Source of the DNA: Candidatus Zixiibacteriota bacterium
GTDB lineage: Bacteria; JAAXHH01
Assembly (NCBI GenBank): GCA_016867335.1
Contig: VGJU01000002.1
Span: forward strand, 1-62,281
Reading direction: 5' to 3'
Length of the DNA stretch: 62,281 nt
A model generated the notes under the pieces. That model made no database searches, was not told the origin of the DNA, and saw nothing but the letters and a program-made list of their open reading frames with translations. The translations under genes and the position numbers were made by a program. Below, in pieces: positions 1 to 62,281 of the stretch. The first letter of the stretch is position 1. Each line of letters opens with the position of its first letter.

Positions 1-735
1 TGGGCGCTCTCTTGTCCATCTGGGATGATGGGTCGGGTGCGTATGTCGTTCGGGGTGGGGCATCAACCCGAAAATGCGCCCTGTCGCGTCGCACAGCCCG
101 GCTATGTCGTCCACCGAGCCGTTGGGACTCCATGGGTATGGTGTGGAACCGCCGTCTTTTTCCGGCGATACGTACTGCAACGCGATATGGCCGCCCGTAT
201 GCAGACGACGGCGCACCTCTTCCGACGCAGGGATGATTTTTCCTTCCCCGTGGGCCACCGGCACGTAGAGCGTGTCCGGCATGTCTCTGGTAAATACACA
301 CGGGCTTTGCGGATTGCGGCGGATATGAACCCAGCGGCATTCGAACTTGCCGGAATCGTTGTAAAAGAGTGTCGTTTCCTGTCGGCGTTGTGCATGATCG
401 GTACGGGGTAGCAGTCCCATCTTGATCAACACCTGAAATCCGTTGCAGATGCCCAGAATCAGCCTGCCGTCTTCGATAAATCGATTGACGCTTTCTCCCA
501 AGCGGTACTCAAGCTCATTTGCGAGCACCTTGCCGCCCGAAATGTCGTCTCCGTAGGAAAAACCGCCAGGCAGTACGAGAATGTCGTAATCGGACAGTTT
601 TGCTCTTCCGGCAATCAATGCGTTGATATGAAGATGGTCCACCCGGTCAGCGCCGACAAACGCAAAAGCGTGAACCGCTTCGTGGTCGCAGTTGATCCCG
701 GCGGCGCGAAGCACAAGAACCGAAACGGTGGGCAT
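1..735 (-). CDS. purQ: Phosphoribosylformylglycinamidine synthase glutaminase subunit (3' end runs off the window)
   Basis: Own translation from ATG at 735: MPTVSVLVLRAAGINCDHE...LPGGFSYGDD...LGICNGFQVL...MPHPER. No stop inside the window, so it is absent from the ORF track. Lies downstream of purL. Confidence 0.95.
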   Translation of the reverse strand, partial: MPTVSVLVLRAAGINCDHEAVHAFAFVGADRVDHLHINALIAGRAKLSDYDILVLPGGFSYGDDISGGKVLANELEYRLGESVNRFIEDGRLILGICNGFQVLIKMGLLPRTDHAQRRQETTLFYNDSGKFECRWVHIRRNPQSPCVFTRDMPDTLYVPVAHGEGKIIPASEEVRRRLHTGGHIALQYVSPEKDGGSTPYPWSPNGSVDDIAGLCDATGRIFGLMPHPERHTHPTHHPRWTRERP

Positions 736-769
736 ATAGGTTTCCTGTGAAAAGGGCAGGACACCGGCG

Positions 770-3202
770 TTACCACTTCAAGGGCCGCTGCCAGGCATCC
801 TTGAGTATTTCGCACGCTACATCGATCACTCGGTTCCCAGCGAGACCGGTCGCTTCGAGTCTACCGGTGGAGACGATCTCGCCTACGCAGGCACAGACGC
901 TGCCGGAGAGCGTTTTCTCGAATTCTTGTTCACATCCTCGGATCACCTCTACAACAAACCGGCTGTTCGATTCGGAGAAAAGGATTTGTTCGTCGCGTGT
1001 CACGTCCGCACCGGTTGGCACATTTCTCAGGTCGAGCAACATGCCCAGACCGCCTGCAAACGCCATCTCGGCGACGGCGACGGCCAGCCCGCCTTCGGAG
1101 CAGTCGTGACACGCCGCTACGAGTTCTTTCGAGATGGCCGTCTGAAGCGCCTCCATCGTCCGTTTTGCCGCTACAGGATCGACGGTGGGAACGGTATTTC
1201 CGGTATATCCCAAATTTCGGTAGTACTGAGAGCCGCCGAGTTCGTTTTTGGTCAGCCCCACTGCATAGACTAGGTTTCCGGCAGTTTTGGCATCCATCGA
1301 AACCGCGTTGCGTACATCGTCCATGACACATATCGCCGAGATCAGCAGGGTCGGCGGGATGGCGATGGTCCGCGTACCGTCGGAGAATTCGTTATAAAAG
1401 CTGTCTTTGCCCGAAATAAAGGGAGTCTCGAACGCTATGGCCATGTCGTAACAGGCGCGTGCGGCGCGCACCAGCGCGCCGAGCCGGTCGGGCTTGTCCG
1501 GGTTGCCCCAGCAGAAATTGTCCAGCAACGCGGTTTGGTCTATGCGCCCGCCGACACAGGTGATCTGGCGCAGCGCCTCGTCGATGGCCGCCGCCGCCAT
1601 CCAGTACGGGTCGATATCGCCGTACGCGGGATTGATGCCGTTGGCGACGGCAAGTCCTCGGTCGGATGTAAGCACGGGGCGAACGATGGAAGCGTCGCCG
1701 GGACCATCGTTTTGGATGCCCTGTAGAGGTTTCAGGGCGCTGCCGCCCTGAACCTCGTAATCATATTGTCGGATTACCCATTCCTTGCTCGCTATGTTCC
1801 ACGAGGAAAAGAGATCGACAAGTACAGCGCCCGGATCAACGGTAGGGTGTTCCGGGGGCTCCGGATGCCGTGTCGGGTTCCATGCCGCGCGACGTACGAT
1901 ACGGGGGACGCCCCGGTGGAGAAACTCCATGTCGAGGTCGGCCACGACAACGCCATCGGTCACGCGTGTTTCGCCGCGCCATGTCACGCGGAGTCTTTGG
2001 TCTTTGGTAAATTCTCCGATGACGGTGGCTTGTACGTCTTCTCGTCTGCAAAGTTCGACAAGCGCGTCGAGATTTTCGGGGGGAACCGCAAGGACCATGC
2101 GTTCCTGCGACTCCGACAGAAAGATTTCCCAAGGTTTGAGGCCGCCGTATTTGAGCGGCGCGCGTTCGAGATACACTACCGCGCCCGTATCGCGTCCCAT
2201 TTCGCCGATGGCCGAAGAAAAACCGCCCGCGCCGCAATCGGTGATGTTGCGAAACAGGTTTTGGTCGCGTGCTTGAAGCAGCACGTCCAGCATTTTCTTT
2301 TCCTCGATAGGGTTTCCGATCTGAACGGCCTGTGTGGCGGTGCTTTCCGACGTCTCGTTAAGTTCTATCGACGAAAAGGTAGCACCGTGGATACCGTCGC
2401 GTCCGGTTTTTCCGCCGACGGCCACGATAAGATCACCGGGGCGGACCGATTTTTCGCACCGGTCCACCGGGACGATGCCGGCCGTACCGCAGTACACGAG
2501 CGGGTTGCCCAGATAGCGTTCGTCAAAACAGATCGCACCGTTTACCGTCGGGATGCCCATGCGATTGCCGTAATCGCGCACCCCTGCGACGACCCCCTTG
2601 AAAATCCTCTTGGGATGCAGGACGCCCTCCGGAAGCCGATCGTGGGGAAAATCGGGCGGGGCAAAACAAAAAACATCCGTATTGAAAACGGGTTTGGCGC
2701 CAAGTCCTGTGCCGAGCGGATCTCGGATAACGCCGCCGATACCGGTGTTGGCCCCCCCGTAGGGGTCCAGTGCGGACGGATGGTTGTGCGTTTCCACTTT
2801 GAACACGGCGTGGTATTGCTTGTCAAACCGGATAATGCCCGCGTTGTCGATAAAAACGGAAACGCATCGGTCGTCGTCGCCCTTTTGTTTTCTCACCTCT
2901 TCCGTGGCTTTTCGGATGGTATGCACGAACAGATTGTCGATACGTTCGGTTTTTCCGTTTTCCACGTACTCGATGATTCCGTTGAACACCTTGTGTTTGC
3001 AGTGTTCGGACCATGTTTGGGCGAGGGTTTCGATTTCCACGTCGGTGGGATTTCTGCCCAACCCGGCGAAATGGTCTCGAATCCGTTTCATCTCTTCGAG
3101 GTTGAGGGCCAGCAAACCGGCCCGGCTGATGCGGAGCAGATCTTCGTCCGAGGCGGCGAGCAGTTCGACGGAGGCGGTCGGGTTGTCGGGGAGGATATTC
3201 AT
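770..3202 (-). CDS. purL: Phosphoribosylformylglycinamidine synthase subunit PurL
   Basis: Motifs QTWSEHCKHK, KVETHNHPSALDPYGGA, DCGAGG, ESQERM, FISGKDS, HDCSEGG. Start placed at 3202 because of an ATGA overlap with the upstream stop. Confidence 0.95.
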   Translation of the reverse strand: MNILPDNPTASVELLAASDEDLLRISRAGLLALNLEEMKRIRDHFAGLGRNPTDVEIETLAQTWSEHCKHKVFNGIIEYVENGKTERIDNLFVHTIRKATEEVRKQKGDDDRCVSVFIDNAGIIRFDKQYHAVFKVETHNHPSALDPYGGANTGIGGVIRDPLGTGLGAKPVFNTDVFCFAPPDFPHDRLPEGVLHPKRIFKGVVAGVRDYGNRMGIPTVNGAICFDERYLGNPLVYCGTAGIVPVDRCEKSVRPGDLIVAVGGKTGRDGIHGATFSSIELNETSESTATQAVQIGNPIEEKKMLDVLLQARDQNLFRNITDCGAGGFSSAIGEMGRDTGAVVYLERAPLKYGGLKPWEIFLSESQERMVLAVPPENLDALVELCRREDVQATVIGEFTKDQRLRVTWRGETRVTDGVVVADLDMEFLHRGVPRIVRRAAWNPTRHPEPPEHPTVDPGAVLVDLFSSWNIASKEWVIRQYDYEVQGGSALKPLQGIQNDGPGDASIVRPVLTSDRGLAVANGINPAYGDIDPYWMAAAAIDEALRQITCVGGRIDQTALLDNFCWGNPDKPDRLGALVRAARACYDMAIAFETPFISGKDSFYNEFSDGTRTIAIPPTLLISAICVMDDVRNAVSMDAKTAGNLVYAVGLTKNELGGSQYYRNLGYTGNTVPTVDPVAAKRTMEALQTAISKELVAACHDCSEGGLAVAVAEMAFAGGLGMLLDLRNVPTGADVTRDEQILFSESNSRFVVEVIRGCEQEFEKTLSGSVCACVGEIVSTGRLEATGLAGNRVIDVACEILKDAWQRPLKW

Positions 3203-3687
3203 GCGGTTCCCGGATAGTAGCGATACTGTTCGATGACGTCGTTGGCGAGCAGGCGGCGGCATATAGCGTTTACTGTTTCCGGCGCGATGTCTCCGGAAAG
3301 CACGTAGCCGCGACCGGTAGCGGCATGGGCGATGCCGAGCAGGCCGAGATCGCGGATGCCTTTGAGGGTGGTTTCGCTAGTAGCGTCGGTGACACCGGGG
3401 CGTAGCCACACTTCGATACCCCACTGGCCGCTTTTTGCGCGAAGACGACCGTCGGGACCGACGCGGTAGTCTTGCGTCACCGGATCGGCAAGAAGACGGG
3501 TGGCGGCGTTTTGCGCGTCGGCTTCTGACAGCGCGCCGCAAAGTAGATACAGCCGAACAAACCGAACGCCACCGACTCCCGAAATCCCGAGGTCGGCGAT
3601 GTCACCACAAATCCCGTCCCCGACCGCATCGACAACCCCGGGACGGTTGGAAATTTCGATATACCAAGTATGTTCTTCGGTGTGCAT
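3199..3687 (-). CDS. purS: Tandem PurS-like domain protein
   Basis: Two PurS-like repeats (RPGVVDAVG...LLADPVTQDY and LRPGVTDATS...LLANDVIEQY). Translationally coupled to purL. Confidence 0.8.
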   Translation of the reverse strand: MHTEEHTWYIEISNRPGVVDAVGDGICGDIADLGISGVGGVRFVRLYLLCGALSEADAQNAATRLLADPVTQDYRVGPDGRLRAKSGQWGIEVWLRPGVTDATSETTLKGIRDLGLLGIAHAATGRGYVLSGDIAPETVNAICRRLLANDVIEQYRYYPGTA

Positions 3688-3756
3688 GCCGGTATCTTTT
3701 TGAAGAAAGGTTTATCCCTTCCATTGCCCCTGAAAATGCCGTATCCGGGCGCAGGT

Positions 3757-3785
3757 AATGTAGTTGGGAAGGGTGGCTTTGTCAA
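3757..3785 (-). promoter_or_regulatory. Putative sigma-70 promoter for the pur operon
   Basis: Minus strand TTGACA-17 nt-TACATT. Confidence 0.6.
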
Positions 3786-3804
3786 TCTCAAAGCGAGAAA
3801 AGAC

Positions 3805-3833
3805 TTGACCTGACGCTCTATTTTGCGTATTCT
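3805..3833 (+). promoter_or_regulatory. Putative sigma-70 promoter upstream of the sigma factor gene, divergent from the pur promoter
   Basis: TTGACC-17 nt-TATTCT. Confidence 0.55.
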
Positions 3834-4064
3834 ATGTCGTTGGGTGTCCGACAGGAAACGGGACGGAATCTCCTCCGTCGAGTCCTTGCCCGGCCCCCGA
3901 AAACCCTTGTTTCACAGGATATTTCCCTACCTTGAAGTATCGAGTGGAATGGACTTGTTTTGGCAATCCTTACTGAACACCCGGCGATGGCTTGCTCCTT
4001 GTTGCTTACTCAAGTCGAAGCACCGACCGGGGCACTTTACCACAGCATGACGATGGGTTGCAGC

Positions 4065-4125
4065 CGCCGGATTGCGGAAGGTCTGCCGGGTTTCCGTTTT
4101 CCGTACGGCGCCGGATTGCGGAAGG
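4065..4125 (+). repeat. 17-bp direct repeat CGCCGGATTGCGGAAGG in the sigma factor leader
   Basis: Exact copies at 4065-4081 and 4109-4125. The second runs into the GGAGGT ribosome-binding site. Confidence 0.85.
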
Positions 4126-4143
4126 GAGGTGACCGTCATTAGC

Positions 4144-5013
4144 ATGTCATATCAGGAGTCTTACAGCAGCGGGACACGATACGAGCAGTCCCTGTACCGG
4201 TATTTGGCCGAGATGTCCCGATACCCGTTGATTTCGGCGGACGAGGAAGTCGAACTGGCGCGCAGAATCAAACAGGGCGATCAGAGGGCGCTGGACAAAC
4301 TGGTAAAGGCCAATCTTCGCTTTGTGGTCAGTGTGGCGCGACAGTACCAAAATTACGGCCTGCCTCTTCTCGACATGATCAACGAAGGCAACATGGGGCT
4401 GATGCGGGCAGCCAGAAAATTCGACGAGACGCGCGGATACAAGTTTATCTCCTATGCGGTATGGTGGATTCGTCAGGCCATCATCCAGGCCATCGCCAAC
4501 CAATCTCGGACCGTGCGCGTGCCTGTCAACCGTTCCGAAGAACTCCGCCGTATCAAGCAAACCTCGAAACATCTCCAGCACGAGTTGGGTCGCAAACCCG
4601 ACGTAAACGAAATCGCGGAAGAAATGGACGCCTCGGTAGACGAGATCAACGAAGCGCTTTCTTCCTTCAGCCACTGCATCTCGCTTGACGTGCCTTTCAA
4701 CCACGACGACGACCGAAGCCTGCTCGACCTGTTGCCGGACGAGATGCAGACCCCGCCCGACGAGAGTACGATGCTTCAGTTTTTGAAATCGGACGTGGGG
4801 CAGGTGCTGGATACGTTGCCGGAACGGGAGGCGGAAGTGATTCGCCTTTATTTTGGCGTCGGAGCCGAGCGGGCGCATACGCTCGAAGAAATCGGCATCC
4901 GATTCGGTCTTACACGCGAGCGCATTCGGCAGATCAAAGAACGTGCCCTGCAACGCTTGCGTCATGCTTCACGCAGCGGCAAGCTCAGCCCGTATCTGCG
5001 TGATGACGACTGA
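4144..5013 (+). CDS. RNA polymerase sigma-70 factor, RpoD/SigA family, lacking region 1.1
   Basis: Region 1.2 (LYRYLAEMSRYPLI), LVKANLRFVVSVA, GYKFISYAVWWIRQAI, and region 4 TLEEIG..FGLTRERIRQIKERAL. GGAGGT upstream of ATG 4144. Confidence 0.93.
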   Translation: MSYQESYSSGTRYEQSLYRYLAEMSRYPLISADEEVELARRIKQGDQRALDKLVKANLRFVVSVARQYQNYGLPLLDMINEGNMGLMRAARKFDETRGYKFISYAVWWIRQAIIQAIANQSRTVRVPVNRSEELRRIKQTSKHLQHELGRKPDVNEIAEEMDASVDEINEALSSFSHCISLDVPFNHDDDRSLLDLLPDEMQTPPDESTMLQFLKSDVGQVLDTLPEREAEVIRLYFGVGAERAHTLEEIGIRFGLTRERIRQIKERALQRLRHASRSGKLSPYLRDDD

Positions 5014-5030
5014 TCTTGAGGGAGGTTCCC

Positions 5031-5264
5031 ATGTCTCGTGAGGGCATAGGTCACGATGGATTCTTGTTTTTGTCGGGCGCTATTGTAGGCGCCATCGTAG
5101 GACTTTCGGTCGGCATTCTGATCGCGCCTAACAGCGGAGCGGTCACCCGCCGGAAGATCCTCCGAAGCGCAGGCGAAGCCAAAGACCACGTCACCGAGGT
5201 GATCGACGACCTCGAAGAAAGCGGTCGCTCTTTTATCAACAATGTAAAAGGCACCATCAAGTAA
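5031..5264 (+). CDS. YtxH-domain small membrane-anchored protein
   Basis: FLSGAIVGAIVGLSVGILIAPNSGAVTRRKI matches the YtxH pattern. GGAGG ribosome-binding site. Confidence 0.85.
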   Translation: MSREGIGHDGFLFLSGAIVGAIVGLSVGILIAPNSGAVTRRKILRSAGEAKDHVTEVIDDLEESGRSFINNVKGTIK

Positions 5265-5467
5265 CGCGCCTCGATTTTCAAGGCCGTTTTCCCCTCCTGC
5301 GCCAAAGCCTTGCCACCCCGATGGGACAGTCTACCGCCCATCGGGGTTTTTATTGGGGAAAAACGGTTGTCATCCCGACGGATTGTAAGTAACTTGTCGA
5401 GTAAGAAGGAAAAGTCGTTCCTTCCTCCGTTGTCCTTCAAACTTTATCGATCGAGGTATACGCCGTC

Positions 5468-8400
5468 ATGTTCAGTAAACTGCTGGGAAAAATCTTCGGA
5501 ACCAAACAAGACAGAGACATCAAGCGTTTTACCCCGCTTGTCGAAGAGATCAACGCCTGGGCCGACGAATTTCGAACGCTGACAGACGAGCAGTTTCCCG
5601 AAAAAACGGCAGAATTTCGTCGCCGCTTCGAAGAGGGAGAAACGCTCGATGACATGCTTCCGGAGGCGTTTGGGCTGGTCAAGGAGGTGTGTCAGCGCAA
5701 GGTCGGCCAGAAATGGCTCGTCCGCGGTCATGAAATCAAGTGGAATATGGTTCCCTACGATGTCCAGCTTATGGGCGCTATCGGCCTGCACGAAGGCAAT
5801 ATCGCGGAAATGGCGACCGGGGAGGGCAAAACGCTGGTCGCCATCTTCCCGTTGTATCTCAACGGGCTTACGGGCAAAGGCACGCATTTGGTGACGGTAA
5901 ACGAATATCTTGCCAACCGTGACATGGAGTGGATGCGTCCGATCTACGAATTTCTCGGTCTTACCGTCGATTGTCTACAGGTCCAGGAGTCGGACAACGA
6001 ACGCAAGAAAATGGCCTATCTCGCCGACATCACCTATGGAACGACAAGCGAGTTTGGGTTCGACTATCTGCGCGACAACATGAAATGGCGCGTGGAAGAC
6101 CGGGTGCAGCGTGGTTATGTATATGCCATCGTCGACGAGGTGGACTCGATTCTGATCGACGAGGCCAGGACGCCGCTGATCATCGCGGGTGAGGTGCGCG
6201 ACTCGAATACCGAAAAATATACCGATGTCCTGCCCGACGTCCAAAAGCTGGTGCGCGCCCAGACCCGACTGGTGGGGAAACTGGTGTCCGAAGCGGAAGC
6301 GTTGCTCGGAAATCCGGATACCGAGTACGACGCCGGCATCAAACTGCTTCAGGCACAGCGTGGCGCGCCCAAGAACAAGCAACTTATCAAACGCCAACAG
6401 GAACAAGGTGTCAAAAGATTGATCGAACAGGTAGAAAGCGACTATTTGCGCGACAAACGCATGGCGGAGTTGGACGACCAGTTGTACTACACGGTGAACG
6501 AAAAAAATCGACATACCGAAATCAACGAAATCGGACGCGAACTGCTCTCGCCCGGCGAACAGGAGATGTTCGTCATCCCCGATCTGGGAGAAGGTCTCCA
6601 CGACATCGAAGCCGACGATACGTTGAGTCTTCAAGAGAAAAACGCCCGACGGGGGGAACTGGAGCGGGTATATGCCGAGCGAAGCGAACGCATCCACAAC
6701 ATGCATCAGTTGCTTCAGGCGTATGCCATCTTCGAAAAAGACGTAGACTACGTGGTGCAGGACGGCAAGGTGATCATCGTCGATACCTTTACCGGACGGC
6801 TCATGTATGGCAGACGTTACAGTGAAGGGCTTCATCAGGCCATTGAAGCCAAAGAAGGCGTCAAGATAGAACAGGAAACGCGGACCGTAGCCACCATCAC
6901 CATACAGAACTATTTTCGCATGTATGAAAAGCTGGCAGGGATGACCGGCACGGCTTCGACCGAATCGTCCGAATTTTTCCAGATATACAAACTTGACGTT
7001 GTGGAAGTGCCGACCAACCAGCCGGTGCGCCGGATAGACTACGAAGACGTCGTCTATCGCACCCGGCGGGAAAAGTACAATTCGGTCATGGACGAAATCG
7101 AAGACATGAACAAAAAAGGCCGTCCCGTGCTTATCGGAACCGCGTCGGTACAGGCGTCCGAAACCTTGAGCCGGATGCTAGCCGGGCGAGGTATCAAACA
7201 CAACGTGCTCAACGCCAAATTCCATCAGCAGGAAGCCGAAATCGTCGCCGGCGCGGGACAGACCGGCGCGGTGACCATTGCCACCAACATGGCCGGTCGT
7301 GGAACCGACATCAAACTCGGTCCCGGCGTGGTCAAATGCGACAAATGCCATATCCACAACAGCGAACCGCTCAACACCCCTACCGCGGACGGCCTGACGC
7401 TCAAAGACTGTATGGAAGACGTGCCCTGCGGGTTGCACATCGTGGGTACGGAACGCCACGAGGCGCGCCGTATCGACCGCCAGCTTCGCGGTAGATCGGG
7501 CCGTCAGGGCGATCCGGGATCTTCGCGTTTCTTTTTGTCGCTCGAAGACGACCTGATGCGGCTTTTTGGCGGCGAAAAAATCGCAACCGTCATGGATCGG
7601 TTCAAAATACCCGAAGGCGAAGTCATCGAACATCCGCTTGTGACCCGGTCCATAGGAAATGCGCAGAAAAAGGTGGAAGCCCGCAACTTTGACATGCGAA
7701 AACACGTGCTCGAATACGACAATGTGATGAACCAGCAGCGCGAGGCGGTTTACGATCGAAGACTGACCGCGCTCGAAGGCGGCGACCTGCGAAACGAAGT
7801 GATGGCCATGATCGAAAACATCGTAGCCCTCAAAGTGGGGCTTTATACCGATCCCAAAACCTACCCCGAAGATTGGGATTTGGAAGGGTTGAGCACCGAT
7901 CTGGCGCGTAACTTCCATGTCGTGTTTCATATCCCCGACGAGGAGATGCAAAATCTGATGGTCGAGGGGCTGACCGAAGCGGTCGAGGAAAAGATGGTGC
8001 AGACTTATGAAGGCAAGGAAGCCGGGTTGCCTTCGCCCGATCTCATGCGGCGGCTTGAGCGTTTTGCCACATTGCACGTCATCGACAACGCATGGCAGGA
8101 ACATCTCTACGAAATCGACCGGATGCGTGAGGGGATACATCTTCGGGCCTACGGCCAACTCGACCCGCTGATTCAGTACAAGAAGGAAGCCTTTTCGATG
8201 TTCGAGGAGTTGTGGGATCGATTGGACGAGGAGATACTCAAGACGATTTACAGCGCCGAAATCGCCGAGGTGGAACCTGCGCCGCGTCGTCTGCCCGTCA
8301 ACATGCGGATGATACATCAGGAAGCGCCGACCATGACGCAACTGCCCGCGGAACCTGTCGGCGCCGAAGATGATACAGAGGTCGAAGACGACCGTTCAGA

Positions 8401-8524
8401 GCGTTCGTCTGAGCGCCCCCGTCAGGAGCCGGTGCGTGTGGAGAAAAAGTTGGGACGCAACGACTTGTGTCCGTGCGGCAGTGGTAAAAAATACAAGAAA
8501 TGTCACGGAGTCGGGATGGTGTAA
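5468..8524 (+). CDS. secA: Preprotein translocase ATPase SecA
   Basis: IAEMATGEGKTL, IVDEVDSILIDEARTPLII, TNMAGRGTDI, RIDRQLRGRSGRQGDPG, and C-terminal SEC-C motif GRNDLCPCGSGKKYKKCHG. Confidence 0.98.
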   Translation: MFSKLLGKIFGTKQDRDIKRFTPLVEEINAWADEFRTLTDEQFPEKTAEFRRRFEEGETLDDMLPEAFGLVKEVCQRKVGQKWLVRGHEIKWNMVPYDVQLMGAIGLHEGNIAEMATGEGKTLVAIFPLYLNGLTGKGTHLVTVNEYLANRDMEWMRPIYEFLGLTVDCLQVQESDNERKKMAYLADITYGTTSEFGFDYLRDNMKWRVEDRVQRGYVYAIVDEVDSILIDEARTPLIIAGEVRDSNTEKYTDVLPDVQKLVRAQTRLVGKLVSEAEALLGNPDTEYDAGIKLLQAQRGAPKNKQLIKRQQEQGVKRLIEQVESDYLRDKRMAELDDQLYYTVNEKNRHTEINEIGRELLSPGEQEMFVIPDLGEGLHDIEADDTLSLQEKNARRGELERVYAERSERIHNMHQLLQAYAIFEKDVDYVVQDGKVIIVDTFTGRLMYGRRYSEGLHQAIEAKEGVKIEQETRTVATITIQNYFRMYEKLAGMTGTASTESSEFFQIYKLDVVEVPTNQPVRRIDYEDVVYRTRREKYNSVMDEIEDMNKKGRPVLIGTASVQASETLSRMLAGRGIKHNVLNAKFHQQEAEIVAGAGQTGAVTIATNMAGRGTDIKLGPGVVKCDKCHIHNSEPLNTPTADGLTLKDCMEDVPCGLHIVGTERHEARRIDRQLRGRSGRQGDPGSSRFFLSLEDDLMRLFGGEKIATVMDRFKIPEGEVIEHPLVTRSIGNAQKKVEARNFDMRKHVLEYDNVMNQQREAVYDRRLTALEGGDLRNEVMAMIENIVALKVGLYTDPKTYPEDWDLEGLSTDLARNFHVVFHIPDEEMQNLMVEGLTEAVEEKMVQTYEGKEAGLPSPDLMRRLERFATLHVIDNAWQEHLYEIDRMREGIHLRAYGQLDPLIQYKKEAFSMFEELWDRLDEEILKTIYSAEIAEVEPAPRRLPVNMRMIHQEAPTMTQLPAEPVGAEDDTEVEDDRSERSSERPRQEPVRVEKKLGRNDLCPCGSGKKYKKCHGVGMV

Positions 8525-8544
8525 AGCCAATCCTGACTCGATAT

Positions 8545-9618
8545 CTACGCTCCCACCGCCTTTCCGGTGGCCGGATCGAACAGCCTCAGATGTGCGGGAT
8601 CGGGGCGTAGCGCTATGGAAGCGCCGGGAGGGAGCGCCGCTGTCGTATTGGCAAGCGCGACCACACGCCCCCACCCCGTATCGGCATACACATACCGGCG
8701 TGCGCCCAGATATTCGGTCAGCACCACCGTCCCGGTCAGCGGCCCGTCGTCCTTTACCAAAAGATATTCGGGGCGTATCCCCCAGGTAACCGCCCCGCGC
8801 ACCCCCTCGGCAAACGCGGGAAACGCAAGCCGCGTGCCGCCCGGCCCCGCCAAAAACCGTTCTCCCCCTTCTTCGATCAGCGCGCCGTCCATCAGATTCA
8901 TCCCCGGACTTCCCACAAAATGGGCGACAAACAGATCGGCAGGACGTTCGTACACCTCCTCCGGTTCCCCCATCTGGCGAATTTCTCCGTCGCGCACCAC
9001 AACGATGCGGTCGGCCAGCGCCATCGCCTCTTCCTGATCGTGCGTCACATAAAAAGTGGTGACGTGTGTCTCCGACTGTTGTTCGCGGATAAACTCGCGC
9101 AGAACCAGCCGCAGACCGGCGTCGAGCGTGCCGATCGGTTCATCCATCAGATAGAGCCGAGGCCGACGCACCATCGCACGCGCCAAGGCGACGCGCTGTT
9201 GGTCACCCCCACTCAGTTGTCCCGGGAACAGATCGAGCAACGCCTCCAGCCCTGTCTGACGCGCGATGGCATGTACCCGCGCGCGACATTCCTCTTTGCC
9301 GATACCTGCGTTTTCAAGCGGAAATGCGATGTTGGCGGCGACGGTCAGATGTGGATACAGTGCATAAAACTGAAACACGAACCCCACGTCGCGCTGTCCC
9401 GGACGAAGCAGGACGATGTCGTTCCCTTCGAGCAGGATACGCCCCGCCGTAGGGGTTTCGAGACCGGCGATCATGCGCAGTGTCGTGGTCTTGCCGCATC
9501 CCGAAGGGCCGAGCAGAACGATAAACTCGCCCTCGTTCGCGTCTATGTCTACGCCTTTTACCGCGTGAGTTCCGTCCGCATACGTTTTACGGAGACCTTC
9601 GATTTGGAGAAAGGACAT
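8545..9618 (-). CDS. Sugar (CUT1) ABC transporter ATP-binding protein
   Basis: Walker A GPSGCGKTT, LSGGDQQRVALARA, MDEP, HDQEEA, and a TOBE-like C-terminus. Confidence 0.93.
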   Translation of the reverse strand: MSFLQIEGLRKTYADGTHAVKGVDIDANEGEFIVLLGPSGCGKTTTLRMIAGLETPTAGRILLEGNDIVLLRPGQRDVGFVFQFYALYPHLTVAANIAFPLENAGIGKEECRARVHAIARQTGLEALLDLFPGQLSGGDQQRVALARAMVRRPRLYLMDEPIGTLDAGLRLVLREFIREQQSETHVTTFYVTHDQEEAMALADRIVVVRDGEIRQMGEPEEVYERPADLFVAHFVGSPGMNLMDGALIEEGGERFLAGPGGTRLAFPAFAEGVRGAVTWGIRPEYLLVKDDGPLTGTVVLTEYLGARRYVYADTGWGRVVALANTTAALPPGASIALRPDPAHLRLFDPATGKAVGA

Positions 9619-9683
9619 GGGGAAGGGGGAAGTTTAAAGGGTGAAGGGTGAAAAAAACGATAGGCCGTTTCAGGGTTGTGGGA

Positions 9684-9851
9684 CTATGGCTCGCGTCCCG
9701 ACCGGGCGTGCGAAGTATAGATGTGCAAGACGGTAAACGCCAACGCGCCTAAAAAACCGACGCGAAAACCGTCTGCCCACCAAGGTTGAAGCATTACGGC
9801 CACGCTGGCGATCATACCCGTAAGGGCGAGACGGTCGAGGGTGCGGATCAT
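9684..9851 (-). CDS. Small two-TM membrane protein (55 aa) in the ABC operon
   Basis: MIRTLDRLALTGMIASVAVMLQPWWADGFRVGFLGALAFTVLHIYTSH... Its ATG overlaps the permease stop (TAATG). Confidence 0.75.
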   Translation of the reverse strand: MIRTLDRLALTGMIASVAVMLQPWWADGFRVGFLGALAFTVLHIYTSHARSGREP

Positions 9852-10705
9852 TACTGTTTTATGGTTCCGAAGGTGACACCCCGCAGCAGGTGACGGCGGA
9901 CGAGTACCGTAAAGATGACGATGGGGGTCACGAAAACCAGCACCCCGGCGGCGATCTGCGGCCACGGAACCCCTTGTATGTTGCCCTGAAGCCCGGCAAA
10001 ATAAACGGGGACGGTAACGGCGTGGGCATTGTTGAGGGTCAGCGCAAAAGCGTATTCGTTCCATGCGGAGATGAGACAGAACACGCCTGTGACCGCCATA
10101 CCGGTACGCACCCTTGTCAGGATAATCACGCGGAAAATGTGCAGATGCGTGTATCCGTCGACCAGTGCCGCTTCTTCGTAGGCTTTTGGAATTTCGTCGA
10201 TAAACCCTTTCATCAGCCATACCGCCAGCGACAGGTTGAATGCGGTATACAGGAGGATAAGTCCTGCGTGGGTATTTTGGATTTCCAATTGGCGGTACAT
10301 GAGCAAAATCGGGGCGACAACCGCCAGCGGGGGCAGAAAGCGTGTGGAAAGGATAAAAAACAGCCAATCGTTTGCGCCGGCGATGCGAAACCGGCTAAAC
10401 CCGTAGGCGCAGGCCGTGCCGAGCGCGATGGCGGCTGCCGTGCTCAAAAGACCGACGATCGCGCTGTCGAGGAGATAGGCGTAAAACGACTGGTTGGAGC
10501 CGGTCAGCGGAACCGACAGTGTGGCGTAAGCCTCTCCGGTTACGGCAAACGAAGCGTCTTCGGAAGCGGACAGCGCCGGAACGAATCTGGGTTGGGTGCT
10601 GACGGCATCCGAACGGGGTTTGACCGAGGTGAGACCGAGCCACAGCAACGGGAGCATGGCCAAGGTGAGGTAGCAGGCGATAAAGACGAAGCGCAGGGGT
10701 TTCAT
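9851..10705 (-). CDS. Carbohydrate ABC transporter permease (MalG-like)
   Basis: Six hydrophobic segments and EAA loop IPKAYEEAALVDG. Confidence 0.92.
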   Translation of the reverse strand: MKPLRFVFIACYLTLAMLPLLWLGLTSVKPRSDAVSTQPRFVPALSASEDASFAVTGEAYATLSVPLTGSNQSFYAYLLDSAIVGLLSTAAAIALGTACAYGFSRFRIAGANDWLFFILSTRFLPPLAVVAPILLMYRQLEIQNTHAGLILLYTAFNLSLAVWLMKGFIDEIPKAYEEAALVDGYTHLHIFRVIILTRVRTGMAVTGVFCLISAWNEYAFALTLNNAHAVTVPVYFAGLQGNIQGVPWPQIAAGVLVFVTPIVIFTVLVRRHLLRGVTFGTIKQ

Positions 10706-11607
10706 GTCGCACCGCGTCCTTGACGCCGCTGCATGGCGTCTACATAGCGAATAAAGACAGTGGCGAGCGCGACGACCGGCACGAGCACGACAAAGGCGTA
10801 GGCGCTGCCCAGCCCGATTTTGTAGTCTCGGAGCATGACCTGATAGAGCAGGGCGCTGAGTGTCTGTGTGGCGGCGTCGTTAGGGCCGGTGATGGCCATG
10901 ACGAGGTCGAACTGTTTGAGCGCGTCGGTGGCCCGAAACAGGACCGCGAGAAACAGCAGTGGCGCGCACAGCGGCAGGGTGATGCGGCGAAAAACGCGCC
11001 ATACCGAAGCGCGGTCGATTTCGGCGGCTTCGTATAGATACACGGGAATCGCCTGAAGCCCGGCCAGCGCGATAAGCGCCATAAACGGTGTCCACATCCA
11101 TACATCGACCAGCAACACCGACAGCAGTTTGAGTGCGGGATCGGTAAGCCATTGCGGCTGAACGAGTCCGAGAGCGCCGAGCGTCTGGTTGAGGATACCG
11201 TACTGTCCGTTGAGGATGAGGTTCCAGTACAGCCCCATGACGGCGGGAGAGAGCATCATGGGGATGAGGAGCAAGGTAAGGATGGCGCTTTTGCCGCGAA
11301 ATGTGCGCTGAAGTGAAAGCGCGAGGGCAAAACCGAGCGCGAGTTCGATGGTCACGGCAAGCGTCGTAAACAGCGCCGTAGTCCGCATCGCCGCGGCGTA
11401 GCGCGGGTCGGAAAACACGCGGCTATAGTGGTCGAAGCCGACAAACGTCCAAGCCCCGCCGCTCAATTCTGCGTTGGTAAAGCTGAGTACGATATTGTAA
11501 CAGAGCGGGAATACATTCATCCCGATTAGCAGAACCAAGGCGGGGGCCACAAAGCCGTATTTGAGCCGTCCGGCACTGCGTTCGGCATAGGAAACTGCTG
11601 GCTCCAT
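10702..11607 (-). CDS. Carbohydrate ABC transporter permease (MalF-like)
   Basis: EAA loop LYEAAEIDRAS, DVWMWTPF motif, multiple TM segments. Confidence 0.92.
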   Translation of the reverse strand: MEPAVSYAERSAGRLKYGFVAPALVLLIGMNVFPLCYNIVLSFTNAELSGGAWTFVGFDHYSRVFSDPRYAAAMRTTALFTTLAVTIELALGFALALSLQRTFRGKSAILTLLLIPMMLSPAVMGLYWNLILNGQYGILNQTLGALGLVQPQWLTDPALKLLSVLLVDVWMWTPFMALIALAGLQAIPVYLYEAAEIDRASVWRVFRRITLPLCAPLLFLAVLFRATDALKQFDLVMAITGPNDAATQTLSALLYQVMLRDYKIGLGSAYAFVVLVPVVALATVFIRYVDAMQRRQGRGAT

Positions 11608-11628
11608 GTCGAGGATCGTCCGTGTCAG

Positions 11629-12942
11629 CTACTGAGTGGCAGATTCTTTAAAAATCTGCGTATGTTTCTCCGCGACGGCGTTGAGCGCATCCTGCGAGGA
11701 GGCCACCCCATCGAGTGCTTCGCCGATATGTTGCTGGGCGGCGGCCAGCAGTTCGTTATACGCGGGGACATTCCAAAAATCGCGCACATGATCGAGCGAC
11801 TGCGCAAAAGCATCGTTAAACGGGGTAGCCTGACGAAATTCCGGGCTGGACAGAATCGCGGTGTCAGCGGTAAATCCGGCCTTTTTGGTGATCCACTGTT
11901 TTTGCACGTCGGTTTTCAGAAACCAGGCGATAAACTGTCTGGCGCGTTCCTGCTGTTCGGGTGAGGTTTTGGTAGAGATGCTCATCCCCTGTCCGCCGAG
12001 GCTGATAAAGCGCTGGTCACCTTGTCGGGGCACCATAAAAAACCCGACTTTATCTCCCATCTGGTCTACGATGCCGGGGAAAAAGGCAAAATAGTCCATC
12101 ATCATGGCCGTGGAGCCGTTGGTAAAAACTTCGAGCACTTGCCCATAATCCATGTTGGCTCCGCCTTGTGGGGCGAAAGGAATCAGCGACTTCATAAACT
12201 CGAGCGCGGCGAGCGCGGCGGGGCCGTTGACATTCCCTTGGGGGTCATGCGTAGCATCGTTTCCCCAACTGCCGCCAAAGGCCCACAGAAACTGCTGAAA
12301 TCCCATGACAAGCGAATCGTAGGAGCGCCCGGTCAAGATGGCGCAGCCATAACGGTTGTCGGCGGGACGCGTAAAAAATTCGGCCACCTGTTTGAATTCG
12401 TCCCAAGTGTCCGGCGGAACAAGATCGCGTCCGTATTTCTGTTTGAAGGCCGCCTGTTCGTTTGGATCGGCAAACCAGTCCTTGCGGTAGGCAAACCCGA
12501 CGGCGTCCGTCTCGCACGGAGCCGCGTAGAATTTGCCGCTTCCGGGTGGATATTCGCAGAGATAGCGCGCGGCACGCGGATGCACCTTTTTCATGTCGAT
12601 GGCGGTAGGCAGCCATGTGGTAAGGTCCACGTACAACCCTTTGGTAGCTCCGCGTCCGATCCATTGGCTGTCACCCACGACGATATCGAAGTCGGTTTTG
12701 TTGTTGCCAAAATTGAGAAACACCTGATCCTGATAATTTGCCCATGGAATCTGAAGCACCTTGACGGCGATGCCCGTTTCCTTTTCGAACTGGTTGCCAA
12801 GTTCCTGAAGTCCGTCCGCGGGCGACCATTGCGCCCACCAGACGGTCAGCGCAGGTGTTGCTTCGGGCGCTCCGCCGCAATTGATACCCAAAAACGAAAA
12901 ACCAAACACGCAAACTATCCGGTGAAAAGAACGTAGCGTCAT
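11629..12942 (-). CDS. Sugar ABC transporter substrate-binding lipoprotein
   Basis: Lipobox-like LGINC, YRKDWF and PPDTWDEF motifs of SBP family 1. First gene of the ABC cluster. Confidence 0.9.
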   Translation of the reverse strand: MTLRSFHRIVCVFGFSFLGINCGGAPEATPALTVWWAQWSPADGLQELGNQFEKETGIAVKVLQIPWANYQDQVFLNFGNNKTDFDIVVGDSQWIGRGATKGLYVDLTTWLPTAIDMKKVHPRAARYLCEYPPGSGKFYAAPCETDAVGFAYRKDWFADPNEQAAFKQKYGRDLVPPDTWDEFKQVAEFFTRPADNRYGCAILTGRSYDSLVMGFQQFLWAFGGSWGNDATHDPQGNVNGPAALAALEFMKSLIPFAPQGGANMDYGQVLEVFTNGSTAMMMDYFAFFPGIVDQMGDKVGFFMVPRQGDQRFISLGGQGMSISTKTSPEQQERARQFIAWFLKTDVQKQWITKKAGFTADTAILSSPEFRQATPFNDAFAQSLDHVRDFWNVPAYNELLAAAQQHIGEALDGVASSQDALNAVAEKHTQIFKESATQ

Positions 12943-12962
12943 GACACTCTCCTTGTATATCG

Positions 12963-13655
12963 TTAGGGATGCAGAAAAAAATCGTCGTACAACCGGTCGG
13001 TGTATATTATGGTAATTTTTCGGCCTTTGCGTTCTATGTACCCGTCTTTTTCGAGGTTGTTCATAATCCGGGAGACCGTCTCGCGTGTCGTGCCGGCCAT
13101 GTGGGCGATTTCCTTGAGCATGGGCCGTTCCAATATGGTGATGCGCGCGACATCCAGTCCATCACCCACCTGGTCTTCGGCCAGTTGAAAAAGCACGGCG
13201 GCCACACGCCCGTAGGCGTTGAGCAGTGCCAGATTTTCCACCTGTCTATTGGTACGCCGGATACGGTGCGCCAGCGTAGAAAGCATCCGTGTAGCGATCT
13301 GCGGATAGCGTGCCAGACACTGAAGAAAATCGTACCGGCGTAATTCGAGCAACTCGGTAGGTTCGGTCGTAACGACCGTCGCCGACCGGGGGTAGCCGTC
13401 CAGCAATGCCATCTCTCCGAAAAAATCGCCGTCGGTCAATATGGAAAGAATCACCTCGCGTCCTTCGTCGCTGTGCATGGATACGGACACCCGTCCCGAC
13501 AGGATGACAAACAGGCTGTCGCCCGTCTGATCCACGCGCAGTACGGTCGTTTCTGCCTTGACGCGATGTATGGAAGCCCCGGCGGCAATGGTTTCGAGTT
13601 CGTCGTTTTCAAGGGAAGAAAACAACGGAACGTGTTTTAGTGCGGATGCTTTCAT
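12963..13655 (-). CDS. Crp/Fnr family transcriptional regulator
   Basis: cNMP-binding motif GDFFGEMALLDGYPRSATV and HTH IAHMAGTTRETVSR. Confidence 0.93.
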   Translation of the reverse strand: MKASALKHVPLFSSLENDELETIAAGASIHRVKAETTVLRVDQTGDSLFVILSGRVSVSMHSDEGREVILSILTDGDFFGEMALLDGYPRSATVVTTEPTELLELRRYDFLQCLARYPQIATRMLSTLAHRIRRTNRQVENLALLNAYGRVAAVLFQLAEDQVGDGLDVARITILERPMLKEIAHMAGTTRETVSRIMNNLEKDGYIERKGRKITIIYTDRLYDDFFLHP

Positions 13656-13788
13656 AGGAAACCTTTCCCGCTGTCTCAATGTCTGAAAAGCGGGGGCAAG
13701 ACAAGCCGCGTCATACGCGGGGTGTCGCCAGAAATCGGACAGTCTCTTCGATATTCGGATAATGCCAAAGGGAGCGGAATGTCACGCC

Positions 13789-13817
13789 AATATAGCCCTG
13801 CGAAAAATATTTGTCAA
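13789..13817 (-). promoter_or_regulatory. Putative sigma-70 promoter for the crp-ABC operon
   Basis: Minus strand TTGACA-17 nt-TATATT. Confidence 0.65.
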
Positions 13818-13936
13818 TCCTGTCGCAGGTCTCTATCATACGGAAAACAAAACATCCCGACAACAGGGGAAATTCCCTCGCCCCTTCAGGCTTCGAACGT
13901 TATCCTTCGAACCTCTTTCCCATCCCGGAGCCTTTC

Positions 13937-14311
13937 ATGGCCTCCATACTTCTTGTAGACGACGAACCCGCTTTTCGGGATATTTTTCAAAGATACCTCG
14001 AATTTAAAGGCTATACGGTCGTCACTGCTGGAAACGGGGCGGAAGCGCTTCGGGTGTTCGAAACGCAAAGCGACCCAATCCGAATGGTCGTACTCGATCT
14101 GATTTTGCCACAAGAAGACAGCCGGGAGATCGCCGCGCAGATGAAAATGCACAACCCCGGTCTTCCGATTCTGTACGTATCCGCCAGCCGACACCATCAG
14201 GTGCTGGACAACGGCCTGCTCGACGCAAGGGATGTGTTTTTGGAGAACCCCTTTTCGCTTATCGTTCTCAAACAGACCGTCCAGCGGATTCTGGACCGGA
14301 ACCCGTCATAA
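13937..14311 (+). CDS. Stand-alone response regulator receiver domain
   Basis: ILLVDDE, VVLDLILP (phospho-Asp), LYVSA. The conserved Lys-Pro appears as Asn-Pro (FLENPF). Confidence 0.85.
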   Translation: MASILLVDDEPAFRDIFQRYLEFKGYTVVTAGNGAEALRVFETQSDPIRMVVLDLILPQEDSREIAAQMKMHNPGLPILYVSASRHHQVLDNGLLDARDVFLENPFSLIVLKQTVQRILDRNPS

Positions 14312-16536
14312 TGCCCATGGGAGCCGGTCGCCTGCTTGCCGTCTTGTGCGCGTCGAGTTTGGGCTTGGTTTTCGCCCAGACCCCCCCGGAACCCCCTCGG
14401 TCCGATGTTTTGCGCGAAGGCGACGCCGTTTTGATGGCCGACACGCTGATCGCTCGTTTTGCCGGCGCAACGGCCCCGGATGCGGAGAAACCGCCTTCGC
14501 AACAAACGACAGGGGTTCTCGGTTTCCGTTGGACACCGCAACCTCTGCGTCATCAGGGCCCCAACATTTTTGCGTCGGTGATCGACCACCCTTCTTTGCT
14601 CGCCGGAATCAGGCAACTCAAAACTGACCCCGGATGGGATCCCTACACCCCCGGTGTATCGGGCGTCGTTCCGTACGACTATCGCTACGACGCCGACGGC
14701 AACCAAAAACGTTCGCTCGCCGCCCGGTTCGACATAAGCCGTCCGCTGATACCGGGCAGTCGATGGGGTTTTGCATTCGACAGTCGGTACAGCGACGTGG
14801 CCGGACCGTTTCCCAACCAGCGTACCGCGCGTCTGGACGGTCTTTTCGACGTTTCCCGCCGGTTTGGTCGCAACGATGTACTCCAAACGACGCTGATGGG
14901 GGTGGACAGCGGATGGCACCTCAACCGGGCCAACCGCGTGTTTACGGACCGGGCGCGCTACAAGCTCGAACAGTTGAACACCTGGCGCACGGGCACCACC
15001 GGTATCGAGGCCTCATACCGACGCGTGCCGAAACAAGGAAGGGCGTTTGTCCTCTCAGGTCGGTATATTGCGGACGACTGGAGCAGTGATCCGCCCGATC
15101 CTTCCCGTATGCGATTTCCCTCCGCAGGCGACAAACTTCCGAAAGATACCCCCCTGCCGCCCGGAACCGTTCCCGAAAGTCGGCGCTATGTCGGCGGTGT
15201 TTTTCCGGTGGTGACCACAACGGTCGCCGCTGAAAAACGACGCATCCGGTCGTGGGAACTTGCCGGAGAAATGCGGTTCGACACCGGGCGATATCGAGTG
15301 ACGATCGGGGCAGACGCGCGGTTTGATCGGTCGGCGACTCAGCGTCACTGGCAGACGCTTACGGTGTTGGACCGCTACCGGGTGTCTGCCGGAACAAACG
15401 AGTTTGGTCTATACGCCGATACCCGTTTTCGCTGGCTCGCCATGGTCATGGCCGCAGGACTTCGATACGAATTTTACCGACCCATGACCGTGTCATGGAG
15501 CGACCTGTACCGCTCCTATGCCGACGATCGGGTGGGTCGGGAAAACATCCATCGCTTGCTGACCGGTTTTGAAGGCGCACCGATACAAAACCTCCATTTG
15601 CTCAGTCCGCATTTTTACGTGTCGTTTCCCACGCCCAAGTTTCACGCCTATCTGACATTTGGCGCACACACACGCATCCCTTCGGTTCAAGAAAGATATC
15701 GGGATCAGACGACCACACCCTTTACCGACGGCACTACGCCCCGTCTGACACCGCGACGGTCGTAAACGGCGGAGACGGGTATCTGTTTTGTTCAACATGC
15801 GTGGACGCTGGACATGGCGCTGTTTTACCGTGATGTTGAACGGTTTCTCCCGCGTTTCGGGCCCGACGTGCTCCCCCAGCGCGTTTCGAACTATGCCGGT
15901 GTATGGGGCCGAATCGACGGCGGTTTTCGGCGACAGCGCGGTGCCGAAATCCATTTGAACCGCCGTTAGCCACACACGCAGAAAAGCGGCGTGCGGATTA
16001 CCGGCAGACTGTTATATCTCTATCTTTTTAACCCGGCGCGTCCGCTTCGACGAGATTTTGCAGTCACGCCTGCCGCACCCGTCACCTTGACCGATTTGAC
16101 GGTCTTCGACCCACAAATCGACTCTTTTTGGAACCGGCGGCACTATATTGCTTTGTCGTCGTCGATTCGGTTTGCTTCGGGACTTACCCTGACCGGTGTC
16201 GGACATGTTCATAGCGGAGCTCCCTACCGGCGGTTGCCCGCGGAACCCCTGGGTCTGCCCGTTCCCCATACACAGCCCGAAACGCTCTCCTATGGGCCTT
16301 ACAGGCGACAGATTGACGCCCGGATTGATCTGCCGATTCGTCCGACAGAAGGGCGGCTCGGTTTTATCGTGTTTGCAGAGGGCCGGAATCTGACCAACGA
16401 ACACAACGTCGAAACGGTGGCCGACCCCGACGCCCTGCGGCGAAGCGGAGCGCCCGACCATCCGGCGATCCCGCAGACCCAGCGAGTATACGGCCCGGCG
16501 CGGAGCGTATGGACGGGGGTGGAGGTGCGATGGTAA
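14311..16536 (+). pseudogene. TonB-dependent-receptor-like outer-membrane barrel interrupted by two in-frame stops
   Basis: ORFs 14311-15765 and 15991-16536 are in one frame. The gap translates as S*TAETGICFV..WTLDMALFYRDVE..GAEIHLNRR*PHT (TAA 15763, TAG 15967). Signal peptide present; TBDR-like end GRNLTN...YGPARSVWTGVEVRW. Confidence 0.7.
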
Positions 16537-17450
16537 CCTCCTTTTTGTTTTTTCTGCCCGCGGGTCTATTTTTTCTTTTTTGGCTGACGGCGACGGCACT
16601 AACCGGCTGTAATAACATACGTCCCGAACAGCGATACGGATCGGTGATCGACGACAGTCGGATTCTGTCGGTGGCGCTGTATTTTCGCAGCAGTGACCCC
16701 GACGTTCCGCCCGATACGCTTTTGGTTCGACGTTTCCACTACTTTGTCCGCCCGTCTCCATGGGAGGTGACCACATCGGGAACCAATCGTCCCATAACCG
16801 TATTCGAAGAAATGGCCGTATATGCGTTGACAATCCGGGGGTTGGCCCGTCTGGCTCGGCTCCCCCGCTATCATGGCGACGGAGACACCCGTCTCGTCCA
16901 GGTCGTCGTGCGCCCACAGGTGCCGATTCCGTTCGGTCTTGACGTCAAACCGCGTTTTCTTGTGTATGTAGAAGGAGGGCCGATTTACGGCGGTATCGAT
17001 CTTGACGGTGACCTTTCGCCTGAAAATACAGTGGAGCGTTCGCTTTCGCTGATGGCGGACGGCCATGTCAATCGCGCCGATCTCGCGCTTGACGGCGAAT
17101 CGATCGTGTTTATCGATCAAAATCGGCGAGTATTTGCTTTTCCGAAAGGCGCGGCTTTGCCGGCGATAGTAGCCGACCTGTACGACCGAACCGCTGCGTG
17201 GGCTGTAAAGGGGATTCGGTGGGGCGGTTCTTCACTCGACACCGCACTGCTTCTCGTGGATCGCGGTATCGGTGGCGACGGGGTCTACCGACTCGACGTA
17301 AACACCGGCGGTTTTGGTTTTGTCGGCGGCAACCCGTCCTCACCTACCAATGTAACCGACTCGGTGTTGCTGGATGCGATAGAACGCCGATCCCGCGGTT
17401 TTTCGTACGCCGACTGGCGGGTTCCCGACCCAGAAACGTTTGCAGAGTGA
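16530..17450 (+). CDS. Hypothetical lipoprotein
   Basis: Hydrophobic N-terminus with lipobox LTGC. Overlaps the end of the barrel gene; GGAGGT ribosome-binding site. Confidence 0.65.
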   Translation: MVTSFLFFLPAGLFFLFWLTATALTGCNNIRPEQRYGSVIDDSRILSVALYFRSSDPDVPPDTLLVRRFHYFVRPSPWEVTTSGTNRPITVFEEMAVYALTIRGLARLARLPRYHGDGDTRLVQVVVRPQVPIPFGLDVKPRFLVYVEGGPIYGGIDLDGDLSPENTVERSLSLMADGHVNRADLALDGESIVFIDQNRRVFAFPKGAALPAIVADLYDRTAAWAVKGIRWGGSSLDTALLLVDRGIGGDGVYRLDVNTGGFGFVGGNPSSPTNVTDSVLLDAIERRSRGFSYADWRVPDPETFAE

Positions 17451-17559
17451 TACCCATCGTCAATGGACAATGATTATAGACATAATCTCTTGCTTCGAAA
17501 CGAGTTGCGAACCTCTCCCCCGAGGCACAGAGTAGATTGTATTCCGAGGCGAAGCCAAA

Positions 17560-17587
17560 GACGAGTCGGTTACAACCCGTGTTGGAC
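17560..17587 (-). mobile_element. Left half of an attC site (R''/L'') downstream of apt; right half not recognisable
   Basis: Minus strand GTCCAAC-ACGG-GTTGTAAC-CGAC begins 16 nt after the apt stop. GTCCAAC is near-complementary to the GTTGGGC upstream of apt. Confidence 0.6.
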
Positions 17588-17603
17588 TGCCCCAGTTTTT
17601 CAC

Positions 17604-18125
17604 TCACCTGTCGGTCTCTTGCATGTCGAACCATACCGCTTGGCACTTGTACTTCTCCCGCAACCGCACAGATAGCGGGTTGGTGTCCATGTTGATTGTC
17701 ACGATCCCGGCCACAATGCCCCCTGCGTTTTCAATCAAGTCAATGGCCGCCTGCATTTGCGCGCCCGTTTCGATCCATTCATCCACGATCAGCACAGACT
17801 CGGCTTTGCGCACACTCACCTTGCGTAGTTCGAGGCTCTTGGTCTGTCCAGTGTAATCCACAAACTGAGCGGTGGTGGCGGCCACGGGTAATTTTCCCGC
17901 TTTGCGAATGGGCAGGAAGCCTTTCCGGAGATGTAAGGCTATCGCAGTACCCAGAATGAATCCCAAGGCATCAATTCCGGCCACATAGTCAATCGGGGTT
18001 GATCGGAAGGGGTCAGCCAAGTCGGCGACCAGCTGAGCAAACGCGGCGGGATCAGCAAACACGGGGGTCACATCGCAGCGTGGGCCGGGGGTCTGGGTAT
18101 CAATGAGACACATGTAATCTTTCAT
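17604..18125 (-). CDS. apt: Adenine phosphoribosyltransferase, apparently an integron cassette
   Basis: DVTPVFADP, VAGIDALGFILG, IRKAGKLP, and PRPP loop VLIVDEWIETG. Confidence 0.85.
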   Translation of the reverse strand: MKDYMCLIDTQTPGPRCDVTPVFADPAAFAQLVADLADPFRSTPIDYVAGIDALGFILGTAIALHLRKGFLPIRKAGKLPVAATTAQFVDYTGQTKSLELRKVSVRKAESVLIVDEWIETGAQMQAAIDLIENAGGIVAGIVTINMDTNPLSVRLREKYKCQAVWFDMQETDR

Positions 18126-18171
18126 GTTGAGATCCGATGAACGCGATGATGTGGTTGCTCTATTGCAGGCA

Positions 18172-18229
18172 GCCCAACGTCGGGTTCAGCTGCGTCGCGT
18201 AGCCGCGTCGGCTGTCACCTGTATCAGAT
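18172..18229 (-). mobile_element. attC recombination site (58 bp, degenerate R'')
   Basis: Minus strand ATCTGAT-ACA-GGTGACAGC-CGACGCGGCTACGCGACGCA-GCTGAACC-CGAC-GTTGGGC. Imperfect palindrome ending in GTTRRRY, lying between two co-oriented genes. Confidence 0.75.
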
Positions 18230-18254
18230 GCCCTGTGTGCATGTTTGACCGACG

Positions 18255-19160
18255 TCACGCACCGGCTCCTGTGCCTGCTCGCAGCACGGCTCCGATGTAC
18301 GTGTCTTTGTCTTCGTCTTGGAACACTATGTGCCGCATGGTCATTTGATCCTTCTCGATGCCCCACTGCTTGCGCATCACGTGCGAGGGCGTGTTCGAGA
18401 CGATAAAGGACTTGAGAACGACGTTCGAGTCGCCGAGTCGTTGCTCGATCTCCTTGACGGTCTCGTAAAAGCCGTTCTTCGGGTCCTGCAGGCCCACGTT
18501 TCGAATGCCCTTGGGATCGACGAAGGCGACGCGCTGGCGCTCAGCCGCGAGCTGCCAGACGATGAAGTCCGGATGAAAGTTCCCGGCCTCGAAGAACCCG
18601 ACACCGCGGCCCTTGCTCAGGTTGCGCAGGAGGTACAGCTCGCGCTCCGCGAAGAAGGCAGGATTGGCGTCGTGGAACGCCTTGAGGTCTTCCACGAACC
18701 GCCTCTCGCCCTTGTTGAGGGGGGCGGGGGAGATCTCGACGATGCCGCCATCGAGGAAGAGCAAGGGCTGATAGAGGTGCCGCCCGAAGCAGATGGCCTT
18801 GATGCCGCGAAACCCCCAGGGCTTCAGGTCCCCGTCTTCGATCGCGACCTTTAGCTCATTCAGCTTCTGGACGATCTCCTGCTGGGACTCCTCGATCAGG
18901 ATCCGGTAGCAGTACTCGGGGGCGGTCTCGCGCACGACGCACGGGAAGTTGGGGTCGTCTTCGCCGATGTCCCGGTACTCGAGGTGCGGTAGTTCCCACT
19001 CGGGCTTGCGAAAGCTGTAGTAGCGCTCCACGTACTTGCGCAGCAGCGCCTGCGCCACTTCCTGCCAGACGCGCACCTTCTCGAACGAGTCGAAGGCCAG
19101 TTCCGAGTCCGGGATCAACAGCCGGTACCACGTTGTCTCCCCGAGCAGATCGGCGATGCC
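18255..19160 (-). pseudogene. C-terminal fragment of a type III restriction enzyme Res subunit (nuclease end)
   Basis: [46 protein letters not shown]...FVDPKG (PD-(D/E)xK-like). No helicase N-terminus. Codon usage is more GC3-rich than in neighbouring genes. Confidence 0.75.
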
Positions 19161-19201
19161 TTATCTGAGAAGATGTCAGTGAATCTCATCGTTTTCCTGT
19201 G

Positions 19202-19281
19202 GCCGAACTACTGTTTATATCGCGGCGTTTTCCGTTCAACACGCCGTTTGGGACGGCTATACAGCGAAAGTTCTGTCTAAC
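19202..19281 (-). mobile_element. attI-like site of a decayed integron
   Basis: Minus strand GTTAGAC...GTTGAAC...ATATAAAC-AGTA-GTTCGGC, then AGGA and an ATG at 19189. The AAAC-N4-GTT spacing resembles attI simple sites. Confidence 0.6.
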
Positions 19282-19535
19282 GTATCCGATCCGGGGTGTT
19301 TTGCGGCGAGACCACTGTCTGAATCTACCGTTCTAACGGTTTAACAAGCGTGGGCACAGACAAAACACCCGAAATAGCCGTTAAACCAATCGGACAGGTT
19401 ATGTAGCGAAACCCGCTATCTAAACCGCTACGAGCAGCCTGACCGGCCGTCTGTAAATAGGGAGGTTATCAAAGTGCTGAGGGAATAGACTATGCTTAAA
19501 AATACCACTTTTTTCCAAAATAACAAGCCGGTTTT

Positions 19536-19620
19536 TCAGACCCACCCCCGAAATAGCCGGATCAAGGTCGTTAGGTCATGCGGTTGAAACATGGCTCGCA
19601 ACGGACGGAAGACGTCTATG
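19536..19620 (+). pseudogene. intI: Remnant of the integron integrase N-terminus
   Basis: Translates SDPPPK*PDQGR*VMRLKHGSQRTEDVY, matching the IntI N-terminal pattern PKLLDQVRxxMRLKHYSxRTExxY. Divergent from the attI and cassettes; the rest of the gene is absent. Confidence 0.7.
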
Positions 19621-19678
19621 GGCATGGAGGGCAAACGCTCCCTACGCTTTCACGGCACGCGTCATCCTGTCCAAAAAA

Positions 19679-20761
19679 TCAGGGAACGCTTTTTGCCGAG
19701 CCATCGCTCCGCGTTCCGACATACCATACCATCGTGCGATCGGGCGTTAGACACGGATACACCGTATCACCTGGATGCGCGGCAAAAGCTTTGGAAACCA
19801 GCAGTCGGATTTCCATTCCCGCAAAGGCGACCACCAGAATCCTTTCGGGGCCGGCATGTTCGACGACCCGCACGATCCCCGGCGCAGAACCACCCACCGG
19901 AGCCACATCCTCCGGGCGGATACCGACGACCGCGTTTGCGCCCGATGGCGCATCTCCTGCGAGTACCCAAGTCCCGTTGTACGCTTCCCATCCGTTTGCG
20001 CCGGACCGAACCGGAATCAGGTTGATCGGGGGATGACCGAGTTGCCGTGCCACTGCAGGGGATACGGGACGCCGATATACCGCTTCGGGGGTTCCGGTCT
20101 GGAGGATACGCCCGTTGTCGAGCACCACGATACGGTCGGCCATGGACATGGCTTCCACTTGATCGTGCGTCACATAGAGCATGGGAACGCCAAGTGCGCG
20201 GTGCAGGGCAACCAGTTCGACCCGCAACGACTCGCGGAGTTTTGCGTCGAGATTGGTAAGCGGTTCGTCCATCAGAAACAGGCGGGGCCGACGCACGATG
20301 GCACGCCCGATGGCGACGCGCTGCATCTCTCCGCCGGACAGGCGGGGCGTGGGGCGGTCCAGCAGATACTCGATTTTAAGCAGATCGGCGGCCCATGCGA
20401 TACGTTCCGTGATCTCCGTCTCGGAAAAACGACGACCCGGCGCACGCAACGGAAAGACCAGATTTTCACGGACGGTCCAGTCGGGATACAACGAGAAGTT
20501 TTGAAACACAAGAGCCACGTCTCGGTGGGCAGGAGGCCAAGAAACGACCGACGTCTCGCCGAAAAGGATGTCGCCCGTGTCCGGCGTCTCCAGTCCGGCG
20601 ACGGTACGCAACAAGGTGGTTTTTCCTGCGCCGGTCGGTCCCAGAATCACGACCAGTTCGTCGGCGCCGACCGAAAGATCGACGTCCGAGAGCGCCACAG
20701 TTTTGCCAAAACGTTTGGAGACGCCCGCCAGACGCAGGGCAGGTACAGAAGAGACGCTCAT
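19679..20761 (-). CDS. Sugar ABC transporter ATP-binding protein (orphan second ATPase)
   Basis: GPTGAGKTT, LSGGEMQRVAIGRA, MDEPLTNLDAKLR, HDQVEA. Confidence 0.92.
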   Translation of the reverse strand: MSVSSVPALRLAGVSKRFGKTVALSDVDLSVGADELVVILGPTGAGKTTLLRTVAGLETPDTGDILFGETSVVSWPPAHRDVALVFQNFSLYPDWTVRENLVFPLRAPGRRFSETEITERIAWAADLLKIEYLLDRPTPRLSGGEMQRVAIGRAIVRRPRLFLMDEPLTNLDAKLRESLRVELVALHRALGVPMLYVTHDQVEAMSMADRIVVLDNGRILQTGTPEAVYRRPVSPAVARQLGHPPINLIPVRSGANGWEAYNGTWVLAGDAPSGANAVVGIRPEDVAPVGGSAPGIVRVVEHAGPERILVVAFAGMEIRLLVSKAFAAHPGDTVYPCLTPDRTMVWYVGTRSDGSAKSVP

Positions 20762-21054
20762 ATCACCCCAGTCGTTTTTTTCGGTCTCACGCCACCCCCT
20801 CCAACCACCCCCTCGGAAATGGAGTCCGGTCCCGAAAAGGCGAACATACAAAAGTCGATCGATACAGGCAAGGGGTTATAAGATGGGGATTTTGCGCTGC
20901 CATGCGGGATAAAATCCTCCGCCCGAGGCAATTTTTTGTTGCCCTGCCCCTCCCTCCTGTATAGTATGATGTGTAGTACGCGACAGGACGCTCCACGTCC
21001 CGGCCGCGTCCATCCCCGCCCTGTCCACGCTACCGTCTGAAGAGGTTCCCTCCC

Positions 21055-24000
21055 ATGCCGACGTTTGTCCATCTGCATACGCACACCCATTACAGCTTGC
21101 TTGACGGGGCCAACCGGATCGGCGATCTGGCCGAAACCGCCAAAGCCTACGACATGCCCGCACTTGCCATGACCGACCACGGCAACCTGTTTGGCGCGAT
21201 CGAGTTTTACAAAACGGTCAAAAGCACGGGTCTCAAACCCATCATCGGGTCCGAACTCTATGTGGCCGCCGGCAGCCGCAAGGAAAAACGACCGCCACGC
21301 GCCGGAGACCGCGCCGACCAGACCACGCACTTTCTCTTGCTTGCCCAAAACGCGACCGGTTATCGGAATCTGATGAAACTGTCCTCTTCCGGGTATCTGG
21401 AGGGGTTTTATTACCGCCCCCGCGTGGATATGGAACTGCTCGAAGCACACAGCGAAGGGCTGATTGCACTGTCGGCCTGCGCCAAAGGAATCGTCGCCAA
21501 CCATGTCGTGGGCGACCAGATGGACATGGCCAAGGAAAAGGTCAAAAAACTGCGTGAAATATTCGACGGACGTTTTTATCTCGAAGTACAGGATCACGGG
21601 CTTGAGTTCGATCAGAAGATCAACAACGCGATGATCGACTTTGCGAGAACGTTCGACCTGCCGCTGGTCGCCACCAACGACGCGCACTATCTCAACCGCG
21701 AAGATGCGCCCGCGCAGGACGTCCTCGTCTGTATACAGACCGGCAAGGAACTCAACGACCCCAAACGGCTCAAATTTACTACGGACCAACTGTATTTCAA
21801 AACCGCCGGAGAAATGGCGCATCTGTTCGGTCACTTACCCGGCGCAATCGAAAACACCGTCAAAATCGCTGAGTCGATCGAGTTCGAGATGGAGTTTGGC
21901 AAACTCAAATATCCCCAATTCCCCCTGCCGGCGGGTTTTGCCACGCTCGACGAATACCTTCGCAAGCTGGCGTTCGACGGTCTTCACGAACGCTACCGGA
22001 CCATCTCACCCGAATTGACCGAACGACTGGAGTTCGAACTCGGGGTCATCGGTCGGATGGGTTATCCCGGTTATTTTCTTATCGTGGCGGATTTCGTCCG
22101 GTTTGCCCGCGAACAGAAGATACCCGTGATGGCGCGCGGCTCAGCAGTCGGCTGTCTGGTGGCCTACACGCTTGGCATCACCAATGTCGATCCCGTTTCC
22201 TACGGACTGCTTTTCGAACGGTTTCTCAACCCGGAACGGATCAGCATGCCCGACATCGACATCGACCTCGAATTCCGTCAGCGCGAAAAAGTCATCAACT
22301 ATGTCGTGGAAAAATACGGCAAAGACAGCGTCGCGCAGATCATCACCTTTGGCACGATGGGAGCCAAAGCCGTGATACGCGACGTCGGGCGCGTGCTGGG
22401 TATGTCGTATGCCGAGGTGGACCACATCGCCAAACTGGTCCCCGGGGATTTGCACATCACACTCGACAAGGCCATGACCCAATCGGCGGAACTTAAACAG
22501 ATCAACGACGCCGGGGGGACGAAAAGCCAGTTGATCGGCTACGCCAAAACCCTCGAAGGACTGGCGCGTCACGCCTCGGTCCACGCCGCCGGCGTGGTCA
22601 TCGCGCCCGGTGACCTGACCGACTACGTCCCGCTGTACAAACCGAGCAACAAGGAAGATGTCGTAACCCAGTATACGGGTGAGTACATGGAAGATGTCGG
22701 TTTGCTCAAGATGGACTTTCTCGGACTTAAAAACCTATCGGTGATTCAGGATTCGCTTGCCATGATCCGTGAGAACACTGGCAAAGACCTTGATCTCGAA
22801 TCGGTTCCGATGGACGACCGGAAGACCTTCGAGATGTTTGCCAAAGGCGAAACCGCCGGGATATTCCAGTTTAACAGCCCGTGGCTCTACGACTATCTCC
22901 GTCGGCTAAAACCGAGCTGTGTGGAAGATCTGATCGCCATGAACGCGCTGTGTCGGCCCGGGCCGCTTCAGGGCGGAATGGTGGACGATTTTATCGACCG
23001 CAGACACGGACGCAAGGAAGTCACCTATACGCATCCGATCTTGGAGAAGACGCTCAAGGAGACCTACGGCGTCATCGTGTATCAGGAACAGGCGATGCAG
23101 ATCGCGCGTGACATGGCCGGTTATACGCTGGGACGCGCCGACCTGCTCCGCCGAGCCATCTCCAAGAAAAAACCTGAAGTCATGGCGGTAGAAAAAAAGA
23201 ACTTTATCGAAGGGTCGGTCAAAAACGACATCGATCAGGGCATCGCCGAAAAAATCTTTGATCTGATCGAGTTTTTCTCTGGTTATGCTTTTAACAAAAG
23301 CCATTCTGCGGCCTACGGTGTAGTCGCATACCGGGAAGGATATCTCAAGGTTCACTATCCGAAAGAGTTCATGGCCGCGTTGTTGTCCAACGAAATGTCG
23401 GATACCGACGAAATCGTCACGCTGATCAACGAATGCCGCAAAATGGGTGTCCGCGTCCTGCCGCCCGACGTAAACAAAAGCCAGAAGGAGTTTACCGTCG
23501 AAGATGAGGCGATCCGTTTTGGGTTGTGCGCCATCAAAAATGTGGGGGCCGGCGCGGTGGATTCGATCATCCGGGCGCGGGGCGAGTATGGGACGTTTGT
23601 GGACATCTACGCGCTGTGTGAACATATCGACCTGCGGCTGACCAACAAGCGTGTGTTGGAAAGTCTTATTCAAGCCGGCGCCTGCGATACGCTCGAAGGA
23701 GACCGCGCCCAGATGATGGAGGCGCTCGACGCGGCCATCGACATGGCGCAAACAAATCAGAGCGACCGCGACAAAGGACAGACGTCGTTGTTTGATATGG
23801 GCGGCAGCGCTCCCGTTGTGCTCCACCGACCCACGTTGCCCACTGTGCCTCGATGGAGCCCTAGTCAGGCTCTCGCACTGGAAAAGGAAGTGCTAGGATT
23901 CTACGTCTCCGGACACCCGTTGGCGGAGTTCGAAGACGAGCTACGCGCCTTTACCACCGCCGAGATAAAACGGCTCGATCAGGTCAGAGACCGTGACGAA

Positions 24001-24621
24001 GACGTAGTGGTAGGGGGTATCGTAATCGAAATCAAACCCATCGTAGACCGCAAAGGTAAGTCAATGGCCTTTGTGACTATCGAAGACTTTTCCGGAACAG
24101 GCGAGGTATTGGTGTTTTCGGATCAGTACGAACTGCACCGGACGCTTGTGGCGACGGATTCGTTGATTTTGGTGCGGGGACAGATTTCGGCCAAAGAGGG
24201 CGAAAAAAAGGTCGTCGCCTCCGAGATCATGTCGCTCGAAGATGCGCGCAACCGGTTGGCACGCGCCGTGCATCTTACCGTTGCGCCCGACCAAACCACC
24301 GACGCGATGATACAGACGCTCCAAGAGACGTTTCGGACCTATCCCGGTGAATGCGAGGTGTTTTTTCATGTGCGTACGGAAGAGTACGGCGATGTGCGTA
24401 TCCGGGCGGGGGAAGGGATTCGCGTAACTCCGGCGCGGGAATTGTTGCACTGTGTCCGGGAGACGCTGGGACCGGACCGCGCCCGTATCGCCGGCGGCTC
24501 GCTACGTTCTTCCGACAGCGGCTGGTCCGTCACCGGAAATGGCGGCAATGGCAACGGACATGGGCGTTTCCGTCAGGGTGGCGGCAGGATCGAAGGACGA
24601 AATGCACGCACCGAAGCATAA
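21055..24621 (+). CDS. dnaE: DNA polymerase III alpha subunit
   Basis: PHP domain HLHTHTHYSLLDG, catalytic SMPDIDID, KMDFLGL, YAFNKSHS, and a C-terminal OB fold. Confidence 0.98.
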   Translation: MPTFVHLHTHTHYSLLDGANRIGDLAETAKAYDMPALAMTDHGNLFGAIEFYKTVKSTGLKPIIGSELYVAAGSRKEKRPPRAGDRADQTTHFLLLAQNATGYRNLMKLSSSGYLEGFYYRPRVDMELLEAHSEGLIALSACAKGIVANHVVGDQMDMAKEKVKKLREIFDGRFYLEVQDHGLEFDQKINNAMIDFARTFDLPLVATNDAHYLNREDAPAQDVLVCIQTGKELNDPKRLKFTTDQLYFKTAGEMAHLFGHLPGAIENTVKIAESIEFEMEFGKLKYPQFPLPAGFATLDEYLRKLAFDGLHERYRTISPELTERLEFELGVIGRMGYPGYFLIVADFVRFAREQKIPVMARGSAVGCLVAYTLGITNVDPVSYGLLFERFLNPERISMPDIDIDLEFRQREKVINYVVEKYGKDSVAQIITFGTMGAKAVIRDVGRVLGMSYAEVDHIAKLVPGDLHITLDKAMTQSAELKQINDAGGTKSQLIGYAKTLEGLARHASVHAAGVVIAPGDLTDYVPLYKPSNKEDVVTQYTGEYMEDVGLLKMDFLGLKNLSVIQDSLAMIRENTGKDLDLESVPMDDRKTFEMFAKGETAGIFQFNSPWLYDYLRRLKPSCVEDLIAMNALCRPGPLQGGMVDDFIDRRHGRKEVTYTHPILEKTLKETYGVIVYQEQAMQIARDMAGYTLGRADLLRRAISKKKPEVMAVEKKNFIEGSVKNDIDQGIAEKIFDLIEFFSGYAFNKSHSAAYGVVAYREGYLKVHYPKEFMAALLSNEMSDTDEIVTLINECRKMGVRVLPPDVNKSQKEFTVEDEAIRFGLCAIKNVGAGAVDSIIRARGEYGTFVDIYALCEHIDLRLTNKRVLESLIQAGACDTLEGDRAQMMEALDAAIDMAQTNQSDRDKGQTSLFDMGGSAPVVLHRPTLPTVPRWSPSQALALEKEVLGFYVSGHPLAEFEDELRAFTTAEIKRLDQVRDRDEDVVVGGIVIEIKPIVDRKGKSMAFVTIEDFSGTGEVLVFSDQYELHRTLVATDSLILVRGQISAKEGEKKVVASEIMSLEDARNRLARAVHLTVAPDQTTDAMIQTLQETFRTYPGECEVFFHVRTEEYGDVRIRAGEGIRVTPARELLHCVRETLGPDRARIAGGSLRSSDSGWSVTGNGGNGNGHGRFRQGGGRIEGRNARTEA

Positions 24622-24778
24622 AAAAACAGAAAAAAAATGACAAGTGTGATGCGCATCAATGCGGCTTCTGTCATTCCGACTTATTATACGGGCAGAGATT
24701 CGTCAAAAGGCTCTGCCGCCTGTTGTGTCGGAAAATCTATGGTGGGACGGCACTCCCGCCTCGACAGGAGAACACACT

Positions 24779-24964
24779 ATGTGGAATGTAAGCGATCAAC
24801 GCGTCAACGCGCTGGGCAAGTATCGCCTGCCGCTCGAATTCAACGAACGTCTTGGCAAAGCTTCGATGGTCTTTGGCGCGCCGGAAGAAGAAATACTTGC
24901 TCAAGCGTTGAGGGAGTTTCTTGAAAAACACGGAATCCGAACCTCGATACACCCAGAATCATAA
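24779..24964 (+). CDS. Small hypothetical protein (61 aa), possibly ribbon-helix-helix DNA-binding
   Basis: AGGAG ribosome-binding site. YRLPLEFNERLGKASMVFGAPEEEILAQALREFLEKH resembles the RHH/CopG strand-helix-helix pattern. Confidence 0.6.
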   Translation: MWNVSDQRVNALGKYRLPLEFNERLGKASMVFGAPEEEILAQALREFLEKHGIRTSIHPES

Positions 24965-24970
24965 TCGGAA

Positions 24971-25001
24971 ACGGGGGGCAGATTTCAAATCTGCCCCCCG
25001 T
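24971..25001. terminator. Perfect inverted repeat between convergent genes (terminator or REP-like)
   Basis: ACGGGGGGCAGATTT-C-AAATCTGCCCCCCGT, 15-bp arms. Confidence 0.6.
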
Positions 25002-25082
25002 CCTGTCTCTTGCCGCTCTCGATATACAATCCCGACTCCGTATTTTGCCGACGATACTCGGTTCCAAAGATCGCACCCGGTC

Positions 25083-26051
25083 TTATCTCTCCCGATACAC
25101 AGCCTCGCGTAACCCTTTGATATATCCTACTGCAAACAGTCGGCCTATGGACGAGTAGCCGGGCTGGTCGTTTCTGTCGCCCGCCATCGTCGGCACATGG
25201 TCCGGACGCAGCACCCCCTCGAAACCGATGTCGCGATACGCCCGCAAACAAGCCATCATGTCGGTGGGACCATTGTCGTGAAAGGTCTCTTCGTATTTTT
25301 CTACATACCCCTGCACATCACGGAAATGGACAAAAAATATCTTGCCCTGTTTTCCAAAATGCCGAATCGCGGTCGGTTGGTCGTCGGTCATAAGCGCAAA
25401 GTTGCCTTGGCAGAAGGTAAGTCCGCTTACCGGGCTGGGCACAAGGTCGATCAGTTTCTGAAAGTTTTCCACCGACCGCATGATGCGCCCGATACCGCGA
25501 AGCGGTGACAACGGCGGATCATCGGGGTGCATGGCAAGTTGCACGCCTGCCTCTTGGGCCACGGGGACTACCTTTTCGAGAAAATAGTGCAACGCCTCCC
25601 ACATCCGGGATTCCGGCACTTCGCCATAAGGCGTCAGCGGCGCGTTTTTCATCAGCCCGTGGTCGTACCCGGTGACCATGGCCCCCCCACGCGAGGGGAT
25701 TGTCGATGAGGTTCTCATCCAGTTGAGCACGGCCATCCAGTTATAACACCAAACCCGAATGCCCAGCCGTCCCATGTTGGACAGCATCGTGCAGACGATG
25801 TCAAGCTCCTCTTCCCGCCCCGGAAGCCCCATTTTAAGTCGGTCCATCGGTGGCGAACTTTCGATCGCTGACACAGTAAACCCGGCATCCTCGAAGGCAG
25901 TTTTCATCCGGACCAGCGGCATGAAATCCCACGGTTTGTCGTTGCCCTGGGCCGGAGGAAGACCCGCTACGGCATGGTTGACCCCGATCTGTTTTACTTG
26001 ATCCCACAGCAGACTGGGCTGTGATCCGAGCATTTCGGCGATTTCGATCAT
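25083..26051 (-). CDS. uxuA: Mannonate dehydratase
   Basis: WCYNWM, LAMHPDDPP, LTFCQGNF, FVHFRDV, LRPDHVP, GRLFAVGYIKG. Confidence 0.88.
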   Translation of the reverse strand: MIEIAEMLGSQPSLLWDQVKQIGVNHAVAGLPPAQGNDKPWDFMPLVRMKTAFEDAGFTVSAIESSPPMDRLKMGLPGREEELDIVCTMLSNMGRLGIRVWCYNWMAVLNWMRTSSTIPSRGGAMVTGYDHGLMKNAPLTPYGEVPESRMWEALHYFLEKVVPVAQEAGVQLAMHPDDPPLSPLRGIGRIMRSVENFQKLIDLVPSPVSGLTFCQGNFALMTDDQPTAIRHFGKQGKIFFVHFRDVQGYVEKYEETFHDNGPTDMMACLRAYRDIGFEGVLRPDHVPTMAGDRNDQPGYSSIGRLFAVGYIKGLREAVYRER

Positions 26052-26103
26052 GGGAGTGAGTCCTTTCGATGAGGCGGTCAGCAGACCGTCCCATTACCTG
26101 TCG

Positions 26104-26203
26104 TGTAGGGGCGGGCGGGACGACCGGCAGACCGCCCTTGCGGGGCCACCCGACCGGCGGCGGAAGGGGCGACGAGGTGGAGACGGTTTGCCGATCGCCC
26201 TAT
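26104..26203. repeat. REP-like degenerate palindromic element
   Basis: GTAGGGGCGG...CCGCCCTTGC and AAGGGGCGA...TCGCCCTA imperfect hairpins in the intergenic space. Confidence 0.4.
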
Positions 26204-27480
26204 CCCAGCGACCGCACCGGATGTTGTTTGGCGCGTTCGAACAGATCGGCCCATTCTTGGGTGCCGTCATCATGATAGGGTTCGAGCCGAACGCCGTCTA
26301 CGTGCGCGGGGCCGTGTCCCTGACTGAAATAGCCGTACCCCTGATGCATGGGGGCAAGATGGATGCGGCTGCCGTCGGGGTAGACGGTCGAGCAGACGAT
26401 ACGCGGCTGGGGCCGATCGTAGAGTTTGCCCTCTTTATTGAGTTCCTGAATCTTCGTATCCGGAATCCGATAGCGCTCCACTGCGGCTTCGTCCACCACG
26501 ACGCCAAGCCCCGGTGCTTCCGGAACGCGGTGGTATCCGCCGACTACTTCGATGGGTTTTGTCAGCAACTGATGACTGTAGAGATTGACGCAAGTAATCG
26601 CCGGCCAAGTGGCATGGCTGAGGACGGCCCCCAGATGACCCGCCCATGTGGTCGTAAGCCCGTTGCCTACCAGTTGCAGCCAGAACGGCATGTTGGCCTC
26701 GGCGCTCAGCGTTCCCTGCCGAATGACCGCGGTCTTGCCCGCGCAGACGACAAATCCGTCGCATACTTCTTCGCGTACGGCGGTGAGATATGGGGGCGAT
26801 CCGAAGTGCATGGCAATGGGGCGGCAGATGACCTGGCGCAACTGCCGGTTGCCCAGGATGTCGCTTTGTGGAATGGGCGATTCGAACATGGCAACGTTTG
26901 GAAACTGTTCCAGACGCCGCATGATCGGCATGGCTGCGGCGGCATTCTGCATCGTGGCGTTGGCGTCAAGATCTAGTTTGAAATACGAAGGCGTGACGGC
27001 GGCCATCGCTTCCACTTGCGCAAAAATATCCCACCAGGGACGCTGTTTGATCTTGAAGCTGGTATAGCCCAGCGCCACGGCGTCTTTGGCTTCTTCTGCC
27101 CAGTCTTCCGGCGAGGCGTCGATGGACCACCATGAAATGGGAACCCAATCCCGCACTTTGTGCCCCATCAGTTTGTAACAGGGGACGCCGAGCGCTTTGC
27201 CCACCACGTCGAACAGCGCCATCTGAAGCCCGGCGCCGAGACTGTCGTCGTTCATCATATCGGCGGGTGATTTACCGACGACCCGCTCCACCGCCGCGTC
27301 GGTCACCCGCGCCCAAGTGTAGTGGATCACCGTCTCACCCCACCCGGTAATTCCCGCGTCCGTCGTGACTTTACACAGTTCGAGAATCGCCCAGTTGTAT
27401 ACCTCCCGCTCCGTAATGCGAATCTGGCGGTCGGTAAAGGGCACATCCACCACGATACGTTCCACACCCGTAACTTTCAT
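26200..27480 (-). CDS. Mandelate racemase/muconate lactonizing (enolase superfamily) protein with a C-terminal extension
   Basis: GITGWGE, MALFDVVGKALGVP, FKIK, LDLDAN, FESP, VPEAPGLGV. Confidence 0.88.
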   Translation of the reverse strand: MKVTGVERIVVDVPFTDRQIRITEREVYNWAILELCKVTTDAGITGWGETVIHYTWARVTDAAVERVVGKSPADMMNDDSLGAGLQMALFDVVGKALGVPCYKLMGHKVRDWVPISWWSIDASPEDWAEEAKDAVALGYTSFKIKQRPWWDIFAQVEAMAAVTPSYFKLDLDANATMQNAAAAMPIMRRLEQFPNVAMFESPIPQSDILGNRQLRQVICRPIAMHFGSPPYLTAVREEVCDGFVVCAGKTAVIRQGTLSAEANMPFWLQLVGNGLTTTWAGHLGAVLSHATWPAITCVNLYSHQLLTKPIEVVGGYHRVPEAPGLGVVVDEAAVERYRIPDTKIQELNKEGKLYDRPQPRIVCSTVYPDGSRIHLAPMHQGYGYFSQGHGPAHVDGVRLEPYHDDGTQEWADLFERAKQHPVRSLG

Positions 27481-27580
27481 ACGATCTCCTCAGATGGAAA
27501 CCCGCGATTTCAATCGTGGGATGATCCACATAATGGGCGATTTTCCCGCCGCAATCCAAAATCCCCAATCGGTATTTTCT

Positions 27581-28393
27581 TTATATCAGCAGACATCCGG
27601 CGATCAGGACGAGGACCAGCGGTAGTGCGCCCATGCCTACGCCGGTTCCCCAGACGATCGACGAGAAGGGAATGGTGATGTGGGTTCCCGGCAGAGAAAC
27701 GGTCAGCGTATCGCTATCGGTGATCCCGAGAGAAAGCGAGATGCCTAAGTACAGACAGGCCAGCAGGGCGATCCAGACGATGGCGTGACCGATATGCGAG
27801 AATCGTCCGCGCGACAGGTCTTCCGGAGCCATGATATCGGTGTAGAGCAGTCCCCAGCGTTTGACGCGGGGATAGAGGACGGGCAACAGGAAGGGGCCGA
27901 GAAGGGCGGCGGCCAGAAAGTTGTTTATCGTGATGAGCGGGGCCAGTACATGAAATGGCACGAGACCGAGCAGGTCCGCGCCCCATGCGATCTGGACGCC
28001 GCAGGCAAGGCTGGCCAAGAGCGTAATAGGAAGATAGCGCAACAGTCTTCCAACGGTCCACGGAACCGGTTCGTTTTGCGAAAGAAGCCGCCACGCCCGA
28101 TACGGCAGATATCCAAACCAGAAATTGCCGAGCATACCAAAATAGCTGCCCAGACCGTAAGTTCCGCCAAACAGATCCCCGATCAGGTTTCCGAATGCCG
28201 CGCCCCATGCCCCGGCAGGTCCGAACATAAGCGAACAGATCACCGGAAATACGTTGGCCGGTCGCACCTCCGTAATGCCGGGGATGATCGTGACGAGTTT
28301 GAACGGAATCAAAACGGCGGCATACATCGCCGCCGTCAACGCCACCAGAACGACCATCCTGGTATGTTTCCACATCGTAAAGGCTTCCCGCAC
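27581..28393 (-). CDS. QueT-like ECF transporter S-component
   Basis: IIPGITEVRPANVFPVICSLMFGPAGAWGAAFGNLIGD and multiple TM helices. Confidence 0.75.
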   Translation of the reverse strand: MREAFTMWKHTRMVVLVALTAAMYAAVLIPFKLVTIIPGITEVRPANVFPVICSLMFGPAGAWGAAFGNLIGDLFGGTYGLGSYFGMLGNFWFGYLPYRAWRLLSQNEPVPWTVGRLLRYLPITLLASLACGVQIAWGADLLGLVPFHVLAPLITINNFLAAALLGPFLLPVLYPRVKRWGLLYTDIMAPEDLSRGRFSHIGHAIVWIALLACLYLGISLSLGITDSDTLTVSLPGTHITIPFSSIVWGTGVGMGALPLVLVLIAGCLLI

Positions 28394-28421
28394 GTCCGTC
28401 TCCCGTCTGATTTGTCCTTCT

Positions 28422-29063
28422 CTATGCGTTGTGTTCCAGTTTCTTGATCTCGTCGCGGAGCCGTGCGGCGTCTTCGTAACGTTCTTCGTCGATGGCGGCC
28501 TGAAGCTGTTTTTTTACGGCTTCGAGCGAATTGTTGTCATGCGTTACGGGTTGCGCGGCGTTGAGTTTTTCTTTGATAGCCTGATTGATCTGGTCGAGGA
28601 CCGCATCCGGCGTATTGTCGGATGCGTCCAAAACGGATTTCTGTTTTGACATGCGTTTCCCGGCGATGGCCATGACTTCTTCCATGACGTATATAGGGGC
28701 ATTGACGCGCAGGGCGAGCGCGATGGCATCGCTGGGTCGAGAATCGATGACCACGGAGCGTCCGTGTGCGTCCGCGTGGATTTCCGCGACATAATAGGCT
28801 TGTTCGCGCAGTTCGGTGATGACGATGTATTCCACTTCGGCGCCGAGGTTTTCGAAGACCGATTTGAGCAGGTCGTGCGTCATGGGACGCGGTGGCGGTT
28901 CTTCGTCTTCGGCGATCTGCGACTTTATCGCGTGGGCTTCCGAGATCCCGATGGTCAACATCAGCATCATGTTTTCGTTTTCGTCCGTCAGCCAGAGGAC
29001 GGGGGTGGGGTTGACCGGAAAAGGCGGGCCTACATCATAGACTTTTACTTTTATCATTGCCAT
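28422..29063 (-). CDS. Bifunctional nuclease (DUF151) with C-terminal UVR domain
   Basis: IGISEAHAI, PRPMTHDLL, IDSRPSDAIALALR, and UVR motif LQAAIDEERYEDAARLRDEI. Confidence 0.9.
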   Translation of the reverse strand: MAMIKVKVYDVGPPFPVNPTPVLWLTDENENMMLMLTIGISEAHAIKSQIAEDEEPPPRPMTHDLLKSVFENLGAEVEYIVITELREQAYYVAEIHADAHGRSVVIDSRPSDAIALALRVNAPIYVMEEVMAIAGKRMSKQKSVLDASDNTPDAVLDQINQAIKEKLNAAQPVTHDNNSLEAVKKQLQAAIDEERYEDAARLRDEIKKLEHNA

Positions 29064-29327
29064 AGCCTTTCTCTGGACCTGTCCTTAGGGTATGGATCGC
29101 CGCCGGACGGACAGGACGATACAGCAGGCCCGATTTTCGGATACGGACGGAGTTGATGGTTATATGGGTGCGATGGCGCATCTTGCGGGACCGGAGGCAA
29201 ACCGACGAAACGGACGCAACCGGTTGCTTGGGAAAGCACGCCGGACGACGCTAGCCACGTTGTGTCGTGTATGATGGAGGTATAGATAATCGCGCAAGAG
29301 GAGTTGGTCAAGCTAAAAGTAAGGCTT

Positions 29328-29660
29328 CTAGCTTTTCTCCACAAGTCGGCGGCGAGAGAGAAAGCGGTAGGCGGCTTCGCGTTTTCCGGGGCTACGTCGC
29401 GCAAACAGCCGGTCGGTTCGGGCTTCCACCTGTGAATGGAGATGGGCACGCAGATACTCCCGGCGATGGTGCTCCCGGCATACGGTGATACCGTTTTCGA
29501 GCGTATTTTCGCCACCGAGCGAACGTGGCAGAAGATGGTGCGCTTCGAGTCTCTCGGTTTCTCCGCATCCTTCAAACTGACAGCGGTTGCCGTCGCGTTC
29601 CTTGACACGCCGTGCCCACTCTTTGAGCGAATAGCGGACCGATGCATCCGGTGGGGTCAT
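29328..29660 (-). CDS. Small HNH endonuclease (110 aa)
   Basis: WARRVKERDGNRCQFEGC...LEAHHLLP..LGGENTLENGITVCREHH. ATGA overlap with the galK stop. Confidence 0.85.
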   Translation of the reverse strand: MTPPDASVRYSLKEWARRVKERDGNRCQFEGCGETERLEAHHLLPRSLGGENTLENGITVCREHHRREYLRAHLHSQVEARTDRLFARRSPGKREAAYRFLSRRRLVEKS

Positions 29661-30823
29661 ACGATCTCTCCCGCGCCGCCCGACGGCTGACATACGTATA
29701 CGTCCGCCGGGTACCCTGTTATCTGCGGATACTCCCGTCGTATCGCCGTTTCCAGCGTTTCGACAGCTTCGATTTTTACAAGCGCGATGGCGCACCCGCC
29801 AAACCCCGCGCCCGTCATCCGTGCACCCGCAACACCGTCACATCGCCGAGCGATGTCCACTAGCGTATCCAGTTCGCGACAACTGACTTCGTACAGATCG
29901 CGCAGACTGTCGTGCGAATCGTTCATCAACGCGCCAAGACGGGCAAAATCCCGTTTTATGAGCGTCTCCACACTCTGCATTACCCGGTCGTTCTCGCGGA
30001 TTACATGCTCGCAACGACGGGCGACGATATCGGGCAAAACCGACCGATGGGCGTCAAACCGAGCGGGCGTCACATCCCGCAACGCACGGATGTTCTCGAT
30101 ATGCCGCCCTAACAGACGAGCGCCTTCTTCACACTCGCGCCGCCGCTCATTGTAAGCCGAGTCGGCCAACCCGCGTGGACGGTTGGTGTTGGCGACGATT
30201 AGCGCATAGTCCGGCGCGTCGAACGGGATGATCGTATAGTCAAGACTCCGACAGTCGATAAACAGAGCGGTGTGTGGCTGTGCCAAACGCGAAATAAAAG
30301 GATCCATGATCCCGCAGTTTACCCCGGCATACTCGTTTTCCGCCATCTGACACAGACGAGCTAACCGCGTACCGGGAATTTCGGTCTCCGCAAACGCGCA
30401 CAGCATTGTCGCCGTAGCCATCTCGATCGACGCGGAAGAACTCAGTCCGGCCCCGATGGGAACGGTTCCCTGCACGACGCCGTCGCATCCGCGCAGAGCA
30501 ACATGCTCACGCGCCAGCACCGCCGCGACACCGTAGGGATAACGGCCCCATCCCGTGTTTATCCGCGGCTCCATGCGATGGGTGTCGAAAACGACCGTTT
30601 CGTCAAAATCGAGTGCATGAAGACGGATCAGCCCGTCTTTGCGCGGAGTGGCGGCGATCGTCGTATCCCGGTCGATGGCGATAGGCAGAACAAACCCGTC
30701 GTTGTAGTCGGTATGCTCGCCGATCAGGTTTACCCGACCCGGCGCCCGAAACACCCGGATGTCCTGACCTTGCCCGTATCGTCGTCCATGTTCCTCAAGA
30801 ATACGCTTCATGCGTTCGTTCAT
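29657..30823 (-). CDS. galK: Galactokinase
   Basis: APGRVNLIGEHTDYNDG, PIGAGLSSSAS, GARMTGAGFGG. ATGA overlap with the upstream gene. Confidence 0.95.
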   Translation of the reverse strand: MNERMKRILEEHGRRYGQGQDIRVFRAPGRVNLIGEHTDYNDGFVLPIAIDRDTTIAATPRKDGLIRLHALDFDETVVFDTHRMEPRINTGWGRYPYGVAAVLAREHVALRGCDGVVQGTVPIGAGLSSSASIEMATATMLCAFAETEIPGTRLARLCQMAENEYAGVNCGIMDPFISRLAQPHTALFIDCRSLDYTIIPFDAPDYALIVANTNRPRGLADSAYNERRRECEEGARLLGRHIENIRALRDVTPARFDAHRSVLPDIVARRCEHVIRENDRVMQSVETLIKRDFARLGALMNDSHDSLRDLYEVSCRELDTLVDIARRCDGVAGARMTGAGFGGCAIALVKIEAVETLETAIRREYPQITGYPADVYVCQPSGGAGEIV

Positions 30824-31347
30824 CTGCGCTCCAGACAAAGACGGCGGACCTGCTCGAAATACGCGAGCGCAAGCTCCGTACGATAATCGGGATAGGTCCA
30901 CGGCATCGGTTGAAAACCACCGCGCTGATAGATAAGTGTTATCTCGGCAAAAATGCCGGCGCCGAGATAAAGCCGATGGCTGTAGTTTTTGGTCGTCGCC
31001 AGTACGAGTTGCGCGCCGTTGACATAACCGGGATCAAGGTTGGCCCCGCGTCCCGGAAGCCCGTCCGGACGCGGCAAACCGCACTCCATGACGTTGGAAG
31101 CCAATTTGATGTCAGCCAGTGCCTCCGGATCGACCGGCGTCGCCATACTGCAAAACCGTTTGATGAGCGAAGAACCCATCTCCGTGGCGTAGTACTCCGA
31201 AAAGGTAAAGGGATATATATCGCTTTCGGAGTCTACCGGCCCAAACGCCTCTTCCAGTCTACCGACAGCGCGATGCAACATCGCTTCGGTTTGTCCGGTG
31301 ATCGCAAAAACAAGTTTTACCGGTTCGGGAACCGCTATGCCGCCCAT
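30820..31347 (-). CDS. DUF4416 family protein
   Basis: YYATEMG, NLDPGY, LVLATTKNYSHRLYLG, WTYPDY. Confidence 0.85.
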   Translation of the reverse strand: MGGIAVPEPVKLVFAITGQTEAMLHRAVGRLEEAFGPVDSESDIYPFTFSEYYATEMGSSLIKRFCSMATPVDPEALADIKLASNVMECGLPRPDGLPGRGANLDPGYVNGAQLVLATTKNYSHRLYLGAGIFAEITLIYQRGGFQPMPWTYPDYRTELALAYFEQVRRLCLERR

Positions 31348-31440
31348 ACCACCCCAGCCCAAATTCGGCACTGTACAGCCGATTTTACAGGAGATATATT
31401 TTACCTGTTCGCAAACTACACAACATATACATGCAAAACA

Positions 31441-31468
31441 AATATATAGTATTTTGTGGGTGTGTCAA
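31441..31468 (-). promoter_or_regulatory. Putative sigma-70 promoter for DUF4416-galK-HNH
   Basis: Minus strand TTGACA-16 nt-TATATT in an AT-rich intergenic stretch. Confidence 0.5.
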
Positions 31469-31552
31469 TCTAAAATGTTGTGCAACAGGGAGATGAAAGA
31501 CTTTTGCGTCGGTTTCGGATTTGAAACCCTAACCCTACTTAGGGATCTCGCC

Positions 31553-32641
31553 ATGTCAACCCCTCTTATTCGAATGGTCCGGATATCGTGTATCGGTTTT
31601 ATCCTATCGGGGGTTTTGTCCGTCTCCGCACAGGAAGAAGCCCCGGCAGGCAAGTTCTCGATCAGCGGGTATGTGGATGTCTATTACGTCTTCGATTTCT
31701 CCAGACAGCCGTCCAAAGACCGAGTTTTTACCACCATGCCGTATCGTCACAACGAGTTCAACCTCAACCTCGGGTTGGTCGACGCGCGATACGATGGCGA
31801 GCGGACACGCGGACGCATGGCGCTACATACGGGAACTTATGCCCAGTCCAACTATGCGCTCGAAACGCCGACGCTCCAACATATCCACGAAGGGTACGCC
31901 GGATTTCGTCTCGGCAAATCCGCCTGGTGGATAGACGCGGGTGTTTTCGGCTCGCATATCGGGTTCGAAGGCGCGATTACGATGCAGCACTGGACCTATT
32001 CCCGCTCGCTCATGGCCGACTACTCGCCTTACTACGACGCCGGAGTAAAACTGAGCGGTCCACTTTCGGCGAAAACCACCGCGACGCTGGTAGTCATGAA
32101 CGGCTGGCAAAACATCAAGGAAACCAACGACGACAAGGCGTTTGGTACGCAAATCCAAACACAGCTCAATGACCGAGTACTGCTCAACTGGAGCACATTC
32201 GTGGGCAACGAAGCCCCAAATAGCGCACCTTCGCAGATCAGAATTTTTAACGACTGGTTTGCCCGAATTCGTCTCAACGACAAAACCGAAACCGCTTTGG
32301 TGTTTGATCTGGGTTTTCAGAAACGGGCAGTCGGCGGCGGATACGACAACTGGCATACTGCGGCTCTGCTGGCGCGTATTCAGACCGCGCCCCGCGTTGC
32401 AATCGGCGGTCGGGTCGAGTACTATATAGACAAAAAAGGGGTGATCATTGCCTCCGGAACCCCCAACGGGTTTCAGACATTGAGCGGTTCGCTCAATGTG
32501 GATTATGCACCGGCAAACAACATGCTGTGGCTGGTGGAAGGGAGAGTATACCGTTCAAAAGACCGTGTCTTTCCGGGTGTTTCCGGCGCAAAACGGTCCA
32601 GCGGTTTTATCGCCACGTCGATAGCGATCCTCATGAATTAG
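31553..32641 (+). CDS. Putative outer-membrane beta-barrel porin (BBP2/OmpL-like)
   Basis: Signal peptide, ISGYVDVYY, DAGVFGSHIGFE, YSRSLMADYSPYY, NGWQNI. Confidence 0.8.
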   Translation: MSTPLIRMVRISCIGFILSGVLSVSAQEEAPAGKFSISGYVDVYYVFDFSRQPSKDRVFTTMPYRHNEFNLNLGLVDARYDGERTRGRMALHTGTYAQSNYALETPTLQHIHEGYAGFRLGKSAWWIDAGVFGSHIGFEGAITMQHWTYSRSLMADYSPYYDAGVKLSGPLSAKTTATLVVMNGWQNIKETNDDKAFGTQIQTQLNDRVLLNWSTFVGNEAPNSAPSQIRIFNDWFARIRLNDKTETALVFDLGFQKRAVGGGYDNWHTAALLARIQTAPRVAIGGRVEYYIDKKGVIIASGTPNGFQTLSGSLNVDYAPANNMLWLVEGRVYRSKDRVFPGVSGAKRSSGFIATSIAILMN

Positions 32642-32677
32642 TCAAAAAATCAGGCAGCGGTTTCTTCGCATCCCGAC

Positions 32678-33502
32678 GTGCGGGAGATATCCGCGCAACT
32701 CGCACAAAGCCAGGGGCTGGCTCGCACGGTTTCCGGGCGATTTGACTGGACCGCGTCTCTTTTTGCCGAGCGGTCCACATTTGACGCCCCCGCGCCGCTC
32801 GGCTATGCCCTCGGCGTCGTGGAACGGACCCGCGAACGCTACGGGTTCGATCTGCGTCGGTCGCTACGCAACGGGTTGCGTGTGGGCGCGTCGGTCAACC
32901 TGATCCATGCGGGGTTCTCACCGGGATTCTTGACCCCCGTCGATTTGGCCGACGCTCGGCTTTCGGTGTCGATTCCGTTGTTACGGGGACGGGGAACGGG
33001 GTATGCCGATGCGGAGGAACGCGTGGCACGTATCGACTTGCAAGGCGCTGAGATGATGCGTACACGGCTGCTATCCGAGGGTATCGCCTAAACGGCCGTA
33101 GGCGAGGTGGCGCTCGACGAAGCCCAGATCCGGTCGAAACGCGCCCTATCGCTTATCCATGCGGAAATGGCGTTGATTTTGGCGGATCTTCGGGCCAGCA
33201 TCACCGTCTTTCATACCGCCAGCATCGCGGAAAAATCGCTCACAGCCGCTAGAGAAGACAAATCGGTATTGTTGCTTCTCGAAGAAAGACGATTTGACAA
33301 GACGCTGATGAATCGTTTGAAAGATACCATGCTGCTTCAGGATCGGCTCGCGGAACTCAAAATCTCCAGAATCCAGTCTCAGTGCGACCATGCGACGGCG
33401 CGGGTCCGGTTGCAACTGGCCACCGGCAATCTGTTCGAACAGGACGCACCTCTGTTGCCTTTTGACATCAAAAAATTGACGGCCCTGCCCTCTGTGGATT
33501 GA
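32678..33502 (+). pseudogene. Internally deleted TolC-family outer-membrane protein
   Basis: QGLA..SGRFDW, LSVSIPLLRGRG, EERRF, ARVRLQLATGNL. The two track ORFs share a frame across TAA 33089. Too short for TolC and lacks a signal peptide. Confidence 0.6.
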
Positions 33503-33951
33503 CCATGCTCCGTTCGGCGTATGTCATGGCGTTTTTTACGCTTACCGTGGTCTTTTCGTCCCACTTTGCCACGGCCCAACCCAAGGACCGTATCGGCGGT
33601 ATCGGACGCATACAGCCGGTGGGAGGTCTGCTCGAACTGGTCAGTCCTTCCGGCGATATCGTAGATTCGGTATACGTGCGTCCGGGCGACGTAGTGGAGG
33701 CGGACCTGTCGCGCATGGCCGTACTGTGGGACATCTACGATGGTGATCTGGGGCAAATAGCACCGGGAATGAAAGCTACCGTGACCGGAAACGGATTTCC
33801 GGGAAAACTGGAGGGTGAGGTCGTCTCGGTAGACCGAATCGTCCAGATGCCCGCGCAGACGGCAAAAGTCCATATCCGTTTGCTCAGGAATACCCCCGCA
33901 GACAAGTATCTCAACATGCAAGTCAACGTCTCCATACAGACCCGCCCCTGA
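33499..33951 (+). pseudogene. HlyD/periplasmic adaptor-like protein lacking the alpha-helical hairpin
   Basis: GRIQP...VDSVYVRPGDVV is joined directly to ADLSRMAVLWDIYDGDLGQIAPGMKATV..FPGKLEGEV. Confidence 0.6.
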
Positions 33952-34034
33952 AAGAAGTTTGAAGTTTGAAGGGAGAAGTTTGAAAGGTAAATAGTCGGTC
34001 CAAACGGTATTCTTCCTTTTCGCGCTTCACTCTT
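33950..34034. repeat. Heptamer-periodic GAAGTTT array followed by an inverted pyrimidine-rich array
   Basis: GAAGTTT GAAGTTT GAAGGGA GAAGTTT GAAAGG ... CTTCCTTTTCGCGCTTCACTCTTT. Confidence 0.6.
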
Positions 34035-34048
34035 TGACGGAGACGCCT

Positions 34049-36361
34049 ATGCCCTCCTGTACAAACGTAACGGGTAGCCTTTTACGGTTTTTTTTGCTGA
34101 TAGGTCTTTGTATCTTCGGGATGTCGTCCTCGGCGTGGGGTCAGCAAGACGGAGACCATACGGTGGTCGCACGCGAGATCGCTACCGCGCCCCTTATCGA
34201 CGGCGCGCTTGACGAAGCGGTGTGGACGTCGGTTCCGCCCTCCCTCGGCGAATTGGTCCAACAGCGGCCCGACGAAGGACAACCCGCCTCGCAAAAGACC
34301 GAGGTGTGGATCGCTTACGACGCTACCGCTCTTTATTTTGCTTTCATGTGTTACGACGCCCAGCCAGACGCCGTCATTTCCAACGAAATGCGGCGTGATG
34401 CGGACCTTTCGGATGACGATACGATAGAGATCATCCTCGATACGTTTTTTGACCGACAGAACGGATTTCTCTTTTCCACCAATGCGGTTGGCGGCCGTTT
34501 CGACGCACAGGTGCGCAACGAGGGCGCGGGCATCACGCGCGGTCAGCGCTCCCCCACCGGACGCCCGATCACCAGCGAAAACTTTAACGTAGACTGGGAC
34601 GGGGTATGGACGACCGCGGCCCGCCGTCTGTCCAACGGATGGTCCACCGAAATCGCCATTCCGTTTACCACACTCCGGTACAAAAAAGGGTCCGACGTTA
34701 CGTTTGGGATGAATATCCAGCGCCAGATTCGTCGGCGCAACGAACAGGCGTTCTGGACTCCCGTACCACGTCCGTATTCCATTTTCAAACTCTCCAGCGC
34801 TGGACAGCTCAGGGGCATACGCCTGCCCGAACCCAAACGCAATTTCAAAGTAAAACCTTTTGGGCTAATCGGCGCGCAGAGCGACTTTACCCGGACCGAT
34901 GCGCGTCGTAACGAAGGCAAATGGGACGGCGGCGCAGACATCAAATACGGGCTTACTTCGAACATCGTGCTGGACGTGACGCTCAACACCGATTTTTCGC
35001 AGGTGGAGTCGGACGAAGATCAACTTAACCTGAGTCAGTTTAGCCTGTTTTTCCCGGAGAAGCGCGAATTTTTTCTGGAAAACGCTGGGTTGTTTAGCTT
35101 TGGGTCGGTACGGGTGGGGCCATCGCGCGAAATGGAGATGTTTTTTAGTCGGCGTATTGGTCTGTTTAACGTAGCGGGGAACGATACACGCGAACAGCCT
35201 ATTCTGGGGGGCGCACGGGTGACCGGCAAGGCGGGGCGTTTTAACGTCGGCCTGCTCAACCTGACCGCCGACGAAACCCGTTTTAAGAAAACGGTGGGCG
35301 ACACGCTCGCGCCAATGACCAACTTTACGGTAGCGCGTATCACGCGAGACATTTTTCTCAAATCGAACATCGGCGTCAGTATGATGAACAAACAGACCGG
35401 GAAGGACAATCGCTACAACCGAGTCGTAAGCGCCGATATGAACCTCGCCTTTGGCGATCATTTTACCTCAAACGCCTTTTTGTCCGGCTCTTTTACGGGA
35501 AGCGACAAACCGCACCCCGACGGAACGGGTATCGCGGGCATGCTGATCGCCGAATGGCGTACCAACCTGTATCAGATTCGTGGCGGCTACCGCGACATGG
35601 CCGTGGATTTTAACAACGAATTCGGTTTTATTCGACGAACGAACATCCGAGCGTATGACGGCTTTCTCGCGCTTACGCAGGAACCTAAGGGCAGCATACT
35701 TCGCCAAAACTTTCCGCATATCAACTTTACCTTGCTTACCGATCACAAAAACACGCAGGTGTCCCGGCGAGAGCATTACGGATATACCTTTATCTTCCGG
35801 GATGGGACGCAGACCGAGTTGGCCGTCAACCGCCAATTCGAAAAAGTAACCGCTCCTACTCCCATACTCCGCGTACCTCTCAAATTGGGCAGCCATAGTT
35901 TTACCGACGTGTTCTATACGTTTTCGTTCAACCCGAGCAAACCGGTGTACGGGAGTGTAAACACGACAATAGGGCAATTTTACGACGGTAAACAGTGGCA
36001 GGTTACGGTAGAGGGCGGGATACGTTTTGGTTCGGCCCTTAGCATACAGCCGCATTATCAGTATCAGAAAATCTCCCTATCCACGGGAAAGGCAAAAGTC
36101 CACTTGCTCACTACACGGCTCAACTATTCGTTTTCCACACGGTTTTCCACTCGCGCCCTTATCCAGTACAACAGCCTTACCCGTGAGATCAACACCAACT
36201 TCCGGCTTCGGTTTCTTACTACCCCCGGAAGCGATTTGTTTATCGTATACAACGAACGCCGCGTCACCGAGGATACGACGTTCCTTACCACGACCATCGA
36301 CCGACTCGGAACCAGAGACCGTACGATCGCCGTTAAGGCGACCTATCTGTTTGAGTTGTAG
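34049..36361 (+). CDS. Carbohydrate-binding family 9-like / DUF5916 outer-membrane protein
   Basis: APLIDGALDEAVW, ILDTFFD, WDGVW, WSTEIAIPF, NTDFSQVESD, FFPEKREFFLE, FFSRRIG. Confidence 0.85.
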   Translation: MPSCTNVTGSLLRFFLLIGLCIFGMSSSAWGQQDGDHTVVAREIATAPLIDGALDEAVWTSVPPSLGELVQQRPDEGQPASQKTEVWIAYDATALYFAFMCYDAQPDAVISNEMRRDADLSDDDTIEIILDTFFDRQNGFLFSTNAVGGRFDAQVRNEGAGITRGQRSPTGRPITSENFNVDWDGVWTTAARRLSNGWSTEIAIPFTTLRYKKGSDVTFGMNIQRQIRRRNEQAFWTPVPRPYSIFKLSSAGQLRGIRLPEPKRNFKVKPFGLIGAQSDFTRTDARRNEGKWDGGADIKYGLTSNIVLDVTLNTDFSQVESDEDQLNLSQFSLFFPEKREFFLENAGLFSFGSVRVGPSREMEMFFSRRIGLFNVAGNDTREQPILGGARVTGKAGRFNVGLLNLTADETRFKKTVGDTLAPMTNFTVARITRDIFLKSNIGVSMMNKQTGKDNRYNRVVSADMNLAFGDHFTSNAFLSGSFTGSDKPHPDGTGIAGMLIAEWRTNLYQIRGGYRDMAVDFNNEFGFIRRTNIRAYDGFLALTQEPKGSILRQNFPHINFTLLTDHKNTQVSRREHYGYTFIFRDGTQTELAVNRQFEKVTAPTPILRVPLKLGSHSFTDVFYTFSFNPSKPVYGSVNTTIGQFYDGKQWQVTVEGGIRFGSALSIQPHYQYQKISLSTGKAKVHLLTTRLNYSFSTRFSTRALIQYNSLTREINTNFRLRFLTTPGSDLFIVYNERRVTEDTTFLTTTIDRLGTRDRTIAVKATYLFEL

Positions 36362-36387
36362 CGGAACGCCACATCGGAGAGACCTCT

Positions 36388-37212
36388 ATGGGATTTATTG
36401 AAACGACGCATCCGCCGCAAATACAAGGCCGTCTTGGCCCGGCAACCGTTACTATCCTCGGCGCAAAAGGCCTGCGACTGACAAAGCTCAACAGCTTTCA
36501 TTTAGACGAAGGCCCCGATTTTTCATGGCTCAATGTGTATCGTACGCTGGCGGACGGCAAACAACTGGAAGTCGTTAGGGATCGTACCCCGGATGTCTTT
36601 TGCGTGTCGGGTGGGGATGCGGAGGTTCGGTGGGGCGCATCCGGCGATTTTCAGGGCGAGGTGGATGTCCGCTACCGTCTTGACGAAGCCGCCGCATCGG
36701 TGGATGTGCAGTTTAGCGCCCGTCTTTTTGCCGCTTGCTCACGTTTCGAAATGTTTATCTCCAGTTATTTTACCCCGTATTACACACCTCGTTATGCGGT
36801 CGCCGACACTCGTCTGTTTCCGGAAAAACTTTTCTGGTACGAAAAAAAGTGGTTCGCAGAAGGCGAGAACGAAACATGGACACGCGATACGCAGGTGGAA
36901 ACGGTTTTTCGGGACGGCAGATGGGCAACCGGATTTCCTGTCAACTGGCGGGTCGGTCCTCATTACGCTTTTCCGCTTATGATTCAGGAACACCGCTACG
37001 GTCATGCGATCTTGCTTATGGCACGCAGGGAGGACTGTATCGGCATATCGGGTCTGAACAGCTATCACAATTCACAGTATTTTCACCTGTTTGGCAGGGA
37101 CATAGCGGCGGGGGAGAAGGTTTCCGCCGACGTGCGCATGACGCTGGTTACCCGTTGGGAAGATTTGCAACAGGAGGCGTTGGCACGCTACGAACAATGG
37201 GTGGGCGTTTGA
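36388..37212 (+). CDS. Hypothetical protein
   Basis: 274-aa ORF with GGAG ribosome-binding site, in operon orientation. No family recognised. Confidence 0.7.
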   Translation: MGFIETTHPPQIQGRLGPATVTILGAKGLRLTKLNSFHLDEGPDFSWLNVYRTLADGKQLEVVRDRTPDVFCVSGGDAEVRWGASGDFQGEVDVRYRLDEAAASVDVQFSARLFAACSRFEMFISSYFTPYYTPRYAVADTRLFPEKLFWYEKKWFAEGENETWTRDTQVETVFRDGRWATGFPVNWRVGPHYAFPLMIQEHRYGHAILLMARREDCIGISGLNSYHNSQYFHLFGRDIAAGEKVSADVRMTLVTRWEDLQQEALARYEQWVGV

Positions 37213-37306
37213 GCGAACGGAAAGACGGGTGTTTGCTTTGCCGTGTTTGGAAGACCGAATACGCTCTGTAGCTTGATGCGGGGAGGCTCAAGGGCTGGGG
37301 ATTTGC

Positions 37307-38362
37307 ATGTCCACAACCGGAGGTAAGATCTTGGATACACTCAATATGGGCGTCGTCGGATGCGGATGGGCGGGGCGACAGGCGGTCGTTGCGGCAACCA
37401 CGGTTCCGGGGGTGCGGGTTGCGGCGGTAAGCGATTCCGTGGAAGAACTCCGCAACGGCGTTGCCGATGAATTTTCCGTGGACCGCCGACACGCAGGCTA
37501 CGAAGAACTGCTGGCGGACAAGGGTGTCGAAGCGGTGTATTTAGCGGTCAACCCGGTGATGCGCTACCCGATGGTGCTGGATGCGCTTGCCGCCGGAAAA
37601 CACGTCCTCGTTCAGAAACCCCACGCGGTACGAGCGGAACATATCCTCGAATTCGAACGTGCGGCACAAAAAAGCGGAACCACGCTTCAGTTTTGTTATT
37701 TCATGCGGCATTTTCCCCAAAACCGCAAGATACGCGCCGCTATCCGGAGTGGACGCATCGGCGAACCCTATCACGCCCGCATCTTTCTCAAATGCAACAT
37801 GCTTCCGCCCGCCGAAGGCATCACCCGGTGGCTTCAGGTGTACGGTCAAAAAGGCGGGGCGCTCGGTCAGCACGCCTCGCACGAGTTGGACCTTGCCTGG
37901 TGGTGGATGGGCCGTCCGGAACCCCGGTGGGCGTTTGCCGTAAAACACGCCGTATATCCGGTGTATGACGGTCCGGAAGGTCCCGCCGAAGACTATTTCT
38001 CCGGCATGATAGGCTTTGAAGACGGAAAAACGATACAGATCGACTGTTCACGCTGGCTGCACAGCGATACACCCACGGTCGTCGAGGTGTACGGCAGTGC
38101 CGGCGCGGTGTCGAACCGCGCCATCTCACGGTTTGTCGTCGGACGTTTTGCCGTCGAGGAGATCGACGAACCGCTCGATGTCGTCCATCCGGCCCCGCCC
38201 GATCCTGTACCGACTTTTTACTACGAGATCTCCCATTTTGTCGGGGCGGTCGCGGGCGAAGTCAAACCCGAAGTGGATGCGCGCGACGCTTACCGGTTTA
38301 TGAAAATCCTCGACGCGCTCTACGACAGCGCGTCGAGGGGGGAGAAGGTTTTTATCGTATAG
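37307..38362 (+). CDS. Gfo/Idh/MocA family oxidoreductase
   Basis: GVVGCGWAG, AGKHVLVQKP, GGALGQHASHELD. Start may be at 37345. Confidence 0.88.
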   Translation: MSTTGGKILDTLNMGVVGCGWAGRQAVVAATTVPGVRVAAVSDSVEELRNGVADEFSVDRRHAGYEELLADKGVEAVYLAVNPVMRYPMVLDALAAGKHVLVQKPHAVRAEHILEFERAAQKSGTTLQFCYFMRHFPQNRKIRAAIRSGRIGEPYHARIFLKCNMLPPAEGITRWLQVYGQKGGALGQHASHELDLAWWWMGRPEPRWAFAVKHAVYPVYDGPEGPAEDYFSGMIGFEDGKTIQIDCSRWLHSDTPTVVEVYGSAGAVSNRAISRFVVGRFAVEEIDEPLDVVHPAPPDPVPTFYYEISHFVGAVAGEVKPEVDARDAYRFMKILDALYDSASRGEKVFIV

Positions 38363-40417
38363 CTATCCTCTTACCAGCCCTTTCACTACACCCGCGACGT
38401 GTTCGGGTGTAAAGCCGAATTTCTCCTGAAGCGTCTTGAGCGGAGCCGACGCGCCAAAAGTGCGCATCCCCACGATCTTGCCTTCCAGCCCCACATAGCG
38501 TTCCCACGCCATGGTAGACGCCTGCTCCACCGCCACCCGCGCCCGGACCGACGGCGGGATCACCGCGTCCCGGTAGGCCTTGTCCTGATGTTCGAACAGT
38601 TCCCACGACGGCATGCTGATCACCCGCGTCCGGATACCCTCTGCCGTAAGCCGCTCGTAAGCGTCCACACACAACCCCACCTCGCTGCCGCTTGCCATGA
38701 GCAGTGCCTCCGGGTTGCCGTCCGTCGCATCGGCGAGGATATAGGCTCCTCGCGAAACACCGGAGGCCGGGCCATATTTGCCGCGGTCCAGCGTCGGCAG
38801 GTTTTGCCGTGACAAAATCAGCGCCACCGGCGTATGATGAAACTGCATGATCGTCCGCCATGCTTCGGAGACTTCGTTGGCATCGCCGGGGCGCAGGACC
38901 ACCAAATGCGGGATGGCACGGAGCGAGACCAATTGTTCGATAGGCTGATGGGTTGGCCCATCCTCACCCACCCCGATCGAGTCGTGGGTAAAGATGTGTA
39001 TGGTCGGTATTTCCATCAGCGCGCTGAGCCGTATGGCAGGCCGGGCATAGTCGCTAAAGATGAGAAAACCGGAGCCGTACGCCCGGATTTTGCTGAGCGA
39101 CATGCCGTTGACGACCGCGCCCATCGCGTGCTCGCGAACGCCAAAGTGAAAGTTGCGCCCCGTCTCGTCCGCCGTAAAATCCCCGGCATCGTCAAAGGTA
39201 AGCCGTGTATTGGTAGAGGGCGCCAAGTCCGCCGCACCCCCCATGAGCCACGGGACGTTTTTTGCAATCGCATTGAGCGCCTGTCCCGAAGCGATGCGTC
39301 CGGCAACGCCTTTGGGGTCTGTGGGAAACACAGGCAGGTCGCTGTCCCATCCCTCCGGCAGTTGGCGTTTCTGCATCCTTGTCAGATGGTCCGCAAGGTC
39401 CGGATGCTGGGCGCTATAGGCGTCGAACCGGGCACCCCAGTCCGCATGAAGCGATGCGCCGCGCGCGCCAATACCGGCGCTGAAATGCGTGACGACCTCG
39501 TCCGGAACCCAAAACTTTGCGTCTTCGGGCCAGCCATAGTTGCGTTTGGTAAGCCGAATTTCGTCTTCGCCCAGGGGACTGCCATGCGCGGCGTGTGTAT
39601 CCTGCTTGTTGGGCGCGCCATAGGCGATGTGGCTGTCCACAATGATCAAAGTAGGACGGTCGTCCGTCTTTTTGAAGGTGTCAAAGGCACGTTGGAGCAT
39701 CTCCAGATCGTTGGCATCGCCTACACGAAGCACATTCCAGCCGTAGCCGAGAAAACGGGTGGCTACATCCTCGCTAAACGCCCACGCGGTATGGCCTTCG
39801 ATGGTGATTTTGTTGTTGTCGTAAATCCAGCACAGGTTGGATAGCCTTAGATGCCCGGCCAGTGAAGCGGCTTCCCCGGTAATCCCCTCCATCATGCACC
39901 CGTCGCCGCACAGCGCATATACGTCATAGCCAAACATCTCGAAACCGGGGCGATTGAAATAAGACGCCATCCACCGACTGGCAATGGCCATGCCGACGCT
40001 GGTCGCCACCCCCTGACCAAGCGGGCCGGTAGTCGTCTCGATACCCGACGTCCAACGGTATTCGGGATGCCCCGGACATTTGCTGTCCAACTGACGGAAG
40101 TTGCGGATGTCGTCGAGCGAAACGGACACGCGGCCCAACGTTTCGTAGTCCGGATCGACGGCCTTTACACCCGTAAGATGCAACATGCTGTAGAGCAACA
40201 TCGAAGCATGTCCGACGGACAGGACAAAGCGGTCCCGGTTGGGCCATATCGGGTCTTCGGGGTCAAAACGCAGATACCGTTGCCACAGCGTATATACCAC
40301 CGGGGCAAGCGCCATGGCCGTACCGGGATGACCCGAGTTGGCAGCCTGCACTGCGTCCATCGACAGCGTTCGGATGGTATTGACGGCCAGCAGATCGAGG
40401 TCTTTCGATGTATGCAT
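38363..40417 (-). CDS. tkt: Transketolase
   Basis: ANSGHPG, RDRFVLSVGH, TTGPLGQG, GDGCMMEG, THDSIGVGEDGPTHQP. Confidence 0.97.
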   Translation of the reverse strand: MHTSKDLDLLAVNTIRTLSMDAVQAANSGHPGTAMALAPVVYTLWQRYLRFDPEDPIWPNRDRFVLSVGHASMLLYSMLHLTGVKAVDPDYETLGRVSVSLDDIRNFRQLDSKCPGHPEYRWTSGIETTTGPLGQGVATSVGMAIASRWMASYFNRPGFEMFGYDVYALCGDGCMMEGITGEAASLAGHLRLSNLCWIYDNNKITIEGHTAWAFSEDVATRFLGYGWNVLRVGDANDLEMLQRAFDTFKKTDDRPTLIIVDSHIAYGAPNKQDTHAAHGSPLGEDEIRLTKRNYGWPEDAKFWVPDEVVTHFSAGIGARGASLHADWGARFDAYSAQHPDLADHLTRMQKRQLPEGWDSDLPVFPTDPKGVAGRIASGQALNAIAKNVPWLMGGAADLAPSTNTRLTFDDAGDFTADETGRNFHFGVREHAMGAVVNGMSLSKIRAYGSGFLIFSDYARPAIRLSALMEIPTIHIFTHDSIGVGEDGPTHQPIEQLVSLRAIPHLVVLRPGDANEVSEAWRTIMQFHHTPVALILSRQNLPTLDRGKYGPASGVSRGAYILADATDGNPEALLMASGSEVGLCVDAYERLTAEGIRTRVISMPSWELFEHQDKAYRDAVIPPSVRARVAVEQASTMAWERYVGLEGKIVGMRTFGASAPLKTLQEKFGFTPEHVAGVVKGLVRG

Positions 40418-40483
40418 AACCGGAAGCTCCTTAGGGACGGTTAGGATTTTCAGACGATGGACTACAAACAAATGCCCGTAACG

Positions 40484-41404
40484 CTACCGGGTTTCGGTAA
40501 ACAGTCGGACAAAACGGGTATAGGTATTTCCGATCATAGTGACGGCGGCTTCGCGGTTGTGTTTTCCGTCCCGAAAACCGGTCAGGGCGTCCCAGAATAC
40601 CGTCCGTCCCACCGCAAAGCCTATCACGCCGGACACAGTCCCCCCTACACACAGCCAGTGGTCCACTTTTTCCGCATTTTCGCCGCGTCCCAGCACGATC
40701 ATGCCCACACGGTCACGTCCGCCGTGCCGTGCCTGCTGGACGATCGCCCGGTACTGCGAGGATTCGTCCAACCCCTCCAACTTCCAGATGTCTGCCTCCA
40801 CACCCGCGTTCTGGAGTTCGGCGATGGCCTGTTCCATAAGCCCGGCGCGCGTCTCCAGATCATAGCGTTTTCGGTCGCCGCCAAGCCGCGCAAGCTGCTC
40901 GTCCGTCGGTGGAACCAGCAGTTCGAACATGTATTTGTGCCCATGTTGGTGGCAATAGTCGCTCAGCCTGGCCAGCCGATCCGCCTGTCTGCGGTTTGTC
41001 TCGCCGTTCGCTTCGACGTTGTAGCGGACCAACACCTTGACAAAATCGGGACGAAATCGGGCGATGTGTTCGCCAAACTGTTCCCCGTATTCGAAATCAA
41101 ATTCGTTCTGCCCGCTTTTTTCCGCACACATAGCCAGCTTGATGCCCTGTTGGACGGCATCCTCGGCACATTCGGCACCAAACTGCTCGTCCACCAATAT
41201 GGCGGCCTTGTCTTTTGGCGCGCCGCCGGCAAGCGCTTCGAGCAGTCCATCGTAGACGATACGCTTGTAGGAGGCAACCAGACGGGTTTCGTCGTCGGTC
41301 GGCTCACGGTCGCGTATCCCGAACATCTGCGCCTGAAACGACCCTCTGTGGTCGAAGGGCATGACAAACAGCGGTTCCGTATATCCTATTGACGCGCGAT
41401 CCAT
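40484..41404 (-). CDS. DUF2090 (IolC C-terminal/aldolase-like) protein
   Basis: LFVMPFDHRGSF, ILVDEQFG, VKVLVRYN, DIWKLEG, VLGRG, GFAVGRTVF. Confidence 0.8.
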   Translation of the reverse strand: MDRASIGYTEPLFVMPFDHRGSFQAQMFGIRDREPTDDETRLVASYKRIVYDGLLEALAGGAPKDKAAILVDEQFGAECAEDAVQQGIKLAMCAEKSGQNEFDFEYGEQFGEHIARFRPDFVKVLVRYNVEANGETNRRQADRLARLSDYCHQHGHKYMFELLVPPTDEQLARLGGDRKRYDLETRAGLMEQAIAELQNAGVEADIWKLEGLDESSQYRAIVQQARHGGRDRVGMIVLGRGENAEKVDHWLCVGGTVSGVIGFAVGRTVFWDALTGFRDGKHNREAAVTMIGNTYTRFVRLFTETR

Positions 41405-41420
41405 ACCGTTCTCCTTTTGT

Positions 41421-42158
41421 TTATCCCTGTTCCCGCATATAGGCGTCCACAACGGTTTCAACCTGTCCGGGGTCGTCTACGATCCACCGGAGGTCCAACA
41501 ACCCGCTGTCATGGACGCTGGCGCGCGTCAGGTCGGTCGTTACGGCGATACACCCCATCCCCGCGTTGAGCGCGGCCTTTACACCCGAAGCGGAATCTTC
41601 GATCACCAGACATGCTTCGTGTGTTACCCCTAGTCGGCGCGCGACGAGGTAATAAATCTCCGGGTTCGGTTTGCCATAGGTCACCTCGTCCCGCGTGGCG
41701 ATCTCGTCAAGATGCGGGGCGATACGCAGAATATCCAGCACCCGCCGCGCCTGTTTGCCGTGCGACATGGTTGCCAGACCGGTCCGGTATCCCTGGCTTT
41801 TCACTCGCTGGAGCAGTCCCGTATTGTGCGGCAGGAGGTGGTCGTACAGCACCTGATGGTCCGAAAGCATCTCTTCATAGATATGCAGACGAAGATGGAC
41901 ATACGCCTCTTCGGGCGTGGCGTCGTCCAATTCTACCATCCGGCTTTTGGCAGACTCCTCCAGTTCGAACCGTTTCATTAGAAACTTGACGACATCCTGC
42001 CGCGAAAGCCCTACCACCTCACCAAAAGCGGCGATCACCTCGGCTTCGGTAAGATCGGCAGGTCGCAACTGCACGGCTGCCCGCGCGTACGATATGGCTT
42101 TCAGAATCTCCGTCTGTACCAGCGTTCCATCCAAATCGAACAGAAAAGTGGTGATCAT
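41421..42158 (-). CDS. HAD-family phosphatase
   Basis: FDLDGTL, GKPNPEIY, IEDSASG. Confidence 0.9.
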   Translation of the reverse strand: MITTFLFDLDGTLVQTEILKAISYARAAVQLRPADLTEAEVIAAFGEVVGLSRQDVVKFLMKRFELEESAKSRMVELDDATPEEAYVHLRLHIYEEMLSDHQVLYDHLLPHNTGLLQRVKSQGYRTGLATMSHGKQARRVLDILRIAPHLDEIATRDEVTYGKPNPEIYYLVARRLGVTHEACLVIEDSASGVKAALNAGMGCIAVTTDLTRASVHDSGLLDLRWIVDDPGQVETVVDAYMREQG

Positions 42159-42288
42159 GACGGCTCCGAAGAAAGGGGAAGTTTGGGAAAATGCAGAAGG
42201 AGATAGGTTGTTTTCACAATGTACATGGAGGACGGTAAGTTTCAAGCAAATTACTCATGAAGTATTGCGAAAGGGTGTGGCCTTCCTG

Positions 42289-42317
42289 TTGCCACCGGCA
42301 CGCCGCACTCGTATATT
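42289..42317 (+). promoter_or_regulatory. Putative sigma-70 promoter
   Basis: TTGCCA-17 nt-TATATT. Confidence 0.5.
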
Positions 42318-42372
42318 GTGACCGGTCGCAGAATTCGTATCCCTTGCGAGGTATGGCAATTCGCTATGAGGT

Positions 42373-42645
42373 GCCGACTACATCGTTCTCACCCAGCGCC
42401 CCAACTACCAGGCCGAGGTCGGCAGGCGCAACGAGGTCGAGCGGGCGGGTTATATTCAGGCGAACAAGCTTCGGTTTCTCCGGCCCTATCAACTCAGTGC
42501 CATCCAGTGTCTTCAGGCGGCAGTCAGAGACGACAAGGCCCGCTTTCTGTTCGAGATGGCGACCGGAACGGGCAAGACACTCACTGCCGCAGCCGTCGTC
42601 AAGCTGTTCCTGCGCTCCGGCAACGTGTCGCGTGTCCTGTTCCTG
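42373..42645 (+). pseudogene. Fragment of a type I restriction (HsdR-like) DEAD helicase
   Basis: Own translation: NKLRFLRPYQLSAI...RFLFEMATGTGKTLTAAAVVKLFLRSGNVSRVLFL (Q motif, Walker A). No start codon; truncated. Confidence 0.8.
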
Positions 42646-42668
42646 GCGGCCGTTCTGGCGTGGCTTTT

Positions 42669-42863
42669 GCCGACCTGCCGGATCGATATGGGCGTGGCTT
42701 CGGTGTGGTCAACCTCAGCCAGATGAAGGTGTTCTACCTGGCCTGGCCAATTCTGCAGACACCGTCTGCGGAATTCCTCCTCACCGGTCTCGCCGCGGGG
42801 TTCCCATTTCCCTGGTCGGCCTATGTGCGCCTGCTGGAGGTGAAGGATGCACACGCACGAGCC
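42669..42863 (+). pseudogene. Fragment of a YhcG/DUF1016 N-terminal domain
   Basis: DLPDRYGRGFGVVNLSQMKVFYLAWPILQTPSAE...FPWSAYVRLLEVKD..AR. Confidence 0.75.
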
Positions 42864-43001
42864 TTGGATCTGCAGAAGGAGATCGTGGCGGAGATCAAGG
42901 GCTACGAAGAAGAGATCAGGAATTACGAATTGCAAATTAAGAATTGCCGAGACAAAATTGCTAAGGCGGTAAACAAGGTATGGGAAATCGGTGAAGAGTG
43001 A
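42864..43001 (+). pseudogene. C-terminal coiled-coil fragment of a type I R-M specificity (or M-S) subunit
   Basis: LDLQKEIVAEIKGY...DKIAKAVNKVW resembles the HsdS conserved helix. Confidence 0.55.
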
Positions 43002-43375
43002 AAACGTCATCCAGACAAAAAGCTATGCCTTTGCGGTACGGATCGTGAAGCTCTATCCGCACTTGGCAGTGGAAAAGAAAGAATATGTTTTGTCCAGACA
43101 GGTTCTGAAGAGTGGAACCAGCATCGGAGCCAATGTTGAAGAAGCCATCGGGGGACAATCCCGGTCCGACTTCCTTTCCAAGTTATCTATCGCCTACAAG
43201 GATGCACGGGAAACCTCCTATTGGCTCCGCCTGCTCAGGGACACGGACTACCTTACCTCCTCCCAGTTTGAGAGTATTCATACAGAGGCCGAAGAACTTT
43301 GCCGCATTATCTCAGCCATCCAAAAATCCACCAAGAGGAAGCAAATGGATCATTCGTAATTTCAAATTCGTAATT
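42921..43375. repeat. 24-bp imperfect inverted repeats built of AATTxxx heptamers, flanking the four-helix-bundle gene
   Basis: 42921-42944 is AATTACGAATTGCAAATTAAGAAT. The reverse complement of 43352-43375 is AATTACGAATTTGAAATTACGAAT (21/24 identical). Confidence 0.85.
42991..43359 (+). CDS. Four-helix-bundle protein (23S rRNA IVS protein / Avd-like family)
   Basis: KSYAFAVRIV, LSRQVLKSGTSIGANVEEA, DFLSKLSIAYK.ARETSYWLRLL. Confidence 0.9.
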   Translation: MKSENVIQTKSYAFAVRIVKLYPHLAVEKKEYVLSRQVLKSGTSIGANVEEAIGGQSRSDFLSKLSIAYKDARETSYWLRLLRDTDYLTSSQFESIHTEAEELCRIISAIQKSTKRKQMDHS

Positions 43376-43463
43376 GTCTTGTGCTGCTCAACGCCAACCG
43401 CGAACTGATCGTCCGCGTTTACTTCTTTCAAAACTTCCCCTTCACACTTTTCAGGGACTTTTA

Positions 43464-44823
43464 ATGAACCTTTTCAACGTCAGAGACTACGGCGCTTCCG
43501 GGGAGCCGTCACAGGACGCCGGTCCGGCGATACAGGCGGCGATCGATGCCTGCGCCGCATCGGGCGGAGGGATGGTCTATTTCCCACCCGGGCGGATACA
43601 CCACCGGCACGCTCTATCTGCGTAGCCACGTCCGTCTTTTTGTCGAATCCGGTGCGACGGTCTATTCGTCCAGAAACGCGGTACATTATCCGAAAACGGC
43701 GCTGTTCTACGGAGAAGACGTAGAACACATCACCCTCGAAGGCCGAGGTGTGATCAACGGACGAGGAGAGTACGAATGGCGGTTGACCGACCATGACGAC
43801 CGGTATATCCTTCCCAATCAGCGGCGGATGGAAGCGCTCGGCAAACACCTTATGCGCGCTTTTCCCAAACCCGACTTTATCGGCAATCTGGTCCTTTTGC
43901 TCCGCTGTCGGGACGTGCTGATTCAGGACCTTTCGTTTATCGACTCGCCTTCGTGGACCATGCATCTGTGCGCCTGCGAACGGGTGATCATCGACCGGGT
44001 CTATGTCCGCACAAGCAAAAAGTCCGGTGTTTGGGCCGACGGTATCGACCCAAACGGCTGCCGCGATGTGCGCATCTCCAACAGCACCATCGACACGGGT
44101 GACGACGCCATCGTGTTTTACTCCAACAGCGTCTACGGTCCGGCGCTGCCGTGCGAGAACATCACCGTCAGCAACTGTCGTCTTTCTTCGGCTTCGAGCG
44201 CGCTCAAGTTCTGCGACGGCAACGAAAATTGTGTGCGAAACGTGACGATAGACAACTGTGTCATTTCCGAATCCAACCGGGGTATCGCCTTTATGGTATT
44301 CGACGGCGGATACGTAAGCGACGTGGTCATTTCCAACCTCACCATCGACTGTCGGCGTTATGACTGGTTCTGGTGGGGCGAAGGCGATCCGCTTCATTTT
44401 CGCGTCATCCAGCGGAGCGAAATCCACCCGGAGATCAAACGTCCCGACGAACCACCGGTGGGCAGTATCCGCAATGTGCTGATCAAGAACGTGCTGGCGC
44501 GGGGCAAAGGTCCCAGCACGATACAAGGTCATGCGACCAGCCTGCTTGACGGCGTGACCTTTGAAGATGTCAGACTCATTTTGTCCACCGATCCGGACGC
44601 GCCATACGACAATGCTTCGCACGGGATGATCGTCGAACATGCGCGAAATCTTAGGCTGGACCATGTGGAGGTGGTCTGGGAAAATCCGTTGTCGGAGAAA
44701 TGGCAGATCGCGCTGTCGCTGGAGGATATACAGGGTCTCGAACTGTCCGGATTCAGAGGGCGAGGCGCGCATCCCGGTCATCCTGCGATCCGGATGCACC
44801 GAGTGGAAAAGGGCGAAGGATGA
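43464..44823 (+). pseudogene. Glycoside hydrolase family 28-like beta-helix protein with a frameshift near the 5' end
   Basis: MNLFNVRDYGA..AIQAAIDAC..GGMVYFPPG continues as YTTGTLYL in another frame (one extra base within 43587-43596). Motifs ADGIDP and IDTGDDAI. Confidence 0.75.
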
Positions 44824-46163
44824 AAAAAGCGCGCCGCCCTACGCTCCGAGATTCTTACTGGCTTGACCGGCCTTACACGCCCGCCGCCCCCCTCGAAGGA
44901 GAGGTGGACGTGGATGTCGCCGTGAGCGGCGGCGGTATCACCGGCGTGACGGCGGCGCTGTTTTTGGCGGAGGCTGGCGCGCGCGTGGCGGTGTTCGAGC
45001 GCCGCGAAGTCGCTACAGGCGCATCAGGACGCAACGGCGGGTTTTTGCTGGCCGGCACGCACGAATACTATGTCGAAGCGGTCGAAGAGCTTACCGATCG
45101 GTATGGTTCGGAAGGCCGGAGATACACGGCGGCGGCGTGGCATTTAGCGCTTGAAAACCATCGACTGATGACCGAGATCATGACGCGCTACGACATCGAC
45201 TGCGACTATCGCAGGAGCGGGAGTTATATCGTCGCCATGAGCCGTCCGGACCGAGGTTCGCACCCGCGACCCGTGGACCGCATCGCCGAATCCTATCATC
45301 TGATGCGAGAAGACGGTTTCGACGTAGCGGTGTTGAACAGGGAAGCCATCCGCGATCTGCTCAAAAGCCCGATTGTCGAGGGGGCGCTACGCAATGGGTT
45401 CGATGGGGAAATCCATCCGGTAAAATACGTGCGTGGCGTGGCGGAGGCGGCCAAAAAACAGGGGGCGTTTGTTTTCGAGCATACTCCCATCCTGTCGATC
45501 ACGCGGGACGGTCTCCAGTTTCTGCTGCGCACTGCTGCCGGACAGGTCCGTGCGGACCGCGTTCTGCTCGGTATGAACGCCTATACCCCGCAGTTGGACG
45601 AAAGCTATGAAAAACGCATCGTCCCTAATCGGGGCCAAGTATTTACCACCGAGCCGATTTCGGAGCGGTTGTTTGACGGCGTCTTCTATGCCAACGACGG
45701 ATGGGAATACTGGCGACAGTTGCACGACGGGCCAAACGGCGGAGGTCGTCTCCTGTTTGGGGGGTCGCGTAACCACCATATACCCGCCGAACGCGGGTAT
45801 CATTTTATGAGACGAAACGGGCGGCTGATCAAAACGTACAGAGGATACCGGGAACGCCCGACCCAAGCGGTGCAGACTTCGAACGACCGGGCGTTCGACC
45901 GGACTTTTCCCGGTCTGGCAACTCTCGAACGGACGCACCGTTGGGGTGGGGTGATGGGGTTTTCTTACGACAGCAGTCCGTTTGTCGGGGAAACCGATAC
46001 ACCCGGCATCTACGTCATCGCCGGTTTTACCGGGCGGGGCAACGCCTATGCGACGGCCGCAGCGCGGCTGATGACGGATCGGCTTGTCGGGCGTGACGGC
46101 GAAATGGAAGAGCGGTTTACGAGGGTGCGGTCCGTGTTCGATGCACGGCGGGGAGAACGATAA
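44820..46163 (+). CDS. FAD-dependent oxidoreductase (DAO/PuuB-like)
   Basis: DVAVSGGGITG, GASGRNGG, WGGVMGFSYD, AGFTGRGN. ATGA overlap with the upstream gene. Confidence 0.88.
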   Translation: MKKARRPTLRDSYWLDRPYTPAAPLEGEVDVDVAVSGGGITGVTAALFLAEAGARVAVFERREVATGASGRNGGFLLAGTHEYYVEAVEELTDRYGSEGRRYTAAAWHLALENHRLMTEIMTRYDIDCDYRRSGSYIVAMSRPDRGSHPRPVDRIAESYHLMREDGFDVAVLNREAIRDLLKSPIVEGALRNGFDGEIHPVKYVRGVAEAAKKQGAFVFEHTPILSITRDGLQFLLRTAAGQVRADRVLLGMNAYTPQLDESYEKRIVPNRGQVFTTEPISERLFDGVFYANDGWEYWRQLHDGPNGGGRLLFGGSRNHHIPAERGYHFMRRNGRLIKTYRGYRERPTQAVQTSNDRAFDRTFPGLATLERTHRWGGVMGFSYDSSPFVGETDTPGIYVIAGFTGRGNAYATAAARLMTDRLVGRDGEMEERFTRVRSVFDARRGER

Positions 46164-46178
46164 AAAGCCGCAACCGGT

Positions 46179-46832
46179 TTAGCGTGCGGCGCGATGCCGA
46201 TCGATCCAGTAGCCCCAGAAAATCAGGAGCCATATCGCCAGCCCCGCGCCCGCAATGACGACAGGGTCGTCCGGTGGAGGTGGTCCGAGGATATTGGCCG
46301 CGTAGATGCCCGCCAAAAAGACCATCAGCCCCCAAAAGGAATACCGCCCGGTACGGTCCACCGGACGGGTCGCCCGTAGATAAATGGCGATGCCGATCAC
46401 AAACAGCGCGCCTTCTGTCACCAAGGTGGCCGGAAGCGAATTCCACAGCCCCAGCCCGACAAGCGTTTTGCTACCCGGATACAACGGCAGGTCGGGGCGG
46501 TGGGTAATGGCGTCCAGCGCCCAATGGCTCAGCACCACCGCACCGGTCCATACTGATCCTCTGCCGTAAGGCCGGAACTTTCTATACAGGATGACAAATA
46601 CAAGGCTCCAGACAACCGCCATAAGGAGGCTGTGGGAAAACGGATAGTCGATAAAATCGAACGGCGCGACACCGCTTCGTTCCGGTATGACGCGAACCTG
46701 CTCCCACCCGGCCAACAGAAAAACGGGCCAGAGCAAGTCCAGCCACTGGGCCGCCATAAAGAGCGTGCCGAGCGAGGGTTTCGGAGCCGCTTTTTTGGCG
46801 CAGAGCGCCACAGCAAAATGTCCTATGAACAA
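46179..46832 (-). CDS. Membrane-bound metal-dependent hydrolase-like protein
   Basis: (M)FIGHFA, LDLLWP, PFSHSL, SHWALDAITHRPDLPL. A TTG start is inferred. Confidence 0.75.
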   Translation of the reverse strand: MFIGHFAVALCAKKAAPKPSLGTLFMAAQWLDLLWPVFLLAGWEQVRVIPERSGVAPFDFIDYPFSHSLLMAVVWSLVFVILYRKFRPYGRGSVWTGAVVLSHWALDAITHRPDLPLYPGSKTLVGLGLWNSLPATLVTEGALFVIGIAIYLRATRPVDRTGRYSFWGLMVFLAGIYAANILGPPPPDDPVVIAGAGLAIWLLIFWGYWIDRHRAAR

Positions 46833-47000
46833 AATCGTCTCCGAGCGCGAAACAACACCGATACAGGAGCAAACGGGTATTCCCGAAACAGAGCGAGTCG
46901 GATAGCGCAAACCAATATATCCGTTTTGTGATTTTGTACAACAACAATCTCCCACAAGTCGATGTTGTCCGTTTTGTATCTGCAACGACCATAGAAAGGA

Positions 47001-48179
47001 ATGGGCATGTCTTTATCGCTGTTGCCGAGTCTTTCCTTTTCCACAGACGAGTATCGCGCCCGCGTCGCCGCCGTACAGCACCGTATCGCGGAGGCTGGGC
47101 TCGATGCCCTGCTGTGTCATTCGTTTCCCAATATCTGTTATCTCACCGGTTTCGAAACCGTCGGTGCGCACAAATACTTTATGCTGGTGATCCGCCCCGA
47201 AGGCGAGCCGTCGCTGTTGACACAGGATTTCGAGGCGCATAACGGACGCATCAGTTCATGGTTGACCGACACCATTGTTCCACATTCGCTGTGGGACGAT
47301 CCTATCGATGCTTCGCGTGATCTGCTTTGTTTGCTAAAGCTGGAACACGGGCGTCTTGGTGTCGAGATGGACGCAACCACCCTGACGCCCGACCGTTACC
47401 GCCGTCTCTGCGCGGCGCTGCCCGATGCCACGCTGATCGACGCTTCCGGAACCGTCGAAGACGTGCGGCTGATCAAGTCGCCGACAGAACTTGGCTATAT
47501 TCGTCGGGCGGCGTATTTGAGCAGCACCGGCATGGCGGCAGCGATCGACGCGGTCGTCGAAGGGGGAACGGACAACGACGTGGCGCGGGCCAGTTACGAC
47601 GTCATGATCGGCGGCGGAAGCGAATACATGTGTTATGCGCCCATCGTGACCGTCGGGCCGCGCTCCGGCATCCCGCATTCCACGCACCGACGCATCACGC
47701 TCCGTCACGGCGATCCGGTATTTATCGAGGTCGGTGCCTGTATCGCCCGCTATAGCGCGCCGATGATGCGGACAGCAGTCATAGGACCCCCGTCCGATCA
47801 AGTACGGCGGATGGCGGACGCCTGTATCGCCAGCGTCGAGACGATGATCCAACAAATCCGGCCCGGTATCGCGGCACGCGAGGTAGCGCTCGAATCTCGA
47901 CGCTGTGTGGCCGATGTCGTGGCCAAAGGACTGATATGGCACGGGTATTACGGCTATACCATCGGGTTGGGGTTCCCCCCCGAATGGAGCGACGGGCCGG
48001 GGGCCATCGCTGAAAACAGCGATCTCGTGCTTCGCCCCGGCATGGTTTTTCATTGCAGTACATCGCTCCGTCAAGCGGGTGTATGTGGGGTCGCCTTTAG
48101 CGAGACGATCGCCGTGACCGAAACCGGGTGCGAAGTGATGACGCAAGGGACGAGGGAATTGGTGGTAAAGGACACATAG
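47001..48179 (+). CDS. M24 family Xaa-Pro peptidase / creatinase-like hydrolase
   Basis: NICYLTGF, RLIKSPTE, IPHS, GYTIGLGFPP.W, SETIAVTETGCE. Metal ligands appear altered, as in creatinase or DoeA-type members. Confidence 0.82.
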   Translation: MGMSLSLLPSLSFSTDEYRARVAAVQHRIAEAGLDALLCHSFPNICYLTGFETVGAHKYFMLVIRPEGEPSLLTQDFEAHNGRISSWLTDTIVPHSLWDDPIDASRDLLCLLKLEHGRLGVEMDATTLTPDRYRRLCAALPDATLIDASGTVEDVRLIKSPTELGYIRRAAYLSSTGMAAAIDAVVEGGTDNDVARASYDVMIGGGSEYMCYAPIVTVGPRSGIPHSTHRRITLRHGDPVFIEVGACIARYSAPMMRTAVIGPPSDQVRRMADACIASVETMIQQIRPGIAAREVALESRRCVADVVAKGLIWHGYYGYTIGLGFPPEWSDGPGAIAENSDLVLRPGMVFHCSTSLRQAGVCGVAFSETIAVTETGCEVMTQGTRELVVKDT

Positions 48180-48197
48180 ACACGTAAGGGCGGATGA

Positions 48198-49331
48198 ATG
48201 CGCCCTGTTATCAAGGAGAAAGAAGAAATGAAATACGAAATCATCGCCGAAGGATTTGTCACACGGCGTTCGGAGAGCGGACCAACCTCGGTGGCGGCTT
48301 GTTCGCGGTGCGCGATAACGGAGGACGGCGAAATCGTATGTACGTACGCCGTGCAGGAGACGCTGGGGCAAAACGATTTCAAACAGATGCTTTCGCGGTC
48401 GCGCGACGGCGGAATTACGTGGGAAGAACAAGGGTTTCTCTGGTCGCATCTACACGACCGGTATTCGCTGATTGGCTCGATAAGCCGCGCGCTGGACGGC
48501 GAGCTGTTTCTCTACGGCATCCGCATCCCCATCGATATCCCCGGTGAATCGTTCTGGTCGGAGGCCACTCAGGGGATGAAACAGAACACGTTGTTTATCG
48601 CCTCATCACGCGACGGCGGGCGCGTCTGGACCGATCCGCATCCTGTGGTGCTGCCCGCGCCAGGTTCCGCCGAAGCCCCCGGTCCGCTGACGATCACGCG
48701 CTCCGGCGCATGGATATGCTGTTACGCCCCGTACAACACTTTTGATCCACAGGTGGTCGTAGACAAAAACCGAGTCGTATATATGCGGAGCGAAGACAGG
48801 GGCAAAACATGGACATCCGGCGCGGCGCTCCGGTTTCCGGAAACGGACTCGAACGCCGCCGAAGCGTGGGTGATCGAATTGGCCGACAAACGGCTGGTAT
48901 CTACATGCTGGCATATCAGCAACCGCGAAGGCGTGGACTATCCAAATGCCTATGCCGTGTCGCACGATGACGGAAAAACGTGGAGTGCGACGGGGTCGAC
49001 AGACACGTTGGGCCAGTCCACCGGGCTTGCCACGCTCCCCGACGGACGCGTGTTGTTTGTGTACAACCAGCGTAGACACGGGAAACCGGGTGTCCGCATG
49101 GCGGTGGCCGATCCGGACGAGCGAGGGTTCCACACCGTATTCGACGATCTGATTTGGCGCGCCGCATCCCGAACACAGGGCAACACATCCGGAGAACATA
49201 CCGAGTGGACCGATTTCTCGTTTGGCGAGCCGTCCGTCCTTCCATTGCCCGACGGAACGCTGTTGGCGACGCTGTGGGTCGTTCAGCCCGAAGGACGGGG
49301 GATTCGGTATGTAAAGCTAAAAATTTCGTAA
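48198..49331 (+). CDS. BNR/Asp-box (sialidase-like) protein
   Basis: Four Asp-boxes: SRDGGITW, SRDGGRVW, SEDRGKTW, SHDDGKTW. Confidence 0.85.
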   Translation: MRPVIKEKEEMKYEIIAEGFVTRRSESGPTSVAACSRCAITEDGEIVCTYAVQETLGQNDFKQMLSRSRDGGITWEEQGFLWSHLHDRYSLIGSISRALDGELFLYGIRIPIDIPGESFWSEATQGMKQNTLFIASSRDGGRVWTDPHPVVLPAPGSAEAPGPLTITRSGAWICCYAPYNTFDPQVVVDKNRVVYMRSEDRGKTWTSGAALRFPETDSNAAEAWVIELADKRLVSTCWHISNREGVDYPNAYAVSHDDGKTWSATGSTDTLGQSTGLATLPDGRVLFVYNQRRHGKPGVRMAVADPDERGFHTVFDDLIWRAASRTQGNTSGEHTEWTDFSFGEPSVLPLPDGTLLATLWVVQPEGRGIRYVKLKIS

Positions 49332-49347
49332 CATCGTCTCATCCTTC

Positions 49348-52300
49348 TCATATCCCCGGCACGCGGCCCGCATAACCGGTCAGTTCGACATATCCTAGGC
49401 CGCGTACGGGATTTCCTTGGTCCTTTCCTTCTACTTTTACACTCCCTTCCCAGTACACCACGCCGATCAGACTACCCGTGCCGAGTTCCTGGTTTTTTAC
49501 CGTCGGTGTCACGGTCAGTTCCATCCCTTCCGACGGCACACGCACCGTCCACCCGGAAGGGTATGCGGCGCGGGTGTACGGACTTTCCCATGTTCCGGTC
49601 GGCGCGATCTCGAAACCGCTACGATCCAGATGCCGCCATGACCCGTCCGTGTCCACGACCGTACCGCTCGACACCGGTTCGTATGTCCCGTCTTTGCGCC
49701 GCATGAGATACAGCATGAGTTCGCGCCGGTTGTCCAACTGTATACTAAACCAGTCCCACCCCTGTTGTTGCGGCGTAAGCTGATTCGATCCGAATTCGTG
49801 GTCCATCCACGAAAGCCCGGTTACGGGGATTTTTTTGTCGTTCAGGGTCAGTGTTCCCGAAGTCGCCATGCGTGTCAGCGAATAGTAATGCGAGGCACGA
49901 CCCTCCCCTTCGGCTTTCCGGCTTACGCCGTCATGTCCGTGGATTACGGGGGGTTTTTCGGGTTTGAGATCAAGCGAGATCGTTGCCATGGCGGAGGATG
50001 CTTCCAACCGGTGTGTGGTGCTGTCCGTGAGACCGGCGGACCAGTCGCCGATCCAGACGCGGTAGCGGTCCTCCAGCGCCCCGGCCATGTCGAGCGCGGG
50101 GCGGGCGATGTTTTCGGTATGATAAAATCGGTTGCCGTTTTGGTCTGTCACGGCAAAATGCGCAAAATATAGGGTGTGGAGCGCCCACCGCGAGGGGCTG
50201 GCGCGCCGCGCCGGGTTGATACCCACCTGAAAAAAAGTCAGTTCGTATCCAAACGAGCGCCCGTCACCGAAAAGGTGACCGGTATAATACCACCATTCGG
50301 TACGAAATTCGGGATGGCTTGCGTGGTCGCGCGGAAAGACGAACGTGTAGGGCGCTACCGCGAGCCGGTATCCGGAGGCATCGGTCTGCGCGGACGCCGG
50401 TGCGGTCAGTCCCAACAACACCGCGAGGACGACAAGTTCAAGTCGCATCGCTTCCGCTGCCGCGCGTTTGAGGGCCCGTCGGGCAGGCGCAAGCCCGGCC
50501 AACAGGGCCGTCGCCACCATGATCGCAAACGCCTGAACAAATATCCCCGGTGCTACATACATACGGATGCTCCATCCGAAAAATTGTTTGTTGATCACAT
50601 AAATGAGCAGAACGGCAAGGGCGACGCCGCACAGACTGCCCATGACCGCTCCAAGCATTCCGATCAGCCCGCTTTCGACCAGCACCATCTTTCTTATTTG
50701 CGTTTTGAACGCGCCGGTGGCCCGTAATACGCCGATTTCGCGTCCCCGCTGAAGAATGAGCGCTGTCAGCGTGGTGATCACCCCCAGCGCCGCCACCACG
50801 ATGGCGATGGCCTGAAGCGCGTAGGTGATGCGAAACGTCTGATCGAATACGGTCAGTGCCTGACGTCGTATTTCCTGATTGGGGGTGATGTGCAACATGA
50901 TCCGGTCGTCTACGGCGGTCAGCAGGCGTTGTCGCACTTCGTCGGGATGCGCGTCCGGCGATAGATACAGCGCCATGCTTTCGGCGCGCGAGGTCTGCCA
51001 GAGCCGTCCGAAAAGCCGACGGTCCATCAAGATGCTTCCTGCGTCGGTGTTGTAGTCGTAGTATACGCCGACGATGGGGAGCCGGACTCGGCCTGTCGGT
51101 GGATAGAGCGTGACCGAATCGCCCGTATCTACGCGGTGGCGATAGGCAAAACTTTCGGTAACGGCCACCCCGTCACGTGCTATGGCTTCGCCGAGCACGT
51201 CGGTGGAGGCTTTTCCGTCCATAAACCGGAGTCTGCCATGTTGGCGGTGTACGTCCAAGTCGAGCGCCATGACATAGGCAAAGCGATCACCGTATGAAAT
51301 GCGGGCGCCCCGGTAGGTATCCACCGCCGCTACACCCGGAAGACGAGCCGCCGCGACCGGGATATCTTCGGGCAGGGCGGTCGTCCCGCCGTTGGCACGG
51401 CGTCCCACAGGCTGTACATACAGGTCGCCCCGGATCGACTGGGTGATCCAAAGATCTACGGTCTGACGAAAACTTCCTACCATGATGGACATGCCAACCA
51501 TCATGCCGACTGCCGTCATCAGCGCGGCGGCGGCGATGCTCGTGCGGGCTACGGCCTCACGGAGATACCGCGCGCCAAGACGACCTTCCACGCCGGTAAA
51601 ACGGGTCAGAAGCCGGTCCGCCACTCGTTCGCAGACGACTGTAAAGGCGGGGGCGAGCAAAGAAAAACCACCGAGCGTCAGAAAGGCGCTGACAAAACCA
51701 CCCCACGGACTGTGTCGACCGAGCGTCCACACGGCGACAAGCGCCGCTGCAAACAGGATACCCGCGCCCGCGGCGGTCCATCGCGCTACCCGAACGGTCA
51801 TGACTTCGAGGAGTATCCCCTGCCGGACTGTAAGCGCGGGCGCGGTGCGCGACGCTTCGATCGCCGGGGCCAGTGCCGCCGCAAGCGAAACCAGTACGCC
51901 AAGCGCCAGCCCGATGCCATAGGTAAGCGCGTCGTAGTGGAGCGTGGAGGCGTGCGCCACTAAATAGAGCGTTGTCAACGTCTGCGACACGGCACGCAGC
52001 GAACCCTGTGCCATCAGCGTGCCAAGACCCAGACCGATAAGACTCCCCGCAACGCCTATGACAAAGGCTTCTCCGAGAAACAGAAACAACACCTGTCGCC
52101 GTGTCACCCCAATGCTGCGAAGCAGACCGATCTCGCGCCGACGCCGAAGCACGGACATCGCCACCGCGTTGAATACCAGAAAGATAGATACAAACAGCGC
52201 GATGGCCGACAGGGCCGTCAGGCTCAACGCAAACGCCGAGACCATGTTCTCCACCTGACGGGTGCGGTTTTGCGGCGATCCGACACTCGCTTGCGGGGGC

Positions 52301-53040
52301 AACAAGGGGCGGAGCCGCTCCGTTACCGCCTGCCGCTGGAGCGGATCGACCCGCAGATCGATACGGTCCAGTTTGCCCGAACGTCCGAAAACCTCCTGCG
52401 CCGCGCCGATGTCCATCAGCGCCACATTGCCGCCCAGCGCATGCTGGAGTTCGTCGGATTCGAGGATATAACGGACGGTCAGCGGGATGGGCCTGCCGGT
52501 GGACAGTACGGTAAGCGTGTCGCCCGTGTTTAAACGATGCCGTTCCGACAGGGTGCGTGTGATGGCAACGCCGGTGGGGTCGGCGAGAAAAGCGAGGAGC
52601 GCGGCGGGATTTTGCGCGTTCGCCGCCCCCGTGTACCGGGCAAACGGAGCTTCGAGCAACACGTCGATCCCCATGACGAGCAGAGTTTCACGGTAGGGAC
52701 CTGCTTCGTCGTCCGTCCTGTCGGTCGGCGGTGGGGGCGAACCGGGACGGGCGCGCACATACGTCTGTACCACCGGCGCGGCGGCGGTGACACCCGATGT
52801 GCGCCGGACACTCGGGAAGATAGTTTCGTCAAACCCTTCGCTGTCGGCGACGATCTGGAGGTTGGCCGAGCCGGCGATGGCGTCTACGGTATCCGAAAAC
52901 GAAGCCATCGCCGACGTGTTGGCGAGACGCACGCTGACAAACACCGCCACGCCGATGGCAACACCGGCAAGCGTAAGCAGGGCGCGGCCCCGATCCTGAA
53001 ACAGATGTCGGAAGGTTATCCAGTGAAAGAGATGGGACAT
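49348..53040 (-). CDS. MacB/FtsX-type ABC permease (AttF/G-like) fused to an AttH-like lipocalin/CrtC-like domain
   Basis: Two FtsX halves (RRREIGLLRSIG and RGREIGVLRATG) ending AEAMRLE, then in frame FPRDHASHP..TEWWYYTGHL, WMDHEF, GWDWFSIQLD, YWEG, GYVELTGY. Confidence 0.88.
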   Translation of the reverse strand: MSHLFHWITFRHLFQDRGRALLTLAGVAIGVAVFVSVRLANTSAMASFSDTVDAIAGSANLQIVADSEGFDETIFPSVRRTSGVTAAAPVVQTYVRARPGSPPPPTDRTDDEAGPYRETLLVMGIDVLLEAPFARYTGAANAQNPAALLAFLADPTGVAITRTLSERHRLNTGDTLTVLSTGRPIPLTVRYILESDELQHALGGNVALMDIGAAQEVFGRSGKLDRIDLRVDPLQRQAVTERLRPLLPPQASVGSPQNRTRQVENMVSAFALSLTALSAIALFVSIFLVFNAVAMSVLRRRREIGLLRSIGVTRRQVLFLFLGEAFVIGVAGSLIGLGLGTLMAQGSLRAVSQTLTTLYLVAHASTLHYDALTYGIGLALGVLVSLAAALAPAIEASRTAPALTVRQGILLEVMTVRVARWTAAGAGILFAAALVAVWTLGRHSPWGGFVSAFLTLGGFSLLAPAFTVVCERVADRLLTRFTGVEGRLGARYLREAVARTSIAAAALMTAVGMMVGMSIMVGSFRQTVDLWITQSIRGDLYVQPVGRRANGGTTALPEDIPVAAARLPGVAAVDTYRGARISYGDRFAYVMALDLDVHRQHGRLRFMDGKASTDVLGEAIARDGVAVTESFAYRHRVDTGDSVTLYPPTGRVRLPIVGVYYDYNTDAGSILMDRRLFGRLWQTSRAESMALYLSPDAHPDEVRQRLLTAVDDRIMLHITPNQEIRRQALTVFDQTFRITYALQAIAIVVAALGVITTLTALILQRGREIGVLRATGAFKTQIRKMVLVESGLIGMLGAVMGSLCGVALAVLLIYVINKQFFGWSIRMYVAPGIFVQAFAIMVATALLAGLAPARRALKRAAAEAMRLELVVLAVLLGLTAPASAQTDASGYRLAVAPYTFVFPRDHASHPEFRTEWWYYTGHLFGDGRSFGYELTFFQVGINPARRASPSRWALHTLYFAHFAVTDQNGNRFYHTENIARPALDMAGALEDRYRVWIGDWSAGLTDSTTHRLEASSAMATISLDLKPEKPPVIHGHDGVSRKAEGEGRASHYYSLTRMATSGTLTLNDKKIPVTGLSWMDHEFGSNQLTPQQQGWDWFSIQLDNRRELMLYLMRRKDGTYEPVSSGTVVDTDGSWRHLDRSGFEIAPTGTWESPYTRAAYPSGWTVRVPSEGMELTVTPTVKNQELGTGSLIGVVYWEGSVKVEGKDQGNPVRGLGYVELTGYAGRVPGI

Positions 53041-53169
53041 AAAATGAAGTTTGAAGGTTGAAGAGCGAAGCAGAGGCAGACTGCCGCGTGTGCCGATCCG
53101 GTGGTCAGCTTGCGAAATGAACAGAACAGCGAGTGCATACCTTGCAGCAAGCTGCAAGAGCAACTACTT

Positions 53170-53350
53170 CCCGTAGGTAGAAGCGTGAAGATGCTTCGAT
53201 TGCTGCGCAATGGCTGCAAGGTAAACGAGCTAACTCCAAACAATGAAAATATCTTGCGGCAGAACGGCCGCAAGAGCGCCTACTCCTTACTGTCGAAGCC
53301 TCCCCGCAGGTAGAAGCGTGAAGATGCTTCGATTGCTCCGCAATGGCTGC
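53170..53350 (+). repeat. Two copies of a 48-bp structured repeat
   Basis: CCCG(T/C)AGGTAGAAGCGTGAAGATGCTTCGATTGCT(G/C)CGCAATGGCTGC at 53170-53217 and 53303-53350, with 2 mismatches. Confidence 0.9.
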
Positions 53351-53649
53351 GTGGGAGGCTTTAATGAGAGACGAGAGAGAGGACGTACAGCACCATGCTT
53401 ATGGAGAACTACCGGTCGGGTGGGGCCGAAGCCATTCTACAAACATCCCGAATGTCATTTCCGCAGTTAGCGAAGGGCATCGGTCAAACTCCAGACGTGT
53501 TGAGATGGCGGCTATTCCATGAAATCCCGGCGACCACAAAAAATAAGGGTATACCCATTTTCAATTGTCAATGACTGCAGACGTAACCTTTTGTTTCGAA
53601 ATGAGTTGCGATGCCACCATCATGGGACATAAAGAGACAACCGTTAGTA

Positions 53650-54309
53650 TTATCCGCCGGTCACCCACTGCGCCGCGTTGTGTAGCAGACGCTGGACCAT
53701 GGGATGCCTGAGAATTTCCAGCGTGTGACCGTTGGCCAGATACGCTACCCGACCTTGTCCGTACGTATACGCCCATCCGGCGGCGGATTCGCGTCCGTCT
53801 TTGCCCTGGCTTTTGAGCAGCAGGTCTACCCGATCGTGGTCAAACCAGATAAAATGCTGTTCATCGGTAATCTCGTAGTCCGTCACACCCTGCGTGATGG
53901 GGTGATCGGGGTTTACGACCCGCACATCAAACGGCTGTATCGGCGGATGCCACTGATAATATCCGCCCATGACCCGGCGGTATCCGTTTTGCCAAGGATA
54001 GGCCCAACCCGCGTTGTGGAGCGGCATAAATGCTCCACCATTGGCCACGAAATGCTCGATCGCCTCTTCCTGATCCGGTCGCATCCAGACCCGGTACGGT
54101 TTTTCCGGACCGTCGGGCCATTCCATGCCATCCCGGAGGATGCACAGCAACCTTTTTCCCGTCAGCAAACCCGTGTCGAGCGCCGCAAAGTCGGTTGTAT
54201 ATTCTACGGTCAAACCGGCGGCTTCGAGTACCGCCCCGACGCCTTCAAAAGCATCTTCCGCCCGGTGATACCGGTCTCCGGCTAACAGAAGCGCATCGTA
54301 TCCGGCCAT
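53650..54309 (-). CDS. ThuA-domain protein
   Basis: FVANGGAFMPLH, HPP, HPITQGV, DEQH, YGQGRVAYLANGH. Confidence 0.85.
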   Translation of the reverse strand: MAGYDALLLAGDRYHRAEDAFEGVGAVLEAAGLTVEYTTDFAALDTGLLTGKRLLCILRDGMEWPDGPEKPYRVWMRPDQEEAIEHFVANGGAFMPLHNAGWAYPWQNGYRRVMGGYYQWHPPIQPFDVRVVNPDHPITQGVTDYEITDEQHFIWFDHDRVDLLLKSQGKDGRESAAGWAYTYGQGRVAYLANGHTLEILRHPMVQRLLHNAAQWVTGG

Positions 54310-54324
54310 GGTATATCCCTTTCT

Positions 54325-57300
54325 TTATACATACCCGTTTTTCTCGTCCCACGCCCGGTGTTTGACAGAGCGGTCGCCGGGATGGCCATATCCGCCACCA
54401 CCTGCCGCATCGACCAGAATACGGTCGCCTGGATACAGGATCACGCCGGTCTCTTTGGATCGCAACACCCGCTCGACACCGTTTGACAGAATCCGGTACC
54501 GGTGCGGTTTGCCCGGTTGTCCGCCAAACAACCCAAACGGCGGGTGAATCGCTCCGTCGCCAGCGGTGTTGAGTTTGGCTGGTTCGGTCCCCTCGTAGAC
54601 CATCTCGAACGTGGCGCCCAGCCCCCCGCGCCACTGTCCGTCGCCACCGGACCCCGGACAAAGGTCGTTGCGCACGATATAAAACGGAAACCGCTCTTCG
54701 GTGATCTCGACGCTTGGGCTACGGATGGCTCCGGCAACGTTGATCTCGCCCAGACACGCCCATCCATCGTGTCCCTGCGAGGCTCCGCCACCGCCGCGTC
54801 CAAAGAAAAAATGCCAGATAAAAGTCTTGCCGGTGGATGGATTTCTGCCCATCACAGCATACCGCAGACGGCGCGAAAACCCGGCGTTGACGTATGCCGG
54901 CGCTATAGGGGCAAGCGCCTTGAATACCGCCTCGACGATTTCCTCCCCACAGTGATTGGTACTCATACATACCGGCGCGGGTGGATTTGGATTAACGATC
55001 AACCCGGTGGGCGCGATCACGCTGATAGGACGTATCGACCCTTCGTTTTTGGGGATGTCCGACGGTGCCAGATACATGATGGCGACGTGTGCAAGCGACC
55101 GGGTGTTGGCGTAGGAGCTGTTGATAAAACCCGTGACTTGCGGGCTGGAGTCGGATAGGTCGATCTCCATCCGGTCGCCCCGGATCGTCACTTTTGCCCG
55201 GATAGGGATATCCGTTGCGCCAAATCCGTCGTCGTCGATCCGTGTTTCGCCATGATAGACACCGTCCGGCCATCCGGCGATAAGACGGCGAATACGCCGC
55301 TCCGTGCCGTCTAAGAGAGCTTCTACAGACTCCATGAGCGTATCCGTGCCAAGATCGTCGAGCAATCCCTGAAGCCTTCGGCCGGCGATGTGGACCGACC
55401 CGATCTGTGCGTACAGGTCGCCAAGAAAATTCTCCGAATGCCGGACATTGACCGCGAGCATCTGCAGGATGTCTTGCCGGGGGCGGTTTTGTTCGTACAG
55501 CCGGATCGGCGGAATCCGCAGTCCTTCGTGGTAGATTTCGCTGGCGGACGGATTGTAACCCCCGTGTGTTCCGCCCCCGATGTCGCTGTGGTGCGCCCGG
55601 TTGACCGCGAAAAAACATAGACGGTCTTTGTAGAATATAGGATAAATGGCCGTCAGGTCAGGCAGATGACTCCCGCCATGATAGGGATCGTTGACGAGAA
55701 AGATGTCGCCCTCGTGCATGTCGTCGCCAAAACAACGTCGGACCGCTTCCACCGCAGGCGGGAGTGCGCTGATGTGGACGGGAATACCTTCTCCTTGCGC
55801 GACAAGTTGCCCCCCGGCGTCGGTGATGGCCGTAGAAAAGTCCCGGCTGGAATTAAGAATCAGCGACATGGACGTTCGGATCATGACTTCGGCCATCTCG
55901 CGCGCGACCGACTCGAGACGATGCTCGACTATCGAGCGGGTAATGGGATCGCTACCGGTTCCGGTCTTTTCGGTCTCCGGCGCGTCCGCCCGTCTAGGAT
56001 ACAGAACGATGCCACCCAACGCATCGATCACGGCGCGGTCACCCGGTTCGACCAGTATTGTGGTAAACGTGGCCTCCAGCAGTGCCGGTCCTGTTATCTC
56101 CACGCCCGCGCCGAGGGTGGAGACGTCATACACCGGAACATCCGTCCATCTGTCTGTATAAATCTGTCGCCGCCCCAGCAATGCCGGGGTGATGTGGGCA
56201 TGTTGCGCCGCTTGGGGCAGTTCCGGGTGGGACAGACGCCCGGTCGTGGTCACGCGAAGCGTCGTCAGCCGGATTTCCTGATGTTGTTGGCGATACGAAA
56301 AGAGTTCTTCGTAACGGCGATGAAAATGACCGGCCCACCTTTCCACAACCGTCTCATCGTCCATGGACAGATCGGGCAGGGGGACGGTCACTTCGTAGAC
56401 CTGATCCAGATAGCGCATGTCCGCCGCCGCCGATACGACGATGTCGTCTTCGCCAAACCCTTGCGCGTGCAATTTTGCGCGTCCCCGTGCCGCCATCTCA
56501 TGGACGATTTCCCAGACGCGGCGCAGGTCGATACGGTCCAGACTGGCGGTATACGAATGCGAGAAGTCGTATTTGAGATCGGTGGTCAGCATGCCACAGG
56601 CTGACAGCACCGAGGCGGCGGCGGGAAGATACACTTTTCCGATATCGAGATACCGCGCCACTTTGCCGATATGCAGACCGGACGCACCGCCAAAGGCCAG
56701 CAGGGCAAACCGGCGGGGATCCACGCCACGTCGCGCCGACAGCAAGCGAATGCCTTCGGCCATGGCAGTGGTTACTACGTCGAGAACGCCACAGGCGGCC
56801 TTCTCGGTAGAAAGTGCCAAGGGTTCGGCGACCTGTGTGTGTATCGCCTGTTTGGCGCGGTCGGGATACAGAGGGGCGGCACCGTTTAGAAAACGGGCCG
56901 GATCGAGATAGCCAAGGACTACATCTGCGTCGGTCACTGTAGCCTTGTCGCCGCCCGCGCCGTAACAGGCCGGACCGGGTCGCGCCCCTGCGCTTTCCGG
57001 TCCTACCCGCAGCTTGCCCCCCTCGTCTACCCATGTAATGCTTCCACCCCCAGCGCCGAGGGTGTGCATGTCGATCATCGGCAGGGCGATTTTCCATCCA
57101 TCTTCATATCGTTCGCCGGCGATGTGAGGGCTGCCGTCTTCGATCAGCGAGATATCGGTGCTTGTGCCACCCATATCAAAACCGATAAGATGGCTTTCTC
57201 CGACAAGACGCCCATACGCCGCCGCGCCGCTTACACCACCCGCCGGGCCGGAGAGAATCGCCTGAACGCCAAGCCTCATCGCCTCTTCTGCCGGTGTCAC

Positions 57301-58050
57301 ACCACCGTTGGATTTCATGGTCAGCAGGTTTATGCACCGTCCGGCGGCTTGGTTTAGATTTTTGGCAAGCTGTTCCAAATACCGTGCATATACCGGCCCC
57401 ACATACGCGTTGACGGCGGTCGCGCTTAGCCGGTCGTATTCTTTGATCTGTGGAAGGATTTCATGCGAAAGCGAGACAAACAGACCTGGAAAGCGTGCAC
57501 GCAATCGATCGCCGATTTCGCGTTCATGGACCGGATGGAGATACGAAAACAACAGACACACCGCTACCGATTCGACGCCTTCGCGTGCGAACGTGTCGAG
57601 CACCGTTTCCAACGCCAAAAGGTCGAGCGGGCGCTCCACCCGTCCGTCGGCGCGAACCCGTTCCGGTACGGTCAGACGCAGATACCGGGGGATCAGCGGA
57701 GGGGGCGGGCTCATACGGAGATTATATCGGTCTTCTTTGAACCCTTCGCGGATTTTAAGCAGATCGCGGAAGCCTTCGGTGGTAATAAGCCCGGCCTTTG
57801 CACCTTTGCGTTCCACAAGCGTGTTGGTGGCGACCGTCGTGCCGTGGATGAGCAGCGTTGTTTCCGCAAGAAAGGTTTCGAGCGAATATCCAAAAAAACG
57901 GGCAACCTCGCCCAGACCGTGCATCACCGCTTCCGATGGGTCGTGTGGCGTTGAAGGCGTTTTGAAGTATCGAAGCGGATGTCGGTCCGACGCTACGACA
58001 AAGTCGGTAAACGTTCCGCCTGCGTCGATGCCTATGGAGAACATGGTCAT
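54325..58050 (-). CDS. Hydantoinase/5-oxoprolinase A+B fusion protein
   Basis: A part: IGIDAGGTFTD, HGTTVATN, SGPAGG, DMGGTSTD. B part: SRDFS, NDPYHGGSHLPD, HHSDIGG, GGGGYG. Confidence 0.9.
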   Translation of the reverse strand: MTMFSIGIDAGGTFTDFVVASDRHPLRYFKTPSTPHDPSEAVMHGLGEVARFFGYSLETFLAETTLLIHGTTVATNTLVERKGAKAGLITTEGFRDLLKIREGFKEDRYNLRMSPPPPLIPRYLRLTVPERVRADGRVERPLDLLALETVLDTFAREGVESVAVCLLFSYLHPVHEREIGDRLRARFPGLFVSLSHEILPQIKEYDRLSATAVNAYVGPVYARYLEQLAKNLNQAAGRCINLLTMKSNGGVTPAEEAMRLGVQAILSGPAGGVSGAAAYGRLVGESHLIGFDMGGTSTDISLIEDGSPHIAGERYEDGWKIALPMIDMHTLGAGGGSITWVDEGGKLRVGPESAGARPGPACYGAGGDKATVTDADVVLGYLDPARFLNGAAPLYPDRAKQAIHTQVAEPLALSTEKAACGVLDVVTTAMAEGIRLLSARRGVDPRRFALLAFGGASGLHIGKVARYLDIGKVYLPAAASVLSACGMLTTDLKYDFSHSYTASLDRIDLRRVWEIVHEMAARGRAKLHAQGFGEDDIVVSAAADMRYLDQVYEVTVPLPDLSMDDETVVERWAGHFHRRYEELFSYRQQHQEIRLTTLRVTTTGRLSHPELPQAAQHAHITPALLGRRQIYTDRWTDVPVYDVSTLGAGVEITGPALLEATFTTILVEPGDRAVIDALGGIVLYPRRADAPETEKTGTGSDPITRSIVEHRLESVAREMAEVMIRTSMSLILNSSRDFSTAITDAGGQLVAQGEGIPVHISALPPAVEAVRRCFGDDMHEGDIFLVNDPYHGGSHLPDLTAIYPIFYKDRLCFFAVNRAHHSDIGGGTHGGYNPSASEIYHEGLRIPPIRLYEQNRPRQDILQMLAVNVRHSENFLGDLYAQIGSVHIAGRRLQGLLDDLGTDTLMESVEALLDGTERRIRRLIAGWPDGVYHGETRIDDDGFGATDIPIRAKVTIRGDRMEIDLSDSSPQVTGFINSSYANTRSLAHVAIMYLAPSDIPKNEGSIRPISVIAPTGLIVNPNPPAPVCMSTNHCGEEIVEAVFKALAPIAPAYVNAGFSRRLRYAVMGRNPSTGKTFIWHFFFGRGGGGASQGHDGWACLGEINVAGAIRSPSVEITEERFPFYIVRNDLCPGSGGDGQWRGGLGATFEMVYEGTEPAKLNTAGDGAIHPPFGLFGGQPGKPHRYRILSNGVERVLRSKETGVILYPGDRILVDAAGGGGYGHPGDRSVKHRAWDEKNGYV

Positions 58051-58213
58051 TTCAACAGTGTCATCCGGCGCGATTCGGTGTATCCCGTCCCTGCGGCCAA
58101 ATGGTAGAAGTATACACCCGATGAAACGGTCTGTCCAGCCGCGTTGCGCCCGTCCCACGTCACGCGGTACCGCACCGCCGTCTGCACTCGGTCCACCAGA
58201 CGCGCGACCGGGT
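58047..58213 (-). pseudogene. Orphan C-terminal FlgD-Ig-like / secretion-sorting domain stub
   Basis: VARLVDRVQTA.RYRVTWDGRNAAGQTVSSGVYFYHL...ESRRMTLLK*. No plausible start; its stop overlaps the hydantoinase ATG. Confidence 0.7.
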
Positions 58214-58224
58214 CAACTTCAAAC

Positions 58225-58989
58225 CTACCAGTTGGCAAACAGTACTTGTCTGCCGTTGCGGGCGACAGGAAGTTCGGCGAGCGCACGCGTATTGCCATGC
58301 GTATCTATGGCTTGGGCCGTTTTGTACACGTGCGCGATCATCGCTTTGGTGTGGTCCGTATGGTTGTCGCCTACCGAATGCGCCAGCCACGTGTGGATGA
58401 CGATGGCGTCTCCGGGACGCATGGATGGCTGTATCCACCGGTCGCCGATCACTTCGTCGCGGATGCTTTTTGTGCGGGCGTTGGGGCGGTCGTGCGGGAG
58501 TGCTCCCATTTTGTGAGTGCCGGGGGCCAGCTTGGTAGCGCCTGCGTCCGGCGCGGTGTCGTCAAGATAGAGCAGAATCGCCGCCAGTTCGGGACGGTCG
58601 TGTACTTCGTAGGCCCAGTCCTGATGCCATCGCTGATGCGATACATGGCCGGGGGGTTTCAGAGGGATTTTTTGGTCGTGAAGGTTGATGTCCGGTCCCA
58701 ACAGGTCGATCATAGGGACGACGAGTCGAGGGTCGAGCGCCAGCCGAAACCACCGGTCGCCAAGCAAGGGAGACTGCATGACAAAACTCGCGCCCAGCCG
58801 GTTTTCCGGGTCTCGATCCTTTGCCTGTTCTTCGTAGCTGATACCAAGCCGGACAGACCCTTTCCACGGAATACGAAGCGCTTCGAACAACGCTCGGCGG
58901 TGGTCGGCAATTTCGTCTTCGGGAAAAAGACCGGGCAACACGAGATAGCCATTTTCCTGATAAAACGCCGACTGGGTTTCCGTGAGCAT
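58225..58989 (-). CDS. Phytanoyl-CoA dioxygenase (PhyH) family protein
   Basis: FYQENGYLVL, KPPG, WHQD, PGTH, GDAIVIH...HSVGDN. Confidence 0.88.
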   Translation of the reverse strand: MLTETQSAFYQENGYLVLPGLFPEDEIADHRRALFEALRIPWKGSVRLGISYEEQAKDRDPENRLGASFVMQSPLLGDRWFRLALDPRLVVPMIDLLGPDINLHDQKIPLKPPGHVSHQRWHQDWAYEVHDRPELAAILLYLDDTAPDAGATKLAPGTHKMGALPHDRPNARTKSIRDEVIGDRWIQPSMRPGDAIVIHTWLAHSVGDNHTDHTKAMIAHVYKTAQAIDTHGNTRALAELPVARNGRQVLFANW

Positions 58990-59023
58990 CACGGCAATCC
59001 GGGAAAGAAGCGAAACAATCTGT

Positions 59024-59221
59024 TTACGGTATTTTGTTCGAGGCGGGGGCCGGGTGTACTTTGGGTGTTTCAGGACGCGTGACGCTGGATGTTTTGAGCG
59101 AGGCCATACTCCGGAATAGCGGCGTAAGAAGACGAAAGACAAACAAGACGGTTATCCACCCCACGGCTCCGCTCGTCCATTGTATCATCCGCGCCAGACG
59201 CAGGTTGGTGATCTTTTTCAC
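59024..59221 (-). CDS. Possible small single-TM protein
   Basis: GGAG ribosome-binding site before GTG, one hydrophobic segment, and a strong promoter motif about 80 nt upstream. Confidence 0.4.
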   Translation of the reverse strand: MKKITNLRLARMIQWTSGAVGWITVLFVFRLLTPLFRSMASLKTSSVTRPETPKVHPAPASNKIP

Positions 59222-59299
59222 GTCGTCTCCGATCTTTCGGGGGCATCAGAACGAAAAAAAACGGTTCGTCTGATTGTGCGATGCGGACAAACCGCTTCC

Positions 59300-59328
59300 A
59301 TAGTAGGCGGAGAGAGGGCTGGTGTCAA
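59300..59328 (-). promoter_or_regulatory. Putative sigma-70 promoter
   Basis: Minus strand TTGACA-17 nt-TACTAT. Confidence 0.6.
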
Positions 59329-59364
59329 GTTATTTTGACGACGCGTTCTTTCCTTGCGGGGCGA

Positions 59365-60498
59365 TTACCTTGCCGGAGTCTGTCTGTATCGGGGCGGGAT
59401 GCGGGGTTTTATATTCCGGAAAAACGTTTCCATGTCAAAGTCGCCTTCCAACGGAAGACGGATTTCCCGGTGTTCGAACGCGGAGCGATAGGCGGCGCAG
59501 ATCACCTCCATGACCGCGCGTCCGCTCGGCCCGTGGGTACGGGGCTTTTTTCCGTCGCGTACGCATTCGGCAAAATGATCCAGTTTGACTTTGTACTGTC
59601 CGAATCTTTTGCCTTCTTCGAGCCAGTTCTGGCTAAACGGTGGTTTGATGTTTTATCGAAGACTTCCGTATCGGTGGATAAACGCTTCGTACGGCGTGGT
59701 GTATTGCCAGACCCCTGCGGAATGTTTCAAGTCGATGGTGCCCGTCTCTCCGAATATTTGATACCGTTCTTCGCTTTCGTGATGAAAAAACTTGGTGGAC
59801 ATGTGGACGCTGCGTGCTCCGGCGGCATGGGTGCATACGACGTTGTATTCGTTTTCGACTTCGAAACCGGGTTCGGTGATATCGAAAACCGCGTTTACCG
59901 ACCGAACGGGTCCGGCCCACCAGCGCGCCAGGTCCACGCAATGCGAGCCGTGGCCCTGCCATTGACCGCCATAGGTGGCAAGAAACCCGCGCCACGCCTT
60001 GCCAAACGCCGGATGCTCCATCCCGCCCCAGTCCCAGTTGTGGCGTATGCCCATCACTTGCCCGATTTCGCCTTGTTGCATGAGTTCTTCCACCCGGAGC
60101 ATGGTCCGGTTGAAGCGTTTCATAAAGGCCATCATCAAGACGGTTCCGGCTTTCCGGTGTGCTTCGATGATGTCGTCACATTCGGCGAGCGTGCGGGCCA
60201 TGGGTTTTTCGAGCAGGACATGCAACCCCTGTTCGGCACAGAAGATGGCAAGATCGCGGTGCGTATACACCGGAGTGGCGATCAACACGGCGTCTACCTT
60301 TTCCTTTGCCAAACACGCTTCGAGGGTAGTGTATCCCGATGGAAAACCGTATACGTCGCGGGCATGGGCAAGCGCCTCGTCGCTCGGATCGACGCCGGCA
60401 ACCACCTCTATGCCTTCCACATGGGGCAGGACCGGTCCAAAACTGATCCGCAGACAGTGTCCACAGCCTACAAAGGCCAGTTTTATCTTGGGCGTCAT
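59365..60498 (-). pseudogene. Gfo/Idh/MocA oxidoreductase with one internal in-frame TAA
   Basis: LAFVGCG, HVLLEKP, GSHCVD. After TAA 59653-59655 the frame continues NIKPPF...YKVKLDHFAECVRDGKKP...GRAVMEVICAAYRSA to TAA at 59365. Confidence 0.8.
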
Positions 60499-60506
60499 GA
60501 CACCCT

Positions 60507-61013
60507 CTACAACATAAAGAGAAAAGCGACGCGGCCCAGACGGATTTCATCGCCAGCGGCCAGCGGACACGGCGAACCGGGGACGACTTTCTGTTTGTTG
60601 ATCAGCGTGTAATTGGTGCTGTTGAGGTCGTCCAGAAAATACGAGCCGTCCTGTTCGTATATCCGGGCGTGTTTGCGGGAGACGCCTCCTTCCAGCCCTC
60701 CGAACCCGGTGGTGTCGATATCCGGGAACGTGCTGGAGGTAGGATCTTCGCGTCCGATGACGGTCTCTTTTTTGGTCAGCATGAGCGCCTGACCGGTGCT
60801 TACAACGACAAGATGCGGTCCCGATGCGGCGACGGCCGTGGCCGCCGGCTCGGTCTCCGGCGCTTCGGCGGACAGGGGCGCGCTGGGCGCAACCGCCTCT
60901 ACCGGGGGCGCTGAGGCCGGTGTAGAAACCGCCGCCGACATGTCGGCCCCGCAATCCTGACAGTACATGGCATCGTCGGTATTTTCCGCTTGGCATACAG
61001 GGCACTGTTTCAT
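60507..61013 (-). CDS. Zinc-ribbon + FHA domain protein
   Basis: CPVC...YCQDCG, a Pro/Ala linker, and FHA motifs IGRED, GVSRKHA, DLNSTNYT. Confidence 0.9.
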   Translation of the reverse strand: MKQCPVCQAENTDDAMYCQDCGADMSAAVSTPASAPPVEAVAPSAPLSAEAPETEPAATAVAASGPHLVVVSTGQALMLTKKETVIGREDPTSSTFPDIDTTGFGGLEGGVSRKHARIYEQDGSYFLDDLNSTNYTLINKQKVVPGSPCPLAAGDEIRLGRVAFLFML

Positions 61014-61098
61014 GGCAACCTTCTCCTTGTGTAATGAGCGATCTTTCGTTTGCCGCTCCGCGTGTTTTCCGGAGCGAAGCCGCATACGTAACGACGAT

Positions 61099-62281
61099 CT
61101 ATTCTTGCATATCCGGCCGCTGGGTCAGTTTGCGGGTTCCGTACTGGAGCTTTTGGGTTCCCGACGCCGACATCTGGCCTTCTTTTTCGATGTTTCTGGC
61201 TTCCGCCTTTGCCGCTTCGGCCAGTTCCACCTCACCCATGTCCAACAGACGGGTGGCCGCCTCGCGGAGTTTGACCGTCGCCGCGCCGATATTGCCGGTT
61301 TTTATGGCTTCTTTGGCCTCCATCTGCAACTGGTAGGCGGTCACACGTTCGACGATGTTCATGACCGCTCCGGCTTTGGCTTGATTGAGCGCCGGGTCGC
61401 CCGACATTTCGATGATCACCTCGGACCGCACCGTTTCGACCGTCGGGGTGCTGCCCGGAAGCGTGTATACAATTTCCGCCTGCGCGATGCGATCCCGACC
61501 GGCAGGGTGCGCCGGCAACACAAGATCGACCAGCAACGTCTGTCCCGTTTGCCGATCGATCACGCCGATGTCCACGTTGATGTCGCGGTCGGTAAGCGCG
61601 GTGTGGTTCAAGTCGATGATATCGGGGATGACACGGTATATCTGGCGCGGTTCGACACCCTTGCTGAGCCGTAGCGACACCCGCACGCCCTGCACCACTA
61701 CCGCCTGAAGCTGGCGCACCTCGCTTTGAAACAACGCGATGATCTTGTCGGGCTTGTCGATATAGTCGGCTCGTCCGGTGCTGTTGCGGGCGATGGCGTC
61801 AAGCAGCGTCTCGTTCCAGTCGTCACCCACGCCGAGCGCCGTAATGGCAATGTTGTTGAGCCGGGCCTCGGAGGCCAAATGTTGACAGTCGGCTTCGTCT
61901 TCCCATGTCTGTCCGTCGGTCAGTAGTATCATCCGGCTGATACGGGTCGGGCCGACGTGTTTTCGCAACTCGGCAAGACCGTCCTGTATCCCTTTCGACA
62001 TCGAGGTTCCGCCTTCAGCTTTGAGGGCGTTTACCCGTGCCTTGAGCTGATCCAAATCTTGGATGTGCTGGGCCGGGAGGGCTACCAAGGAACGCTCGTT
62101 GAAAATTACGATCGAGATGTAGTCGTCGGACTGGAGACCGTCTAAAACATGCGCCACCGCCTGTTTGACGTTCTCGATCTTTTCGCCCAGCATAGAGCCG
62201 CTGCGGTCCAGCACCAGACATAGATTTACCGGGGTTCTATTAAACTTCTGCGTGGGCGCGGCCTTTACTTCCATGAGCACA
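61099..62281 (-). CDS. von Willebrand factor A domain protein (5' end outside the window)
   Basis: MIDAS motif VLDRSGSM, GGT, ILLTDG, LGVG, and a helical C-terminus. Confidence 0.9.
   Translation of the reverse strand, partial: VLMEVKAAPTQKFNRTPVNLCLVLDRSGSMLGEKIENVKQAVAHVLDGLQSDDYISIVIFNERSLVALPAQHIQDLDQLKARVNALKAEGGTSMSKGIQDGLAELRKHVGPTRISRMILLTDGQTWEDEADCQHLASEARLNNIAITALGVGDDWNETLLDAIARNSTGRADYIDKPDKIIALFQSEVRQLQAVVVQGVRVSLRLSKGVEPRQIYRVIPDIIDLNHTALTDRDINVDIGVIDRQTGQTLLVDLVLPAHPAGRDRIAQAEIVYTLPGSTPTVETVRSEVIIEMSGDPALNQAKAGAVMNIVERVTAYQLQMEAKEAIKTGNIGAATVKLREAATRLLDMGEVELAEAAKAEARNIEKEGQMSASGTQKLQYGTRKLTQRPDMQE

Follow-up and report, generated by a model that had tools for sequence, protein, structure and literature searches.

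A locus that may be the decayed remnant of a small chromosomal integron in a Candidatus Zixiibacteriota genome

Does the DNA between an apt-like gene and an ABC ATPase gene in this Candidatus Zixiibacteriota contig preserve the remains of an integron that lost its integrase? An earlier note had proposed as much for positions 17560-19620 of the window, by which we mean the whole stretch of 62,281 nucleotides that was analyzed: an integrase gene deleted almost entirely, divergent from an attI site and a frozen, CALIN-like array carrying a restriction gene fragment and apt. Every string that the note quotes was found at its stated position. The window itself is ordinary chromosome, with purL-like, sigma-70, secA, sugar ABC transporter, dnaE and transketolase genes among others. 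Around the locus, a 313-aa ORF (plus strand, ending at 17450) is followed by apt (18125 to 17604, minus strand), a 129-bp spacer, a 287-aa ORF (19118 to 18255, minus strand), about 490 bp lacking any credible ORF (19190-19678), the ABC ATPase gene (20851 to 19679, minus strand) and dnaE (plus strand). The features referred to below, with the analyses on which each is based, are as follows.

17561-17587, minus strand: R''-like GTCCAAC (17587 to 17581), a hairpin (17580 to 17561) and a T-rich tail, the 'half attC' of the earlier note (5'-half matrix).
17604-18125, minus strand: apt-like phosphoribosyltransferase gene, 173 aa, intact (PF00156, NCBIfam apt models, GC3).
18172-18229, minus strand: degenerate attC-like element (covariance models R1 and R2, nhmmer, 3'-half matrix).
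18255-19175, minus strand: 3' fragment of a type III restriction enzyme (Res) gene, approximately the last 300 codons (protein search, PADLOC, tblastn, GC3).
19187-19198, minus strand: ribosome-binding-site-like AGGAAA (19193-19198), then an ATG at 19189 (sequence, ORF list).
19190-19556, no strand assigned: non-coding, AT-richer spacer of 49-52% GC, the presumed promoter/attI region (composition, motif counts, repeats).
19202-19220, minus strand: the string ATATAAAC-AGTA-GTTCGGC, called attI-like in the earlier note (sequence).
19275-19345, minus strand: best attI candidates, CGTTAGAC (19282 to 19275) and CGTTAGAA (19339 to 19332), the latter abutting GTTAAAC (19345 to 19339) (3'-half matrix).
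19557-19675, plus strand: integrase-like N-terminal remnant of about 45 codons (tblastn, NCBIfam, Pfam, BLASTP).
19679-20851, minus strand: MalK-type ABC ATPase gene, the right-hand flank (PF00005 at E=1.3e-30, TOBE_2 at residues 309-375).

We searched the whole 62-kb window by tblastn with IntI1 of plasmid R100 (L081:14476-15489). The top two HSPs in the window, at 19560-19625 and 19642-19836, both fell on the proposed integrase remnant and were linked and colinear, with a joint E of 0.001, the next-best IntI1 match in the window having E=0.3. The first HSP covers IntI1 residues 18-39 at 50% identity and spans a TAG, and the second opens with LRFHGTRHP (19642-19668), aligned to IRFHGVRHP at IntI1 residues 45-53. 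The HSPs lie in adjacent frames and are separated by 22 nt as against 7 codons in IntI1, which points to a one-base frameshift between 19620 and 19642. The stop-interrupted peptide that had been read as IntI-like at 19536-19620 (plus strand) is indeed present, its translation being SDPPPK*PDQGR*VMRLKHGSQRTEDVY with two in-frame TAG stops (19554-19556 and 19572-19574); the continuation of the similarity past the frameshift, at 19642-19668, had been overlooked. The remnant has no recognizable start codon, and the frame upstream of it is full of stops. At its other end the IntI-like similarity stops near 19675, a few bases short of the ABC gene's stop codon (19679), and as this stop codon abuts the end of the similarity we take the ABC ATPase gene to be the right-hand flank of the locus.

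In all, IntI1 residues 15-54 align to the remnant with about 48% identity, including the motifs RTE..Y and RFHG.RHP. In contrast to IntI1, the remnant has nothing beyond about residue 55, and with it the catalytic domain and the IntI-specific insertion have gone: for IntI1 past residue ~55, tblastn over the whole window gave nothing better than E=0.3, and IntI1 tblastn and Pfam searches of the window found nothing corresponding to the catalytic domain (PF00589) or to the additional C-terminal domain specific to IntI. In line with the near-total loss of the integrase that had been proposed, about 45 codons are left and the catalytic half is gone. Since the catalytic and IntI-specific C-terminal domains have disappeared completely, the defining feature of an integron integrase is no longer visible, which weighs against the reading as an integron.

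A read-through translation of the remnant (P0151), carrying X at both TAGs and at the frameshift, in frames picked after the similarity had been seen, matched only two of the 18,950 NCBIfam models, both of them for integron integrases: NF011946 (E=2.6e-4, aligned to model positions 17-54) and TIGR02249 (E=0.14). Its only Pfam match was PF13495 (E=0.039, profile positions 6-40 of 85), and the family scores were far under the cut-offs (20.3 versus 435 bits for NCBIfam, 14.8 versus 27 bits for Pfam). The N-terminal SAM-like domain of the IntI type is accordingly present in the NCBIfam and tblastn results as a weak match. BLASTP of the remnant against IntI1 gave 44.3 bits, as a single comparison in a self-chosen frame. 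When the unmended pieces were searched separately, neither Pfam nor NCBIfam returned a match at E<=10 and the PDB returned none; the PDB matches of the read-through were AgrA chains (E~0.5), which are irrelevant. Closer relatives of the stub (residues 8-54) were sought among longer proteins by a word-index search, which gave seven candidates, none at E<=10. Judged by these sequence comparisons, the locus appears to contain an integron-integrase-like N-terminal remnant, a claim that we consider supported, and the recombinase from which it came was presumably a true IntI. The remnant lies on the plus strand and the res fragment, the attC-like site and apt lie on the minus strand on its 5' side, which is the divergent arrangement that had been proposed, and the expectation that gene callers would overlook the remnant was upheld.

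We also analyzed the spacer between the remnant and res. It contains a cluster of GTTA-type motifs resembling integrase core sites, together with several short direct and inverted repeats. The pattern CGTTARR, which like the half-site matrices used below was designed after the region had been looked at, occurs 15 times in the window compared to 25.6 times in shuffles, and five of these sites lie in 19276-19751, as do all three CGTTAGA sites of the window. None of 5000 local shuffles of 19190-19760 reached five CGTTARR sites. The a-priori motif GTTRRRY is found six times in 19190-19760 versus 1.39 times in local shuffles, and 18 of 5000 shuffles reached six. Core motifs are therefore in local excess, even though one of the CGTTARR sites (19745-19751) sits in TOBE-domain codons of the ABC gene and, being within conserved ABC coding sequence, is probably there by chance. 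Promoter and terminator scans gave counts no higher than in shuffles.

These results bear on the simplest alternative, that this is ordinary intergenic DNA in which all similarities, apart from a res pseudogene, arose by chance. Every integrase match is under the curated cut-offs, and BLAST E-values are somewhat liberal on this window, with 20 of 866 dinucleotide-preserving window shuffles giving E<=0.01. However, only three of the 866 reached E<=0.001, an empirical tail of about 0.4%; the HSPs are colinear, N-terminal and spaced as in IntI1 (22 nt for 7 codons); and the motif cluster points the same way independently. We regard chance as the least likely of the explanations considered here.

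With a matrix of the 3' half (L'+R') of attC, the top three of 124,472 positions were 19296, 18192 and 19351, all on the minus strand and all between the integrase remnant and apt, the attI candidates ranking first and third and the attC-like site second. The score of the attI candidates derives almost entirely from the R' box (12.4 bits each). Equally high scores were found in 80 other loci at 54 (5' half) and 50 (3' half) per 3.05 M positions, and held-out real attCs fell in the same range, at 11.0-16.5 (5' half) and 5.7-17.2 (3' half). Single attC-like or attI-like strings, each taken alone, are no more than expected by chance. The attI sequence is specific to each integrase class. The two CGTTAGA sites at 19276-19338 are better attI candidates than the string singled out at first, and 19275-19345 may formerly have been the attI site. 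The string at 19202-19220, whose reverse complement is ATATAAACAGTAGTTCGGC, is present as described but is not supported as a site, because GTTCGGC is not GTTRRRY; no attC model matched it.

To the left of this spacer, a 58-bp attC had been proposed at 18172-18229. This element has an L''-loop-L' hairpin (18214 to 18187), AAC, a 5-nt spacer and an R' box, GTTGGGC (18178 to 18172), and resembles the 3' two-thirds of an aadA-type attC. Its R'' box is unrecognizable, ATCTGAT being at the expected place. Folding of the element produced no R''/R' closing stem (z of -1.9 and -1.5, equaled by 10/200 and 14/200 shuffles), whereas the R100 aadA1 attC folds canonically in the same comparison.

To scan for attC sites we used home-made models based on 13 class 1 cassette attC sites delimited in plasmids. 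An automatic search for R''/R' pairs recovered aadA-type sites only, a looser version succeeded in 7 of 15 regions, and the remaining reference sites were bounded by eye from spacers. As the long members of a set of 12 attCs came out misaligned with MAFFT, the first covariance model (R1) was built from 6 sites, and the second (R2) from 10 sites aligned by R1. On held-out attCs, R2 scored 33.2 bits for ereA, 24.9 for arr-2 and 17.9 for arr-3, and missed dfrA14 at E<=1 (one of four missed). Run unfiltered over the whole window, R1 returned 14 matches at E<=10, led by 18187-18214 on the minus strand (14.1 bits, E=0.23, model positions 17-44 only), and R2 returned seven, again led by 18187-18214 on the minus strand (13.1 bits, E=0.52). 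The best match of a sequence-only nhmmer profile was 18214 to 18175 (model positions 17-57, E=0.2). All three models thus placed their top match of the window in the res-apt spacer on the minus strand, as a partial and non-significant match (E 0.2-0.52); for comparison, the top R2 score in 94 kb of four relatives was 11.8 bits. The home-made covariance models found no second attC site in the window, and an Rfam search of 16500-20500 at E<=10 yielded only noise and no attC family. Weak covariance-model matches at 19339-19386, 19518-19576 and 19714-19752 (plus strand) and at 24422-24450 (minus strand), with E 0.65-9, were likewise discarded as noise. Of the attC claimed at 18172-18229, then, what holds is that it is the best attC-like match of the window, on the predicted strand; it is nonetheless partial, without R'' or an R''/R' fold, and non-significant. 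This weakly supports its identity as an attC, and the element may once have been one.

The res fragment was identified as had been proposed, as the C-terminal part of a type III restriction enzyme. In a search of representative proteins, the best match of the called 287-aa ORF was P0001 (1091 aa), with 76% identity between residues 1-284 of the query and residues 804-1087. Altogether 1268 representatives matched at E<=0.001, and the ORF aligns to the final ~285 residues of proteins of ~1050-1100 aa. Four of five scanned homologues carry ResIII/DEAD domains at residues ~145-320, the fifth being a 526-aa partial, and the PADLOC REase_III profile recognizes the full-length homologues at E~1e-212. 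For the window ORF this profile gives E=8.1e-37 over positions 842-1125 of 1154, and tblastn placed residues 790-1090 of P0001 on 19160-18258. Above the ORF there are in-frame stops at 19176-19178 and 19161-19163, and no counterpart of the helicase part (~790 codons) or of mod was found in the window. Since a working type III Res has a helicase/ATPase part and a mod partner and both are missing here, the window's res cannot work as a restriction enzyme. The AGGAAA resembling a ribosome-binding site and the ATG at 19189, which the earlier note listed before the Res fragment, are both present, but they are not the start of res: the ATG opens a 24-codon frame, ending in a stop, that is not the frame of res, and the res ORF itself is preceded by the two in-frame stops. 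Furthermore, GC3 of the fragment is 0.86 compared to 0.50-0.73 in the 46 other ORFs of the window. The res fragment is foreign, 5'-truncated DNA, and its foreign GC3 fits acquired cargo. A 3' gene fragment such as this res tail is not a normal cassette.

Foreign cargo beside a recombinase remnant would also be expected if a mobile or defence island of another kind had arrived here, bringing a tyrosine recombinase with a SAM_4-type N-terminus together with type III restriction-modification, both having since been mostly deleted, and if the likeness to attC were due to chance. Restriction systems commonly travel on islands, the composition of res is foreign, no attC is significant, and the only recombinase domain visible is the N-terminal SAM-like one (PF13495). 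On the other hand, the NCBIfam collection yielded integron-integrase models and no others, the best attC-like matches and the core-motif cluster adjoin the remnant on the expected strand, and the window yielded no further island genes. We consider such an island unlikely, although it is the strongest competitor of a decayed integron.

Next to the attC-like element, the apt-like ORF matches PF00156 at E=7.7e-9, above the cut-off, and the NCBIfam apt models with at best 108 bits, under their cut-offs of 125-243. Its GC3 (0.66) lies within the range of the window's genes. The half attC that had been proposed downstream of it, at 17560-17603, corresponds to GTCCAAC at 17581-17587 on the minus strand. 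A 5'-half (R''+L'') matrix puts this site (17587, minus strand) in third place among 124,472 positions, but the R'' 8-mer GTCCAACA contributes 11.0 of the 13.3 bits, and the adjoining hairpin is terminator-like. No covariance model or nhmmer match was found at the half-site.

Taken at face value, these elements would form a frozen array of two cassettes: attI at 19202-19220, the res fragment with the 58-bp attC, and apt with the half attC. The attC-like match upstream of apt and the R''+L''-like half-site downstream of it do have the right strand and order, and they hold ranks 2 and 3 in their respective scans. Yet the composition of apt is native, the half-site downstream owes its score to one 8-mer, coincides with the terminator-like hairpin and goes unmatched by the other models, the attI core GTTCGGC departs from GTTRRRY, and res is read in a different frame from the ATG at 19189. 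An apt-like gene is present, but its role as a cassette is doubtful, and we find a two-cassette array improbable. Because apt has a native composition and no credible attC of its own, we read it as flank: most likely it is a native chromosomal gene rather than a cassette.

To place the locus among relatives, genome contigs were scanned for DnaE (80 loci). Sixteen MAGs, labelled Gemmatimonadota or similar, encode a DnaE with 66-74% identity to the one in the window. There was no synteny: none of these 16 relatives carries apt, the res fragment or the 313-aa, 181-aa and 484-aa neighbours, and the ABC ATPase had a match in only two of the relatives from the DnaE scan, elsewhere in the locus. A decayed integron hence lacks comparative support from synteny, which counts against it. 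A literature search for integrons in Gemmatimonadota/Gemmatimonadetes gave nothing pertinent, and we make no claim of a first report.

On balance, we think that the locus is probably what decay has left of a small chromosomal integron, and that it no longer does anything. This explanation fits best because of the integrase stub, its divergence from the genes to its left, the motif cluster adjacent to it and the position and strand of the top attC-like matches. An integron-type tyrosine recombinase gene would once have read rightwards from about 19540, with the promoter/attI region (19190-19556) to its left and cargo inserted on the opposite strand. A deletion reaching as far as the end of the adjacent ABC ATPase gene may then have cut the integrase back to its first ~45 codons, and the surviving stub would since have gained two stops and a frameshift. 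Most of the cargo may have gone in a second deletion that spared the last ~300 codons of a type III res acquired by horizontal transfer, with the degenerate attC following them; this order of deletions is our inference. The integron would have sat next to apt, most likely a native gene. A more elaborate version, to which we give very little credence, is that a whole type III restriction-modification cargo was once held in the chromosomal integron of a Gemmatimonadota-like bacterium, that its integrase itself made the deletions, by recombining attI with secondary GTT sites, and that the open 300-codon res tail survives because the old cassette promoter still drives its expression as a separate protein consisting of the C-terminal domain.

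Dead integrons as a kind are already well known, and both damage to intI and intI pseudogenes beside CALIN are in print (PMC12444791, PMC4889954). Inactivation of intI by stops, frameshifts and large deletions is documented, for example, for Xanthomonas integrons (PMC12444791). As in those, stops, a frameshift and a large deletion have destroyed the integrase gene here, the arrangement is frozen, and a housekeeping gene neighbours the cargo, which is on the opposite strand. Unlike the Xanthomonas integrons as described there, the locus retains only about 45 intI codons, at most one degenerate attC and a truncated cargo gene, in a Gemmatimonadota-like lineage and with no comparative series. CALIN are defined as clusters of attC sites without an integron-integrase, with at least two attC sites found by covariance model (Cury et al., 2016, PMC4889954), and 15 of 279 CALIN in that study were within 10 kb of an intI pseudogene. 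Our locus resembles them in being a recombination-site remnant without a working integrase. It differs in having no significant attC, single sites having been discarded in that study as possible false positives, and its designation as a CALIN-like array is consequently not supported.

The understanding of integrons is unchanged by this locus. In practical terms, it teaches that the integrase stub is what can be relied on here, whereas an attC-like or attI-like string chosen singly by eye has to be backed by a model and a control. If the reading as a decayed integron is true, the locus would add to the cases of integron erosion a further one, from a lineage that has been little sampled, and it would indicate that very short intI stubs, which are missed by gene callers and by screens with C-terminal profiles, can flag former integron loci.

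We compared the composition of the res fragment, the 3' part of a type III restriction enzyme gene next to the integrase remnant (18255-19118, minus strand), with that of the other genes in the window. Its GC3 of 0.86, against 0.50-0.73 in the remaining 46 ORFs, makes it a clear outlier, and by composition the res fragment is therefore recently acquired DNA. Two sets of repeats lie beside the remnant of the integrase N-terminus:

19365-19380 (ACACCCGAAATAGCCG) and 19544-19559 (ACCCCCGAAATAGCCG), 16-nt direct repeat, copies 94% identical and 179 bp apart
19294-19303 / 19361-19370, perfect 10-bp inverted repeat

The second copy of the direct repeat extends into the beginning of the integrase-like region. 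The MalK-type ATPase gene adjoining the remnant (19679-20851, minus strand) is solitary, with no genes for a permease or a binding protein beside it; 7 kb away is a full sugar ABC operon (8545-12942, minus strand) that includes an ATPase of its own.

Elsewhere in the window, two ORF pairs may represent broken genes:

14311-15765 and 15991-16536, plus strand, successive ORFs of 484 and 181 aa, 225-bp gap
42318-43001 and 42991-43359, plus strand, 227-aa ORF overlapping the next ORF (122 aa)

Neither member of the first pair had a Pfam match, and the two may be a single split gene. The second pair may be another broken gene; its 227-aa ORF gave a weak, partial match to the DUF1016 N-terminal domain (E=8.7e-9), with no single stretch passing alone. 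Separately, a 1271-aa protein (49348-53163, minus strand) shows an uncommon fusion, in which permease domains of the FtsX/MacB type are combined with CrtC and lipocalin-like domains.

Finally, none of the window's flanking genes was found around dnaE in the 16 closest genomes (L001-L016; DnaE identity 66-74%). Thus, judged from these 16 neighbourhoods, gene order is poorly conserved across the lineage.

Follow-up and report, generated by a model that had tools for sequence, protein, structure and literature searches.

A four-helix-bundle gene between inverted heptamer arms outside rRNA genes: an ordinary, partly orphaned representative of a widespread class of cassettes

Intervening sequences (IVSs) of rRNA have been puzzling since about 1990, and to our knowledge the very large protein family PF05635/TIGR02436 has no assigned function. 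MITE-like and intragenic palindromic elements, such as the Rickettsia palindromic elements, are short, bounded by inverted repeats and translatable within a host protein. The IVS of Coxiella burnetii, as given in the available part of its description (PMC4990558), is 428 nt long, lies in helix 45 of the 23S rRNA and is closed by a 28-bp stem of terminal inverted repeats; three to four tandem heptamers of the sequence GACAGAT stand just before its S23p ORF and vary in number among strains, and the stem is cut by RNase III in vitro, the ends having been mapped by RACE. The same text cites ORF-bearing IVSs in Leptospira and others, and repeats an older suggestion that IVSs are relics of mobile elements (PMC4990558). 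It also bears out a statement of an earlier note on the DNA studied here, namely that the family of the four-helix-bundle protein includes 23S rRNA IVS proteins whose IVSs sit in RNase III-processed stems, and the relation to the protein Avd named in that note agrees with the homology held in the available part of PMC10053308. Beyond the Coxiella paper, the literature yielded a survey of diversity-generating retroelements (DGRs), a CPR preprint on rRNA inserts, which in its available part lists 23S_rRNA_IVP ORFs in both 16S and 23S inserts, and an expression table listing one such gene. The 2013 HEPN survey (PMC3710099) has no occurrence of IVS, 23S, Avd or PF05635, and, supplements and subscription papers aside, the literature search found no paper on an arm-gene-arm unit outside rRNA genes.

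The window analysed here is a stretch of 62,281 nt of a Candidatus Zixiibacteriota genome (contig VGJU01000002.1 of GCA_016867335.1), and within it positions 42921-43375 are confirmed as a unit of 455 bp that consists of an upstream arm, a four-helix-bundle gene and a downstream arm. The features of the locus are the following:

42370-42723, + strand: ResIII helicase fragment (N-terminal part with motif I), a pseudogene piece (PF04851)
42672-42863, + strand: DUF1016 N-terminal fragment, continuing in frame into the S-type tail (PF17761)
42866-43001, + strand: end of a methylase-specificity (M-S) restriction gene; its conserved-region helix (LDLQKEIVAEIK...VW...) includes the translated upstream arm
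42921-42944, + strand: upstream arm, about 3.5 units of a 7-nt repeat of the AATTACG type
42991-43359, + strand: four-helix-bundle protein gene, intact, 122 aa, GTG start (PF05635, TIGR02436)
43352-43375, + strand: downstream arm, an inverted copy of the upstream arm, with the TAA stop of the ORF inside it
43384-43410, + strand: remnant LLNANRELI of a second C-terminal conserved-region tail, in the frame 43360-43464 (compare loci L018, L019, L124 and L022)

The repeat search of the window pairs the two arms (42921-42944 with 43352-43375) over 24 nt, of which 21 (88%) are complementary, with 407 nt between them, and the 7-nt period appears as a 14-nt direct repeat within the upstream arm (42921-42934 and 42935-42948, 86%). 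Together with the ORF list, this search recovers all that had been read from the letters beforehand, namely an AT-rich array AATTACG-AATTGCA-AATTAAG-AAT upstream and its 21/24 inverted copy downstream, in which the TAA of ORF 42991-43359 lies at 43357-43359. The upstream arm had also been described as embedded in the coding tail of a restriction-modification (R-M) fragment, as RNYELQIKN, and it is indeed translated in the frame of ORF 42318-43001 (...EEIRNYELQIKNC...). The G+C content is 20.8% in the arms, compared with 45.9% in the cassette and 57.5% in the window. The 11-mer AATTACGAATT, with at most one mismatch, has four copies in the window, all of them in the arms, where 0.78 are expected and none of 100 shuffles holds four; its exact form occurs three times in the 4.38-Mb genome, each time beside one of the two PF05635 genes (twice in the window arms and once beside the other PF05635 match, on contig C105), and the reversed pattern, used as a control, has no copy in the genome. 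Likewise, the spaced pattern AATT-N3-AATT-N3-AATT has seven sites in the genome, six of these in the arms of the two PF05635 genes.

The gene between the arms belongs to the family without difficulty, since its matches exceed the curated cut-offs and cover the domain throughout: PF05635 is matched with E 9.2e-27 and 93.8 bits (cut-off 33.8) over profile positions 4-105 of 106, and TIGR02436, the "four helix bundle protein" model, with E 4e-31 and 107.4 bits (cut-off 24). The protein, with a predicted pI of 9.2, also matches PDB entry 2rld, which has five chains, with E 5.2e-35 over residues 4-116. Relatives are plentiful, 7998 among the 8000 candidates scored having E up to 1e-5, and the best of them, with names from Chloroflexi, Gammaproteobacteria and Terriglobia, reach identities of 72-86%. 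Between the window gene and nine relatives dN is 0.12-0.23, and dS is 2.2-2.7 in two pairs and saturated or not computable in the seven others; the two computable pairs give dN/dS of 0.056 and 0.072. Strong purifying selection therefore acts on the protein. No recombinase or nuclease domain was found in the cassette by Pfam and TIGR profile searches, and the genome encodes an RNase III gene. The cassette gene appears to have stayed intact while the host restriction gene decayed to fragments.

The only other PF05635 match of the genome lies on contig C105 (11665-12018; loci L002 and L204) and is broken by a TGA inside the match and by further stops. Its inverted 7-nt arms are still intact and are longer than those of the window (score of the inverted repeat 33; best lag 7). 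An M24 peptidase gene stands on one side of it, and on the other, upstream, a gene in the same orientation extends with its tail into the array. On the same contig, at 9807-9824 and about 120 nt away (about 1000-1190 of L204), an intergenic gap holds a gene-less tandem array of TTCGAAA; a second 7-nt array, of the GTGTGAA type, lies near it, the two are not complementary to each other, and both may be arm debris.

The arm-gene-arm architecture is the rule for this protein family. Two sets of homologues, together spanning 52-79% identity and many phyla, were compared: a genome set of 80 species-genome loci (55-79% identity, many phyla by record titles) which with the window makes 81, 77 of them with 120-nt flanks, and an independent metagenome set of 80 loci, 70 of them with full flanks. 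For each locus the upstream flank was aligned locally with the reverse complement of the downstream flank, and displaced flank pairs served as controls. In the genome set, 62 of the 77 loci score above every one of 75 displaced control pairs, the median inverted-repeat score being 38, compared with 20 in direct orientation and with a median of 15 and a maximum of 27 among the controls. Self-matches over 28 nt, taken at their best, reach a median of 0.75 at lag 7 both upstream and downstream; the figure for displaced controls is 0.39, and lags 5, 6, 8 and 9 yield 0.36-0.46. In the metagenome set, 63 of the 70 loci exceed all 57 controls, so that the enrichment of 7-nt-periodic inverted arrays around homologues, on which the earlier note had staked its proposal, is found in both sets.

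The loci that do not rise above the controls (15 of 77 and 7 of 70) are not uniform, since among the 15 of the genome set some have a direct array and then an inverted one after the ORF, and others have other unit types. When all 28 PF05635 matches of five other genomes are considered, 17 score above 27, a value that is a guide only for this set because the flanks there are somewhat longer; periods of 7 and of 8 nt occur, each copy has units of its own, each genome has two to eight family copies with different arms, and the three matches under the Pfam cut-off all fail the arm test. An arm period of 8 nt instead of 7 nt is seen in some distant paralogues (L096, L097, L105, L112, L120 and L122). 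Within this widespread class of cassettes the one in the window is a typical member, though partly orphaned. As for the origin of its arms, chance and plain AT-rich slippage are ruled out by the 11-mer counts and by the homologue flank statistics.

In the subfamily studied here the arms are built of units in which AATT is followed by ACG, AGG, AAG and so on, and their polarity is fixed: on the sense strand of the upstream arm ACG outnumbers CGT by 78 to 6, and in the reverse complement of the downstream arm by 88 to 11. The dominant unit is identical in both arms in 30 of 61 loci, whereas permuted pairing gives 10.9 +/- 2.5 and at most 20 in 2000 permutations, and the mean cosine similarity of the unit spectra between arms is 0.553, compared with 0.234 when permuted. 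In an unbiased consensus, derived from the best periodic stretch at 146 loci, 97 of 111 periodic upstream arms and 102 of 115 downstream arms contain AATT; of 199 units, 180 have A at position 5 and 130 have G at position 7, and position 6 is free. This core, AATTA-N-G, is kept although the synonymous sites of the ORF are saturated. There is thus a constraint on the sequence of the arm units and not on their complementarity alone, and that the core is conserved points to sequence-specific recognition, for which pairing alone does not account.

The inserts occupy the gap that separates the stop of a gene in the same orientation from the start codon that follows. Of the 115 loci with at least 700 nt on each side, 108 have an upstream neighbour in the same orientation, and in 82 this is true of both neighbours. 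In the 62 strong-arm loci the median length of the paired stretch is 29 nt. At the median, the upstream arm stops 14 nt short of the start codon and the downstream arm sets in 3 nt before the stop codon ends; in 34 of the 62 it overlaps the ORF or its stop, as it does in the window. The distances to the neighbours come from 74 strong-arm loci in which the ORFs on either side are co-oriented: relative to the 5' end of the upstream arm, the upstream stop has a median position of -1 nt (IQR -14 to +5), the next start follows the 3' end of the downstream arm by a median of 7 nt (IQR 1-14), and the median arm-to-arm span is 432 nt. Because the upstream stop and the next start lie at the arm ends, the arms fill the intergenic spaces, and, if they pair, the neighbouring stop and start would come to within about 10 nt of each other. 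By eye, four Bacteroidota loci (L038, L047, L075 and L076) apparently have the cassette between RND-type efflux adaptor and pump genes; the downstream gene starts alike in all four, and the arm units differ (ACG, AGG and AAG types).

Filled and empty forms of one site can be compared in Flavobacterium, at the site of locus L117, which is also the place of L048 and whose flanks are matched in 100 of 101 genomes of the genus. The comparison covers L117, 15 further junctions with flanks close together, and L063, and leaves out genomes with 1.4-2.9 kb of other genes in between. Three sites are filled (L117, L206 and L063, with 415, 403 and 404 nt between the flanks, respectively), ten junctions are empty, with 1-16 nt between the same stop and start, and in L207 the stop and start overlap as TAATG. 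Three more are intermediate, with inserts of 71, 123 or 193 nt and no gene (genomes L209, L222 and L223); the 193-nt insert has inverted arms of another unit type, and these gene-less inserts are scars or gene-less hairpins. Where the site is filled, the added sequence consists of precisely arm, ORF and arm and abuts the stop and the start of the neighbours, and no target-site duplication is visible when the three filled sites are compared with the ten empty ones. The three cassettes have ORFs of 70-75% nucleotide identity and flanks of 74-79%, and this similar divergence fits one old insertion that was inherited vertically. Each filled cassette has its own mix of units, matched in the partner arm, a pattern of compensatory change.

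The ten empty junctions supply the empty-site alleles in relatives that the idea of an insertion module had led one to expect. Of that idea, in which the arrays are the ends of the module, the ends are supported by the exact boundaries in Flavobacterium, and the word "mobile" has to be qualified, as the copies are few and divergent. Compared with transposons and MITEs, inverted repeats at exact ends combined with presence and absence are found in the Flavobacterium relatives; neither target duplication nor near-identical copies were found, the window's own genome having two divergent copies, and there is no sign of recent transposition in this genome or in the five others, where copies per genome are likewise few and divergent.

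At the site of the window itself, no empty form was found among 40 relatives (query 42250-44300), which share only the GH28 gene or the helicase fragment, and in two of the relatives the DNA upstream of GH28 has unrelated genes. Contigs of three of four other lake runs (X3, X4 and X5) have the same filled allele, no credible empty allele was found in the contigs of all four, and no tract-length variants were seen in the three. One contig of the lake run X9 joins 42944, the last base of the upstream arm, to 43122, resuming 177 nt later inside the ORF; with 27 letters on its shorter side, below the 85% likeness threshold, this junction may be another organism's cassette or an artefact.

What surrounds the cassette in the window is the debris of a restriction locus. 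The stop-to-stop frame 42370-42723 matches PF04851 (ResIII, E 8.9e-14) at profile positions 4-61 of 164 only, with 69-73% nucleotide matches in six sister-genus genomes, and the PF17761 match (E 8.7e-9) covers residues 119-182 of ORF 42318-43001 and profile positions 55-110 of 137; the ResIII fragment, the DUF1016_N fragment and the S-type tail are all that remains of a type I or M-S restriction-modification system. Over 40 residues the tail shares 90% identity with the end of the 610-aa N6_Mtase+Methylase_S gene in locus L018, and in L018 and the window alike its overlap with the start of the four-helix-bundle ORF is 11 nt. Loci L018, L019, L022 and L124 have the layout of the window in intact form: their M-S helix starts like the central conserved region (IVAEIEGYQ...), runs through the translated arm and ends in ...KIAKAVNKVWG, and after the downstream arm follows a second, open C-terminal conserved-type tail (AIVAEIEAEQ..LV.ANRELI...RVWGE), of which LLNANRELI is the sole surviving part in the window. 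In L016 and L021 the cassette is placed after a complete two-domain specificity gene. The window provides a clear instance of the restriction-tail lineage, whose upstream arm is translated within the last helix of the host protein. A promoter-like site lies at 42289-42317, and the same scan of the window found no terminator-like site. On the 3' side of the cassette, the GH28 glycoside hydrolase gene (43465-44823) is split into ORFs 43374-43625 and 43546-44823 by a frameshift at about 43587. One contig of the lake run X5 has one base fewer at 43587, so the frameshift may be strain variation or an assembly error.

The reading that we favour, with a probability of about 0.5, is that of a long-lived selfish cassette of the IVS type, whose arms would pair in a read-through transcript and which would be processed like an IVS stem. 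In its lineage the cassette would sit in the 3' end of an M-S restriction gene, which in the window would have decayed later, and it would be transcribed by read-through from the upstream gene. The arms would then pair in the transcript, forming a duplex of 24 bp here and of about 29 bp typically, which would loop out the gene and return the upstream stop and the downstream start to within about 10 nt. By likeness to the homologous 23S rRNA IVS, the duplex may be an RNase III substrate; cutting of this proposed kind would allow the insert to be tolerated inside operons and rRNA, and processing would keep it harmless to the host transcript. As for the four-helix-bundle protein, the leading guess is that it binds its own arms.

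Structure prediction speaks to this reading in two directions. The arm-arm closing stem is present in both the MFE and the centroid fold, and to that extent the suggestion of the earlier note that the transcript could fold into a stem looping out the ORF is supported; on the other hand, the overall stability of the 501-nt fold is not above that of shuffles (z -0.13; 43 of 100 shuffles fold as well), and no excess of G-U pairs is seen (35 G-U, 50 A-C and 122 other non-Watson-Crick pairs at 1925 arm positions of 62 loci; binomial p 0.13). No Rfam match was found at E up to 1 in 42300-43900. It also counts against the favoured reading that the window, lacking an intact upstream gene and having a frameshifted downstream gene, has no operon to insulate. 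Given the absence of a G-U excess, the unremarkable fold and the conserved core, there is room for roles at the level of DNA and of protein binding. In outline, the reading of the earlier note finds support in both of its alternatives.

At the DNA level, the arms would be terminal inverted repeats that serve insertion or excision as hairpins or a cruciform, with either a host enzyme or the four-helix-bundle protein as the actor, and any pairing of the RNA would be incidental. This is possible, if on balance doubtful: the arms are the exact ends of the insert, their complementarity is strand-symmetric without G-U excess, the core of the unit is kept while synonymous sites are saturated, gene-less or shortened inserts occupy the same Flavobacterium site (L209, L222 and L223), and proteins that are 72-80% identical across records of Thiotrichales, Burkholderiales, Terriglobia, Pontiella, Pseudanabaena and Desulfobulbia suggest transfer. 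However, the three filled sites have no visible target-site duplication, near-identical copies within a genome are lacking (two divergent ones here, and two to eight with different arms in five others), the cassette has neither a recombinase nor a nuclease domain, and three other lake runs have the same filled allele with no credible empty one. The conserved core, which goes beyond the needs of pairing, could also be explained if the arms were operator-like sites, at which a ring-forming protein binds the AATTA-N-G units, as RNA or DNA, and controls its own expression or stability, the inverted symmetry merely reflecting two binding arrays. The protein is basic (pI 9.2), the PDB entry of its closest solved relative contains five chains, distant paralogues show units peculiar to them, and the upstream arm, ending at a median of 14 nt before the start, overlaps the ribosome-binding region. 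Even so, nothing follows from the association of unit and protein, since the two share one line of descent, and operators would leave unexplained both the arms at the insert ends and the variable positions that co-vary between arms, which makes this explanation quite unlikely.

The loci with restriction genes suggest yet another role, that of a switch for the restriction enzyme, made up of the heptamer tract in the C-terminal helix of the M-S gene and of the spare tail, which would act through slippage or through recombination between the two IVAEIE-coding repeats. The tail in which the arm is translated is as long as the spare one in L018, L019, L022, L124 and the window, and the spare tail is still open in four loci; but with most cassettes outside restriction loci, with the restriction genes of the window reduced to fragments and with no tract-length variants in three other runs, such a switch is very improbable. 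Still further from the data, and close to negligible in our estimate, is the view of the gene as the Avd accessory protein of a diversity-generating retroelement, for which the homology of the family to Avd suggested in the available part of PMC10053308 and a weak bAvd match (PF22296, 23.2 bits) can be cited; the match falls below the 40-bit cut-off, and the genome, 99.98% complete by markers in 431 contigs, has no RVT_1 match, control genomes being positive. A DGR role was rejected on this absence of an RVT_1 match in the own genome. The favoured reading, a role at the DNA level and binding of the units by the protein are not mutually exclusive. A more far-reaching proposal, which we regard as unlikely, would make the protein the sequence-specific partner of its own arms and the whole a transposase-free, self-addressed mobile unit that installs itself at co-oriented stop-start junctions, of which rRNA IVSs, many so far unexplained heptamer repeats of bacteria and possibly Avd would be branches.

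If a gene between self-complementary arms, placed precisely between the genes of an operon, is the normal state, then the family gains a testable biology, in the form of arm pairing, RNase III cutting and binding of the arms by the protein. In that case the rRNA intervening sequences would be a special case of a general insert, and many short tandem repeats of 7-8 nt in bacteria would receive an origin. For annotation, such inserts would explain odd AT-rich tails on neighbouring genes, RNYELQIKN being an example, and mark the loci concerned as insertion scars.

In comparison with known systems, the nearest likeness is to the Coxiella IVS, in the available part of its description: the protein family is the same (S23p / PF05635), the lengths are 428 nt there and 455 nt here, next to a median arm-to-arm span of 432 nt among the relatives, and tandem heptamers stand before the ORF in both. 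Of the marks of an IVS, closing inverted repeats around an S23p ORF and heptamers before it are found here (21/24 arms, 7-nt period, predicted stem), whereas insertion in an rRNA helix is not, the flanks being restriction-gene fragments and a GH28 gene. The Coxiella IVS thus lies in rRNA and the window cassette outside it, in a protein-coding context; the unit is GACAGAT there and of the AATTACG type in the window; RNase III cutting is an experimental result there and a proposal for the window cassette; and the Coxiella ORF is decaying and probably untranslated, whereas the window ORF is intact and under strong purifying selection. With Avd, as described in the available part of PMC10053308, the protein shares a related four-helix-bundle fold and family and is likewise small and basic, but the genome of the window lacks an RVT_1 match and the bAvd model stays below its cut-off. 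The likeness to PDB 2rld is a sequence match to a structure-only entry for an uncharacterised protein. Like MITEs and palindromic elements, the window cassette is short and bounded by inverted repeats, and its upstream arm is translated in the host protein; unlike them, it has a conserved gene of its own, few and divergent copies and no visible target duplication, and its arms are tandem 7-8-nt units that differ from copy to copy. In print, as far as the literature covered here extends, this cassette class is known as rRNA IVS only, and the locus described here presents the same design at another host site.
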